Below are positions 1 through 64,000 of a stretch of DNA of 64,000 nt, one piece after another. The DNA lies in NCBI GenBank assembly GCA_963706575.1, contig CAVPNL010000005.1, positions 192,001 through 256,000 on the forward strand, in the 5' to 3' direction. Under the pieces are notes generated by a model. It searched no databases and was not told where the DNA came from. It saw only the letters and a list, made by a program, of their open reading frames with translations. Position 1 is the first letter of the stretch; each line of letters opens with the position of its first letter. Origin of the DNA: an uncultured delta proteobacterium (GTDB lineage: Bacteria; Desulfobacterota; Desulfobacteria; Desulfobacterales; JAHEIW01). The translations under genes were made by a program, and so were the position numbers.

Positions 1-475
1 CCTGTCCATGGATGAGGCTTATCGACAGATTGAGTGGAAAGCCGTCTTCCTGATCGCCGGACTGCTGCCGCTGGGTACGGCATTGGATCAAACCGGGGCT
101 GCCAAGATGATTGCCGAGGGCGTTGTCACCTTTGTCGGCCCGTTTGGGCCCCGGGCGGTCATGTCGGGGCTGGTGGCACTGACATTTCTGGCAACCTGCT
201 TTGTGCCGACAGCTGCACTGGTGGTTCTCATGGCGCCTATCGTTTTAAGCACCTCAGTCAATATGGGACTGGCTCCCCATGCCCTGCTGATGGCGGTTGC
301 CATGGCGGCGTCGGCGAGTTTCATGACACCCATTTCGCACCCTGCCAATATTCTGGTGATGGGGCCGGGGGGATACCGCTTTATGGATTATTTCAAAGTC
401 GGCGGATTACTAACGCTGGTCGTTCTGCTGGTTATTGTGTTTATCCTGCCGCTTTTTTGGCCGCTTGCGCCTTAA
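1..475 (+). CDS. SLC13/DASS (TrkA-C-associated) family permease, C-terminal part only
   Basis: Hydrophobic ORF running off the 5' edge; C-terminal motifs ASASFMTPISHPANILVMGPGGYRFMD and IEWKAVFLIAG typical of SLC13-like permeases. Confidence 0.85.
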   Translation, partial: LSMDEAYRQIEWKAVFLIAGLLPLGTALDQTGAAKMIAEGVVTFVGPFGPRAVMSGLVALTFLATCFVPTAALVVLMAPIVLSTSVNMGLAPHALLMAVAMAASASFMTPISHPANILVMGPGGYRFMDYFKVGGLLTLVVLLVIVFILPLFWPLAP

Positions 476-492
476 ATGTAATTGCGGGCCTA

Positions 493-525
493 GAACCTAA
501 TCTGAGGTTTTGAAACCACTTCCAG
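493..525. mobile_element. Isolated right end of the MITE-like element at 57217-57420
   Basis: 30 of 33 nt identical to 57388-57420 by manual alignment. Confidence 0.7.
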
Positions 526-554
526 TTGTGTCCTACAAATAAGGTACAAAATGA

Positions 555-623
555 CCGTCACTCCCGCGCAGGCGGGAGTCCAGCTCAAAGACGCCTGGAT
601 TCCCGCCTGCGCGGGAATGACGG
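555..623. repeat. CGTC-type REP doublet (dRS3-like palindromes) between convergent genes
   Basis: CGTCACTCCCGCGCAGGCGGGAGTCCAG at 556-583 and inverted CTGGATTCCCGCCTGCGCGGGAATGACG at 595-622. Confidence 0.85.
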
Positions 624-669
624 ATGGGTAACACGCCTTAGGACGGAACAATATTTCTGGGACATCACA

Positions 670-1683
670 CTAGCTGTCCCCAATAATATCTTCTTTAAAA
701 TCCGCTATAACGGGTTCAATACCGGCGAGCCGCTCGATTCGGGCAATGTGAATCACCGCATCACCCTGGTGAACGAGCGGCAAATTCAGCCGGCCGATGA
801 CCATCCCGGACACGGGCGATTCGATCGCTACTTCATGGCCGCTGAAGGGATCGGCAATTTCCCCGATCTTTTTGTTTTTGCCGACTTTGGCGCCGAGCGG
901 GACATTCATGTGCAGAATGCCGGAGGCCGGCGCGCGAATCCAGGTAGTGGCATCGGCGATCAGCGGCTCGATGACCGCTTTGCGTGCCCGGATTCGCCTG
1001 AGCATCCCGATGGCTTCCATGACCGACAAGATACCGCGGATTCCGGCTCGAATGGCGACTTCATCGAAGCGCAATGCCTCACCGGCCTCGTATAGCAGAA
1101 AAGGGATGCCTTTTTCGGCCACCGCCTGGCGCAGGGAACCATCGCGGATGCTGGCATTAATAATAACCGGAACTCGGAAAGCCTCCGCCAGTCGCAGTGT
1201 ATCCGGATTCTCTATGTCCGCACGAATCTGCGGCAGGTTGGTGCGGTGATTGGAACCGGCGTGCAGATCGATACCGTGGGTGCTGTTGGCCACGATCTCG
1301 TTCATAAATATGTCCGCCAGTTGCGATGTCAGGGAGCCTTTCTCGGAACCCGGGAAAAAGCGATTGAGATCGCGGCGATCGGGGGAGTAACGCGACTGCT
1401 GCAGAAACCCGTAAACATTTACCACCGGAACGGCAATCAGCGTACCTCTCAGTTTTTTGATTTTTTTGAGTTTCATCAGCCGCCGGATGATTTCAGTACC
1501 GATGATTTCGTCCCCGTGAATGGCGGCACTTACAAACAATCGCGGGCCTTCTTTCTGGCCGTGAATGACGTGAACCGGCATCGTCATTTCGGTGTGGGTA
1601 TACAGACGGGCCACCGGTACATGGATCGTGGCTTGCTGGCCGGGCTTTATTTTTGAACCGGCTAGTGATACAGGCGGTCGCAT
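670..1683 (-). CDS. Succinylglutamate desuccinylase/aspartoacylase family (M14) peptidase
   Basis: HGDE, DLNRFFPG, DLH and YEAGE motifs; C-terminal biotinyl-lipoyl-like domain; start overlaps the rimK stop. Confidence 0.9.
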   Translation of the reverse strand: MRPPVSLAGSKIKPGQQATIHVPVARLYTHTEMTMPVHVIHGQKEGPRLFVSAAIHGDEIIGTEIIRRLMKLKKIKKLRGTLIAVPVVNVYGFLQQSRYSPDRRDLNRFFPGSEKGSLTSQLADIFMNEIVANSTHGIDLHAGSNHRTNLPQIRADIENPDTLRLAEAFRVPVIINASIRDGSLRQAVAEKGIPFLLYEAGEALRFDEVAIRAGIRGILSVMEAIGMLRRIRARKAVIEPLIADATTWIRAPASGILHMNVPLGAKVGKNKKIGEIADPFSGHEVAIESPVSGMVIGRLNLPLVHQGDAVIHIARIERLAGIEPVIADFKEDIIGDS

Positions 1684-2589
1684 TAGCCTTTCCCTCTGGT
1701 TCGGGTTTTTCCGGGCCCGGCGTTTTTTTCGATATATTCGATGATCATGCCGGCAACATCTTTGCCGGTGGTTTTCTCGATGCCCTCCAATCCGGGCGAA
1801 GAGTTAACTTCCATGACGACCGGCCCGTGGTTGGATCTGAGCATGTCGACACCGGCCACCCTTAGCCCCATGATTTTGGCCGCCCGGACCGCTGTGGAAC
1901 GCTCTTCAGGGGTGATGCGCACTTTGCTGGCACGGCCGCCACGGTGGAGGTTGGACCGGAATTCTCCTTCGAGGCCCCTTGCGCATCATGGCGGCAACAA
2001 CCTTATTGCCGATGACCAGGCAACGAATGTCGGTGCCGCTGGATTCCTGGATGAATTCCTGCACCAGAATATTGGCTTTTAGACTCCGAAATGCCTGAAT
2101 AACACTCTGGGCGGCCTTTTGGGTCTCGGCCAGCACAACACCGACGCCCTGGGTGCCCTCGATCATCTTGACCACCAGCGGTGAGCCGCCCACAAGATCG
2201 ATGAGATCGTCGGTAAACACCGTCGAATGCGCGAAACCGGTGACCGGCAGGCCGATGCCTTTGCGGGCCAGCAATTGCAGGCTGCGCAACTTGTCCCGCG
2301 ATCGGCTGATGGCAACCGATTCGTTGAGGCAAAATACGTCCATCATTTCAAATTGCCGCACCACCGAAGTGCCGTAAAAGGTAATCGAAGCGCCGATACG
2401 CGGGATAATGGCATCGAAACCTTCTAATTTCTCGCCTTTGTAATGAATGGCCGGGTGATGCGAGGTAATGTTCATGTAGCAGCGCAACGGGTTAATGACG
2501 TGGACTTCATGGTCGCGCTTTCGGGCGGCTTCAATGAGGCTTTGGGTAGAGTAAAGCTCCCGTTTGCGGGAAAGTATGCCAATTTTCAT
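1683..2589 (-). CDS. rimK: Ribosomal protein S6 L-glutamate ligase RimK (one +1 indel near 1975)
   Basis: [31 protein letters not shown] and [12 protein letters not shown] motifs; removing one G from a G run restores [11 protein letters not shown]. Confidence 0.93.
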
Positions 2590-3083
2590 TTTTTTGCCTT
2601 TTTTAGCGTTTCAGTTTTGTATGTTTTTGCCAGTGATCGCCCGGTTCGGTAGGATCGCCCTGGATTTATCAGAAATCTATTTTCGACCGCTTTGCGTCCG
2701 AGCAGCATCCTGAACAGCATCAGGTCTCTGTTGGTCAGCGTAATGTCGATCGGCCAACTCACGGCCCCCATCACTGCTGTTGTCCGGATTACATAACGTT
2801 TCTCAATATGGCCACCTGAATCCTTTACCCGGCGCTTCTCCAACACCGGTGCTTCACAGAACCGTTCGATATCTTTTCGGCGCTGCAGCGGATGGATGCC
2901 GAATCGCACCATTCGTTGGCCGTTTGCGACAAACTCCTCCAGATTGAATGTATGCAGGGCTGAGGTGCGGGCGCCCGTGTCGATTTTGGCCTTAACCGCA
3001 GGTATACCCAGATCCGGTAACCCGATCCATTCCTTCCAACCGATTATCGCATTTGGCTGGGTGTTCTTTTTTTTCATTTTCAT
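2586..3083 (-). CDS. RimK-associated protease (RimB / putative ATP-dependent zinc protease family, retropepsin-like)
   Basis: [19 protein letters not shown] and FRMLLGR motifs; stop overlaps the rimK start; RBS before ATG at 3083. Confidence 0.88.
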
Positions 3084-3268
3084 CCTTCCTAAAGCCGCCC
3101 AAAGATTAGTCACAAAGGCGCTTAAGCCATTATGTTCTTACCGTCTCATTTTTCATGATTCGAAAGTTTAAAAATTGATTTAGAGTAAAAAAAATCTCTA
3201 TATGGAAGGTTAATAGACGTGTCAATATTTAATATTTTAGACCAGAAATTGGCGCCGGTCTTCACTCA

Positions 3269-4501
3269 TCACGTTGCCGGGCGGGGTCGGTTTTCAAGCA
3301 TTTCCACGAAGGCTTCGATGCGGGTTCGCAGTTGGCCTTCGGCAAAATTGCGGGTGTCCATACAATCCACTTCAAGATTCAGCACCGGCACATTGATTTC
3401 CTTGAGTCCGCTGCTGATCAGCCCCCTGGCGCCCGTGCCCTGGCGGCAGCCCCAGTGGCAGGGATTGATGGCGCCATCCAGTTTATAGTTCCGGGCCAAT
3501 TTTTGGAGGTGCTGAACTCGGTTTTGCATGTTGACGTTTAACGGTTTTGCGATAGCGCGGCGCGCCATCCCGGTAAAAGGGTCATCCGGGTCAATGGAAT
3601 CCCAATAGATGTCGTTCAATTCATCGCAAACAATGTTGGCCTGATATTCTTTTTCAAGCAGGTCGACCAGGGGATTTTTAAACTGAATCCGGTTTTGGAT
3701 CCATAACAGCCGGATCTTTTCATCGGGCACCCCCTGGATTCCATTATCGATCCTGGCGCTGAATTCGTCTTTGTACGCCTGGGCAATCTCTATGGCGGAA
3801 TCCGTACCCAGAAATAACAATATGACGAGGCCGAAATTAATGAGCAGACGGCCGTCTGTCGGTGAGGGCACTTTTTGGGCGAGTCGATACATGTCTTGCA
3901 TGATTTCCCGGGCTCGATTTGTTTTATCGACAGCCTGGTGTAATTTGTTTTCATCGAGCGGTTCGCCCGTATGCTGGGAAATAAAGTCAACCATATCCTT
4001 TATTTGGTCCGCCAGATACTGTACGCTTTGCTCGGATTGTTCCTGGGGTACGTTTAAAACGAATAGGTCTTTTTTAAACATGTGCGCCAGGTTTTCCAGT
4101 ACCGCAACACCTCCGGAGCAGGGACAGGTGCTGGCGATGAGAAAATCCGGCTCGGGCATGATTCCTTTTCTGGCGGCCCCGATGACCGAACGGTGGAAAC
4201 CGCAGGTATCTCCGACAAAGCCGGCCTGTTCGGCCTCTTCCAGAAAAGTATCTGCCATGCCGGTTGAAGCCAGCACAGCACCCACAAATTCGACAAAACA
4301 GGAAGTGATGCCCATGGCGTTAAGCAAATCAAATGGGGCAGCGATACCGCACCAGGCAACCTGATCCTTACCGGAGTATAAGCGACTGCCGAGTCTGGCA
4401 ATCTCCAACGCATATTTTTTCCTGGGATTGGGTAGATTCGGATCTTGCAAAATCTTGGCCTCAATTCCGGATGCCAGGTCTTGAAAGTATTCGTACATCA
4501 T
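3269..4501 (-). CDS. 2-hydroxyacyl-CoA dehydratase family subunit (HgdA/B, Bcr/Bad-like)
   Basis: DTCGFH, STCPCSG, HWGCRQ and LEVDCMDTRNFAEGQLRTRIEAFVEML motifs. Confidence 0.88.
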   Translation of the reverse strand: MMYEYFQDLASGIEAKILQDPNLPNPRKKYALEIARLGSRLYSGKDQVAWCGIAAPFDLLNAMGITSCFVEFVGAVLASTGMADTFLEEAEQAGFVGDTCGFHRSVIGAARKGIMPEPDFLIASTCPCSGGVAVLENLAHMFKKDLFVLNVPQEQSEQSVQYLADQIKDMVDFISQHTGEPLDENKLHQAVDKTNRAREIMQDMYRLAQKVPSPTDGRLLINFGLVILLFLGTDSAIEIAQAYKDEFSARIDNGIQGVPDEKIRLLWIQNRIQFKNPLVDLLEKEYQANIVCDELNDIYWDSIDPDDPFTGMARRAIAKPLNVNMQNRVQHLQKLARNYKLDGAINPCHWGCRQGTGARGLISSGLKEINVPVLNLEVDCMDTRNFAEGQLRTRIEAFVEMLENRPRPAT

Positions 4502-4527
4502 GGGGAATCACCTTTTTCAAATTGAGA

Positions 4528-5589
4528 TTAATCAAGCATTTCGATAAACGCTTCGATTCGAGTTCGTTGCTGTTCGATGGATCGCAGGCTGCAGTCTCCT
4601 TCGAGCAGCAATAACGGAATGCCGGCTTGGCGCAACGTCTCGCGTACTGCCGGCAGGCGATCCAGGTAGGGGTCGCAGAATTTGATGGTTTGGCCAATAA
4701 CGCCTCTGGCACCGGAAGCCTGAGCTCGAGTCAGGATGTCTTCGGCCATCTTCAGCGGTTGGCGCGGGTCGAATGTCCGGGCACAGGGCGGCCGGGTTAA
4801 CAGGCTGCGGGAAATCTGGAGAACCAGATTTTTGTTCTCATTAATATCCATGGGAGTGAATAATCTTGAGCCTGTGCAAAGATCATCTTCGATAATGCGG
4901 GCACCGCAGGATTCGAACAGCCTCAGTGCTTCAGGGTCTGCCAGGACATTGCCGAATAGAAAAACAGGGATTCCGTCACTCTCAGGATCCTCTGATTTCG
5001 GTTCCGCCAGCGCCTGTTTTAGGCTTCGTGCGCTTTTTGCGAAGGGCGTCGTCATCGCTTCATTATAAAGCGTTTGCATTCTGGTGCTGCTCCCTGCCAG
5101 TGTACCTTGGCGTACGCGCTCCCGCAATCTGGCAAAAAGGGGGGGTAGCTGGTTGTATCGCTGGATGCTTGTTTCTATATCGCTGTTGGTGATGTTGCGC
5201 CCGCGCCACTCTGAAAGCGCTTCCATCAGACGGGCAAGCTCTTTGGCAAAAAAAGTAACCGCTGGCTCATCGGAGATAACCGGCAGGTCCAGCAAGATGA
5301 TGTTATCATCAGGCCGCACCTGCCGCCAGGCATCACATACCCTGCGCATCGCATCGCAGCTGTTTATAAAGACGACACCCGCAAGACCCGGAAGATCCTT
5401 GCTGATGGCACGATCCAGAATGCGCTTGACATGCGGGCAGAGATTGTCGTGCAGCAGCTGCCCGGCCTGATCCGGGCACGCGCTCATCGGCAGAATGCGA
5501 TAGGGCGTATAGCCGGCTGCATCGATTAAGACCAGTGGCGCATAAGCACAGGCATAACCCATTTTTTCAGTTTTTTTAGGCATATCCAT
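4528..5589 (-). CDS. 2-hydroxyacyl-CoA dehydratase family subunit
   Basis: NLCPHV, NSCDAMRR, DDLCTGSR, KFCDP and QQRTRIEAFIEML motifs. Confidence 0.88.
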   Translation of the reverse strand: MDMPKKTEKMGYACAYAPLVLIDAAGYTPYRILPMSACPDQAGQLLHDNLCPHVKRILDRAISKDLPGLAGVVFINSCDAMRRVCDAWRQVRPDDNIILLDLPVISDEPAVTFFAKELARLMEALSEWRGRNITNSDIETSIQRYNQLPPLFARLRERVRQGTLAGSSTRMQTLYNEAMTTPFAKSARSLKQALAEPKSEDPESDGIPVFLFGNVLADPEALRLFESCGARIIEDDLCTGSRLFTPMDINENKNLVLQISRSLLTRPPCARTFDPRQPLKMAEDILTRAQASGARGVIGQTIKFCDPYLDRLPAVRETLRQAGIPLLLLEGDCSLRSIEQQRTRIEAFIEMLD

Positions 5590-5748
5590 TTCGGCTCTCC
5601 ATCGTGTTTCACGAGCAACCGTTCTAATTCAAGAGTTTAATTGGTTAGCAAAGCAAAAATACCACGGCTTTGTTAGAGGCGATATGCGGTTCGGGATTGC
5701 ATCTGTCCCTTCAATTCCCTAAACCAATAAAACCAATTGAACAACTAA

Positions 5749-5832
5749 GTAGGGCAGCCCTCTGCGCGGCGCGCCGTAGCTTTAGCGAAGGCGGGTGGCT
5801 GCCATGGAGGTCGGCACGGAGGCCGCCCCTAC
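5749..5832. repeat. GTAG-type REP doublet with a 31-nt internal insertion
   Basis: GTAGGGCAGCCCTCTGC...GGCTGCC and GGTCGGCACGGAGGCCGCCCCTAC; inverse-orientation relative of 21005-21059; extra hairpin at 5766-5796. Confidence 0.8.
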
Positions 5833-5878
5833 TTCTTACTTCGAAATTCCTTGTTCGATATTGGGTATTCTTATTTTA

Positions 5879-6328
5879 TTACCTATTTTCATCGTTCGCA
5901 TTGGCGAGTATATGTCGCAATAAATTTTTGGTTTGCGAGATACCCTCCTGCGGGATGCCGGCAAAGACCTGGGTAATCACCCGGTCTACCACGTTTAGCA
6001 CCGGATCACGAACCTGGCGGCCAATTTTTGTTAAATGAATTCTCAGCACCCGGCGGTCAGTCAGGTCTGTCGTGCGCGCAACCAATTCATCGCGTTCCAT
6101 ACGATCCAGCAGGCCCGTCATGGTTGACGGCTCCAGTCCGGCTTTTTTGCTAAGCTCGATCACTTTTAATCCATCCTCCTGCCACAGGCTCATCAGCACG
6201 CATAAATACGCCGGTTTTACCTGTTCAACCCCTGAGGATGCGAATTCTTTCTTCAGGGCGGCCGTCACCAACAGGCTGACGCGTGATATCAGATAATATG
6301 GGCATTCTTTAAGTGAACTCAGCATCAT
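5879..6328 (-). CDS. MarR family transcriptional regulator
   Basis: Winged HTH motif STMTGLLDRMERDELVAR...DRRVLRIHLT; RBS upstream of ATG at 6328. Confidence 0.92.
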   Translation of the reverse strand: MMLSSLKECPYYLISRVSLLVTAALKKEFASSGVEQVKPAYLCVLMSLWQEDGLKVIELSKKAGLEPSTMTGLLDRMERDELVARTTDLTDRRVLRIHLTKIGRQVRDPVLNVVDRVITQVFAGIPQEGISQTKNLLRHILANANDENR

Positions 6329-6348
6329 TTTTGTCCGCCTTTTTACCA

Positions 6349-6371
6349 CGTATACGGATTATACGTATACG
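6349..6371. promoter_or_regulatory. Candidate MarR operator (two CGTATACG palindromes)
   Basis: CGTATACG at 6349-6356 and 6364-6371, directly upstream of marR in the divergent spacer. Confidence 0.55.
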
Positions 6372-6711
6372 AAATATTGTGCTGTGTCAACTGTCCTTTT
6401 TTGTAATTTTAGCGTTCATCTCAATTAATATATTTTAACCGCCTTCACCTAAATTTAACTATTGCATAAATTTCGCTATGAAATAAACATATGCTGTCGA
6501 TCTTTAATGGAGGCGCTTGCCGAAAGCTAAAAACGAATTGTTTGAAATCGGTTAATCATGCTAAAAAGGGTGGGTCGTCTGACGTAATCAAAAGGGCCAT
6601 CCATTTATTTGGGATTTCGGGTTATTTGCCGTGGACCCATCGGCCTGCAAACAAATATTATCAGACATAGGGAGCAACTTACTCAGAAAGAAAGTAACCA
6701 AGGAGGGAGCA

Positions 6712-8064
6712 ATGGACCGGGATGATGTTGTCAAAAAGATCAAAGATGCGATGATTAAAGGTGAAATCCCTCCTTGGAAGGCTGATGACGAGGCGGCAAA
6801 AATGGGTATTACGGTGCCTGAGAATATTGTTGTGGGGACCATGGCCCGGCGTGCCTTTGTCGAAGAGAAAAGCGGTCAAAAATTTTGCCACATTGTCCTC
6901 CCTGAAAAACCGTATCATACGGGCTACCGGTGTCCAAAAGATGGCACGCTCTGGACTTTGGCGGCGGATGATACTTACGTGCGATGCGGCATGTGTGCAA
7001 CACCACTGGAAGTGCTGCCGGAAAACGAGCGTCACCAACCACTGGTCAACAATTACATCGGCGGGGTGGAAGATTATTATAGCTATGCGGGGGAGGTCAC
7101 CGTCAGCGGGGAAGTCAAAAAAACCTTTCAAAATATTCTCTGTTGGGGGCCGGGCGTCGGGCATCTGGGCATCAGTGTGGGATGCTTTCGACTCAACCAA
7201 TTCGGTCCCATTGAGGTGAAAGTGTCCGATTGGGGGGTTGCCGCCAGAAATTTAGCGTTTGTGTTTGATACCGAGGGCGAGCGTGAAAAAGCCCAATCGC
7301 TGATCAAAGAGAATCTTTCCGATGTCATCGCCCAGATGACGCGCTCGCATCTTTCGGAATGGAAGGGAGAGGTATTTGATGTTAGTTTTTTATATAAACA
7401 ACATCATGCAGATCGCATTTTGCATTGTTGTTTTTACACCCGGTTTTCCGATCACCGCGGCCATGGTCAGACTTCACATAGCGTGGGGTTGGCGAAAAAT
7501 CTAATCGATGATTTATTCGCCCAAAGCAATATCAAATGTCGGCTGTCTGTCGTCGGTATGGGAAGAGACGGTGATCTCAAGCCATCTCCGCGAAATAGGC
7601 GCGGACGTTACGTATCCGCACAACAGATTATTCCAATTAAAGACTTCGAAAAACTTATCGAGCGTCCGATCGACGATTTTCTTTCCTATATCGAGCTTGA
7701 TCGACAAGGCGTGTTGGAAGAAATCGGATGGCCGGCCTACACCGGTATGGGAGGGGAAATTATCCCCGCCTTTTATCGAACCATGAAAAACAACCCCAGA
7801 CCCTATCTGGTTTCATGTTATCAAAAGGTTTATGCTTATTGCCGTGGGACGGATTTGATCTTTGGTGTCGAATTGCCCAACGTTGAGGTGGGTATTACCT
7901 CGAGTCCGGAGGGCATTATATCGCCAATGGCCAGAGAGGCCCTAAAAATTGCCGGTATTCACAGTGCCAAGGAATTTGCGGCTGCCGCCGCGGCGATAAC
8001 GCTTGGGGGTGAATTTAATTTTGCGACCCTTCATATTCAGGAACGAATGTACACCGGCAAATAA
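6712..8064 (+). CDS. Divergent class I HMG-CoA reductase-fold protein with inserted zinc-ribbon-like segment; function unknown
   Basis: Colinear matches by eye to archaeal HMGR (ARRAFVEE, NNYIGGV..AG, DLKPS..NRRGRYVSA...IP, DL..GVELPNVEVG, EAL.I.G..SAKEFA..AAITLGGEF); catalytic and NADPH motifs replaced; RBS AGGAGG before ATG at 6712. Confidence 0.7.
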   Translation: MDRDDVVKKIKDAMIKGEIPPWKADDEAAKMGITVPENIVVGTMARRAFVEEKSGQKFCHIVLPEKPYHTGYRCPKDGTLWTLAADDTYVRCGMCATPLEVLPENERHQPLVNNYIGGVEDYYSYAGEVTVSGEVKKTFQNILCWGPGVGHLGISVGCFRLNQFGPIEVKVSDWGVAARNLAFVFDTEGEREKAQSLIKENLSDVIAQMTRSHLSEWKGEVFDVSFLYKQHHADRILHCCFYTRFSDHRGHGQTSHSVGLAKNLIDDLFAQSNIKCRLSVVGMGRDGDLKPSPRNRRGRYVSAQQIIPIKDFEKLIERPIDDFLSYIELDRQGVLEEIGWPAYTGMGGEIIPAFYRTMKNNPRPYLVSCYQKVYAYCRGTDLIFGVELPNVEVGITSSPEGIISPMAREALKIAGIHSAKEFAAAAAAITLGGEFNFATLHIQERMYTGK

Positions 8065-8772
8065 ATGGATGTATTACCCAAAAAGATTTCCTATCCTGCC
8101 GGGGATACAAGCGTTCCCGGCATTTTATACTTGCCTGATGATCGAGCTGCATGTGCTGCGGTGATTATTTTTCACGGGAGTGATGGCTTCAAATCCAATC
8201 ATGAGATGATCGCTCGGAAGCTGGCGAAAGAAGGATTTGCCGCGTTGGCGTTGACCTGGTTCGGTGGTGCGTCGGCGCGATCGCTGTGGAGCGCTGTTCG
8301 CGCTGACGATATCTTGCAGGCGGTTGCTTTCTTAGAACAACAACCGGCGGTGGATGCGGACAGACTGGGTTTGATCGGATTTAGCCGGGGCGGCGGTTTA
8401 GCCTTGATTATGGCGGCGCTGATCCCACAAACCAAAGCAGTCGTTAATTATTTTGGGCTGACCGCCTGGAAAGCCGGTTTGGAAGAATTTGGTCATTTGC
8501 CGCTGAACGAATCCGAACCGCTGGATTTTATCCAGAAGCTCAGTTGCCCGGTTTTATCTTTTCACGGGGAAAAAGATACGGTGGTTCCTGTTAATAACGC
8601 CATCGACTTGGATACCGCGTGTAAAAAATATGGTGTCAATCACCGGTATATACTTTATCCGGGTGTCAATCATTCGTTCATCTGGCCGGGCGATAAATAT
8701 GACCGAAAGGCCCACCTGGATTCATGGGATAAAACGCTTCGATTTTTAAAAACTAACCTGAATTCTTTTTAG
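8065..8772 (+). CDS. Dienelactone hydrolase family alpha/beta hydrolase with Ser nucleophile
   Basis: GFSRGG, HGEKDTVVP and YPGVNHSF triad motifs; starts directly after the upstream stop. Confidence 0.88.
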   Translation: MDVLPKKISYPAGDTSVPGILYLPDDRAACAAVIIFHGSDGFKSNHEMIARKLAKEGFAALALTWFGGASARSLWSAVRADDILQAVAFLEQQPAVDADRLGLIGFSRGGGLALIMAALIPQTKAVVNYFGLTAWKAGLEEFGHLPLNESEPLDFIQKLSCPVLSFHGEKDTVVPVNNAIDLDTACKKYGVNHRYILYPGVNHSFIWPGDKYDRKAHLDSWDKTLRFLKTNLNSF

Positions 8773-9024
8773 AGATCTAACATGGTTTTACCGATTGGGT
8801 TTGATAGGAACATGCTTTGCAGGGTGCAGGCTTTGATCTATTGATTAACATGTGATACGGATCTTAATTTATAAACCCACGCTGAAACCCATTAATGAAT
8901 AATTGAACTCAGTCAGTATACGGACAAAACTTATCTGATCCGATTTTCCTGTACGCCATCTATCCATCTATAACTTGGACCGTTTCAATATTACACACAA
9001 TTCAAAACTCATAGGAGCATAACA

Positions 9025-9882
9025 ATGGTTACCACAAAGCCGGTTGACACCCAGGAACCTACGATTACCCGTAAAGAAATTCTTTTTCTGCAGGATGAAA
9101 ATTTTAACAGCAAAAATGTATGCGTGGTTACCGGTGCCGGTACCGGGATTGGGCGGGCGACAGCCGTTGCCACAGCTGCCAATAATTTAATGACGGTGGG
9201 GCTGGATATCAACGCCGAAGAGGGGCATAAAACCTGTAAAATAGTTGATGAAATCGGGGGCAAGATGGTCTTCATCAAAACTGATCTGACCAAAGATGAT
9301 GACCTTGAAAATGCCATCCAGCAAGCGGCCAAGCTGGGCACCATCAAATACCTGGCCAACATTGCCGGGGTGCAACACATTGATTCGGTGGATAATTTTC
9401 CCATGGAAAAATACGATTTGATGCAACGCCTGATGCTCAGAGCCCCATTTTATCTTTCCAAACTGGCCATTCCCCATATGAGAAGCAGCAGCGACGGGAT
9501 CGGCGTTATCGGCAATATGGCGTCGGTCCATGCCCATATCTGCACCAAGAATAAGCCGGTTTACAATATTACGAAATTCGGCTTGAAAGCATTGAGCCAG
9601 TCCATTTCAGCGGAAGGAGAGGGTAATATCCGTTCTTTTACGTTGAGCACGGGCTTTGTCAAAACGCCGCTGGCGTTGAATCAGATTGCCGCCCAGGCCG
9701 AGCAGCGCGGCATTACACCCGAAGAAGTCGTCACGGATGTGATGATGGGCAAATCACGTATCAAGGAGATGATGTCGCCGATCGAAGTCGGCAATCTGTT
9801 TGTTTTCGGGTTTTCAAGATTTGCCAGATATCTTATCGGCGGGGATATGCTGTTTGATGGGGGCATGGTTTTGACCTATTAA
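9025..9882 (+). CDS. SDR oxidoreductase, D-3-hydroxybutyrate dehydrogenase-like
   Basis: TGAGTGIG, AGVQH, MASVH and KPVYNITK (YxxxK) motifs. Confidence 0.85.
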   Translation: MVTTKPVDTQEPTITRKEILFLQDENFNSKNVCVVTGAGTGIGRATAVATAANNLMTVGLDINAEEGHKTCKIVDEIGGKMVFIKTDLTKDDDLENAIQQAAKLGTIKYLANIAGVQHIDSVDNFPMEKYDLMQRLMLRAPFYLSKLAIPHMRSSSDGIGVIGNMASVHAHICTKNKPVYNITKFGLKALSQSISAEGEGNIRSFTLSTGFVKTPLALNQIAAQAEQRGITPEEVVTDVMMGKSRIKEMMSPIEVGNLFVFGFSRFARYLIGGDMLFDGGMVLTY

Positions 9883-10231
9883 TCCATCCAGATTTGTCGC
9901 GTTTAGATGATTGTTAATCTTCACCAGCGGCTCCGATTGCATTCTTAGAATATATCATAGCTGAATATTATTTAAGAATAAAACTGAATTTAGAAGGTAA
10001 TGTCCAATCAATATTTAGTCTTGACAATACGTGAGCGGATTGAGATTAGTAAGGATGCCAAAATCATCCGTTTGAAAGCATTTTGTTATCATACATGATG
10101 ACAGATAAAAGTCTCGTCTTGCGACATAATAAGTGTTGGTTAAACTTAGACACAAGGAAGGAGGTGAGAAGAGGCGTCGCGAATAGGGTCGGAGGATTAA
10201 AGGGATAAACCTTACACATACGGAGGAAAAA

Positions 10232-11357
10232 ATGAAAAAAATAGCATTTTTCCTTTTTATCGCAAGTCTTGCCGTGGTTTTTGCACTCGGCTCCACAGCT
10301 CTGGCGGCCGAAAAAGTCAAATGGCGCATGGGCAGCACCTGGACACCCGCCATCAATCTCTACCATGGCGACCACGCCATGATCCAGTACGTGAAAGAAA
10401 TGACCAATGGCGATTTTGATATCAAATGGTTTCCGTCCGGATCCCTGATGGGGGCTTTTGAGTACTTCGATGCCTGCAGTAAAGGCGTTGTGGAGGCTGT
10501 CGGGGATTGGCCCAGTTACTGGGTGAGCAAGGATCCGGCCTTTGATTTCCTCGGTTCCATGCCGTACGGTTTTACCAACATGGATTACATGACCTGGTAT
10601 TATCAGTTCGGCGGTGAGGCCCTCTACAATGAGGCTTACGGAAAATTCGGCATGCGTTATCTCAATCTGGGATCAACGACCTCTGAGTCCGGATTCCGGA
10701 CGACCGAAAAGACCGGGCCCATCAGATCCATCGCGGACTACAAAGGCAAAAAGGTTAGAACCCCGGCGCGGGCCACCATCTGGATTCTGGAGCAACTTGG
10801 CGGCACACCGGTTAAGATGCCCGGCGGTGAGATCTATCTGGCGGTGGAAAGAGGCACCCTGGATGGGGCCGAGTTCAGCGCACCCGGTATTGACTGGGAG
10901 ATGGGCTTTGCCGAGATCACCAAGTACTGGAGCGTGCCCTGCTGGTTTCAGCCGGCATCTCAGGTCGGTGTCATGATTAATGAAAAAGCCTGGCAGAAGC
11001 TCTCCCCGCAATACCAGGCCATCCTGAGAACTGCCGCCAGGGCGGCGGCCATGGAAAGTCTGACTTTTTACGAGGCCGACTCCGGCAGAGCCATTGAGAA
11101 ATTTATCGCTAAAGGGCACCGAGATCGTCAAACTGGATGATGCCAGCCTGGAAAAGCTGGATGAGCTGTCGGGCGAATACATCATCATGTCGGCCAAGGA
11201 GCGCGGCGGGCTTTTTGCCAAGATCCTGAAATCCCAGATGTTATACCTCAATGAATATAAGGACTGGCGCGATATGACCGGCAAATTCGGTTTTGGGTTC
11301 CATCCCTCTTATGTGGATAAGGTGTTGGCAGAGCTGGATAAAATGGGTGTTCAATAG
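10232..11357 (+). CDS. dctP: TRAP transporter substrate-binding protein (TakP-like); indel near 11113
   Basis: Signal peptide; PGGEIYLAVERGTLDGAEF motif; ORFs 10232-11140 and 11094-11357 join by removing one G. Confidence 0.9.
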
Positions 11358-11364
11358 GCTTAAG

Positions 11365-11403
11365 AGAGACCTTTGGAGACAATTCTTCAAAGGTCTCTTT
11401 TTT
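11365..11403 (+). terminator. Rho-independent terminator or mRNA-stabilising hairpin after dctP
   Basis: AGAGACCTTTG / CAAAGGTCTCT stem followed by a T run. Confidence 0.75.
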
Positions 11404-11470
11404 CAATGTCGAGTGGGTACCGCATTCGGGCTTGACGTAAAAATTTACAGCTAAATTCAAGGTATTTCAG

Positions 11471-11979
11471 ATGCAGCTGAAAACGATTTTAAAAGGTTTC
11501 GACGGGATCAGCGAATGGTCCGGCAGGATTTTTGTCTGGTTGATCATTCCGCTGACCGTTGTGGTGGTTTTTGAGGTAATTTCCCGCAGAGTCTTTAACG
11601 CGCCGCACATCTGGGCGACTGAGGTGACCAACTACCTTTACGGCCCCCACTTTATGCTGGTGGCGGCCTATACGCTTTTGTATAAATCGCACGTCAGCAT
11701 CGACATCATTTACGGTCGCTATTCGCCGCGCACCCGGGGCATTCTGGACATTTTTACCTATCTGGTTTTTTTCTTTCCATTTTGCATTATCGTTTTCTAT
11801 CAGGGCATTGTGTTTGCCCAGACATCCTGGTCCATCGGTGAGACCAGCGAGTCGGCCGCCCTGAGAATTGTTCCCTTAATTAAAACCGTCATTCCGTTAC
11901 GTTTGGATTGCTGTTGATCCAGGGATTGGCCAATTTTATACGCAGTATTATGCTCGTCGTCAGGGGAAAAGAAATATGA
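11471..11979 (+). CDS. dctQ: TRAP small permease; indel near 11895
   Basis: Four-TM profile and HVSIDIIY motif; corrected frame ends at a TGA overlapping the dctM ATG. Confidence 0.88.
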
Positions 11980-13302
11980 GTCCGGAATTTATCACCATCG
12001 GTATGTTTGTGGGGCTTTTAATCGGCCTTTTTTTAGGCCACCCGCTGGCCTTCGTCCTTGGCGGTCTGGCGGTGATATTCGGTTATTTTGGTGACTGGGG
12101 CACGCGCCAGTTTTTACATGTTTTTAAACCGGACCTGGGGCATCATGGACAATTATATCCTGGTATGCATCCCGCTGTTTATCTTTATGGCGCAGATGCT
12201 GGATCAATCCGGTGTGGCCGAAGATCTCTTTGATACCATGCGCTACCTGTTTGGCCCCATCCGCGGGGGAATTGCCGTTGCGGTGGTGGTGGTTTCGACA
12301 TTATTCGGTGCTTGTACGGGGATCATCGGCGCGTCGGTCGTCACCATGGGTCTTTTGAGCATGCCGGTGATGCTCAAATATAATTACAATAAACGACTGG
12401 CATCCGGAGCGGTTTGCGCCGGGGGCACGCTGGGGATTCTGATTCCCCCCAGTATTATGCTGGTGGTTATGGCGGACCAGGCCGCCACATCGGTGGGCAA
12501 GCTTTTTGCCGGTGCGATTATTCCCGGACTGATTCTGTCGGGTCTGTATATCGGCTACATTTTGATTCGTTGTGGGTTCAAACCCCATGAGGGGCCGCCC
12601 CTGAGCAAAGAAGAGCGACAGGCGATCACCAAGTTTCAGCTGCTCAAAATGGTGCTGAAATCGATGGTGCCGCCCATGATTCTGATTCTGGGTGTCCTGG
12701 GCTCCATCTTTGCCGGCATTGCCACCCCGACTGAAGCCGCCGGAGTGGGCGCTTTGCTGGCCTTTATCATGACCGTGGCTTACGGCAAGTTCACCTTTGA
12801 AAACCTTAAAACAGCCGTCATCAATACCGCCAAAACCACCTCCATGGTGATCCTCATTTTGGTGGGGGCGGCCTGTTTTGCCAGTATTTTTCTGGGTTCC
12901 GGCGGCGGGGAGGTCGTCCAGGATTTTATTCTGGGAATCGGTTTCGGCAAATGGGGCACGTTTATCGTCATGATGATTATCCTCTTTTTTCTGGGGATGT
13001 TCATCGACTGGATCGGCATCATCATGATCACCTTTCCGGTTTTTTTGCCGATCGCGCAAGAACTGGGATTTGACAAGGTCTGGTTTGTGGTCACCATGGC
13101 CGTGATGCTGCAGGACTCTTTTTTAACGCCACCCTTTGGTTATGCCTTGTTTTACCTGAAAGGCGTCGCACCACCGGAAGTGAAAACATCAGATATTTAC
13201 TGGGGCGCCTTTCCCTTCTGGCGGCTGATGGAAGTCGGCCTGATCATTGTTGTGGTGTGGCCATCCACCATCACCTGGCTGGCGAATATATTGGTGAAGT
13301 AG
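11976..13302 (+). CDS. dctM: TRAP large permease; indel near 12100
   Basis: GGTLGILIPPS, ATPTEAA and FLTPPFG motifs. Confidence 0.92.
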
Positions 13303-13361
13303 CAATCCTGAGGTTTAAATGTAACTTGTTCTAACGACTTGTAAAAAATTAAGCAGAACTT

Positions 13362-13500
13362 AATTCGTAAATCCGAAGCACGAAATCCGAAATTCGAAAC
13401 AAATTCTAAATCTCAAATTCCAATGATCAAAACAGGTTTTGAATTTTTGTCATTCGATATTCGAATTTGTTTCGGATTTCTTGTTTCGGATTTCGATTTT
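13362..13500. repeat. Inverted heptamer array (AAATCCG-like / CGGATTT-like)
   Basis: AAATCCG AAGCACG AAATCCG AAATTCG on the left arm; complementary units on the right arm. Confidence 0.8.
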
Positions 13501-13571
13501 TTAAAATTTGTATCTGTCGAGATAAAAGCACAGCGAGAATAATTAGGAGGAAAAAAGAAAGGAAGACGACC

Positions 13572-15217
13572 GTGCTAAAGCCTGGCAAAAGCTATAAGGA
13601 GGTCTACAATTCTTTCTGCTGGGAGATCCCGCAGCACTATAACATCGGGGTGGATATTTGTGACAAATGGGCCCGGCAATCCGATCGTCTGGCCCTGATT
13701 TATGAAAATGAAAGCGGCCAGTGTCGAAAAATACACCTTTGCTGATCTAAAGGGGTTATCCAACCGGATGGCGAACGGCCTTAAGGCCAACGGCATCGAG
13801 CAGGGTGACCGCTTTGGGATCCTGCTGCCACAGTGTCCCGAAACGGCCATCAGTCATATTGCCGCTTACAAGCTCGGCGCCATCGCCATTCCGCTTTTCA
13901 CACTTTTCGGCACCGATGCCCTCGAGTATCGTCTGTCCAACAGCGAAGCCAAAGGCATCGTCACCGATAGCGCCAATCTGCCGAAGATCATGCAAATTCG
14001 GCAGAACCTGCCGGATCTGGAAGTGGTGATCGTCACCCGCGGTGAAAAAGGGGATAACGTTCTGGATTTCGGCAAGCTGATCGAAAAAGGATCTGCCGAT
14101 TTTAGATCCGGTTAAAACCAAAGCTGACGATCCGGCCCTGATTATTTACACATCGGGGACCACCGGCCCGCCTAAAGGCGCGCTGCATGCCCACCGGGTG
14201 TTACTGGGGCATTTGCCGGGTGTGGAGTTTCCGCACAATTTTTTCCCTCAAGAAAATGATTTCTTCTGGACACCGGCGGATTGGGCCTGGATCGGCGGCC
14301 TGATCGATGTGCTTTTTCCCAGCTGGCACCATGGTATTCCGGTTCTGGCGCACCGCGCCAAGAAATTTGACCCGGAAGAAGCCTTCCACCTGATTGCCAG
14401 ATACAAAATCCGCAATGCGTTTATGCCGCCGACCGCTTTGAAACTGATGCGTCAGGTTAAAGATCCCCGCAGCCGCCACAAATTTGAAATGCGGAGTATC
14501 GGCAGCGGCGGTGAAACATTGGGTGAAGAGCTTCTGGATTGGGGCAAAGATGTGTTTAATTTGAACATCAATGAATTCTACGGGCAGACCGAGGCGAATC
14601 TGGTGGTAGGCAATTGTGCAACGGTCATGACCAATTTGCCCGGTTCCATGGGCCGAGCCGTTCCCGGGCACACCGTCGCGGTGGTAGATGATTCGGGTCA
14701 ACCCCTGCCGACGGGAACCGCAGGTGAGGTTGCCATCAGGCGTCCCGACCCGGTCATGTTCTTGGAATACTGGAAGAATCCGAAGGCCACCGCTGATAAA
14801 TATGTGGGCGATTGGTGCCTGACGGGCGATCTGGCCAAACAGGATGATGAAGGGTATTTTTGGTTCGTCGGCCGCAAGGATGATGTCATTACCAGTGCCG
14901 GCTATCGCATCGGGCCGGCCGAAATTGAAGACTGCATCATGAAACATCCGGCCGTGGGTATGGTGGCGGTTGTCGGCAGCCCGGATGAAGTGCGTACCGA
15001 AATCGTAAAAGCCTTTATTGTCCTCAAGGCTGATGTTGCTGCGGGTGACGAGGTGGCTGCGGATATAAAGCAGTTTGTCAAAGTCAGACTGGCAGCCCAT
15101 GAGTACCCGCGGGAAATTGAATTCGTCGACGAACTGCCAATGACCGCCACCGGGAAAATCATGCGCAAGGATTTAAAAGCGCTGGAGCGTGAACGCAAGA
15201 TGAAGAAAAAGTTATGA
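13572..15217 (+). CDS. Acyl-CoA synthetase (AMP-forming, short/medium chain); indels near 13720 and 14110
   Basis: YTSGTTGPPKG, YGQTE, TGD, GRKDD and TGKIMR motifs across three frames; GTG start at 13572. Confidence 0.88.
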
Positions 15218-15241
15218 TCTGGAACGGACGAATTTGAGAAG

Positions 15242-15320
15242 CCTCACGCTAAGCCGCAAAGATCGCAAAGAAAAACCATAGAAAAGTATAATCTAAAAAT
15301 CTTTGCGCCTTTGCGTGAGG
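15242..15320. repeat. Inverted array of CGCAAAG-based units between convergent genes
   Basis: CCTCACGCTAAGCCGCAAAGATCGCAAAG ... CTTTGCGCCTTTGCGTGAGG. Confidence 0.7.
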
Positions 15321-15338
15321 TAAATATGTAGAAAGAAG

Positions 15339-15833
15339 CTAATCTTCCTCCGGTAGGCGTATGACTAAAACCGGCGTCTTACAGCGCCTGAGCACCCGTC
15401 GCGACACGCTTCCCATCAATGTATCTGCCAGAACGCCGTGGCCGTGGGCACCCATAACGACCATATCATAGCTGTTGTTTTCAACTTCCAGCAAAATTTC
15501 GTCTACCGGGTTACCGATTTTGACCATAATATTGTCGGTGATAAACGGACATGACGGAAGATCCGCCTGCACATCATCACAGAACTTCGTGAGCCTGGAT
15601 TTGATGGTATCAAGAACCTCTTTTTCATTACGCCCCCGCAGCTCCTCCCACTTATCTTCTCCGATGATGTTAATCACCAGGCTGTCGGTTGTGGGAGAGA
15701 TATCTTCTAAAACGTGAAAGATGGTGACGCCGGCGTCGTATCGATTGGCCAGGCTGGCCGCATAACCAAACGCATAACGGGCGTTTTCTGAAAGATCTGT
15801 CGTGTAGAGAATTTTGTTTATTGCAGGTATCAT
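15339..15833 (-). CDS. Universal stress protein (UspA family)
   Basis: KILYTTDLS, GNPVDEIL and VMGAHG...MGSVSRRV motifs. Confidence 0.93.
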   Translation of the reverse strand: MIPAINKILYTTDLSENARYAFGYAASLANRYDAGVTIFHVLEDISPTTDSLVINIIGEDKWEELRGRNEKEVLDTIKSRLTKFCDDVQADLPSCPFITDNIMVKIGNPVDEILLEVENNSYDMVVMGAHGHGVLADTLMGSVSRRVLRRCKTPVLVIRLPEED

Positions 15834-16003
15834 TTTTTCCTCCGGGGCTATGTCTGCACCATCCGTTCGGCAGACCTGATGGGGGTTGCATTATCTTAGA
15901 GATTACCTGAATTTTGTACCTAAATAACCATTTGCAAAATTCAGGTATTAAGATAAAAGATAAACTGGAATATAATGATAACTTTAAACGGGTTCAAGTT
16001 AAA

Positions 16004-16306
16004 ATGTCTGAAACAACGGAACTGATATTAGGTATCGCTGCCCTCATAGCCGTCATTACCCTTACGAGAAGGTATCACGCCTGGCGAATTAAACGGGCTT
16101 ACATTTTCATCATCGATGATCTTAAAAAAAACGGTGCGTATAGTGCCCATTCTGCTGTGGACCTGCCTTATGCCAAAAGAAATCTGTTAAAAATGGGCCT
16201 GCGGCAGCACCATCCCCAGGCCCTTGACCATCTCATCATGGAAAATATTGTCGGCAAAACCGAAGACGAACGCTATTACCTCGTTCAGGAAAATGTCGGC
16301 CTATAA
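16004..16306 (+). CDS. Small hypothetical membrane-anchored protein
   Basis: 100-aa ORF with N-terminal TM segment; hairpin overlapping the stop at 16290-16317. Confidence 0.6.
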   Translation: MSETTELILGIAALIAVITLTRRYHAWRIKRAYIFIIDDLKKNGAYSAHSAVDLPYAKRNLLKMGLRQHHPQALDHLIMENIVGKTEDERYYLVQENVGL

Positions 16307-16483
16307 GCCGACATTTTGTTATTCGTTATTTGTTATTTGAAAAAATCCTGTATGAATTTTTTTACTCTTTTTAATTACCGCGGATGATTGGAGGTTAATT
16401 TCTCATTTTAAAATGATGAAAATATCCGCAGATAATCCAATAGCCAATAACGTAAAACGAAAACGGGCCTATTGGCCCGTTTT

Positions 16484-17761
16484 CTACCACAGGGTGAGTG
16501 AATCTAAAAACAGCTGCTTCAAATCCTCAGCGCTCGCCGGCCGCGGGGATAATTTGGTCACCCGGTGCTGAGGCAATGTTCCCTCCACCAGTTTATCAAC
16601 ATCATCCGGCCCATAACCCACGGCGCTGAGCCCGTTGGGCATTCCCACCTTACGCATGATCTCTAAAATGGCGTCGGCCAGGAGTGGACCGGCGTCTTCA
16701 GGTGAGGCACCGGTAATATCTTTGCCCATCAGTCCGGCGGCGTTCAGATGCTGAGCAGGATTCGCCGAAGCCGTAAATCGAAAAACCGCCGGCGCGTTCA
16801 AGACGACTGCCATCCCGTGGGGAACCAGCGGGTGATCCGGCGGATACCCCTCGGGCACATAATCGCGCACCATTCCCGATACGGGATACGACATGCCGTG
16901 AGGCAGATGACATCCGGCGTTTCCAAAGCCGATGCCGGCATAGGTGGCTGCCAGCATCACTTCTCCGCGGGCCTCATCATCGGAAGGATCTTCAATGACC
17001 CGAATCAGGTACTGGGAGATCATTTCAATGGCCCGGGAAGCCCAGATGTCGGAGATGGGATTGGAGCCTTGATATGCGGGGCGCATCCCGGGATGATCGG
17101 GAGCCGGCCGCTGGTTGTAAGGCAGCGCGGTCATGGCTTCCAGCGCGTGGGTCAGTTGATCCAACCCGGTGCAGGCGGCAATCATTTTGGGAAGCGCCCG
17201 GGTATTATTGGGATCGACAATGCCTTTTATCGGCCGCAGCGCGCGGTGCGCAATTCCGGTTTTGGCGTGCATTTCCAGATAATCAAAAATGGCCACGCCG
17301 GTCGTTTCACTACCGGTACCGGCCGTTGTCGGGACCGCTACCAGCGGTTTTAAGGGCCCGGGGACGGGTTCGCCTTTGCCGACCGGCGGATTCACGTAGG
17401 CCATAAAATCTGCCGGATAGGTCGCATACAGGTTGGCGGCCTTGGCGGTGTCCATGCTGGACCCCCCGCCGACCGCGACAAAGCCGTCGAAATTGCCGTC
17501 TTCGGCAAACTGAATGGCCTCTTTAAAAGAAATATCCGTTGGTTCCACACTGGCCTGGTCATATAACACGGCATCGATGCCATGTTTGTTTAAAGCGTCA
17601 AGCGTCACGGCAACCGGCTCCTCATCTGCCAGATGGGGATCAGTGACGACCATCACCCGTCTGGCACCTTGTTCTTCCATGTCCCATCCGACCTCGCGCG
17701 TAACGCCTGGCCCGTACTTGATACTGGATGTATCCATCGAGAATGCTGTTTCTAGTGTCAT
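16484..17761 (-). CDS. Hydroxyacid-oxoacid transhydrogenase (Fe-ADH family, ADHFE1-like)
   Basis: GGGSSMD, PTTAGTGSE, KTGIAHRALRP, RPAYQGSNPISD, GCHLPHGMSYP and VPHG motifs; RBS before ATG at 17761. Confidence 0.9.
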   Translation of the reverse strand: MTLETAFSMDTSSIKYGPGVTREVGWDMEEQGARRVMVVTDPHLADEEPVAVTLDALNKHGIDAVLYDQASVEPTDISFKEAIQFAEDGNFDGFVAVGGGSSMDTAKAANLYATYPADFMAYVNPPVGKGEPVPGPLKPLVAVPTTAGTGSETTGVAIFDYLEMHAKTGIAHRALRPIKGIVDPNNTRALPKMIAACTGLDQLTHALEAMTALPYNQRPAPDHPGMRPAYQGSNPISDIWASRAIEMISQYLIRVIEDPSDDEARGEVMLAATYAGIGFGNAGCHLPHGMSYPVSGMVRDYVPEGYPPDHPLVPHGMAVVLNAPAVFRFTASANPAQHLNAAGLMGKDITGASPEDAGPLLADAILEIMRKVGMPNGLSAVGYGPDDVDKLVEGTLPQHRVTKLSPRPASAEDLKQLFLDSLTLW

Positions 17762-17797
17762 GATTCTTATCCTCCATTGTTCAAAATTATTTTTCAA

Positions 17798-17859
17798 ATC
17801 GCGTCTGGAGGCCGCTCCCACATCAAATGAATTCGGTGGGAGCGGCCTCCAGCCGCGAT
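17798..17859. repeat. GTGG/GTAG-class REP doublet
   Basis: 17798-17821 is the reverse complement of GTGGGAGCGGCCTCCAGCCGCGAT (17836-17859), 23/24 match. Confidence 0.85.
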
Positions 17860-17884
17860 AAATTTCAACAACTGCGCAGGCAGG

Positions 17885-18526
17885 CTATTGAAGATCGATG
17901 AAACTCCTGGCGATCGTCACCGCTTCGGCGGCGTCTTCCCCGTAGGCGTCGGCTCCGATTCTTTCTGCAAAATCTGCATCTACCGGTGCGCCGCCGATCA
18001 TCACTTTCACCTTTTTACGGATACCCCTGTCTTGCAGCAGATTGATCACATTCTCCATCTCCGGCATGGTGGTGGTGAGCAGGGCCGATAAACCCAGGAC
18101 CTGTGGTTGAATCTCGTTGACTTTATCGATTAGCTTCTCAACCGTAACGTCGACACCCAGGTCGATAACCTCCAAGCCGGCGCCCTCCAACATCATGGCC
18201 ACCAGATTTTTTCCAATGTCGTGCAGGTCACCCTTGACCGTGCACAAAACGACCTTTCCCTTGCTTTGTTCTTCATCTTCTTTTAACAAGGGTTTGATAA
18301 TATCCAGCCCCTTTTTCATCGTCACGGCGGAGACCAGCATTTCCGGCACAAAAATTTCACTCTTGGCAAAGCGATCACCCACCACATCCATGGCGGCAAT
18401 TAAGGCCCGGTTGATGAGGTCATCCAGGTTGGCTTTTTCCTGAATTGCTTTTTGCACAAGGGCTTCGATCTCCTTATGCTTGCCGGCGATCACGGTATTT
18501 TTGATTTCTTCAAGCAATTTTTCCAT
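17885..18526 (-). CDS. Methyltransferase-associated corrinoid protein (MtbC/MttC-like)
   Basis: GDLHDIGKN (DxHxxG), SALLTTT and IGGAP motifs; N-terminal cap domain. Confidence 0.93.
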   Translation of the reverse strand: MEKLLEEIKNTVIAGKHKEIEALVQKAIQEKANLDDLINRALIAAMDVVGDRFAKSEIFVPEMLVSAVTMKKGLDIIKPLLKEDEEQSKGKVVLCTVKGDLHDIGKNLVAMMLEGAGLEVIDLGVDVTVEKLIDKVNEIQPQVLGLSALLTTTMPEMENVINLLQDRGIRKKVKVMIGGAPVDADFAERIGADAYGEDAAEAVTIARSFIDLQ

Positions 18527-18657
18527 TTGATTTTTTCCTTGTTAATTTTTTACCGCAAAGCTGCAGAGGGCGCAGAGCCTTTAATTTTAAAAAAAACGCT
18601 GCGATCTCTGCGTCTCTAACGAATTCAGTGGGTGGGCGGTGAGAGATAACCAACCCG

Positions 18658-19668
18658 CTAATACCCCTCGTGGGCGGCTTCTACGATAGCTTTCAAGTTC
18701 TCCAATGGGGTCGACAGCGGAATTGCGCATTCCGGGCCGATGATGTTGATGCCGGCCTCAACGGCATAACGCACCTGCTGGTGAACATCTTCAGGAGTTC
18801 CCTGATAAAGCACCTGGGGGTTATTGACGTTTCCTACCAACGATACCTGTTGCCCGATTTTTTCCACTGCCATTTTGGCATCGACCTGCCATTCCATATG
18901 ATAGGCATCCACACCGGATTGGGCGAAATATTCCAAGCGGTCGGAGCAGTCGCCGCACACATGCAGGATCAACGGGCCTTCAATTTGGGCAGTAACTTCC
19001 TGATGGATCGGAAGCAAAAGTTCCTTGTAATGATAGGGACCCACCAGGTTCCCGGTGACATGGTCTGCCATAACGACGATATCGGCCCCCGCCTGGAATT
19101 GAGCCTGCGCAAAGGCAATGGTTACCGGCATCAACTGTCTTAGCAGTTTTGTCACTTTTTCGGTTTCTCCCATGCCGATTTGGAGCAGAAAATTCTGAGT
19201 GCCGGCCATGTGATAGGACAGCGTCCAGGGGCCCATCACTTTGCCGACTATGGCTACTTTTCCACCCACCTGGCGCCGCAGAATCGACAACGCTTCCAGG
19301 ACAACCTTCATGGATGGTTTTTCCAGAAGGTGATCCGGCACCACCACATCTGAAAAATCTTCATAAGGAAAATTTTTATTGTCCGGCATGCGGTCCCGAT
19401 TCCCCCAGTCCACCATGCATCCTAAAGCCGCGCCTTCCTGCTGCACACTGTATTCCGGCATGACGGTATCAAAGCCCAAAATCTCATGGCCGGCCAGGGC
19501 CAAATCGGCCATGGCATTGGCATCCAGATGCGCATCCGGAAATGAAACTCCGGCGGCATCCATGAGACCATGACAAACAATGGAGGTGGGATTTCCCACC
19601 GGTGGCCGTTCGCCTTTGCGACCGTTGAACATGGCCGACATCACCAGGTTGTAAGAAGATGATTTCAT
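18658..19668 (-). CDS. MtaA/CmuA family (URO-D fold) zinc methyltransferase
   Basis: LHVCG (HxC) and GPECAIP zinc ligands; GPWTL; TPLENLKA. Confidence 0.88.
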   Translation of the reverse strand: MKSSSYNLVMSAMFNGRKGERPPVGNPTSIVCHGLMDAAGVSFPDAHLDANAMADLALAGHEILGFDTVMPEYSVQQEGAALGCMVDWGNRDRMPDNKNFPYEDFSDVVVPDHLLEKPSMKVVLEALSILRRQVGGKVAIVGKVMGPWTLSYHMAGTQNFLLQIGMGETEKVTKLLRQLMPVTIAFAQAQFQAGADIVVMADHVTGNLVGPYHYKELLLPIHQEVTAQIEGPLILHVCGDCSDRLEYFAQSGVDAYHMEWQVDAKMAVEKIGQQVSLVGNVNNPQVLYQGTPEDVHQQVRYAVEAGINIIGPECAIPLSTPLENLKAIVEAAHEGY

Positions 19669-19692
19669 GTTTAGAACCTCCAATTCAAAAAT

Positions 19693-19832
19693 CAGGTGTC
19701 AGGTGTCGGGTGTCAGGTTTCAGAAAACAAAGGTCAGACGACAGACGGCAGATAAAAAAAATTGAAGATGAAGCACCCGATCTGTCCCCTGTCATCTTTT
19801 TACTGACACCCGACACCTGACACCTGAAACCT
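19693..19832. repeat. Nested inverted heptamer array (outer CAGGTGT, inner CAGACGA)
   Basis: CAGGTGT CAGGTGT CGGGTGT CAGGTTT ... CTGACAC CCGACAC CTGACAC CTGAAAC. Confidence 0.85.
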
Positions 19833-19889
19833 TACATCACCGCCCCGATATGCCACGGCACGAACTCGTAATCGCCAAAGCCTAAATTT

Positions 19890-20765
19890 TCATTCCAGTC
19901 CCGACTGTTCCCGAATGCTGCGGCCGATGGCAGAGACATCATCGTCACCATAGCCTCTGGCGATCAGGCCGTTTTCGATTTGGGCCACCAGTGCCGTGGC
20001 AGGCAGTGTGACTTCTAGCTCACGGGCGGTGTCCAGAGCAATCCGCAGATCCTTATGGTGCAACCTGACCCGGAAACCAAGCGGGTAAGTGTTGTTGACC
20101 ACATTGATGCCCCTGTTGTGTAAAACCCATGAGCTGGCGGCTCCGCCGCTGATGGCCTGGATCACTTTTTCCATATCCAGGCCGGCTTTCATGCCCAGGG
20201 TTAAACCTTCGGCCACGGTAAGATAGGTGCCGGAAATGAGAATCTGGTTGATCGCTTTGGTAATTTGACCGGCGCCGATGGGTCCCACATGGGTGACGGT
20301 TTTTCCCATGATCTCCAATATGGGCAGTGCTTTTTCGAAATCGGCGGCATCTCCGCCGACCATAATGGCCAGGGTTCCCTGCTGTGCCCCTTCCGGCCCG
20401 CCGGAAACCGGTGCATCCAGCATTTTTATGCCTTTTTTGCTCAGTTCTTCCGCCATTTGACGGGTGGCTGTCGGGCTGATAGTGGACATGTCGATGACAA
20501 TTGCGCCTTGCGGAGCGCCTTGGATGACGCCGTTTGCACCCAGAACCACCGCCTCAACATCCGGTGTATCGCTGACCATGGTGACAATTATCTCGGCGCC
20601 CTCTGCGGCTTCCTTGGGCGATTGCGCCCGCTTGGCGCCTTCTTTGGCAACGGCTTCTTCCTTTTGCCGGGTGCGGTTATGAACGGTGACTTCGTGACCG
20701 GCTTTGAGAAGATTGAGGGACATGCCGATTCCCATGGTACCCAGACCGATAAATGCAATTTTCAT
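19890..20765 (-). CDS. NAD(P)-dependent beta-hydroxyacid dehydrogenase (3-hydroxyisobutyrate dehydrogenase / tartronate semialdehyde reductase family)
   Basis: GLGTMG, DAPVSGG, GAGQITKAINQ and KDL motifs. Confidence 0.92.
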   Translation of the reverse strand: MKIAFIGLGTMGIGMSLNLLKAGHEVTVHNRTRQKEEAVAKEGAKRAQSPKEAAEGAEIIVTMVSDTPDVEAVVLGANGVIQGAPQGAIVIDMSTISPTATRQMAEELSKKGIKMLDAPVSGGPEGAQQGTLAIMVGGDAADFEKALPILEIMGKTVTHVGPIGAGQITKAINQILISGTYLTVAEGLTLGMKAGLDMEKVIQAISGGAASSWVLHNRGINVVNNTYPLGFRVRLHHKDLRIALDTARELEVTLPATALVAQIENGLIARGYGDDDVSAIGRSIREQSGLE

Positions 20766-20841
20766 GTTTGTCCTCCCTTGTGCGTAGGTATTATAAATCA
20801 ATTGTAGAGATAGTTTGGTAGTGATTTAGCTTAAACATTAT

Positions 20842-21139
20842 AGGTTCAGGGTTCAGGGTTCAAAGGTTCCGGTTTGCAGATTATACAGATCACCAGAAGA
20901 TTGCTTTGAGCCCTATTTTTGACTTGTCATTTTCCGGCCTGAGTTGTCCTCCAGGGGCTCTGACTTGTCGTTTTCCGGCTTAATCCGGCAGGTCCATAAA
21001 GGCTGTAGGGCTGGCCTCTGTGCCAGCCATCAAAAGGCAGCCGCAGAGGGCTGCCCTACGCTCCGGTTTTTAGCTGATCTCTGACCTCTGTCTTCTGTTA
21101 TCTAACTTCTGAACCCTTGAACCCTGAACCTTTGAACCT
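20842..21139. repeat. Nested inverted heptamer array enclosing a direct repeat and a GTAG REP doublet (21005-21059)
   Basis: Outer GGTTCAG / CTGAACC arms; middle CAGA / TCTG arms; TGACTTGTCRTTTTCCGGC twice; GTAGGGCTGGCC...GGGCTGCCCTAC. Confidence 0.8.
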
Positions 21140-21144
21140 GACAC

Positions 21145-22525
21145 CTACAAAAAGATTTTCCCCGGATTGAGCAGGCCTTTGGGGTCAATCAGGTCTTTGA
21201 TCTGACGCATGAGATGATAACTCTGACCGTGCTCCAGTTCCATATATTTCCGTTTTCCGATACCAATACCATGTTCGCCGGTACATGTGCCGCCAAGCTC
21301 TACCGCACGGGTCACAATCTGATCGTTGATTTTTTCCAATGTTGACCATTCTTTTTCATTGTCGGGGTCGCCCACCAGAACCACATGCAGATTCCCATCT
21401 CCGGCATGTCCAAAGACATAACCGGATGCCTTGTTATCGTCTACCAGTTTCTGCGAAAAAACGATCATTTCAGGGTAGCGGGAAATGGGAACCGCTGCAT
21501 CCACAATGAGGGTTTCATTGCCCGGATGGGCGCGGTGAATGGTTTCCCAGGCTTCGTGGCGGGCGCGCCAGAGTTCGATTCGTTCACTGGCTTCCACGCC
21601 GAATCTAAAACCGGTCGCACCGCAATCTTCACATAGTTCTTTAACGAGATCGGCGGTTTCCTGCAGGGTGGCTTTGCTGATGCCGTGAAATTCACAGAAA
21701 AGGGATGGTACTTCCGGCAGCCCCAGATCTTTTTCACGGTTCATCAGGTTGATGAGTTCCGGTGTCAGTAATTCAAGCGCCGCGGGTTCCAATCCGGAAC
21801 CGATCATCAAGGACACGGTCTGAGAGGCTTCATCCAGTTCGTTAAATGTTATCGTAATTGCCAGATGGTGGGTGGGAATACCGGTGAGCCGAAGCGTGGC
21901 TTCGGTCACCACCCCCAGGGTGCCTTCAGATCCGACAAACAGCCGGGACAAATCATAACCGGAAGAGGATTTATGCGCTTTGCAGCCCGTATGGATAATG
22001 TTGCCCTGGGGTAACACAACCGTGAGTTTCATGACATAATCTTTGGTCGCTCCGTATTTGACGGTTTGCACCCCCGATGCATTATTGGCGATCATTCCGC
22101 CGATGGACGCATCGGCACCGGGGTCGGGCGGAAAAAACAAACCCTGCTTTCCGGCCTGGCGGTTCAACTCCTTTCGCAGCACGCCGGGCTGGACATCGGC
22201 CTGAAGATCCTGGGGCCGGATTTCCAGAATTTTATCCATCTGCGTCATGTCCATTACCAATCCGCCCCGGGTGGGTACAGGGTTTCCCTCTGTACTGGTT
22301 CCGGCGCCCCACGGTGTGACCGGCACTTCCTGTTCATATGCCCAGGTCAAAATGCGGGATACTTCTTCGGTGGTATGCGGCCAGATAATTCCGGCGGGCA
22401 GGACACCCTGGTGTGCCGAAATATCATGCAGATGCAGTTCACGATTGGACTGGCCGGTTGAAAACCGCTGCGGATCCACACAGGCCGATAAAGCCGAAAT
22501 TTGGTCCTTGTGTAAATTCCTTCAT
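21145..22525 (-). CDS. FAD-binding oxidoreductase, D-lactate / D-2-hydroxyacid dehydrogenase (GlcD-like); probable indel near the 5' end
   Basis: PPDPG, GSEGTLG, GHAGDGNLH, GEHGIG and LNPGKI motifs. Confidence 0.9.
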
Positions 22526-22645
22526 AATTCAATTCTCCCGGGATTTTTATCTCTGATCAGGCCGACAGGTGCCGAAAAGTATAGGAAATGGTTGAGAATC
22601 TTCACGTGTATATTAGCAAAATGGGCAAGGATCAATAAAAAATAT

Positions 22646-23998
22646 TCAACCGCCTCGCTGCGGCCCATTCTGTCTTTTTCGGCACAGGTAATCAAAAAGG
22701 TTCAGATTTTGGCAAAGTTCGGCCCTATAAACCGGTATCGTGTAGGGGCCATCCGGGATGACGGCAACCTGTTTGTCATTCTGAAGCCGCACACAGGATT
22801 GCAGGGTCTCGGATAAAGATGTCACCTGCCGCACACCGGTAATCGATTGCTGACTATCCGACAGCATTTTACTATAGAGGTGAATTGAGCCGAGACGCAT
22901 GGGCTTAATCTGCATTTCAGTCTCCCATTCATCAATTTCGGCGATCTGCTTGGAATTTAAATGCTTCAAAAATTTTTCAGGTCCCATCTGCTGCAACTGT
23001 TTCTGCGCCTGAATATACTCTTTTGAGCCGATGCCTTCGGAACACTCGGATACAATTACCAGATTGCCGCCTGGCTTCAGGATGTCCATGGCACCCACCA
23101 TGCCTTTAACGGTCTGGTAATAGTTTTTATCCAGCGGATAACCACCGCCGCTGGTGATAATTGTGGCGAATTTTTGCGCCACCGGAATTTCGACAAATGG
23201 TTTAAGAAATTTTACCGCCTCCAGGTGACTTTTTTCGATTTCGCCATAGTTGATAAAGGCCATGCGGCGCTGCTCATCGATAACGGTGTTTATGGCCATT
23301 GTCTTCGGAAGTTTTTGCACAATTTCCAGCTGGATTTTGTGAAGAGGATTGCCTTCGAGCACACAGTTGGCTGCTTGCGGATCTTCAAGATAGCGCGCGG
23401 TGTGGAACCGACGAATGGTATCCTGATGGGCAATACCGGGCATAATCACTTTGCGGCCACCGGAAAATCCTGCCATAAAATGAGGTTCCACCAGGCCGGT
23501 GACGATTTTTAGATCGGCGTCGACAAAACGGCGGTCCAGGCGAATCGGTAAACCATCTGTGGTCTTTCCGAGGTCGGTATGGTCTTCGGCGTTTCGTGCG
23601 TAATGGTTCTCCACTTTTACGGTATCCAGCACCCAGGAATCACCGACCAGTTCTACAAGCTCAGCGCCTTGATTCGGGCGGTGAAGGCCCGTGGCAACCA
23701 GGATGGTAATGGCATTTGGTTGAATACCGTCTTCAATTAAGCGGCGGAGCAAAACCGGCAAAATGGTTCCATTCGGCACGGGTCGCGTTATATCGCATAT
23801 TAATATACAGACGGTCGAAGCATTTTGGGCTGATTCCGCCAAGGGTGGTGCGCCGACAGGGTTGCTTAGCGCCTGCTGTAGAGACTGCTGCGGATTTTCA
23901 AGCAGGGGCATGTCTTTTTTTTCAATCCGCACAATGGACCAGTCGTCCGGGAATTCGATATCCAATCCAGTTTTGCCGTATTTCATCTTAATCTGCAT
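22646..23998 (-). CDS. larA: Nickel-pincer-dependent lactate / 2-hydroxyacid racemase
   Basis: DITRPVP, ATGLHR, HFMAGFSGGRK and YQTVKG motifs; AGGAGG before ATG at 23998. Confidence 0.9.
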   Translation of the reverse strand: MQIKMKYGKTGLDIEFPDDWSIVRIEKKDMPLLENPQQSLQQALSNPVGAPPLAESAQNASTVCILICDITRPVPNGTILPVLLRRLIEDGIQPNAITILVATGLHRPNQGAELVELVGDSWVLDTVKVENHYARNAEDHTDLGKTTDGLPIRLDRRFVDADLKIVTGLVEPHFMAGFSGGRKVIMPGIAHQDTIRRFHTARYLEDPQAANCVLEGNPLHKIQLEIVQKLPKTMAINTVIDEQRRMAFINYGEIEKSHLEAVKFLKPFVEIPVAQKFATIITSGGGYPLDKNYYQTVKGMVGAMDILKPGGNLVIVSECSEGIGSKEYIQAQKQLQQMGPEKFLKHLNSKQIAEIDEWETEMQIKPMRLGSIHLYSKMLSDSQQSITGVRQVTSLSETLQSCVRLQNDKQVAVIPDGPYTIPVYRAELCQNLNLFDYLCRKRQNGPQRGG

Positions 23999-24193
23999 AC
24001 CAATCCTCCTGTTCACAATGTGCGCATATTTTGCAAGCAGCGACTTGACGAGCGTAATTGCTTCACCCCGTCCCGGGCGCAACTGTCGGCCCGATGTTAG
24101 TGGCAAACTTCTGATAAAAGAGTGCGCCGAGTCCCCATACAGACCAGGCCAGACGGAAGCGGAGGTGCATTTCTGTGCATCGGGGTTACCTGC

Positions 24194-24862
24194 TTAAGAT
24201 AAAATGAGAACAATCAGTTCCTTCGGCCCGTGCACCCCGAAGGCAAGGATCAGTTCAATATCTGCTGTTTTGGAGGGGCCGGAAATTAGAACGGCATTCG
24301 TCGGCATTTTTTCCGGCCAATTTTGCGTCTGCATGGCCTCACCAAATGTGTTAAATATTTTATCCGCATCTAGTACGGCGATATGAACCGGCGGGACCAG
24401 AGACATTGAGCGCGGCTCTTTTTTATCCGGCCAGAGAATAACCGCGCCGGTTTCGGCAATTCCGCCCAGCGTTGAGGTGATGGCGGCATCCGTATGAAAT
24501 AACCGATCTTTAAAATTTTCGATATGACCCAAGTAGGTGACCAGTTCCGGCAGTCCGTCATTTTCATCTTCAGCCGGCCAATGTTTTTGAAGTGTATCAC
24601 CGACGATTGTTTGCGGTGCGTATAGCAGCGTTTTTATGTCACGCTTTTTCAGGATGCCTTTTAAGGGTTCGATCCAATTTTGGGCCTCGACAACATGGAC
24701 CTCTGTACGAACCGCTTCCATAAAGCCTTTTAGTTTATCAATCTTTTCATCACGGCCAAGTTTTTCAAAAGGCAAACCGGATGCCAACGATTCAGGCGAT
24801 GAGACCTGTTTGCCGGCGCCGTGCAATCGGCTCAATATTCGATCCCGTGAGCGGTTACTCAT
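24194..24862 (-). CDS. lutC: Lactate utilization protein C (LldG)
   Basis: AETG, SLVPPVH and ISGPSKTADIE...GVHGP motifs. Confidence 0.92.
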   Translation of the reverse strand: MSNRSRDRILSRLHGAGKQVSSPESLASGLPFEKLGRDEKIDKLKGFMEAVRTEVHVVEAQNWIEPLKGILKKRDIKTLLYAPQTIVGDTLQKHWPAEDENDGLPELVTYLGHIENFKDRLFHTDAAITSTLGGIAETGAVILWPDKKEPRSMSLVPPVHIAVLDADKIFNTFGEAMQTQNWPEKMPTNAVLISGPSKTADIELILAFGVHGPKELIVLILS

Positions 24863-26285
24863 TTTCTACTCCCTGTTCTTCGACAAGTTGATGCAAACTT
24901 TTTTTAGCAAATCTCGGAATGGTTCGGTACCGCTTCCACTGCTTTAAGGGGCCCAGTGGCGGGATTTTGGAACCCACAACGCCCATTATTTTACGGCCGA
25001 TGGCATTGAGCCGCGGACGGGTATTGATCACTTCCCACCCTTTCCAGGCCAGCGAATCGGTCAGATTTTGCTGGCAGCCGCATTCTTTTACCGTGCAGGA
25101 TGGTTCGCTGGAATAGCTTTCGTTTCTCAAGCGGCGCAGTAACTGTGGAATGGGTATTTTTACCGGGCAGACCTCGGCACAGGCCTCACACAGGCTGGAT
25201 GCCGTCGCCAAAATACCGGCTTTTTTTAATCCTTCAACCTGGGGATTTAAGATTTTTCCGATAGGACCCGGATAAACAAAACCGTAGGCGTGGCCGCCGA
25301 TGCGAGTATAAACCGGGCAATGGTTTAAGCAGGTGCCACAGCGAATGCACTGCAATGTCTGCCGCAGTTCCGGGTCAGCCAGGATTTCAGAGCGGCCATT
25401 GTCTAAAAAAATCAGATGGACTTCTTGCGGTCCATCTTTTTCACCGTTTTTGCGAGGAGAGGTGATCATATTGACATAGGTGGTGATCAACTGCCCGGTG
25501 GCCGAACCGGTCAGCAAACGCAGCAATGGCGGGACGTCCGCCAATTTTTCGACCACTTTTTCCAGGCCCATTACGGCGATATGCACCGGCGGCACCGTGG
25601 TGCACATGCGGCCGTTGCCTTCATTTTCAACCAGGCAGAGCGTGCCGGTTTCCGCGACTGCGATATTGACGCCGCTCAGACCGACCTGGGCGTCAAAAAA
25701 TTTCTGGCGCAGTGTTTTTCGAGCAATGGCATTGAGCGCTTCAACATCCTCGGTATAGGGTGTATCGGGAATCTTTTTATGGAAGATTTGGGCAATCTGT
25801 TTTTTATTTTTGTGGATCGCCGGTACGATGATATGAGAGGGCTTTTCGTTATTTAACTGGATAATGAATTCGCCCAGATCCGTTTCAGTGGCTTCGATCC
25901 CGTTTTGATCTAAAAATTCATTCAGCCCCATTTCCTCCGAGACCATGGATTTGCCTTTGACCAACCGGATGGCCCTGTGCGCTTTCATGACCCGCAATAC
26001 ATGCTGATTGGCCTCGGCGGTGGTCTCGGCCCAATGGACCTGGATACCATTCCGGGTGCATTTTTCCTCCAGCTGTTCCAGCAGGCGCGCCAGTTTGCTC
26101 AGGGCCCGCTTTTTGATGGCATTCCCTGACTCTCTAAGGCGCTCGGTTTCGTTTTTATCGGAGAATATCTGCTGGCGCTTCTGAATAAAATTTCCCATGG
26201 CAAACTTGAAATTTTTGCGCAGCTGTTTGTCTTTTAGCGCCTGCGAGACGTTTCGGGTAAAATCAAATTCGATATTATTTGCCAT
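24855..26285 (-). CDS. lutB: Lactate utilization Fe-S protein B (LldF)
   Basis: KGKSMVSEE, ETDLGE, ENEGN and CIRCGTCLNHCPVY motifs. Confidence 0.95.
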   Translation of the reverse strand: MANNIEFDFTRNVSQALKDKQLRKNFKFAMGNFIQKRQQIFSDKNETERLRESGNAIKKRALSKLARLLEQLEEKCTRNGIQVHWAETTAEANQHVLRVMKAHRAIRLVKGKSMVSEEMGLNEFLDQNGIEATETDLGEFIIQLNNEKPSHIIVPAIHKNKKQIAQIFHKKIPDTPYTEDVEALNAIARKTLRQKFFDAQVGLSGVNIAVAETGTLCLVENEGNGRMCTTVPPVHIAVMGLEKVVEKLADVPPLLRLLTGSATGQLITTYVNMITSPRKNGEKDGPQEVHLIFLDNGRSEILADPELRQTLQCIRCGTCLNHCPVYTRIGGHAYGFVYPGPIGKILNPQVEGLKKAGILATASSLCEACAEVCPVKIPIPQLLRRLRNESYSSEPSCTVKECGCQQNLTDSLAWKGWEVINTRPRLNAIGRKIMGVVGSKIPPLGPLKQWKRYRTIPRFAKKSLHQLVEEQGVENE

Positions 26286-27028
26286 TGATCCGCTCCCAGA
26301 TAAATTCAGCCAGATGCTGTCCTTTTATGGGTGAGTTTTGAAATTTCATAGCGCCATCGATATTCATCAGACACCCGCAATCACCGGCCAATAAACGCGC
26401 AGCACCGGTCTGGCGAATATCTTCAACTTTATCGGCGACCATGGCGCCGGAAATATCCGCGTTGCTTGACCGCAAAGGTCCCGCCGAAACCGCAGCATTC
26501 ACTTTCATTTTGCAGCTCAACCAGCTCAACGTTTTTCAATTGCCGGATCAGTGATTTGGAGTCCTCGATAACCCCCATTTCCCGCAGCGCATGACAGGAG
26601 GAATGCCAGGTGACTTTAACCGGCCGGCCGCGGTCCTTAAGCTTTATTTTTAGCACCTGCACTAAAAATTCGGAAAGCTCAACGATCCGGTTTGAAAATC
26701 GCTTGACCGCATCTAAATTCGAATCTTGGGCAAACAGGTATGGATAGTGATGCTTCATCATCCCGGCACACGATCCCGATGGGACGACAATCGGGTAGTC
26801 CTCCGTAAACAGCTGGATTTGCTGCAGGGCGACCTTCCTGGCCTCTTTGGGGAATCCGGAATTATAGGCGGGCTGACCGCAACAGGTTTGTTCCGGAGGG
26901 AAAATTACCCGGATGCCTTCACGCCGGATAAGGTTGAGTCCGGCCATGCCGGCTTCAGGATAAAACATGTCGATCAGGCAGGTACCAAAATAGTAAACGC
27001 TGTCCGGTTTTTGAGAATATTCACCCAT
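26275..27028 (-). CDS. lutA: Lactate utilization CCG-domain protein A (LldE); indel near 26465
   Basis: QTCCGQP, SGSC, HSSCH, CCGFGG and DCGCLMNI motifs in two frames. Confidence 0.92.
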
Positions 27029-27273
27029 GGTTTTCTGACCCTCTTTAGGGGTTGTACAACTTCGATACGAAGGTTGATCTGCGCCAGCGCAATTTGAATA
27101 TGACGTTTTAACCTTATTTGCGGTCTTTAATCAAGACCAGAATGCGGTGCAGATTGGATCTGCTGAGGCCAGACGGATTACCCAGCGATTTTATATTCGG
27201 GTTTTCATATTATGCAAAATATCTTAACGGAGGAAATTTGCTGTTTGACGCGGCGACGGTTTTGACCTATATC

Positions 27274-27467
27274 TAGAACCCATCTCAAAAATGTCTTTTG
27301 GCCCCATATCTTTGTTGGTGCCTCGCTTTAAATCCTCGACATACAACAGTATGCCTCCGGTTTACGACCCACAAAGAGGATTTAATCAGGCGGGAAGTCC
27401 AGCAACGCTGGAAAGCTCGGCCCCGTCGCAATCTTGAACCAAAATCCTATTTTTGAGATGGGTTCTA
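27274..27467. mobile_element. MITE-like non-autonomous element (194 bp)
   Basis: Perfect 19-bp terminal inverted repeat TAGAACCCATCTCAAAAAT; no ORF; internal CATAC-N4-GTATG stem. Confidence 0.75.
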
Positions 27468-27555
27468 AATAGCCGGGCACAATTCTTTTTAAAATGTTAT
27501 TTATTTCAAGTCAGACTGTATTTTTAGAGCGGGTTCGTTTTCAGAATAATAGGAG

Positions 27556-29082
27556 GTGAAGATGAATCTCGGTTTGCTTTTTTCCCACCATGCCCGATAT
27601 CGTCCCGATCATCTGGCTGTCGTATTCGAAGATCAACGCCTCACGTGGTCTGAATTTAACAGACAGATCAATCGTCTGGCAAATGCATTGGTCAACTTAG
27701 GCATTCAAAAAGGAGATAAAGTCGCCACAATTCTTCCGAACTGCCTTGAGTTGCTTGAAATTTACTGGGCCATCGCCCAAATAGGGGCCGTTGTCGTGCC
27801 GGCAAGTACGCTGCTTCTAGAGCAGGCCATGAAAACATTGCTGCAGGATTCAGATTCAGTCTTGCTCATTACCAATTCTCAGTTTGTCGATAAGATCGAC
27901 GCCATCAAACCTGAACTGCCGGCAATTGCTGAGGATCGTTATATTCTGACCGACGGTGCAAACCACGCCGGGTATCTGGATTATCATGCACTGAAGTCAG
28001 CCGCGAGTGATGAGGAGCCAAAGGGCATTGTGGTCAACCCGGATGATGTGTTTAATATCATGTACAGCAGCGGCACCACCGGTCTGCCCAAGGGAATTGT
28101 GCATACCCATTATATTCGCTGTATGTATGCCAACTCATTTGCGGCGGCTTTTCGAATGACGCCCGAAAGTGTGACCATGCATGCCGGGGCGATTGTATTC
28201 AATGGCGCATTTGTTGATTTGATGCCAACGATGTTTCTCGGGGCGACTTATATCCTATTGAGCCAATTTGATCCTGTCAGCTATATCGAAACCGTTGAGC
28301 GCGAAAAGGTCACCCATATCATGGTGGTCCCCGCTCAGATCATTGCAATGCTGAATGCCCCCAATTTTTCATCCAGGGCATTGGAATCGCTGGAGATGAT
28401 CCTTTCATTGGGCGCTCCCTTGCTCAAGCAGCATAAAGCTGAGCTGAACAAACGGTTGCCCGGTAGATTCTATGAACTTTATGGCCTGACCGAGGGCTTT
28501 GTAACCATTCTCGACAAAGAAGATTATGCTGCCAAACCGGATTCAGTGGGCGTACCGCCGCCTTTCTTTGAGATGCGGATATTGGATGAAAGCGGCAAAG
28601 ATCTTCCTCCTGGCGAAGTGGGAGAGATCTGCGGCCGAGGTCCGATTTTGATGCCAAGTTACTACAAACGGCCCGATCTGACCGCCGAGGCCATTCAAGA
28701 CGGCTGGCTGCATTCGGGGGACATGGGCTATGTCGACGACGATGGCTTTTTATATCTGGTAGACCGCAAAAAGGATATGATTATTTCCGGCGGCGTCAAC
28801 GTTTATCCCAGGGACATTGAAGAGATCGTTGCCCGGCATCCGGCCGTGCAGGATGTTGCGGTCTTTGGCATCCCCCACGATAAATGGGGAGAGACACCCC
28901 TGGCGGTTGTAACATTGCTGCAGCCAGGCAGTATTGCCTCAGAAGAACTTAAAAACTGGATCAACCAGCACGTTGCGGCCAAATTTCAGAGGGTTCATGA
29001 TGTGGTCATTGTGGAAGAGTTTCCCCGCAATGTAGCCGGCAAAATTCTCAAGCGTGTTATGCGTGAAGATTATCGTACATGA
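27556..29082 (+). CDS. Acyl-CoA synthetase / AMP-binding enzyme
   Basis: YSSGTTGLPKG, YGLTE, SGD, DRKKD and AGKILK motifs. Confidence 0.92.
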   Translation: MKMNLGLLFSHHARYRPDHLAVVFEDQRLTWSEFNRQINRLANALVNLGIQKGDKVATILPNCLELLEIYWAIAQIGAVVVPASTLLLEQAMKTLLQDSDSVLLITNSQFVDKIDAIKPELPAIAEDRYILTDGANHAGYLDYHALKSAASDEEPKGIVVNPDDVFNIMYSSGTTGLPKGIVHTHYIRCMYANSFAAAFRMTPESVTMHAGAIVFNGAFVDLMPTMFLGATYILLSQFDPVSYIETVEREKVTHIMVVPAQIIAMLNAPNFSSRALESLEMILSLGAPLLKQHKAELNKRLPGRFYELYGLTEGFVTILDKEDYAAKPDSVGVPPPFFEMRILDESGKDLPPGEVGEICGRGPILMPSYYKRPDLTAEAIQDGWLHSGDMGYVDDDGFLYLVDRKKDMIISGGVNVYPRDIEEIVARHPAVQDVAVFGIPHDKWGETPLAVVTLLQPGSIASEELKNWINQHVAAKFQRVHDVVIVEEFPRNVAGKILKRVMREDYRT

Positions 29083-29274
29083 GATAACCCGGGGCATTTA
29101 GCGCCTGTTGTTTTTCGATTGATACTCGACAAATCGAAACTTCTTATTCTTACCGTTGTCTTCTCATCGATTTGACATTTCGCAAAAAAGTCAACACCTT
29201 GAAAATACTTGTACCAACGTTTGCGGTAGCGTAATATAGCAACTTTGCCTAAGGTTCATATACAAGGAGGCACA

Positions 29275-30654
29275 ATGATCCAGAAGGGAATATTGAAAGC
29301 GTTTAAAGAGGCCGTCGGAGCCGATAATGTTTTCAGCGACCCGGCTGATCTGTATACCTATTCCTACGATGCGGCCGTAGTGGATCCGGTCCTGCCGGGA
29401 CTGGCTCTGCGGCCGACTAACGCTGAGGCATTAAGCCGGGTGGTGCGGCTATGCAACGAAAACCGGCTGCCGTTAACCGTTCGGGGTGCCGGCACCAATT
29501 TAAGCGGGGGGACCGTGCCTTCATCCAGCGGGGTGGTGGTTCTCACCAATGCCCTGAATCAGATCCTGGAAATAAACGAAGCGGATATGTATGCCGTGGT
29601 TGAACCGGGGGTGGTAACGGCCAGGCTGGCTGCTGCGGTGGAAGCCCGGGGCCTGTTTTATCCGCCGGACCCCGGCAGTCAGGCGGTCTCAACCCTGGGC
29701 GGAAATGTTGCCGAAAACGCCGGGGGGTTGCGCGGCTTAAAATACGGGGTTACGCGTGATTATGTCATGGGGCTTCAATTTTTTGATGTCAACGGGGAAG
29801 CGGTGACCACCGGATCGCGAACCGTCAAATGTGCAACCGGATATAACCTGACCGGCCTGATGGTGGGCTCGGAGGGCACCCTGGGCGTATTTAGCAAAAT
29901 TACGCTGAAACTCATCCCGTTGCCGGCGCATCAGAAGGCCATGGTGGCGGTGTTTGATCAAATGGAAAAGGCGTCTGAAACCGTCGCGGCCATTATTGCC
30001 GATCATATTGTTCCGGCAACTTTGGAGTTTATGGACAATTTTACCATTCGTGCGGTGGAAGATTACAGCCGGGTGGGGCTTCCCGTGGATGCCGCCGCGC
30101 TTTTGCTGATTGAAGTCGACGGGCATCCGGCCCAGGTCGAAGAAGACGCCCGCAAAGTCGAATCGTTGTGCCGGAAATTGGGGGCAACCTCGATTAAAGT
30201 GGCAGCCGATGCCGCCGAGCGGGACAATGTCTGGGAGGCCAGGCGCAGCGCCCTTTCAGCGCTGGCCAAGTTAAAACCCACCCTGGTTCTGGAAGATGCC
30301 ACCGTGCCCCGAAGCAAAATTCCGGATATGGTACGGGCCATGCAGGACATCAGCCGGCAGTACGGCATTGAAATCGGCACTTTCGGTCATGCCGGAGACG
30401 GCAATCTGCATCCGACGATTCTGACCGACCGCCGCAACAAACAGGAATGGGAAAAGGTGGAAGCGGCAATTGCAGCCATCTTTGACCGCGCGCTGGAACT
30501 GGGCGGCACCCTCTCGGGCGAACACGGAACCGGGATTGCCAAATCCTGTTTTCTGGAAAAAGAAACCAGCCCGGCCACCATTATTTATTCAAAACGCGTG
30601 AAATCGGCGCTGGATCCGAATAATATACTCAACCCCGGTAAAATTATTGGCTAA
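29275..30654 (+). CDS. glcD: Glycolate / D-lactate oxidase FAD subunit
   Basis: RGAGTNLSGG, YPPDPGS, GSEGTLG, GHAGDGNLH and GEHG motifs; RBS before ATG at 29275. Confidence 0.9.
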   Translation: MIQKGILKAFKEAVGADNVFSDPADLYTYSYDAAVVDPVLPGLALRPTNAEALSRVVRLCNENRLPLTVRGAGTNLSGGTVPSSSGVVVLTNALNQILEINEADMYAVVEPGVVTARLAAAVEARGLFYPPDPGSQAVSTLGGNVAENAGGLRGLKYGVTRDYVMGLQFFDVNGEAVTTGSRTVKCATGYNLTGLMVGSEGTLGVFSKITLKLIPLPAHQKAMVAVFDQMEKASETVAAIIADHIVPATLEFMDNFTIRAVEDYSRVGLPVDAAALLLIEVDGHPAQVEEDARKVESLCRKLGATSIKVAADAAERDNVWEARRSALSALAKLKPTLVLEDATVPRSKIPDMVRAMQDISRQYGIEIGTFGHAGDGNLHPTILTDRRNKQEWEKVEAAIAAIFDRALELGGTLSGEHGTGIAKSCFLEKETSPATIIYSKRVKSALDPNNILNPGKIIG

Positions 30655-30724
30655 CCAGCAAAATCCTATATTTTGTCCAATAGCGGCGTTACATCGCTTC
30701 AAAAGGCTCACAAAAAAATGATCT

Positions 30725-30826
30725 AAAATGCCTAAAGTTACGGTGTCGCTGCGTTCCATCTTCTATATAAAATGACAGAATTCCTCAACTTTAGGCACTT
30801 TGAATTTTAGTTCATTTTAGGCATTT
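30725..30826. repeat. Inverted repeat array (AAATGCCTAAA-like) between glcD and glcF
   Basis: AAAATGCCTAAAGTT ... AACTTTAGGCACTTT ... TTTTAGGCATTT. Confidence 0.65.
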
Positions 30827-30902
30827 GAAATTTAACTTTATCCTTAAAATGACAAGACACATTATTTTTTCAACACCAAAAAGACAAAACCGGGAATGAT
30901 AA

Positions 30903-32204
30903 ATGGCCGACATGCAGGAAATTGCAAAGCTGATGCGGGAGCTTGAAGATCAGCTGGTGGTTTGCATGCGCTGCGGGTTGTGCCAGGCAGCCTGCCCGGT
31001 TTTTGAGCAAACCGGCCGGGAAGCCGATGTGGCCCGCGGCAAGCTGGCTTTGCTGGACGGACTGATGCAGGAAATGTTCAGCGATCCCCGGGGTGTATAC
31101 GAGCGCCTCAACCGCTGCCTGCTGTGTGGCTCCTGCGCGGCTAACTGCCCCAGCGGCGTTGACGTATTAGAGATTTTTATGAAAGCGCGTGCCATTCTCA
31201 CCGGCTATATGGGGCTCTCAGCGGCGAAAAAATTACTTCTAAGAGGCATGCTGGTACACCCGAAAACGTTTGACCGTCTGGCGCAATGGGGCGCCAGGTT
31301 TCAACAGATCTTTACCCGACCCGTCAATGATCTTTTGGGCACGTCTTGCGCCCGGTTTGTTTCGCCGTTGCTTTCCGAAAGACATTTTGTGCCCCTTGCC
31401 AAAACAGCATTTCACACGAAAATGCCCTCTCTCAGCACGGATGCGGGAGCATCCGGAATAAAAGTGGCCTTTTTTGTCGGCTGTCTTATCGATAAAATTT
31501 TTCCGCAGGTCGCTGAGGCGACTCTTCAGGTATTGAAGCACCATGGGGTGGGGATCTACCTGCCGGAGGCGCAGGGATGCTGCGGGATACCAGCGGCGTC
31601 ATCCGGTGATACAGCGACTTTCAAACGCCTGGTTCAATACAACCTTGAAATATTTGAAGCCGAAAAATTTGATTATCTGGTGACGGCGTGTGCCACCTGC
31701 ACCTCGACCATAAAAGAGATGTGGCCCGTGCTTATTGCAAAAGAGCCGGGGGAGGTCGTTGCCCGTGCAAAACGAATTTCTGCAAAGACGCTTGATATCC
31801 ACCAGTTTTTAGTCGCTAAAGTGGGGCTTAAAAGGATTTATCAGACAAAAACCGAAAATCCCGTAGGTGTGACTTATCACGACCCCTGTCATCTGAAAAA
31901 GGCACTGGGCGTAGCCGCTGAGCCCAGAGCCGTTCTTGAAGCCAACCCGGGCTACGATCTGAAGGAAATGCATCAACCGGATGCGTGCTGCGGAATGGGA
32001 GGAAGTTTTAACCTGCAGTATTACGAGATCTCTTCTGAAATCGGGAGGCTAAAGCGCGACAATATAAAAGCCTCCGGCTGTGAAGTGGTTGCCACCGGCT
32101 GCCCTGCCTGCATGCTCCAGATATCAGATGTTCTTTCACGCTCAAAAGATCGCGTCGCCGTCAAACATCCGATCGAAATTTATGCCGAAGCGTTAACGCA
32201 ATAG
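30903..32204 (+). CDS. glcF: Glycolate / D-lactate oxidase Fe-S subunit
   Basis: Two CxxCxxCxxxCP motifs plus two CCG domains. Confidence 0.9.
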   Translation: MADMQEIAKLMRELEDQLVVCMRCGLCQAACPVFEQTGREADVARGKLALLDGLMQEMFSDPRGVYERLNRCLLCGSCAANCPSGVDVLEIFMKARAILTGYMGLSAAKKLLLRGMLVHPKTFDRLAQWGARFQQIFTRPVNDLLGTSCARFVSPLLSERHFVPLAKTAFHTKMPSLSTDAGASGIKVAFFVGCLIDKIFPQVAEATLQVLKHHGVGIYLPEAQGCCGIPAASSGDTATFKRLVQYNLEIFEAEKFDYLVTACATCTSTIKEMWPVLIAKEPGEVVARAKRISAKTLDIHQFLVAKVGLKRIYQTKTENPVGVTYHDPCHLKKALGVAAEPRAVLEANPGYDLKEMHQPDACCGMGGSFNLQYYEISSEIGRLKRDNIKASGCEVVATGCPACMLQISDVLSRSKDRVAVKHPIEIYAEALTQ

Positions 32205-32245
32205 AACCTATCTCAAACAATATTTACATCCCCTTCAGATATTCT

Positions 32246-32482
32246 ATGTTTGCCAGCGCTTTATACTTTGGATTTAAAAAAGAAAAAGATTTCTTTATAG
32301 CGACTCCTGAGAAAGCGCTCCTGGACGCATTTTATCTGATTTCTTACGGTCGTTATGCACTTGACATTTCAGCGGTGGATGCAGAGAAACTTGACGGAGA
32401 GGAGATCAGGCGCCTGAGCAAAGAATTCCCTCTTAAAACAAAGAACATGTTAAAAGAGTATGGATATCTTAAGAAAACATGA
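32246..32482 (+). pseudogene. 5'-truncated type IV TA antitoxin (AbiEi-like C-terminal part)
   Basis: LYFGF...IATPEKALLDAFY C-terminal motif only; no N-terminal wHTH; overlaps the toxin start. Confidence 0.7.
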
Positions 32483-33120
32483 AATGTTTGAAATAGAAGT
32501 TTTGGACAAAATGAACAGTGCCAAAGTTGGAACCTCTTGTCTTCGGCGGCGGAACGATGCTGAGGCTCTGCCATGAGCTAGATCGTTATTCAGTCGATCT
32601 TGATTTTTGGTTTATCAAAAGGATATCGCAGAATACATACTTCGAAAGAATTCGAAGGGCCTTTGAGAAAGACTATGAGATCACCGATTCCCAGATGAAA
32701 CACTACACACTCTTATTCGAATTACGGTCTGCCTTATACCCAAAGCGGCTAAAAATTGAAATACGAAGAGAGAGGAAAGACTGCGATTTTCAGGAAAAGA
32801 TCGCCTTTTCCAGGTTCAGCACAAAACAGGTCCTTCTAAAGGCCCACACCCTGAATCAAACGATGAAAAACAAATTCGACGCATTCCTTGATCGTGGAGA
32901 GATCAGGGACTGTTTCGACATTGAGTTTCTGCTTCGGAGAGGAGTTGAGCTGCCTGCCCTTACCAGAAGGCAATCCAACGAGTTTCAGAAGAAGCTTGCA
33001 CAATTTAAAGAAAGAGATTTCAAGGTTAAGCTTGGATCCATCCTTGAGAATGAGATCCGAAAATATTATGTGGAACAGAGATTTGGCTATCTTCAGGAAA
33101 AGCTCGCTTCAATGCGATGA
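32460..33120 (+). CDS. AbiEii/AbiGii family nucleotidyltransferase toxin; indel near 32525
   Basis: FGGGTMLRL, RYSVDLDF, K..A...R...RDCFD motifs; N-terminus MDILRKHE from 32460 lies in another frame. Confidence 0.85.
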
Positions 33121-33163
33121 CAACCTTTACCTTTGTTAATACTTAAATTAAAGGATAGACATC

Positions 33164-33472
33164 ATGGAAGACATTCATACAATTTTCAGCCAGTTTAAAA
33201 GCGAATTTCCCGAAATCCACCAAAAACATGAAGCATTGGGAAAAGCAGTTCATGAAAAGGGCGGGCCTTTGTCTGAAAAAAGTCGCTGGTTAATAAAAAT
33301 TGCGATTTCGGCGGCTTGCAACCACAAGCGCGCTCTGGAGACGCATCTTCAAAAAGCCAGGGCCGCGGGTATTGACGAAGATGAAATTAAACATGCCTTA
33401 TTGCTGCTGATCCCGACGGCCGGCTTCCCGGCCTTTATGAAGTCCTATGCGGTGTTAAAAAGCATTAAATAA
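33164..33472 (+). CDS. Carboxymuconolactone decarboxylase / AhpD-like family protein
   Basis: GPLSEKSRWLIKIAI, H..KARAAG.DEDEIKH and TAGFP motifs. Confidence 0.88.
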   Translation: MEDIHTIFSQFKSEFPEIHQKHEALGKAVHEKGGPLSEKSRWLIKIAISAACNHKRALETHLQKARAAGIDEDEIKHALLLLIPTAGFPAFMKSYAVLKSIK

Positions 33473-33563
33473 TGTGGCATTTCTGTCTTCCGTCAGTTGC
33501 CGTTTGAACATTGATATTGTGCAACGGACGACGCACAACACATCACAGGCGCTATGTTTAAGG

Positions 33564-34927
33564 GTGAAAAAGGTGAAACCGACTAAAAAACAGGGTATCG
33601 GAGATTTGATTTCCGGTTTTTTTTCTTTCATCCGGGTTGATATCTGGCGGATTCGATTGGCCGATCTGCCTTTCGGCAAATCCTTTCTGATTCGGCAATT
33701 GCGTATAATTATTCTGGCATTTCGCGGCTATGATGAAGACCGCTGTTTGATACGAGCATCTTCTTTGACGTTTTATACACTGCTTTCAATCGTTCCGGTC
33801 GCCGCCATGTTCTTCGGGGTCGCCAAGGGTTTCGGCTTCGAAAAGGCTTCTGGAAAAAGAATTTTTCAACCGATTTGCCGGCCAGGAAGAGATTTTAAGT
33901 CAGGTACTTTCTTTTTCGAATTCACTCTTGAGCAGACCCGGGGCGGTCTCCTCGCCGGCATCGGTCTGCTGCTTCTTTTCTGGTCGGTTCTTAAGGTCCT
34001 GGGCATATTGAAATGGCCTTAAATGACATCTGGGGAATAAAGAAAGCCGCAGCTGGGGCAGAAAATTTAGCGACTATCTTTCGATTATGCTGATCAGCCC
34101 GATTCTGGTGCTGATGAGCGGCAGTGCAACGGTTTTTATTACAACCCAGGTCACGCAGATTACCCAGAAAATAGAATTGCTGGGGTTCATCAGCCCGTTG
34201 ATATCTTTTTTGCTGAAGTTCATACCCTATATTTTGATCTGGGCCTTGTTTACGATTCTCTATATTATTATGCCCAATACCAAAGTCAAATTTAAGGCCG
34301 GCCTGCTCGGAGGGGTGGTTGCCGGGACGCTTTACCAAATTGTCCAGGGGGCGTATATTAGTTTTCAAATCGGTGTGGCAAAATACAACGCCATTTACGG
34401 AAGCTTTGCCGCCCTGCCGCTTTTTTTGATGTGGCTTCAAATTAGCTGGTGGATTGTCCTCTTCGGCGCCGAATTGTCTTTTGCCAATCAAAATGTGGAT
34501 ACCTATGAGTATGAGCCGGACTGTCTTAAGGTCAGTCCGGGCTTTAAGAAATTACTGGCGCTGCAAATTGCCCATCTGTTGATCAAAAAATTCGAGAATG
34601 GCGACAGGCCTCTCAGCGATTCACAGATTTCAACGCAGCTTGAGATGCCGATTCGCCTGGTGCATAATATTTTATTCGATTTGGTCGAAAGCGGCCTGGT
34701 GTCAGAAATCAAGCACAAAGGCCGATAAGGAATTCGCCTATCAACCCGCCCGCGACATCAATAAGATGACCATTCAATGCGTTCTGGAAGCGCTTGATCA
34801 AAAGGGGACCGACGATATACCGGTTGCCAAGACCGAGGATTATCAGGCGCTGTCCGATGCGCTGCAGGACTTCAGCGAAGCTATGGAGAGATCGCCGGCC
34901 AATAAGCTCCTCAAGGATTATAGATGA
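33564..34927 (+). CDS. YihY/BrkB family membrane protein with C-terminal wHTH; several indels
   Basis: ASSLTFYTLLSIVP, AFNDIWG, YIIMPNTKV and YGSFAALP..L.WLQISW motifs across frames. Confidence 0.85.
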
Positions 34928-34964
34928 GAGTTGAGCTGGAGGTTTTAATTTCAGATATGGATTT

Positions 34965-35948
34965 TTATTCCGTAAGACTGAGCTGACCGGCAAAGAAACA
35001 GGCAACAAAATGCTTATTTCGAATTTCCCTGAATTCCGGTTCCCTTTTACTGCAAATATCTTTGGCAAAAAGGCAACGCGGGTGAAAGCTGCAGCCCGGC
35101 GGGGGATCGATGGGGCTGGGGACATCGCCTTTTAGAATTATCCTTTCATTACCTTTGAGAGCAGGGTCTGGAACAGGTACAGCTGAAAGCAGCGCCTGGG
35201 TATAGGGGTGTAGCGGGTCTGGTAGAGGGCTTTGTTTGGCGCAAACTCCACGATTTTGCCCAGGTACATGACGGCCACGCGGTCACTTATATGTTCCACC
35301 ACACTTAAATCATGGGAAATGAAAAGATAGGTCAGTCCGAAATCATTTTGCAGATCTTTCAGTAGATTAATGACCTGGGCCTGGATGGAAACGTCCAGCG
35401 CGGACACCGCCTCATCACAGACGATCAGTTTGGGGTTAAGCGCCAAAGCACGGGCCACACCGATTCGTTGCCGCTGACCACCGGAGAATTGGTGGGGATA
35501 GCGACGCATGTGCTCCTTGCGCAGGCCTACCACCCGCAGTAAGTCGAGCACCCTTTCGTCTCTTTTCTTTCTGCTTCTCATCCCGTGGACGAGCAGAGGC
35601 TCACCAATGATGTGCGATACGGTTTTGCGGGGGTTGAGGGAAGAGAAAGGATCCTGGAAGATGATCTGCATCTTTTCGCGCAGATGCCTGCATCTTTTTC
35701 TTATCATAGCCCAGAATGCTTTCACCTTCGAAAAAGATTTCACCGGAAGTGGGCTCTTCCAGGCGTAGGATCGCTCTTCCGAATGTTGTCTTGCCGCAGC
35801 CGGATTCTCCCACCAGACCGACGGTTTCGCCCTCATCAATGGTCAGACTGACACCATCAACGGCTTTAACCGCGGCGATTTCCTTCATAAAAACACCGCC
35901 TTTGATGGGGAAATACTTAACAATATTTCTGGCTTCAAGCAGGGATGT

Positions 35949-35956
<8 letters not shown>
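34965..35956 (-). CDS. dppF: Dipeptide/oligopeptide ABC ATP-binding protein; several indels
   Basis: [25 protein letters not shown] and [11 protein letters not shown] motifs across frames. Confidence 0.88.
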
Positions 35957-36926
<970 letters not shown>

Positions 36927-36937
36927 AAAGCCTGATT

Positions 36938-37832
36938 TTAATCCCTGAGCCTGGGGTCCAGAGCGTCTCTTAAGCCGTCACCTAGGAGGTTGAAGCCCAG
37001 CACTGCGAAAAGAATTGCCAATCCGGGAAATGTCATTACCCATGAGGCCCGCAGGATCAACGCGCGGCTTTTGGCAATCATGGCGCCCCATTCCGGTGTG
37101 GGCGGTTGGGCGCCCAATCCCAAAAAACTCAAGGCCGCCATATCCAGGATGGCCGATGCAAATCCCAGGGTGGTCTGGACGATTAAGGGGCCGAGGCAGT
37201 TGGGTAAAATGGCAATAAAAATAATGCGAAAATCACGTGGCGCCGATGGCCCGGGCGGCACTGACATAGTCTTTCTCACATTCTTCCAGCACGCTGCCGC
37301 GCACAATGCGGGCAAACCGCGGCATATAGGTGATTGCGATGGCAATCATGGCGTTTTGCAGACTGGGCCCCAGGTAGGCCACTACCACAATGGCCAGCAG
37401 AATGTAGGGAAAGGCCAGGATAATATCCATAAAACGCATGATGATGCTGTCCCTGAACCCTTTGTAATAGCCGGAGATGCAGCCCAGCAGGGTGCCGCAG
37501 AAAAATGCCAGACCGACGCTGAAGACCGCCACAACCAATGAGACCCGCGCACCGTAAATCAGGCGCGAGAGGATATCCCGTCCCAGGTCATCGGTGCCCA
37601 GGATATTTTTCCAGGTGCCGGTCGCATGCCACACCGGCGGTTTGAGCTGATCGTAAAGGGATGTTTCAATCGGATTGTGAGGGCTCAGATAAGGGGCAAA
37701 GATGGCACTCAGGATAAAAATCGTTATGATTACCAGACCCAGCACGGCGGTTTTGTTGCGCCACAGCTGGCTGAGCTGGTCAAAAAACGGGTGTCGGTCT
37801 TCCGGATTTTTTTTTGGTTTTTCGTTTTTCAT
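36938..37832 (-). CDS. dppC: Dipeptide ABC permease; indel near 37240
   Basis: LGTDDLGRD, EAA-loop and LSFLGLGAQPPTPEWG motifs. Confidence 0.92.
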
Positions 37833-37839
37833 ATTAATT

Positions 37840-37914
37840 GTGTTTAGTATTTAGTGTTTGGAAGTTTGACTGCGAATGGCGAAACACCAAACACCAAACA
37901 CGAAACACAAATAC
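37840..37914. repeat. Inverted heptamer array inside the dpp operon
   Basis: GTGTTTA GTATTTA GTGTTTG ... AAACACC AAACACC AAACACG. Confidence 0.75.
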
Positions 37915-37918
37915 CATG

Positions 37919-38923
37919 TTATTTCACACTTATTCTGGGGTTGATAATGGCATACAGTACATCCACGCAAAGGTTGATAATGACAAAGATCGTGGCGATG
38001 AACAGGGTGCCGCTGCGGATGACCATGTAATCGCGCTGCATCACGGCGTCATACATCCATTTGCCCACACCGGGCCAGGCAAAGATCGTTTCCGTCAGAA
38101 TTGCCCCACCCAGCAGTACGCCGAATTGAAGACCGATGGTGGTGACCACCGGAATCAACGCATTGCGCAAGGCGTGCTTGAAAATGACGTTAAACTGTGA
38201 AAGTCCCTTGGCTTTAGCGGTTTTGATGTAATCCTGGCGCAGCACCTCCAGCATCGAAGAGCGGGTCATGCGGGCGACAATGGCCGTCGGAATCGTGCTG
38301 AGGGTAACCGCCGGCATGATGATGTGCCAGAGCGCATCTCTGAGTGCCGCCCAGTTGCGGGTCAGCAACGCATCCAGGATATAGAAGTTGGTGATGACCT
38401 CAAGATCAATACCCACACTCAATCTGCCGGACATGGGCAGCCAGCCCAGATTCAAGGAAAATATGAGCATAAATACCAGTCCCAGCCAGAAAATGGGCAT
38501 ACTGACCCCTGCCAGGGCTCCGAGCATGCTGAGGTAGTCAAATATGGAGTACTGTTTGGTGGCTGATATAATGCCGAGAATCATGCCGGCAAAACAACTG
38601 ATGAATAAGGCCACAATGGAGAGCTCGATGGTGGCCGGAAAGCGCTGCTTGATCTCGATCCAGACTTGCTGGCGCGTCCAGATGGTTTCTCCCAGATCGC
38701 CCTTCATCAATTGTTTTAGAAACAGACCGTATTGAACATACAGCGGTTTGTTGAGCCCCAGATGCTCGCGTATTTCCTGCAGGGCTTCTTCCGAGGCCCT
38801 CTCTCCCATGAGCAGTTCAGCCGGATCGCCCGGCGTAAAGTGCAGCATGAGAAACACGAGGATGGATACGCCCAGCAGGGTGGGGATCAGTACGAATATT
38901 CTGCGGATGATATAAGCCAGCAT
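37919..38923 (-). CDS. dppB: Dipeptide ABC permease
   Basis: PGDP, FPATIEL, DYIKTAKAKG and ETIFAWPG motifs. Confidence 0.94.
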   Translation of the reverse strand: MLAYIIRRIFVLIPTLLGVSILVFLMLHFTPGDPAELLMGERASEEALQEIREHLGLNKPLYVQYGLFLKQLMKGDLGETIWTRQQVWIEIKQRFPATIELSIVALFISCFAGMILGIISATKQYSIFDYLSMLGALAGVSMPIFWLGLVFMLIFSLNLGWLPMSGRLSVGIDLEVITNFYILDALLTRNWAALRDALWHIIMPAVTLSTIPTAIVARMTRSSMLEVLRQDYIKTAKAKGLSQFNVIFKHALRNALIPVVTTIGLQFGVLLGGAILTETIFAWPGVGKWMYDAVMQRDYMVIRSGTLFIATIFVIINLCVDVLYAIINPRISVK

Positions 38924-39060
38924 TGAGAGTTATGATATTGAATGGTTTATGTCGGGCTTGCTGCAATAATCGTTTAATGCCGGTTTTTATTCATGTCTGA
39001 ATGGTATCTTGCTACCCGATGAAGCTTAATTCTCTATACTAAATAACTCCGGCTGTAAAC

Positions 39061-39095
39061 AAAAAAGGGAAAGAGGAACTCCCTCTTTCCCTTTT
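39061..39095 (-). terminator. Hairpin after dppA
   Basis: AAAAGGGAAAGAGG / CCTCTTTCCCTTTT stem with T run on the minus strand. Confidence 0.75.
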
Positions 39096-39122
39096 CTCAA
39101 ATAGCTGGATAATGGATATCTT

Positions 39123-40802
39123 TTACTTCAACGAGACATTTTTCAACCGGACGGATCCGGTTGGATGCAATTTGAAGTCCGTGACATTATTCAATGCCGG
39201 CCAAATTTGTGTTGAGTGGGCCACACTGATCACCGGGACTTCGTCATAGATAAGCTGTAGAGCCTTTTTATAGATCTCGGTTCGTTTGGCCTGATCAACG
39301 GTCTGTTTACCCTGCTGCATCAAATTGTGGTATTCTTCGTTCTGCCATTGGGTTCTGACTGAAGACGATGCCAGACCATCGAAGAGGACGGCCAGGAAGT
39401 TGTCCGGATCGCCGTTGTCGCCGGTCCAGCCCAGCTGAAACAGATCCATATCTTCCGGTTGTTCGCGCTGGCGCTTCAGATAGGTTCCCCACTCGTAGCT
39501 GACGATCCGGGAATTGATGCCGACTTTGGCCAGATCAGCGGACATGGCCACCCCAATTTTTAACCCATCGGGGTTATAGGGTCTGGGAACCGGCATGGAC
39601 CACAGGGTAATTTCCGGCAACCCCTTGCCGTCCGGGAATCCGGCTTCGGCCAGTTCGGCTTTGGCCATTTCCAGATCGTAGTCAAATCCGGGTACTTGCT
39701 CGTTGTAGCCCCACATGGTGGGCGGAATCGGGTTTTTGGCGACCTGCCCCATACCCTGGTAGAGGTTGTCAACAATGGCCTTGCGGTTGATGGCATGGGC
39801 AATGGCCTTGCGCAGATGCAGATTGCTCTTCCAGGGCTCCTTGGTGTGGTTAAAAGACAGGTAGCCGATGTTCATGCCGGGCTGTTCGATGAGTTTGATG
39901 TTTGGGTCCTTTCGGGCCAGTTCAATATCGGCCGGGTTGGGGAACTGGCAGATGTGGATACTGCCGGCTTTGAGCTCCAGAAAACGCACCGAATTTTCCG
40001 GGATGGAACGAAATACGACCTTGTCCAGGTAGGGGCCGCCGGATTTATCCCAGTAGTCCGTATTTTTGGCCAGGATGATACGATCGTCTTTGACCCATTT
40101 TACAAATTTAAACGGGCCGGTGCCAACGGGGTTGCGCAGGAACTCTTTGGGATTTTTCATAAAGGCCGTCGGGCTGATGATGTCGGCAAAGTCCATGCCC
40201 ATGTTGGCCAGAAACGGTGCCTCGACTCTTTTGAGATTGAAGACCACCGTATACTCGTCGGTGGCTTCGATGGAGCCAATGGTATCATCCATTTCCATGG
40301 AAACCCAGTATTCGGGCGTACGCTCCTGGGCCGGAATATCCCAGCCCTTGCCGAAGAATTTGACCTTGCGATCTTTCATCATGCGGCCGATGGAGAAAAC
40401 CACGGCATCGGCGTTAAACGGTGTTCCATCGTGGAACTTAACCCCTTTTCGTAAATGGAAGGTGTACGTTTTGCCATCCGGCGTAATGTCCCAGGATTCG
40501 GCCAGCCCGGGCTCCAGTGCGGTTGACTCGTCGGCATAAAATACCAGCGCCTCAAAGACGTTGTCGCACACCATGAAAGAGTTGCCGTCCGTTTCATAGG
40601 CCGGATCGAGCCCGACACTGTCGCCGCCGCGGCCAAAAACCAGCGTGCCTTTATCCACAGCCGGTTCAGCTTCGGCTTTCTTCTCAGGTTCAGCGACTTT
40701 GGCGACCTCTTTTTTTTCGCCACAGCCGGAAATTGAAAAGATGATCAGTAAACATGCCACCCCTACCAACCAAAATTTAATTAATGATTTACCCCTTCTC
40801 AT
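39123..40802 (-). CDS. dppA: Dipeptide ABC substrate-binding lipoprotein (family 5)
   Basis: Lipobox ISGC; LRKGVKFHDG, PVGTGPF, RPYNP and GWTGDNGDPDNF motifs. Confidence 0.93.
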   Translation of the reverse strand: MRRGKSLIKFWLVGVACLLIIFSISGCGEKKEVAKVAEPEKKAEAEPAVDKGTLVFGRGGDSVGLDPAYETDGNSFMVCDNVFEALVFYADESTALEPGLAESWDITPDGKTYTFHLRKGVKFHDGTPFNADAVVFSIGRMMKDRKVKFFGKGWDIPAQERTPEYWVSMEMDDTIGSIEATDEYTVVFNLKRVEAPFLANMGMDFADIISPTAFMKNPKEFLRNPVGTGPFKFVKWVKDDRIILAKNTDYWDKSGGPYLDKVVFRSIPENSVRFLELKAGSIHICQFPNPADIELARKDPNIKLIEQPGMNIGYLSFNHTKEPWKSNLHLRKAIAHAINRKAIVDNLYQGMGQVAKNPIPPTMWGYNEQVPGFDYDLEMAKAELAEAGFPDGKGLPEITLWSMPVPRPYNPDGLKIGVAMSADLAKVGINSRIVSYEWGTYLKRQREQPEDMDLFQLGWTGDNGDPDNFLAVLFDGLASSSVRTQWQNEEYHNLMQQGKQTVDQAKRTEIYKKALQLIYDEVPVISVAHSTQIWPALNNVTDFKLHPTGSVRLKNVSLK

Positions 40803-40934
40803 TTTTGCCTCCTTGATAAAAAATAAGTGCTTCTGTTAAATGTTTCAAGAAAAGCCTGTAGCCCCTTTATGGTTGCTACAATTAATATCAAATGTCATGG
40901 GTTTGTCAAAAAAACGATGTGTTTCACTGATCCA

Positions 40935-41400
40935 TGGATATTACACCAAATCTTTCTCCTGATAATTTTGGTACTATTGCCGTCAATTCAGCTATCCTGC
41001 ACATCGCTGGGATTAAAACCGTTTCCTGGACAGACCTGCCGACATACCGATCTCGAATACTTGTCAACAGGGCTATGAGGTGGTTCCTTCACCTTACGGA
41101 CCTCTCCCTTCCATATATTTCGGATAAAGGACCACAATCGCGATCTTCGGCCCAGTATATCCGCGAAGAATGGTCAGGACATCGATATCATTGAATATAA
41201 AATGCTAAAGAAAACGACGGCACCTCGGATCGGCAACCTTATCTGGTATTTATTGATGATGACTTTGATGGTATAGCCGAACAGGCTTTTCTTGGATTCG
41301 GATTTGGACGGCTCATTGAATAAGATTTACGACATTGCATTAGAAGGTTTAATCATGAACAAGATTACATTCAAGAAGTTTATGCCCCTGCAGCGGAAAC
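40935..41400 (+). pseudogene. Fragmented hypothetical lipoprotein-like gene
   Basis: Hydrophobic stretch ending in QLSC, then segments YEVVPSPYGPLP, FIDDDFDG and LDSDLDG in changing frames. Confidence 0.3.
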
Positions 41401-41547
41401 CACCCTGTAGAATTACGTCACAAAAGCCCCGATCTAATCTGAACCTGAAATCGGGCAGTGCAGTGCCGGCCCAAACAAAACCGATTAAAAGGCACCTATT
41501 CTTGCGGAACTTATATCCTGCCTTCTTTAATTAATCCGGTGAGGGCT

Positions 41548-41959
41548 TCATAGCTTTTCGCCCAGCCCGATGACATCATCATTTGAAAACCCCAGACGTT
41601 CATAAACGAAAATCACCGCCGGTTTGAAGGTGCGGACCTGCAAATTGATTTTGGGGCAACCCCTTTTTTTAAGCGCCGACTCGGTTTTCTCGGTCATGCG
41701 GCGGCCGATTTTCTGCCGCTGATAATCCGGATCCACGGCCAGATGATAGATCCAGCCGCGGTGCCCGTCATAGCCGGTCATAACCGTTGCCGACGATACG
41801 ACCGCTGACGGTGCCCGACGAACAGTAGGTTTGAAACTTGCGTTTCATTTCGATATCTTTTTTTGGTTCATTTTGCGGGACCACCAGGTTGCAGCAATGC
41901 CATAACTCAATGACCGCGGATCCGTCAGAAGCCTGATAGGATCGAATCTTAAATTCCAC
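41548..41959 (-). CDS. GNAT acetyltransferase (YpeA-like); frameshifted
   Basis: GYDGHRGWIYHLAVDPDYQRQKIG and GCPKINLQVR motifs. Confidence 0.85.
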
Positions 41960-42221
41960 ATTCGATCGGCGCCGGCAGATCCTCTTTTTTTTGAAAGGAG
42001 TTATATTCCGGTGTTACAATGAGATTTTCTTTTTTATCGATGATATCGGGTTGGTAAACGTTTTCAGCCCAATCATCCGGTTCCACTTCCTCAAAGGCCA
42101 CCGATACGGATTTCTCCTGGCATCCCGCAATTTCGACAACGCTCTTTACGATTTTACGTGCCAGCTGTTTTTTTTGTTCCACGGATCTTCCGGGGTAGAG
42201 TTTTACGATGACGTGCGGCAT
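41949..42221 (-). CDS. 4-oxalocrotonate tautomerase family protein
   Basis: Catalytic Pro after Met; GRSVEQKKQLA and SVSVAFEEV motifs. Confidence 0.9.
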   Translation of the reverse strand: MPHVIVKLYPGRSVEQKKQLARKIVKSVVEIAGCQEKSVSVAFEEVEPDDWAENVYQPDIIDKKENLIVTPEYNSFQKKEDLPAPIECGI

Positions 42222-42352
42222 GCGATAAATCCTTCCGTCGGTTAAGCCCGTTGCCCGTTTAGCGCCTTGTCCTGTTGTGGTTAAGTAAAGTATACCTTAT
42301 TCCTTTTTTAACGGGCACAACCGCCTGCGGCGGGCCAACCGGATTACGAGAT

Positions 42353-43439
42353 CTAAGCTTTAGGCACTATCGCCTGTGATCTATTGATAAAGGCGCCCAA
42401 CAAGTCATAGAGTTTATAAAGACTGTCGATATTGATGTGTTCATCAGCAGAATGTTGGCTCATATCACCATCAGCTCCCCAGACAATGCCTTTGATGCCA
42501 TGGGCGGATAAAAAGCGGGCGTCACTGGCGCCATGCTCAAAACCGACTTCGCTGTCCTTTGCGATTTCCAGCAGCAGGTCCAGATAGGGGGAGTCACCGC
42601 CTTCAAACAGCGGCTCTTTTTTCTCGACCACCAGTTCTCCCTTAATTTCCTTCTGGATGTTTTTAAAAAGTGCTTCCAGGTCGTCGTTTTCCGTGTAGCG
42701 GATATCGAACAGGGCTTCGGCATAATCCGGGACCTGGTTGGAGACCTTGCCGGCCTGAATCCAGCTGAAATTTAAGGTGCGGTGCCAGTGATCCGGATCC
42801 GAAAGCTCAAAATTTGTCTTCAGCACCTGATAATCGTTGATGAGGTTTTCAATGGCATTCTCTCCCAGCCAGGGTCTTGCGCCGTGAGCGGTCTTGCCTC
42901 TGGCAATCAGCTTTAATTTAACAATGCCTTTTTCTTTGATAACAATTTTGTTTAGACCGCCGCCGTCTAAAGCAATACAAAACTCAGCTTTGATTTCTTT
43001 TAGCGCTTTCTGAGCCGTTAGCACCGCCGATCTCTTCATCAGCCGTGATGATAATACCGAAGGGCAGATCCTTCTGGTCTTTGCCTTCTTTTTGCAGTTG
43101 CTGCAGGTAGTTTTTTACGAAAACCAGGGATAAGGCAGCTGCATACTTGTCGTCGATGCTACCGCGGCCATACAGGGCGTCGCCCTTTACCCGGGGATTA
43201 AACAGGTCATCAGGGCCGTCGACCACATCGATATGGGACATCAGCAAGATGGGAGCAAAGTTACTTTGCGGCATAACGATAACAGACGGAATGTCAGCAT
43301 GATCCAGCCGCCTGTAAGTGGCACCGCACTGCTTTAAATAATCTTCAATAAACGACACACAGCGCTGAATTTCAGCAGGCTGAGAATGCATGGTTTTAAA
43401 GCGAATGAGATCCTCTGTCAACGTGACGAGTTCTTCCAT
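42353..43439 (-). CDS. M20 family metallopeptidase (ArgE/DapE-like); indel near 43020
   Basis: SHIDVV, GRGSIDDK, ADEEIGG, ASDARF and QHSADE motifs. Confidence 0.9.
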
Positions 43440-43440
43440 T

Positions 43441-44116
43441 TTATAAACTTTTTACAGCAGCGATGACAGCCTCCACGGCGGTTTCGATGAACATTCTGCC
43501 CATATTGATGGTGAGATCATAATTTTCAGGATCGGATATATCGGCATTATAGGATTTTCTGATAAAAGCGCTGCGCCTTGATTCTCTACCAATCACGCGC
43601 TTCCTGGCTTCGGCAGACACTTTATAGGCGCGGGCCACATTTTGAATCCTTATTTCTAATGGGGCCACGATCCGCAAACTGAATCTTTCTTCAGGCGGGA
43701 GAATAAAATTGGCGCCCCGGCCGACAATTACCGCGCGCCCATGATTTGCAATCGTGTTGACAACCTTCACCAGATGTTCCATGTAGATACCGGGATAGAG
43801 ATATTGGTCTTTGTAAAGGGAGGCGATAAAATCCTCAACCCCCGAGAGTCGTTCTTTTTCAAGGGTATCGATGACCGAGGCCCGTATTTTGGCGCTTTTG
43901 GCGATTCCCTGGATAATGTCCCGGTGAAAATAATCAAAACCTAATCGATCGGCAACTTCCTGGGCCACAAGGCTGCCGCCGCTTCCAGGTTTCATGCTAA
44001 CTGTGATCACCGGAATATGGACTTCCGGCATGCGGTCTTTTTTCGGCAGGGCCGCTTTCCCATTTTCTGATTTGCTGCTTTACAAACTCCGCGATTGAAT
44101 TTTCTTTTGTGACCAT
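43441..44116 (-). CDS. Cytidylate kinase-like family protein; indel near 44040
   Basis: ITVSMKPGSGG, VIVGRGA and YDLTIN motifs; N-terminus MVTKENS from 44116 lies in another frame. Confidence 0.82.
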
Positions 44117-44126
44117 TTTTTTCAGA

Positions 44127-44711
44127 TTATTTTCCGGATGTGCTTTCCATGAAATGATAAAGCAATTTCTGCTCGTCGACTGCCGTGATTTCTTCAGGCA
44201 GCCGTTTCTCCGCCAGCGCGATAGCGGATTCAATCAGCTCTGATCGAATTAAATTTCTGGCCTCTACGATTTGGTTTTCGATTCTCTGCCGGGTACCAGC
44301 CAGCAAAATCATGCTTTCATGACGGGCGTCTTCAATGATACCTGTTTTCTCTTTTCGCCGTCCTCAATGATTCTCTTTTTTACGTTTTTAAAACGGGTGA
44401 TGCTGTTTTTAAGCACTTTGTTTGCTTCTTTAATTTTTTCTTCGGCCGCTTCTTTTTGCTGCTCAAATTTTTTGATCTGGTGATCGATCTCTTCTCTACG
44501 GTTCGAAAAAAAATCTTTTATCGGTTTTCTGCCAAACTTTACCAGGACAAACGCAATGATCGCGAAATTCAACCACCGCATCACCAGATCAAAAGTTGAT
44601 CGCCAGTCATCTGTGGTTTCGGCTGCAGGGCGTCAGTGCTGCCTAAAAGCAGCGCGACACAAACGGCGATCAAATAACAGCCGAAAAATGCGATAGGGTA
44701 ATTTTCCTCAT
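44127..44711 (-). CDS. atpF: ATP synthase Fo subunit b; several indels
   Basis: MRWLNFAIIAFVLVKFGRKPIKDFFSNRR followed by coiled coil; ATG overlaps the upstream stop. Confidence 0.82.
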
Positions 44712-45163
44712 GAATGCTGACTCCGATACAGGACCGCTTCGATAATATGTTTTGCCAGATCCTCAGATTCCTTTTGTACATGTTTTCTGGCTGCTGAGAT
44801 CTGGCTATCGACTTCCTTTTGGGCCTCGGCACTTAATGCGTTAATCTCTTCCCGGGTAGATGCGATTATTTCAGCAGCCTGCAGGCTGCCGGCGGCTTCC
44901 AGCTGTTCCTTTTGCTTAAAGGCTTCATTTCTGACAGCGTTTTCCTGCGCCTCTATCTGATGGGTTAAATCCTCAAACTGGTTTTCGGCTTCGACGATAT
45001 CTTTCTGGACATTTTCAACATAGGTTTCTCTTTCATTCATTAGCTTGCGCAGCGGACGGAACATGATCCGATTGATGATAAACAGAAAAATCAGAAAAGA
45101 GATGACCTGGACGATCAAGGTCTCATTTATGCTGATAAGCGCAATATTGCTGATAATTTCCAT
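44708..45163 (-). CDS. atpF: ATP synthase Fo subunit b'
   Basis: INETLIVQVISFLIFLFIINRIMFRPL followed by coiled coil. Confidence 0.88.
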   Translation of the reverse strand: MEIISNIALISINETLIVQVISFLIFLFIINRIMFRPLRKLMNERETYVENVQKDIVEAENQFEDLTHQIEAQENAVRNEAFKQKEQLEAAGSLQAAEIIASTREEINALSAEAQKEVDSQISAARKHVQKESEDLAKHIIEAVLYRSQHS

Positions 45164-45290
45164 TGTCATTCGTCCAATAAGGTACTGTAATTCGGCCAAG
45201 ACCTTACGGCCCGATTCACCTCGGACGGATGAATCAGGAATCGGATTCAAGGCCCGCCGGAGAAATCTTCGGCGAGCTCGCCTCAAATAT

Positions 45291-45560
45291 TCAAAACTGC
45301 GATCGGTTTAACTTAGACCACAAAAAGAGCAGCAAGGCGATAACCAGCGAATAAATTCCGGTGGACTCGGCAACGGCCTGGCCCACCAGCATGGTGCGGG
45401 TGAGCAGTCCGGCCTCCTGGGGATTTTTACCAATCGCCTCACAGGCCTTTGCGGCCACCATGCCTTCGCCGACGCCGGGGCCGATGGCCCCCAGCCCCAT
45501 CGAAATTCCAGCTCCGATAAATGCGGCTGCTTTGATGATATCCGCGCCTTCGATTGCCAT
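45291..45560 (-). CDS. atpE: ATP synthase c subunit, Na+-binding type (true stop probably at 45313)
   Basis: GPGVGEG in helix 1 and GQAVAESTGIY in helix 2. Confidence 0.92.
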   Translation of the reverse strand: MAIEGADIIKAAAFIGAGISMGLGAIGPGVGEGMVAAKACEAIGKNPQEAGLLTRTMLVGQAVAESTGIYSLVIALLLFLWSKLNRSQF

Positions 45561-45676
45561 TTTTAACCTCCTTGTAAAAATGTCTATTAAATTGATATCT
45601 GACTGAAGCCTTCAATACGGTTAAATTGCGGTTCGAAATTCCTAAATCACTAATCGGTAATCAGTCCAACATTACA

Positions 45677-46650
45677 TTACACCACAAATATCAACACCAG
45701 GCTGATCACCATGGCATAAATCGCCGTCGACTGGGAAACCGCCTGTCCGACCAGCATGATTCGCATCAGGTCGCCGGCATGTTCGACGTTTCGTGCCACC
45801 CATCGCACAGCCCCTTCGGCTGCCATTCCGTTGCCGATTCCCGGACCAATGCCGCCGAATCCCATGCAGAGTCCGGCCGCCAAAAGGGCCATGGCGGCGC
45901 TCAGCGCGTGGACTCGGGAAATGACTTGAACATCAGGATGAAGCTGACCAGCAGCCCGAAGATCGAGGGGGTCTGGGCCACCGCCTGGCCGACCAGCATG
46001 GTCGTGGTCACGCTTGGCGACCGTTGCGGGTTCGGGCGATGCCCTCGCAGCTGGCGCCGGCCGCCAGTCCGCCTCCGTAGCCGGACCCGATGGATGCCAG
46101 CCCCATGCTCAAACCGGCGCCCAGATAGGCCGCCCATGTTGGGGTCAGCGGGGCATTCCGAAATTCGATGAATATCAGCATCAGGGCCACAACCATGGAA
46201 AAGATGGCCGGCGTCTGGCAGACCGCCGATCCGATCAGCATATTGGTCGTCAATTGGGAGGACGCTGCCGGTTGTCTGCGAGATTCCGAAACAGGCCTCT
46301 CCGGCCGGATAGCCTGAGCCGATGCCCGAGCCGATGGCCCCGAAGCCCATACTCAGATCCGGCCCCGAAAAGCGCTGCGGCTTTTAACAGGCTGGGTTGG
46401 CGATGTCCATAAACAGCAGCAGGATGGCGATCACCAGGGCGAAAATGGACGCCGATTCGGCCACCGCCTGTCCCACCAGCATGTTTTTAAAGATTTCGCC
46501 GGAAATTTCCGTGTTCCGGGAAACGGCAATATTGGCCATGGCCGCGGTGTGGCCTTCGCCGATCGCGGCCCCGATGGCGCCAAATCCCATCGCAAAACCG
46601 CCTCCGGTATAGGCGGCCACTTTTACGATGGTTTGAATATCAATTGCCAT
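45677..46650 (-). CDS. atpE: Four-hairpin fused c subunit (about 324 aa after correcting 5 indels); Glu only in hairpin 1
   Basis: Helix-2 motifs GQAVAES, GSAVCQT, GQAVAQT and GQAVSQS; hairpins 2-3 contiguous in ORF 46008-46253. Confidence 0.78.
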
Positions 46651-46654
46651 GGCG

Positions 46655-47328
46655 TCATTTTACCTGCACTGATATGTAGACAACCGTTAGCATCGTAAAT
46701 ACAAAGGCCTGAATGGTGCCGACGAAAAGTCCGAAAAAACGCGTATAAGAAAGGGCGGCAGCGACAACATTGTATGACGAGGTGGGAAACCACCAGGATA
46801 ATGATCGATCCGCCCATGATGTTGCCGAACAGTCGAAAGGATATCGATACGATTTTTGCCAGTTCGCCGATGACATTGAGCGGCATCATAAAAAATATCG
46901 GCTGGAAATATTCCTTGATATAGGCCTTAAACCCCTTGGATTTTATGCCGGCGTAATGGGCGATAAAAAAGCCCATCAGGCCCAGTCCGAGGGTCGTATT
47001 CAGATCTTTGGTCGGTTCGTCCAGATGCGGAATGATGCCCAGCCAGTTGGAAAGCAGCAGAAACAGAAAGAGCGCACAGATGGGGGGCGTAGGTTTTGGC
47101 CAGCTCCTTGCCCAGCGCATCTTCGGTAAGATCGTATAGAAGGGATACGATCAGTTCCCCCAGGGCCTGGATGGGTCGGGGCAGGATTTTTCTTTTGCGG
47201 GCAAACAGCCCGAGCACGATCAGGATCGAAAAAACGATCCAGGTCATCACGATAACTTCAAGATTGATGGTGATGTTGTGGCCGAAGAAAGGAATTATCA
47301 GTTGGTGTAATCTCCCAAGTTCGCCCAT
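46655..47328 (-). CDS. atpB: ATP synthase Fo subunit a; several indels
   Basis: PTKDLNTT, SISFRLFGNI (essential Arg) and IQAFVFTMLT motifs. Confidence 0.9.
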
Positions 47329-47340
47329 AAAAATATCCGT

Positions 47341-47727
47341 TTAAGCCTGTTTTTTCCCCATTGCGGGAATAAGGATTAATGCATGTTCGGCCAGAATGAC
47401 CAGCTGAATCATAAAGATGCCCATGATGGCTGCGACCAGATTAAACTGTTCGTACTTGACGGCTGCGATCAGCGGGATCGCCAGCAAAAGGTATCTGATA
47501 ATGATGGACCCCATGGAAATCGAAAAGGTTTTGGCCTTTGACCGGCCAAACCTCAACGCTATGGATTTACCCATTAGAATAAAATTGAGCACACTGAAAA
47601 TAGCACCCAGGATCAATCCTTTGCCCAGCGGTTTATGTCCCATCAGGATAAACACTATCCCGACACCGATGGAAAAGGTTAATGCCAGCGTCGTGTATTT
47701 TTTTTGGGCTTGCTTAACGGCGTCCAT
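47341..47727 (-). CDS. atpI: ATP synthase protein I
   Basis: Four-TM protein directly upstream of atpB; GLILGAIFSVLNF...IIRY. Confidence 0.8.
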   Translation of the reverse strand: MDAVKQAQKKYTTLALTFSIGVGIVFILMGHKPLGKGLILGAIFSVLNFILMGKSIALRFGRSKAKTFSISMGSIIIRYLLLAIPLIAAVKYEQFNLVAAIMGIFMIQLVILAEHALILIPAMGKKQA

Positions 47728-47980
47728 TTGTTGAATCTTTTTTGTTCTCCGGCGGGGTTTTAAGGGTTTCTGAAATTTGCCGGTAGACGGTGACGGCACC
47801 GCCGACGATGCCTAGGATGATAAAAAGGGTGACAAATATTCCTCTGGTTCCCAACCATTTGTCCAGATACAATCCGATAAAAAAACAAAAAACGATGCAA
47901 CCGGCCATTGTCAGGCCGATTTGCATGACGATTGAAAGGCTCTCGGCCCAGGCTCGGTTTTTTTTATAATTAAAAACCAT
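47714..47980 (-). CDS. AtpZ/AtpI (ATPase gene 1) family protein
   Basis: IGLYLDKWLGT motif, two TMs, first gene of the Fo operon. Confidence 0.85.
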   Translation of the reverse strand: MVFNYKKNRAWAESLSIVMQIGLTMAGCIVFCFFIGLYLDKWLGTRGIFVTLFIILGIVGGAVTVYRQISETLKTPPENKKDSTNGRR

Positions 47981-48254
47981 TGTCCATAAAGATTCATTGA
48001 AACTAAGGAACATGTTTAAAACGTATTCGATTAGCATAGCAACAAGATCTTTGCAAGCGAATTCCCACCGCACAGTGGGCACAAAACCACCCTTGACAGT
48101 GACGGGTGTGTTCCTATAATCATTAATATAATTTGGCTGACGAATTCAATCCGGTGATCAAGGCCTCATCATGGAAGGAATGAATGCAATTCCGGTTCTC
48201 AATCTGTTTTCCCTTTGAATCCTATTACCTTAACATTTAAGGAGGGCATTTATT

Positions 48255-48830
48255 ATGGGAAATATCTATAAATATTTGGCCGTATTCCTCGGCGTACTGC
48301 TGGTATCGGGCGGTTTTGCATGGGCCGATTCTCAACCGCCTGCCGTAGGCGGTGTGCTGCCCGAATTTACACTTCCCGTACCCCAAAGCGATGAGTACCA
48401 GAAATATTTAGGCCTGGCAGGCAAAGAATCTTTCAAAATTTCTGAGATAAGCGCCGAAGTTGTCATTGTTGAGATATTCAGTATGTACTGACCCTACTGT
48501 CAGAGGGAGGCTCCCTCTATCAACGAGATGTACCGCAAAATCGAAAGCGACAAAAGGCTCAAAGACAAAGTGAAGCTGGTGGGCATCGGTGCCGGAAATT
48601 CAGCTTTCGAGGTCGGCTATTTTAAAAAGACCTACGATATACCGTTTCCCCTTTTTCCGGATGGCAATTTTTCAATCCACAAGAAGGTCGGCGAAGTTCG
48701 AACGCCTTTTTTTATTTGTATTCGCATAAAGAAAGATGGCAGCCACGAAGTTTTTTATTCTAAAGTTGGCGGTGCCAAAGACGCCGATCTACTCCTCAAA
48801 AAACTTCTCCAGGATTCGGGGTTGCTATAA
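48255..48830 (+). CDS. Exported thioredoxin-fold (TlpA/Prx-like) selenoprotein with UPYC motif
   Basis: ORFs 48255-48491 and 48528-48830 share a frame; TGA at 48489 gives FSMY-U-PYC; SECIS-like hairpin follows; signal peptide present. Confidence 0.88.
48502..48518 (+). promoter_or_regulatory. Bacterial SECIS-like hairpin
   Basis: AGAGGGA-GGC-TCCCTCT starting 10 nt after the UGA. Confidence 0.75.
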
Positions 48831-48843
48831 GGAGGTGCTCCCT

Positions 48844-49446
48844 ATGAAAAAATTTATAATCATCAATATCGTACCCGCTCTGATCTTAGTGTTATTCGTC
48901 GCAACTGCTTTTGGAGCCTCACAAGCGTTTAAGGATAATATCTATGATCCGGGACAACTTAAACCGGTTGACAGCACCTTAAAAGTCAAAATTGGCGAAG
49001 CGGCACCGGACTTTACGCTGCCGTCTGTATCCGGAGAAAAAATTTCTCTCAGCCAGTACCGGGGCAAAAAACATGTGGTCATTTCGTTTGTCCCCGCAGC
49101 CTGGACCCCGGTGTGTTCCGATCAGTGGCCGGGTTATAATATTGTCAAAGAAATCTTTAACGAAAACGATGCCGTGCTTCTGGGCATCACGGTCGATAAC
49201 ATACCGACGCTGTATGCCTGGACCAATCAGATGGGGGACTTGTGGTTTCCGGTGCTTTCAGATTTCTGGCCCCACGGCGCAGTGGCTGAAAAATACGGTG
49301 TGCTGCGGTCCAGCGGCGTTAGCGAGCGGGCATTGATCTTCATTGATAAAAAGGGGATCATTCAGGATATTCAGGTTTCGGATATCAATGTCAGGCCTGA
49401 TCTGGCACAGTGTGCGACGACCCTGGAAAAAATGAATAAAAAATAA
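48844..49446 (+). CDS. Peroxiredoxin (AhpE/BCP-like) with signal peptide
   Basis: PAAWTPVC (PxxxTxxC), SDFWPHG and SERA motifs; GGAGG before ATG at 48844. Confidence 0.88.
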   Translation: MKKFIIINIVPALILVLFVATAFGASQAFKDNIYDPGQLKPVDSTLKVKIGEAAPDFTLPSVSGEKISLSQYRGKKHVVISFVPAAWTPVCSDQWPGYNIVKEIFNENDAVLLGITVDNIPTLYAWTNQMGDLWFPVLSDFWPHGAVAEKYGVLRSSGVSERALIFIDKKGIIQDIQVSDINVRPDLAQCATTLEKMNKK

Positions 49447-49452
49447 TGGAAG

Positions 49453-49944
49453 ATGACTTTGATGGATCTGATTCGGCGCACGTTTATATCTCTAGCAGCC
49501 CTGCTCTTAATGGTTTTCTTCATCATGCATACTGATGCGAGTGCCGCAGTCACCATTCAGAAGATTTCGGAATCGGCGCTTGATGAGTTGATCAATACCC
49601 GTGACCATAAGATGGTGGTCACCTTTATGGCGGCCTGGTGTGGACCCTGCATTGACGAGCTGCCTGTCTTAAACAAATTATACCAAAAGTATAAAGTCCA
49701 GGGCCTAAAATTGATCGGTATCAGTATCGATCTGGCAGGGCCTCAGGCGATGCAGCCGATCATTGATAAATTGAAGGTCGGTTTTCCGGTTTACTGGTAT
49801 GGCGAATCCGCCGTCCAAAAATTTTCCATATACGCGATACCGATGATTTTTTGGGTGAAAGACGGCCGGATTGTCGAAAAAATGCCGGGCAGGCGATCCG
49901 GTAAGGAGCTGGACAAAAAGATTCGGAAATTTTTGGCGGAATAG
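49453..49944 (+). CDS. TlpA family disulfide reductase
   Basis: WCGPC motif, cis-Pro (AIP), N-terminal signal/anchor. Confidence 0.9.
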   Translation: MTLMDLIRRTFISLAALLLMVFFIMHTDASAAVTIQKISESALDELINTRDHKMVVTFMAAWCGPCIDELPVLNKLYQKYKVQGLKLIGISIDLAGPQAMQPIIDKLKVGFPVYWYGESAVQKFSIYAIPMIFWVKDGRIVEKMPGRRSGKELDKKIRKFLAE

Positions 49945-49946
49945 CC

Positions 49947-50098
49947 GTTACGGTTTACGCGTTGCGTGTTACGGGTTACGCGTTTCGAGGTGTGCGTTTC
50001 GCTTCGGATTGTAGTTGCATCTTACGGGTAAAAAAAACGTTTAATTGCATCGTTTGCAGACATATTCAACCCGCAACGCGTAACACGCAACACGGAAC
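49947..50098. repeat. Inverted heptamer array between convergent genes
   Basis: GTTACGG TTTACGC GTTGCGT GTTACGG GTTACGC ... CAACCCG CAACGCG TAACACG CAACACG. Confidence 0.8.
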
Positions 50099-50118
50099 TG
50101 ACCTTCAAGACAAGTGAG

Positions 50119-52070
50119 CTAATTTCCCTTGAGAGATTCCTTGCTGTTAAGCGCCTTCTCAACAGCATCCAAAATCTGATCCACGGTGTAAAAGGCGCTT
50201 TTAAAAACCGGATTGCCGTCCGGCGCGAAAACAACCAGCAGGGGGACCGTCAGACTGCCGACCTCCTCAAGTTTGGCTTTTCCGGCGGGATTGTTACCGG
50301 TGATGTCGACTTTCATCGCAACGATATGCTTCTGTGCCAGAAGCTTGATAATTCGTTGATCATGCAGCACACTTTCCTCGAGCACCTTGCAGTTTAGACA
50401 CCATTCGGCCGTAAAATCCATTACGACTGTTTTTCGTTGCACGATGGCCGCCTCAAAACGCTCGGGTGTGTAATAGGTCCATTTAATCGGTCCTTCATCC
50501 GACAAACGCCATGCCCCCCAGATTGGCGACACCATCAAAATAAAACCCAGGCTCACAAAAACACGTTTTGGTTATTTTATTTCCAGCCAGTGCCAGTGTC
50601 CGAAAAGCCAGCCAGGCGCCGCCGGCTGCAACCAGACCCATTACCGGCCACCAGTAAATTTTGCTCGGCGGGTCTGGGTGCAGAACTCAGCAGGGCACTG
50701 ATGCCAACGCCCAGAAAATAGGCAGCCGCCGCTAACATAAACAGGCCCATCACCTGTTTGATGAGCTCGCTGGCCGGTCCGGCTTTCGGCATGCGGTTGA
50801 CCAGATGGGGGAACGCTGAAAGCAACAGATACGGCAGGGCCATGCCCCCGCCGATGGCAGCAAAAGTAGACACGGTAGTCAGGGGACTTTGCGTCGCTGC
50901 CCAGGCGGCGGCCGCCCCCATAAAAGGCGCCGTACAGGGCGTTGATAAAACGGCTGCCAGAATGCCCAGCGCAAAAGATCCCCGCAGACTGTCCTGCTGG
51001 GGGTTGATCATGTAGATGAATTGGGGCAGACGAATCGAAAAAAAGCCAAACATCCCCAATGCCATGATCCCGATGACGCTGCCGACCAGGATGGTAAAAA
51101 CCGGATATTGGAACAATTGATTGGTGGCGGTAAAATCACTGACCAGTGCGATCAGGATACCCAGACCGATCCAAAACGCCAAAAGCCCCAGAGACATGAC
51201 CAATCCCAGCAGAAAACACCTTTTTCGATCTTCGGCTGCGTGGGACAAACTGATGATCTTGATCGGTATCAGTGGCAGGACACAGGGGGTAAAGTTCAGC
51301 AGCATTCCGCCCAACGCCGCTGTAAAGAGGAGCAATATCCATCCGAACCCCGATGCGGTATTGAAAGAAAATTTCCAGCCGAAAATATTGAATTTGATCC
51401 GTTTTGCCGGTGAACCCTCAACTCCGGAGGCCAGATTCACAAACAGTTCTGCATTTATTTTTGATGGGGTGACTCCGGATCCGGCCACCAGCAGCGTTTC
51501 TTTTAAGCGCTTTTTTTGCGGAAACAGGCAGTAGGTGTCCGAGCACGCCTGGTATTCTACCATTAATTCCAGTTCGATGATCCCCGGTTTTATCTGCTCA
51601 TCCAATTTCATCGGCAGGTAGATGATGGCCCGGCCTTCAAACGACATCAACGCGCCGCTGGCATAATCGACTTCAACCGGTATGGCCTGCGGGAAGCGGG
51701 CGGTCTCGATGGTGACGCCTTCGGGGGCAGCGATAACCTGAACTTTGGTGGGGTAGGGTTTGAAATCTTCAAAAGGCTGGACCTGGCTTTCATCGGCATT
51801 GATGTGAATGCCGTCTTTAATATCGATCACAACGGCCAGGACAACCGGGTCTCCGGGACGCGCCCGGTCAACCGACCAGGCAGTCTTGACTTGAACCACA
51901 TCTGAGGCCGAAGGGGAATCGGCAGCCTGCAACAGGCTGCCGATTTCTTTTTGGTCTTTGGCAATGGAAGCCCACGGCACCATTACCACCAAAATTAGTC
52001 CCAATCCGCAGGTGAAAACAACACGTTTCATATGGGTCAAAACAGCTTCGTATTTGTTACTCAGGTTCAT
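50119..52070 (-). CDS. dsbD: DsbD-like thiol:disulfide interchange protein; indels near 50570-50670
   Basis: YQACSDTYCLFP (alpha), TPCVLP and TPCTAP (TM), WCLNC (Trx) motifs. Confidence 0.88.
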
Positions 52071-52093
52071 AGGTTCAAGGATTAAATAAAAAC

Positions 52094-52141
52094 GGTGTCA
52101 GGTGTCAGGTGTCAGGATTGGCAGAGCTGACACCTGAACAC
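52094..52141. repeat. Inverted CAGGTGT heptamer array
   Basis: GGTGTCA three times ... CTGACACCTGAACAC. Confidence 0.75.
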
Positions 52142-52149
52142 TGGCCGCT

Positions 52150-53031
52150 TTACTGAAGTTCGAGCTGAATACCGCTTTTTAAGCCCATTTCCTGCGCTTT
52201 TATATCCAGATGCAAAGTTGCAACAAATTCCAGAGGTGGATAAATGATACGGTCTGCATTACGCTTATCGACGGCCTTTATATACGTTTTGCAACTGTCA
52301 CACACATCGACGCGGTAGTCTTTTTCGGTTTCGCTGAAGTAGTAATGCAAGGTGTTGCTGTCCTTATTTTCGCAAAAGGGGCAATAGATTCTTGGGGCCG
52401 CCCACTGATGCCAGCAGAATCCGCAAAATAAAACACGTTGCCCTTCGTCTTCAAACAGTGAAAATCCAGGGGCGCTGCCGCAAATGGGACAAAAACCCTT
52501 ATCCCACGGTTGGTCTGAATCCAGATAGGATGCAAGCTGCTCGGCGCAATGGACCACCGAGGGTTTGATGCTGCTGTAGGCAACCAAGGCCAGGGCTTTT
52601 TGTTCGATGCCAAGATCTTTTTCGGCTTTTTTAAAATAAGCATCTTCTGCTTTTAAAAGAGCGGCAAAAAGAGGCTTCGGATCCAGTGCCCCGGAGGCGA
52701 CGGCTTTGCGGATGACCCGGGCGGAATCCGCCATATCCGGGTTGGCCGCTTCGACGATCCGGCAGATGCGCTCTAAAAGGGCGATGGCTGCATCAGGTTC
52801 GAGCTCAAAATCGGCCATATCGATCAGCGAAAATTTTTCCTTTTTCTTTAGCGCCAGGATTTCTTCACTGATTTTTAGAGGGTCTATTTTTATCTGGCTC
52901 TTGGAATCTTCCTGGGCCACAAAAATTTTCTCGTAAAAGTTCAAAAGCTCTGCGTAAGTCGGCCGCAGCTTTTTCAGGGCGGCAGCCGCCTGTTTAACCT
53001 GTTGTGAGGTAATGGCCAGATAAGCGGTCAT
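52150..53031 (-). CDS. fdhE: Formate dehydrogenase accessory protein
   Basis: CPICGS, CGFC, CPFC and CDSCKTYIK motifs; LHLDIKAQ. Confidence 0.92.
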   Translation of the reverse strand: MTAYLAITSQQVKQAAAALKKLRPTYAELLNFYEKIFVAQEDSKSQIKIDPLKISEEILALKKKEKFSLIDMADFELEPDAAIALLERICRIVEAANPDMADSARVIRKAVASGALDPKPLFAALLKAEDAYFKKAEKDLGIEQKALALVAYSSIKPSVVHCAEQLASYLDSDQPWDKGFCPICGSAPGFSLFEDEGQRVLFCGFCWHQWAAPRIYCPFCENKDSNTLHYYFSETEKDYRVDVCDSCKTYIKAVDKRNADRIIYPPLEFVATLHLDIKAQEMGLKSGIQLELQ

Positions 53032-53050
53032 GTGTTCTCCTTTTATTTAG

Positions 53051-53251
53051 ATGTCAGGTTTCAGGTGTCAGGTATGAAAAGCTACAGATGACAGAGATTC
53101 GAAACAAAAATCCAGGCACCAATAAATTTTCACCAGTTTGAATATCGAATATCAAACAAGGAATTTCGAATGATGAGGTTTTCTTTTCCTTCGACATTCA
53201 TTATTCCTTGTTCGGTGTCCTGCTGATCTCTGTTTTCTGGCACCTGACACC
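53051..53251. repeat. Triple-nested inverted repeat array
   Basis: Outer CAGGTGT / ACACCTG, middle CAGA / TCTG, inner GAATATC-type arms; 53140-53170 matches the reverse complement of 5840-5870 at 28/31. Confidence 0.75.
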
Positions 53252-53302
53252 ATAAAAATAGAATATAAGACCTAAAAAAAGCCTATCATACCTTTTGTTA
53301 AT

Positions 53303-53337
53303 AAAAAAGGGGAGTCGGTAAACCGTCTCCCCTCTTT
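53303..53337 (-). terminator. Rho-independent terminator after fdhB
   Basis: GGGGAGTCGGT / ACCGTCTCCCC stem with A6 on the plus strand (U6 on minus). Confidence 0.7.
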
Positions 53338-53362
53338 ATGGTGATGCTGGCGCTGGTTATTT

Positions 53363-54082
53363 CTAAACCAGGTGTGAGACAAAATTTCTAAGCGGCCGTA
53401 ACATTCTCTTTAACGCCACCTGCCGAGAAATACCAAAGTGCGTGTTTGAGGCAACCGCAAACTCATGGTAAAGGCCGGGGTTATAAGCGACCATATAAAT
53501 GACCCGAATGTCATTCGCATCCAGCAGCATGGCCGCGGGCTGGGTCCTTTTAACAACCGCCAGCCGCTTTTGGGCGAGATCCAGCATTTCCTGACGCTCC
53601 CCGAAGTTCATGGCACCCGTCGGGCAGGTCTTGACACAGGCCGGTTGCATCCCGGCCCCAACCCGGTCATAGCACATATCGCACTTGGCCAGGGCACCGT
53701 CGGGTCCCTTACGCGGAATGTTGTACGGGCAGGATTCGATGATCTCGGCGGCATTCAGATTTTTGGTTGCGGCCGTGTAAATCACCGCCCCGGAGGGCTC
53801 ATCATAGTATATGGCTGCCGGATCGCCGGCGGTCTCAAGACAGGGCGCCTCGATGCAGTGCCGGCATTGTTCCGGAAAAAACAGCCATTTGAGTTGCCCG
53901 CCGATGACCGCCTCGTTCATCCTGACCAGCTTGTAGGTATCAAAGGAGAGATCGGCCGGATTCTGGTAAGTCCCCCGGTTGGTCGTTTCTTCTGCGGGAA
54001 GATCATGCCACGCCTTGCAGGCGACCTGACAGCCCCTGCAGGCCGTACATAATGTGGTATCAATAAAAAATGACTTACTCAT
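53363..54082 (-). CDS. fdhB: Formate dehydrogenase Fe-S beta subunit
   Basis: CTACRGCQVAC, CRHCIEAPC, CPY and CDMC...PACVKTCP motifs. Confidence 0.93.
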   Translation of the reverse strand: MSKSFFIDTTLCTACRGCQVACKAWHDLPAEETTNRGTYQNPADLSFDTYKLVRMNEAVIGGQLKWLFFPEQCRHCIEAPCLETAGDPAAIYYDEPSGAVIYTAATKNLNAAEIIESCPYNIPRKGPDGALAKCDMCYDRVGAGMQPACVKTCPTGAMNFGERQEMLDLAQKRLAVVKRTQPAAMLLDANDIRVIYMVAYNPGLYHEFAVASNTHFGISRQVALKRMLRPLRNFVSHLV

Positions 54083-54096
54083 GCGATCACCTCCTT

Positions 54097-57000
54097 CTAT
54101 ATCTTCTGTATATTGACCATAAAGGCCTTGGTTTCCGGTATGCGCGTATTGGGATCACCGGTGGACGGCGTCAGCAGATTGGCGCTTTCTTCTTTGCCGC
54201 TGGCCGGCTTTTGCCATCCATAACACCACGGAAAACCCACCTGATGCACTTCGGATCCCAGCTGGCCCGCTACCTTAAGTGGCTTAAACCGTTTGGTGAC
54301 AATCGCGGTGCACTCCAGCTGACCGCGAGCGGAGGTGGCCATCACACGTTCGCCGTTTTCGATGCCTTTGAGCTTGGCCAGTTCTTCGCTCATCTCCACA
54401 AACACCTGGGGTTGCATCTCCATCAGCCAGGGCTGATGACGGGTCATTACCCCGGTCTGCCAGTGTTCCACCACCCGATAGGTGGTGCCCACAAACGGAT
54501 AGCGCGGATCGCAGGTTTTATAAACATCGGCTTCGGTCCCATAAACCGCAGCGGTCGGATTGGTATAGGTGCCGCTCATGAGGTTTTTTTCCACCGGGCA
54601 TTCCATCGGCTCGTAGTGCTCCGGTAGAGGCCCATCGGCACGACCCGGGCCAAATATCTGCCCATGGCCGTGTTTGCGCATGATAAAGGCATGCCTGGCT
54701 TTGGGATTGGGATTGTCCAGGCTGCCCAATGGTGGCCAGCCACCATCCGGCACATCGCCTCCTGACCATTTGGCGCCATCCCATTTAATGACCCAGTCCT
54801 CCTTATCCCAGGGCTGCCCGTTGAGGTCCACCGAGGCGCGGTTGTAAATGATGCGCCGGTTGACCGGCCAGCACCAGGCAAACCCCGGATACAGACCAAT
54901 ATTATTGGATGCATCCTGGGTGCTGCGCCGCGCCGCCATATTGCCCTTTTCAGTGTAACTGTTGCAATACAGCCAGTTGGCCGAAGAGGTGGACCCGTCG
55001 GCCTGCAGAAACGCAAAGCTGGGCACCAGCGTACCCTTTTTGTAGAGTTTGTCTTTAATGGTCACATCTTTTAAGAAGTAGCCGTTGATTTCTTTGGCCA
55101 CCGCATGCGGATCATACTCACCCTTGGTCAAATAGTCCCATTTAAGGTTTTGGATGGGCTCCGCGAAGGTACCGCCGTCTTTGTACTGGGCTTTAATTTT
55201 ATTGCCCAGCTCCATGATGATCTGGCCATCGGGAAGGCTCTTGCCCAGGGGTTTGGGGCCCTGGTAGCGCCACTGGCTCCAGCGGCCGCTGTTGGTGATC
55301 GATCCTTCTTTTTCAACCGATACCGCTGCAGGCAGGAAAAATACCTCGGTTTTGATCTTGGCAGGATCCATGCCCGGTCCGCGCCAGAATGAGCCGGTTT
55401 CATTGTCAAAAATGTTGACATTGACCATCCAGTCCAGGTTCTTCATAGCGTCACGGGTTTTGCCGGCATGGGCCCCGCTGCAGGCAGGGTTCTGGCCCCA
55501 GGCAAAAAAGCCCTTGAAACTGCCCTTGTACATCTCATCAAACAGATCCAACCAGGAATAATGTTTGCCGTCATCGACTTTGGGCAGCCAATCATAGCCG
55601 TAATCATTTTTGGGAGTGGCGTTTTCGCCAAAAAACGATTTGAGCAGGCTGATGGAATACTTGGGATAATTTTGCCACCAATTGGCGGATAGCGGGTCCT
55701 TGCTTACAGGGGTTCGCGCCTGGTTGTAAGCCGCTAGTGAAAAGTTCGATGCTCGAGGGGTTGCCAGATAACCGGGCCATATGTGCCACAGCAGGCAATG
55801 GTCGGTGGAACCCTGTACATTGGACTCACCGCGCAGGGCATTGACGCCCCCGCCGGCCACGCCCATATTACCCAGCAGCAGCTGAATGATGGCCATGGTT
55901 CTGATATTCTGGGTGCCCACGGTGTGCTGGGTCCAGCCCATGGCATACATGATGGTGCCGGCCTTGCCTCTGGCACCGGTGGCGCTGTAAGTTTCGTAAA
56001 TTTTGAGCAGATCCGCCTGCGGAGTGCCGCTGATTTGAGAAACCAGCGCAACATCGTAGCGGGAAAAATGTTTCTTTAAAATCTGAAATACACAGCGTGG
56101 ATGCTTTAAACTGCGGTCCATTTTGGGGACGCCGTTGGCGTCCATCTCAAAGGCCCATTTCTTTTTGTCATATGATTTGGTCTGTTTATTATAACCGGCA
56201 AACAGACCGTCTTCAAAGTTGTAATCTTTGCCCACGATAAACGGTGCGTTGGTGTAAGCCGCTGCGTATTCTTTGTTGTAAAGCTTGTTGTCAATGATGT
56301 ATTTGATCATCCCGCCCAAGATGGCAATGTCGGTTCCCGAGCGCATGGGCGCATAAATGTCGGCCCGGGACGATGTGCGCGTAAATCGCGGGTCAACGCT
56401 GATTAGCTTGGCCCCTTTTTGCTGGGCCTCGGTGACATACTTGAAGGAAATGGGATGGTTTTCGGCAGCATTGCTGCCCATGATTAAAATACAATCACTG
56501 TTTTTGATATCAATCCAGTGATTGGTCATCGCGCCGCGTCCGAACGACTCTGCCAGAGCCGCAACAGTGGCGCTATGTCAGATACGGGCCTGGTGTTCGA
56601 TATAGACCAGCCCGGCGGCACGCATCAGGGCCTGGTAAATCCAGCACTCCTCATTGTCGAGAGCCGCAGAGCCCACCGAGGCAATACCCATGGTGCGGTT
56701 GACAATCTGGCCCTTGGCATTTCTGGCCTCAAAAGTGGCATCACGGGTGGTTTTTACTTTTTTGGCAATCTCCGTAAGGGCCCAATCCCAGGAAACTTTT
56801 TTCCATTCTTTGGCAAACGGGGCCCTGTAGAGCGGGGTGGTAATCCTCTCGCTGTTTTCGCAGAGCTGCCGCAGGGCCGCTCCTTTGGAACACAATGTTC
56901 CGCGGTTGATCACATGACCCGGATCGCCTTCGATGTTGATGACGCGCTTATCCCCCCTTTTGCTGGTATGCACAATGGCACCGCAGCCCACCGCGCAGTA

Positions 57001-57162
57001 GGGGCAGATCGTGGTGGTTTCTTTGGCATCCTGGATCTGAAGCGCTTTGGCCTGGTCCCGCGCCGGCCCAAACATGCCGCCCTTGCCGGCGCAACTGCTT
57101 AGCGCCAGACCGGCGGCCGCGGCCCCTGAGATCTGGATGAACTCCCGTCGGTTTACCCTCAT
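54097..57162 (-). CDS. fdhA: Selenocysteine-containing Mo/W formate dehydrogenase alpha subunit (FdnG-type, Tat-exported, 1021 aa)
   Basis: RREF Tat motif, CPYCAVGC, EHQARI-U-HSATV with in-frame TGA at 56578-56580, GAMTNHW and LRGESNVQG. Confidence 0.95.
56544..56562 (-). promoter_or_regulatory. SECIS hairpin of fdhA
   Basis: GCGGCTCT-GGC-AGAGTCGT starting 15 nt after the UGA. Confidence 0.75.
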
Positions 57163-57216
57163 AAGATCTCCCTCCTTTCTTCTGGTTTCCAATTAGTGTT
57201 TGTTTATATCAATTGC

Positions 57217-57420
57217 CTAGAAGTGGTTTCAAAACCCCATCTAAGGCCCAATGGCTGCGTTGCCCCGTAAGCGGGATTCGCATCTGATTTTTTGGATTAG
57301 GGTGCAGCACAGACCTCCGATAAATGCTCACATACCCAATGTATGCTGAGAACAACGACTTTCTCGATCGGCCTGCGCCTTGCCCTTGAACCTTATCTGA
57401 GGCTTTGAAACCACTTCTAG
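57217..57420. mobile_element. MITE-like element (204 bp) in the fdhA upstream region
   Basis: Perfect 17-bp terminal inverted repeat CTAGAAGTGGTTTCAAA; internal CATAC-N5-GTATG stem. Confidence 0.75.
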
Positions 57421-58059
57421 TTAGCAAATGAGCATTGAAAGCCTGAAAGAAAGCAAACAACACGTTTGCTGGTCATTTTTAATTTTAGTTTTAAACGTAG
57501 AAGGTAAAGTTGTTCCAGACAGTCTAACAGTAAAGGTACTTTTTGAGGTTCTTTAAATATGTCGTTCAGTCTAGCTGGAAACTGTCAGCGCCAAACAACT
57601 TGCTGCTTTGCCTTGGTGGTATTGCAGCAATAAAGAATGGGGATATGGGAATGTGTAGACAAGCGAGGGCAAACTCGTATCGGTGCTGTTGCCATGTAAT
57701 TCTGCGGAAAGATTGATCCCCCACAGATCCAATCCTCCGAGGAAACCTGCAAAGTATTGTGCCCCACAAACTACATATCTAATGATAAATAGGGTGTCAA
57801 GAACGAATAAGATAAATTAACCAAATAAATTCAAGCGTTAAAATGTTCCTAAAATTTTTAAATTAGAAAGTTGATCAAATAAAACGTTCAAAGTCGGGGC
57901 TTGATTTATTTTGACCGTTGATTTAAGAACCCAAAGCTTTAAGGAATTTTTTTTTTGCTTATTTATTCGATTTCAGTTAAACTACAAATTTTATGTTTTA
58001 AATAAAATTTTGACCATTTGACCGGGACAAATTTTTAAAATCCAATTAAGGAGAGCAGT

Positions 58060-59223
58060 ATGGAAAAGTATTTATTTACATCCGAATCCGTGACTGAAGG
58101 GCATCCGGATAAAGTCGCCGATGCGATATCGGATTCGATCCTGGACGCGATCATCGGTCAGGATAAAAACTGCCGGGTCGCCTGCGAGACTCTTGTTACA
58201 ACCGGGCTGGTTTTTATATCCGGTGAAATTACAACCGAATGTTATGTCGATATCCCTCAGATCGTTCGGGATACCATCCGCGACATCGGGTATTGCTCTT
58301 CCCAGATGGGGTTTGATTGCCAGACATGTTCGGTAATCACCAGTATTGATCGCCAATCTCCCGATATTGCCCAGGGCGTAAACGCCGGCGAAGGCCTATT
58401 TAAAGATCAGGGAGCCGGGGATCAGGGCCTGATGTTCGGATTTGCCACTGATGAAACCGCCGAACTGATGCCGATGCCAATTACGTATGCGCATAAACTT
58501 TGCAGCCGGTTGACTCAGGTTCGTAAAAATGGGGCGCTGGATTTTTTAAGACCCGACGGCAAGTCCCAGGTGACCGTTGAATATGAAAACGGGACTCCCA
58601 AACGGGTGGATACGGTGGTGGTATCGGCCCAGCATAAACCGGATGTGACCTATGACGATTTGAAAGAGTCAATCATCGAAGAAGTGATAAAGAAAGTGAT
58701 TCCGCCGAAGATGACCGACGGTGATACGCGCTATTTTATCAATCCCACAGGCCGGTTTGTGATCGGCGGCCCGATGGGAGACTGCGGCCTGACCGGTCGT
58801 AAAATCATTGTGGACACCTACGGTGGTCAGGGCAGTCACGGCGGCGGCTGCTTTTCCGGCAAAGATCCATCCAAGGTCGATCGCAGCGCTTCTTATATGG
58901 GAAGGTATATTGCCAAAAATATCGTTGCGGCCGGTCTATCAAAAAAATGTGAAATCCAGATCGCCTATGCCATCGGGGTGGCGCAACCCGTATCGGTAAT
59001 GGTTGATTTGATGGGCACCGGAATGGTTCCCAAAAAAAAGGTTGAGGAACTTGTCACCGAAGTGTTTGATTTGAGACCGGCGGCAATTATCGAGCATCTG
59101 GATTTGCTGCGTCCAATTTACCGCAAAACATCCGCCTATGGTCACTTTGGCCGCAACGAGCCTGAATTCTCATGGGAAAATACGGATATGGCCGAGGTCC
59201 TGAGAGAAAAAGCAGGCCTGTAG
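58060..59223 (+). CDS. metK: S-adenosylmethionine synthetase
   Basis: [17 protein letters not shown] and [16 protein letters not shown] motifs. Confidence 0.98.
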
Positions 59224-59393
59224 ACTTGTCATAACATTGAAAACCTGATCGTTTTGGTCAGGCGAGAGAACGTTAGCTTTTGTTCCACCATTCCATCATT
59301 CCAAGGATTACTTGGCGACAAACACTACCCCCGTTGGGGAGAAATTAAAGCCTGGCTCTTGGAGTCAGGATTCTTTATAAAGGAGAGAGATAG

Positions 59394-60653
<1,260 letters not shown>

Positions 60654-60655
60654 TA

Positions 60656-60867
60656 GGCATAGCGCATAGGGCATGGCGCAAAGCGTGTGAGATAAACTTT
60701 GAGCTTTTATACTTTTTGGTCGGCTATTAGATAAAAAATACGATATAGATATTTTTATCTTAACCCTATTAAGAAGGCTGTTCGAAATAGCAATTTCGGA
60801 CAGCCTTTTCATTTTATACCGCAATAAGAACGCTATGCGCCATGCGCCATGCCCTATGCGCTATGCG
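60656..60867. repeat. Inverted heptamer array (GCATAGC) between convergent genes
   Basis: Left arm GCATAGCGCATAGGGCATGGCGCA is an exact 24-nt reverse complement of the right arm end. Confidence 0.85.
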
Positions 60868-61745
60868 TTACTGAGGCGAGAGGACGACAACGACGCGGGA
60901 CTCTTTGAGAAACAACAGGTGATGGGATGCGCTTTTTAGTTTTGAAGCATCCGCATTGCTGATGACGATATTGCATTGACTGGGATAATCGGTTCGGAGT
61001 GCTTTTACCGTTAAGGGCTGGTCGGGAATGCGTGGGTCGGATTTAGCTGAGTCAATATCGGTGTAATATGCGGCCATGCCATGCTGGACAACAAATTCTC
61101 GACTCACAAAGGCCGGTCCGAATACTTCTTGCAGGTTTTCATCCAGAATTTTAAAGACCAGGGCAGGTTGAAGTTCGATGCTTCTGGCATCGACCAGCAA
61201 GCCGGTGTATGCGCCTGATACCGAATTTGTACTGTCACCAGTGGAATTTGCTCCCCGTTTGATTTGTTTAATGCTTTCTATCTGACGAATTTCTTCAGGC
61301 AGAACCAGCTGGGTGAACCCGCCGCGCAAATTCATCTGCAAAAGAACCTCAACGGATCCATCCGACATATATTTTCGAAATTCTTCAACTTCCGTCGCAT
61401 CATAGACCATATCTTTGATTTGAGCCATGACCGTTTTGTTTTTAGCGGCCATGTTGCCGACACTGCGTTTTGAATTAATTTTAATTCGCTTTACCGTTTC
61501 AAACAGATTTATTCTGGCCTCATTTTTCGCTTCTGATAGTGCTTTCGGGCTGTTGGGGGGTGTTTTTTCGGCTCCTTTTTTGATGGGTGCGCTGATCCCT
61601 CTGGCCTGAACAACGCCTCTGGCCCAGTCAATTGTTCCGGTGCTTTTTTTTCAACCAGCCCGATCGATTCAGCACAGAATCCGGCCGTATAAACCAGGCT
61701 CAGCAGAGCCATGGCAAAGGCGAATATGGCTTTGTGTTTGTTCAT
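60868..61745 (-). CDS. Exported hypothetical protein (LPP20-like); indel in the A run near 61650
   Basis: Signal peptide from 61745; IDWARGVVQARG and YTGLLVDAR...PAL motifs. Confidence 0.6.
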
Positions 61746-61794
61746 ATGTTCGATAAATGCTGAGATCGAAATAAATTTAAGCAATTTTAGCAAA

Positions 61795-62649
61795 CTAAGC
61801 GCGGCCCCCACTCCACTTCAGCTTATTCTTCAAGATATCAAAATATTGCCGATCCGGCAGCGTGATCAAATGAATCGGGTGTGGCCCTTTTTGTATCACA
61901 ATTTCATCCCGGTCATCTATCTCAAGCCCTTTTTGTCCGTCGAAAGTCAGGATGATATCAGAAGAACCTTTAGCCAGCCTGATTTTGATGTTTGCCGTTT
62001 CCGGGACAATTAAGGGGCGATTTGTCAGGGTGAAGGGACAGATCGGGGTTAAAATGATTCCAGGTACCGCCGGATGGATGACTGGACCACCGGCGGCCAG
62101 CGAATAGGCGGTCGAACCTGTGGGGGTTGCCACGATTAACCCGTCAGCGCTGTAAGTGGTCAGATAATGATCGTCGATATAGGTTTCAATGTGGGCCAGC
62201 CTTGCCAGGGCACCCCGGTTGATGACCACATCATTGAGTACGGCCCCGCGTGTCAGGGTTTTGTTCCGGCGCCTGACCTCGACAGAAAGCCGCATCCGCG
62301 GTCGCAGGATAAAATCGCCTTTCAAAACCTTTTCAGCGGCTTTATAAAGGTTCTCCTCTGCAATTTCCGCCAGGAAACCCACTTCCCCGAATTTGACCCC
62401 CAAGATGGGAATGTCGCGATCACCAATCCAGCGGACCGCACTTAAGAAGGTACCGTCTCCGCCTAACACAAAAATGCAATCCAAATCCGTGGGGGCCAGC
62501 AACAGGCTGGCAGCGGCATTTTTTTGCCCGGATTCTACGGGTTTTTTGCGAACAATTTCAACTTTTCTGGACCGTAACCACTTTTTAAGCGCATCGGCCT
62601 TTTTATTCGCTTTGGCATCTGATTTGACGACTAATCCGATTTTTTTCAA
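61795..62649 (-). CDS. nadK: NAD(+) kinase
   Basis: LGGDGT, VGFL, LND and [21 protein letters not shown] motifs. Confidence 0.96.
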
Positions 62650-62751
62650 AGCGTTCAGTCAGCTCCTTTAGTCCGATTTTTTCTGATTACTCATACAAAT
62701 TTGATGCAAAAACAGCAAGATGTTTTTCGATGTACAAAATGCCATTTGCGC

Positions 62752-62789
62752 TTGACAGTCTTGGAACGTCTCTTGTATACAGTCTACAA
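62752..62789 (+). promoter_or_regulatory. Sigma70 promoter overlapped by a candidate GntR operator
   Basis: TTGACA at 62752; palindrome TTGTATACAGTCTACAA at 62773-62789 covering the -10 region. Confidence 0.6.
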
Positions 62790-62943
62790 TTGAATTCAAT
62801 TCAATTATTATAGCGCCAATTATAAGCCACTTGTTTTATTCATCATAACCATTTTTCGAAACCCTAGACGGCAATTTCGGCCTACCCGATTGATTTTTCG
62901 AGCGATTTGCCTTTCTTAATCCATCATTTTTAGTGGGGATCCA

Positions 62944-63639
62944 ATGAAAATTGAATCTTTAGTTGATCTGGCCAAACGGCATATTCAGCTGTGGATCATC
63001 AAGGGGGAATACCAGCCGGGTGAGCGGCTCAAAGAGGAGGAAATTTCAGCCCGTTTGGATATTAGCAGACCCCCTGTGCGGGAGGCATTAAAATTTCTGG
63101 AGGCCGAAGGTTTGGTGATACGCAAACCGCGTCGCGGTGTGTTCGTATCTGAAATGACGGCTAAAGATGTATGGGAAGCTTACACCCTTAAGGCCACACT
63201 GTATGAAATGGCAACCGATCTGGCGATGGACAATATGACCGCCCGGCAGGTTGCTGAACTGGAATCCATCGTCAAAAAAATGGAAGACTGCGTGAATACC
63301 GAACCCGTGGATTTGATTGGCTATCAGAAACACCATCAGGAATTCCATGATAAAATCATGCTGATTTCCGGCAACGAGCGTCTGAAAAAAATTTCCGCCA
63401 GCATCCACCTTCAGGTTTGTCGATTCAGCTACAAGTCATTGCAGAATAATGCGCATCTCAATTCGTCCATTCGTTATCACCGGCGAATCATTAACGCCTT
63501 GAAGGAAAAAAATAAACCATTGGCCTGTAAACTGATGAAGGGCCACGTTATGGAAGCCCTCGATGTTTTGCTTGATATTTATGATCTGAATGAAGAATCA
63601 TCCGAAGAATATGCGCTCAAAGCAGTTGCATCGGACTGA
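62944..63639 (+). CDS. GntR family (FCD domain) regulator
   Basis: PGERL.E..IS..L.ISRPPVREAL HTH; FCD histidines. Confidence 0.93.
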   Translation: MKIESLVDLAKRHIQLWIIKGEYQPGERLKEEEISARLDISRPPVREALKFLEAEGLVIRKPRRGVFVSEMTAKDVWEAYTLKATLYEMATDLAMDNMTARQVAELESIVKKMEDCVNTEPVDLIGYQKHHQEFHDKIMLISGNERLKKISASIHLQVCRFSYKSLQNNAHLNSSIRYHRRIINALKEKNKPLACKLMKGHVMEALDVLLDIYDLNEESSEEYALKAVASD

Positions 63640-63807
63640 ATCATTTAATCATAGTATCGAAAACCAAGTTTGTGGGCCCGGTCAGAGATCACTGGCTTTG
63701 CCATAAACGATAGTCATGGGGTACTGGAATAATGGAAACATCATCCCTCCGGGGGAAATCAAGCTGGGCTTTACTGGTAAATTTCACGACAGTTAAGGAG
63801 ATAGATA

Positions 63808-64000
63808 ATGACGGTATTACCTGAAGTAGAAAAACACTATGGAAAGCTCAAATTTTTTATTAATGGCAACTGGATGGATTCCGCTTCGGACCAGATTTAT
63901 GAAGACGTTAATCCGGCAACGGGTGAGGCGATTGCAGAGTTTCCTTCAGCCACCGACAGCGAAATCGAGCAGGCCATCCAAACCGCTCAGGCCGCGCTTG
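63808..64000 (+). CDS. Aldehyde dehydrogenase family protein, N-terminal part only
   Basis: RBS AAGGAG; MTVLPEVEKHYGKLKFFINGNW...NPATGEAIA; open to the window edge. Confidence 0.85.
   Translation, partial: MTVLPEVEKHYGKLKFFINGNWMDSASDQIYEDVNPATGEAIAEFPSATDSEIEQAIQTAQAAL

Follow-up and report, generated by a model that had tools for sequence, protein, structure and literature searches.

Can one rotor subunit of a bacterial F-type ATP synthase carry four hairpins with an ion-binding carboxylate in only the first of them, and what would such a subunit do in the ring? Ion sites per rotor turn fix the ion cost of ATP, and the only characterised F-type ring with a missing site is that of Acetobacterium woodii, where one of eleven is absent. 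The question is raised by a locus in a 64,000-nucleotide stretch of DNA (the window) from an uncultured delta proteobacterium of the order Desulfobacterales (assembly GCA_963706575.1, contig CAVPNL010000005.1), in which an initial annotation, made from the letters alone, read four tandem c-type hairpins at 45677-46650 in a disrupted reading frame. Searches of open-access full texts and bioRxiv turned up no account of a bacterial F-type c subunit that exceeds two hairpins, and the accessible part of a 2026 preprint on rotary ATPase evolution describes F-type rings as "predominantly" made of single hairpins and names only A. woodii as having a mixed one. Here, we describe this gene, referred to as c4, together with its relatives and its genomic setting, and consider its place in the rotor.

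Results

Four tandem c-type hairpins in the window

The c4 gene lies on the minus strand with its ATG start at 46650 and its stop codon at 45677-45679, and occupies exactly the span first proposed for it (Table 1). The PF00137 profile gives six matches above its cut-off, which correspond to the four hairpins of c4 (two of them split by frameshifts) and to a single-hairpin c gene. Three-frame translation and the list of open reading frames give the helix-2 motifs AESASIF, CQTPAIF, AQTPSIF and SQSTAIY for hairpins 1 to 4, and the corresponding helix-1 motifs are AIGEG, GIGSG, GYGGG and GIGNG. An ion-binding Glu is present in hairpin 1 only, and this Glu, together with the second one in helix 1 of the same hairpin, can be read directly in the translation, as had been claimed.

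Frame-aware alignment of relatives' proteins to the window DNA, used to place the frameshifts, stays colinear over the whole gene, start codon (46650) to stop codon (45677); the internal repeats of the gene confuse plain tblastn. Five to six single-base indels are located in c4: near 46397 at the junction of hairpins 1 and 2, near 46357 in helix 1 of hairpin 2, near 46277 in the hairpin 2 loop, near 46030 (or 46031 and 46015) in the hairpin 3 loop, and near 45905 at the junction of hairpins 3 and 4. The initial annotation had hairpins 2 and 3 contiguous in one frame and single-base breaks at the other junctions. The first part stands, in that an ORF at 46008-46253 contains helix 2 of hairpin 2 and helix 1 of hairpin 3 in one frame, but the breaks are not confined to junctions, with two located there and three within hairpins 2 and 3.

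Table 1. Coordinates of c4, its hairpins and the neighbouring Fo genes in the window
Feature	Position	Strand	Basis and remarks
AtpZ-like small membrane protein	47717..48082	minus	PF09527, E 1.2e-15
AtpI	47344..47799	minus	PF03899, E 5.8e-7
Fo a subunit, stator Arg (SFRLFGN)	46655..47328	minus	PF00119 in three pieces; alignment to G007 protein
c4, four-hairpin c subunit, E/Q/Q/Q	45677..46650	minus	PF00137 matches; frame-aware alignment to 324-aa orthologues
Hairpin 1	46398..46650	minus	AIGEG (Glu at Gln32-equivalent position) and AESASIF; Glu in 87/87 relatives
Hairpin 2, CQTPAIF, silent site	46161..46397	minus	Module duplicated in 5- and 6-hairpin forms (hairpin tree)
Hairpin 3, AQTPSIF, silent site	45906..46160	minus	Motif, alignment and hairpin tree
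Hairpin 4, GIGNG/SQSTAIY	45677..45905	minus	Without carboxylate, Ser/Thr/Tyr kept; ORF 45677-45892
Single-hairpin Na+-type c (E32, E65, S66, T67, Y70)	45291..45560	minus	PF00137, 66.7 bits; alignment to L051
Fo b subunit	44708..45163	minus	PF00430; single tblastn HSP
Fo b' subunit, indels near 44627 and 44340	44127..44715	minus	G007 orthologue matches PF00430

Intact relatives across the Desulfobacterales

A genome of the same genus (G007) has an intact 324-aa ORF with the same AES/CQT/AQT/SQS pattern (L012:357-1331), in which four PF00137 matches fall within one open frame of ~325 aa. The AlphaFold2 model of its product has eight helices forming four hairpins (pLDDT 95, pTM 0.91), and the reconstruction offered at the outset, of about 324 aa and eight transmembrane helices, agrees with both. 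Several c hairpins on one polypeptide are therefore seen as an open frame in relatives, and in the window only after five to six frame corrections.

Among 201 genomes drawn evenly from the order, c4 matches at E<=1e-30 are present in 118, a spread far above chance, and in 89 of the 148 high-quality genomes and 81 of the 125 genera. Most of the matches listed sit in open frames of about 325 aa, and among them a stop inside the match occurs only in this genome and in one other (G191). Intact E/Q/Q/Q homologues of about 320 aa, for which the initial annotation had suggested a search, are thus found not only as the 324-aa frame in the same genus but in many genomes order-wide. In a scan of a contig database, 269 of 461 candidate stretches encode a relative, and the 80 of these that were retained include Desulfosarcina widdelii PP31 (a complete genome), Olavius symbionts, Desulfococcaceae, Candidatus Desulfatibia and Desulfacyla. 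A protein search returned 2281 matches at E<=0.001 among 8000 scored candidates. Where a source gives these a name, it is just "ATP synthase F0 subunit C".

Because there is an intact 324-aa orthologue, and open frames are found across the order, the fused four-hairpin gene is real and conserved, and the design is common among marine sulfate-reducer relatives. Independent small c genes parted by real stops, against which the initial annotation had cautioned, are ruled out by the single open frame in relatives.

Frameshifts at the locus

Indels in the window extend well beyond c4, with about 17-18 across seven genes between 41.5 and 52 kb. About four are in the a subunit gene (near 47085, 46768, 46755 and 46739) and two in b', the last codons of the single c gene are disturbed (those of relatives end ...LLLLFVV), and five more are in three unrelated neighbours, namely a gene at 41551-42221, an M20 peptidase gene and a DsbD-like gene. 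Comparison with G007 over about 9 kb at 53-62.6 kb showed none, and there is none in the 5.6-kb F1 operon located on another contig, of which the delta to epsilon genes (about 5.1 kb) were compared; its b' gene lies in a short open frame. As a genome-wide proxy for patchiness, stop-free frames of 200 aa or more account for a fraction of 0.69-0.85 of the bases on each contig, but for 0.50 in the 16-kb bin that holds the locus.

Once its frame is corrected, c4 has no in-frame stop, and in comparison with 80 relatives none of 108 invariant columns is changed; 1 of 153 columns conserved at 95% or more differs, which is within the range of intact relatives (their median is 0). A relative's short-read contig lacks five single bases that are present in the window at 46651-46776. 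A search for reads of this genome yielded one run containing 5% of the words, all of them from relatives of less than 95% likeness.

Since unrelated neighbours are also damaged, the damage is of indels only, and the invariant columns are intact, the frameshifts most likely reflect poor local assembly and not biology. A true decay of the operon in this organism, with real frameshifts and c4, a, c and b' all pseudogenes, seems unlikely. It would fit the distribution of indels, of which the operon has 12-13 within 3.2 kb, a density ~6-fold above that of its flanks (5 over about 7 kb of genes), and the F1 operon none. With DNA identity to the nearest relative at only about 80%, moreover, a few per cent of neutral substitutions would be hard to see. 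However, it explains neither the damage to the three unrelated neighbours nor the intact invariant columns and lack of in-frame stops in the corrected c4; it would deprive the organism of Fo altogether, given that its assembly contains no further a or c gene, barring a set within the missing ~8%; and the relative's short-read contig suggests that the window contains extra bases. For the window, then, the gene is real and the local sequence unreliable.

A second Fo operon apart from F1

The genes are ordered AtpZ-AtpI-a-c4-single c-b-b' on the minus strand, and the start of b is likely an internal Met that aligns with the 151-aa protein of relatives. The single c gene directly follows c4 on its 3' side in 89 of 90 loci, the remaining locus ending at a contig edge; some of the 90 probably come from duplicate genomes, and the number of independent genomes is nearer 80. 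Single c is the more conserved of the two, with a mean column identity of 92% vs 66% for c4.

There are no F1 genes in the c4 operon. The F1 genes (b', b, delta, alpha, gamma, beta and epsilon) are on another contig, as is the only atpD above the cut-off in this assembly, which is 92% complete and has the Na+ set only, with no other a or c gene. G007 has in addition a second Fo set of AtpZ, AtpI, a, and a c subunit with LIESLCIY that is without Thr67 and probably coupled to H+. Only one atpD above the cut-off is present in each of G007, G004 and G012, and five near-complete c4-bearing genomes each have two a genes and one atpD, where any atpD within 3 kb of an a gene (as in N-ATPase-like operons) was left out of the count. 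Read from these gene counts, the relatives would have one F1 and two alternative Fo sets. An N-ATPase (atpDCQRBEFAG) is ruled out by the lack of beta and epsilon genes in the operon, and an A/V-type K subunit by the F-type neighbours a, b, b', AtpI and AtpZ.

Residue pattern and a proposed shared Na+ site

Residues at the ion site were counted in 87 four-hairpin relatives and in their single c subunits (Table 2; Ilyobacter tartaricus numbering). Single c has the complete Na+ ligand set of E32, E65, S66, T67 and Y70. Hairpin 1 of c4 has E32, E65 and S66, but A67 and F70 in the remaining positions. The loop residues of c4 are nearly invariant and of the R-x-P type (R45, P127, R206, P208 and R297).

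Table 2. Residues at ion-site positions in 87 four-hairpin relatives
Hairpin	Glu65 position	+1	+2	+5	Helix 1
Hairpin 1	E 87/87	S 84, T 3	A 83	F 87/87	E 70, Q 11, other 6
Hairpin 2	Q 87/87	T 87/87	P 87/87	F 87/87	S 61, A 26
Hairpin 3	Q 87/87	T 87/87	P 85, A 2	F 87/87	G 83, S 4
Hairpin 4	Q 87/87	S 87/87	T 87/87	Y 87/87	N 87/87
Single c	E 87/87	S 87/87	T 87/87	Y 87/87	E 76, Q 11

In Na+ rings the site is shared, with Glu65 and residue 32 provided by one subunit and Ser66 and the Val63 carbonyl by the adjacent one; Ser66 and Tyr70 hydrogen-bond Glu65, and Thr67 holds a water (PMC3692424, partial text). By this geometry, A67 and F70 of hairpin 1 would serve the next, silent site, and the hairpin-1 Glu site would be complete only if the preceding subunit supplied Ser/Thr/Tyr. 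Hairpin 4 keeps Ser/Thr/Tyr without a carboxylate, presumably because the next subunit's Glu would make use of them. It is only within a ring that either requirement arises, and the pattern therefore fits a place for c4 in one.

Two further patterns are of narrower scope. Helix-1 Gln is found in hairpin 1 at 11 loci and in single c at 11 loci, and the 11 named loci (L008-L013 and L019-L023) form one close group with Gln in hairpin 1; the covariation of Gln and Glu between hairpin 1 and single c represents one event in one clade. Tyr at +5 is present in the last hairpin of 94 of 119 multi-hairpin cluster representatives and in the first hairpin of 6; inside subunits it is found in 11 of 117 hairpins that precede an acid-bearing hairpin vs 2 of 151 that precede a non-acid one, and as a mark of every hairpin before an acid-bearing one it holds only weakly.

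A modular series of four, five and six hairpins

The four-hairpin form is one of a series. The 120 nearest clusters at 90% identity comprise 54 with the pattern EQQQ, 49 with EQQQQ, 13 with EQQQQQ, and four others. In a quick maximum-likelihood tree of 131 hairpins and one outgroup (80 columns), in which many forks are unresolved, all first hairpins form a clade (SH-aLRT 100), as do all penultimate (97) and all last hairpins (96). The extra hairpins of the five- and six-hairpin forms fall within the hairpin-2 clade (SH-aLRT 88), several of them as protein-specific pairs, which indicates that the silent arc grows by duplication of hairpin 2. More distant representatives have the patterns EQ, EQQ, EQE, EQED (18), EQEE (7) and EEEE (5), or are all-E with 7 or 13 hairpins.

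Comparison with known systems

The initial annotation had likened the subunit to c1 of A. woodii, and the comparison is apt, since c1 is both the best PDB sequence match of c4 (4bem_J, E 3.5e-22) and the best fold match of its model (rmsd 1.4 A over 157 columns). The fold search returned no solved chain spanning all four hairpins, with TM-scores on the query of at most 0.45. The c1 genes of A. woodii and Clostridium aceticum (F/V-hybrid Na+ ring c1(c2/3)9, PDB 4BEM) are likewise part of an F-type operon and immediately precede a single-hairpin Na+ c gene, and c1 has the same polarity, with a Na+ site in its first hairpin (AETSGIF) and Gln with Thr/Thr/Tyr kept in its last (AQTTGIY; PMC7911925, partial text). 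It differs in having two hairpins, as a V-type-like 16-kDa proteolipid, and one silent site, whereas c4 has four hairpins with three consecutive silent sites, and relatives with five or six hairpins. Moreover, c4 is in a second Fo operon apart from F1, and helix 1 of most c4 members has Glu and not Gln; c1 is known to assemble with single-hairpin c, and c4 is presumed to do so. On every testable count c4 is like c1, except for the two-hairpin definition and the separate Fo operon.

The c subunit of Fusobacterium nucleatum (PDB 3ZK1/3ZK2) has the same two-carboxylate Na+ motif that is seen in single c (Glu32 with Glu65/Ser66/Thr67/Tyr70) and in hairpin 1 of c4 (Glu32 with Glu65/Ser66), but it is a single hairpin, and each of the eleven positions in its homomeric c11 ring bears a site.

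The A/V-type K or c subunits, such as Enterococcus hirae NtpK and the eukaryotic V-ATPase c, also have fused hairpins and fewer sites than hairpins, and the NtpK site is built from helices 2-4 of one chain. They give fold matches to two of the four c4 hairpins with a target TM-score of about 0.8, but share only ~20% identity and belong to A/V-type operons, whereas the context of c4 is F-type. We know of no case with three to five consecutive silent hairpins and one site. Archaeal A/V-type forms with 3 and with 13 hairpins have been described (PMC9171764, partial text).

Engineered fusions of the Bacillus PS3 c subunit, from c2 to c10, show that several F-type hairpins per polypeptide can work in a ring (PMC8809890, partial text). 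These are artificial, and in the fused c10 a single Glu-to-Gln hairpin abolished ATP synthesis (PMC8809890, partial text, citing Mitome 2004), whereas nature keeps three to five such hairpins in the c4 family.

Discussion

We think it probable, with some reservation, that c4 is a conserved rotor subunit of a second Na+ Fo, forming a mixed ring with single c, and that its frameshifts in the window are assembly errors. The gene itself, its conservation, its operon setting and its residue pattern are directly observed, whereas ring membership, the stoichiometry, the direction of operation and a lower Na+/ATP ratio are inferred from sequence, with gene adjacency and residue patterns supporting the first. 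In such a ring, which the initial annotation had offered as one possibility, c4 would sit beside the single-hairpin Na+ c, as c1 does in A. woodii. Ser66, Thr67 and Tyr70 from the preceding subunit would complete the site of the hairpin-1 Glu, and hairpin 4 would in turn lend its Ser/Thr/Tyr to the Glu of the subunit that comes next; the three sites between would be ion-less. Each c4 would remove three ion sites per turn (four or five for the five- and six-hairpin forms) and so lower the Na+/ATP ratio; as an illustration, a ring of 11 hairpins, as in known Na+ rings, with one c4 would have 8 sites and a ratio of about 2.7 Na+/ATP.

The enzyme may run in the direction of synthesis or of Na+ pumping. 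The A. woodii enzyme, with one Gln hairpin, makes ATP and does so at a low threshold (PMC9171764, partial text), but in view of the PS3 c10 result an arc of three to five Gln hairpins is mechanically hard to explain. The accessible part of the proteome supplement to PMC11887813 contains no Atp entries.

Rings might instead be formed by c4 alone, for example by three copies giving 12 hairpins and 3 sites, with single c in separate rings or used under other conditions. The Ser/Thr/Tyr of hairpin 4 could equally complete the hairpin-1 Glu of another c4, and subunits of 4, 5 and 6 hairpins fit rings of 10, 12 or 15, although this is arithmetic and not data. We nevertheless hold this to be improbable: single c directly follows c4 at all but one of the loci and is the more conserved of the two, the sole solved precedent (4BEM) is a mixed ring, and on general bioenergetic grounds the resulting 1-1.5 Na+/ATP would not be expected to sustain synthesis at ordinary driving forces.

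There is only a slight chance, in our judgement, that c4 is not a working part of the rotor and serves as a regulatory or assembly element, the other option in the initial annotation. It could be a template for the ring, or an ion-less arc that comes to rest against the a subunit to prevent rotation or leak. A single Gln hairpin does stop the engineered ring (PMC8809890, partial text), and the invariance of Gln, Thr and Pro at the silent sites suggests a selected interaction over simple loss. However, the loop residues typical of c subunits persist in all four hairpins, which form a regular arc in the model, and the A. woodii enzyme synthesizes ATP with its one Gln hairpin (PMC9171764, partial text). 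An arc inside the ring would in any case be a rotor part and a regulator at once, which overlaps with the mixed ring of c4 and single c favoured here.

With the mixed ring as the preferred reading, the c4 family contrasts with the one missing site of A. woodii in having three to five consecutive ion-less units, and over half of the genomes sampled from this major order of marine sulfate reducers encode it. This raises the questions of how the a/c interface carries the rotor across a long silent arc, and which ion/ATP ratio is actually used by organisms living at the thermodynamic limit. Because D. widdelii PP31 is a cultured and fully sequenced carrier, these can be addressed by established methods.

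More tentatively, and as a possibility to which we give less credence than to the ring itself, many Desulfobacterales may have a second, swappable Na+ motor for one F1 head, in which an ion-less arc of three to five hairpins, tuned by duplication of hairpin 2, provides gears of very low Na+/ATP. If so, an F-type motor would pass long ion-less sectors, with low gears in the range where the engineered ring fails with one dead site, and cells would change gear by exchanging Fo and not the whole enzyme.

Sequence quality and neighbouring genes

Approximately 17-18 single-base indels lie within window positions 41500-52100 and break seven genes, including those for the four-hairpin c subunit (c4) and the one-hairpin c subunit (single c) directly after it, while none was seen in the window sequence compared at 53-62.6 kb. 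The affected segment looks like a place where the consensus is locally poor, although the assembly is decent elsewhere. A thiol-redox gene cluster adjoins the atp operon, and its arrangement there is syntenic with that of the same-genus relative G007.

Features of the window and of related genomes (unprefixed coordinates are window positions)
Feature	Location or representative	Strand	Remark
Gene	41551-42221		broken by indels
M20 peptidase	42353-43439		broken by indels
b', single c, c4, a	atp operon		each broken by indels
DsbD-like gene	50119-52070	-	broken by indels
Thioredoxin-like, peroxiredoxin-like and DsbD-like ORFs	48255-49944; 50119-52070	+; -	thiol-redox cluster
Long c-type proteins	P0151; P0182; P0206; P0187		1139; 968; 631; 524 aa
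Extra operon	G072:C1:17398-22845		atpD within 3 kb of an a gene
Extra operon	G097:C3:1666646-1673673		atpD within 3 kb of an a gene
Extra operons	G157:C5:552353-557890; C6:833131-839458		atpD within 3 kb of an a gene

Fo sets in the genus and the order

G007 carries a second Fo set, AtpZ-AtpI-a-c (L099:6535-8229), whose c subunit is without Thr67 and is probably of the H+ type, whereas a second Fo a/c set is absent from the whole assembly containing the window (92% complete), having been either lost or missed in assembly. Three genomes of the order have, on top of two Fo sets, additional self-contained operons with atpD no more than 3 kb from an a gene, and these look like N-ATPase operons. 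Distant hits also include very long c-type proteins of 7 or 13 hairpins, with Glu kept in all.

Variation among c4 loci

Residue 32 in helix 1 of hairpin 1 (the first of c4) is Gln in 11 loci forming one close group (L008-L013, L019-L023), and 11 single c genes also have Gln at this residue; in the window it is Glu in both. Gln at residue 32 appears to be a change common to hairpin 1 and the single c, though one that represents a single event. Some genomes (G022, G027, G062 and G089) have two multi-hairpin c loci each, with G027 encoding 324-aa and 404-aa forms on separate contigs. The gene order of the second Fo operon is variable, since one family of the order (G151:C1:928606-930309 and G090:C1:2371800-2374146) has its a-subunit match downstream of the four-hairpin gene instead of upstream.
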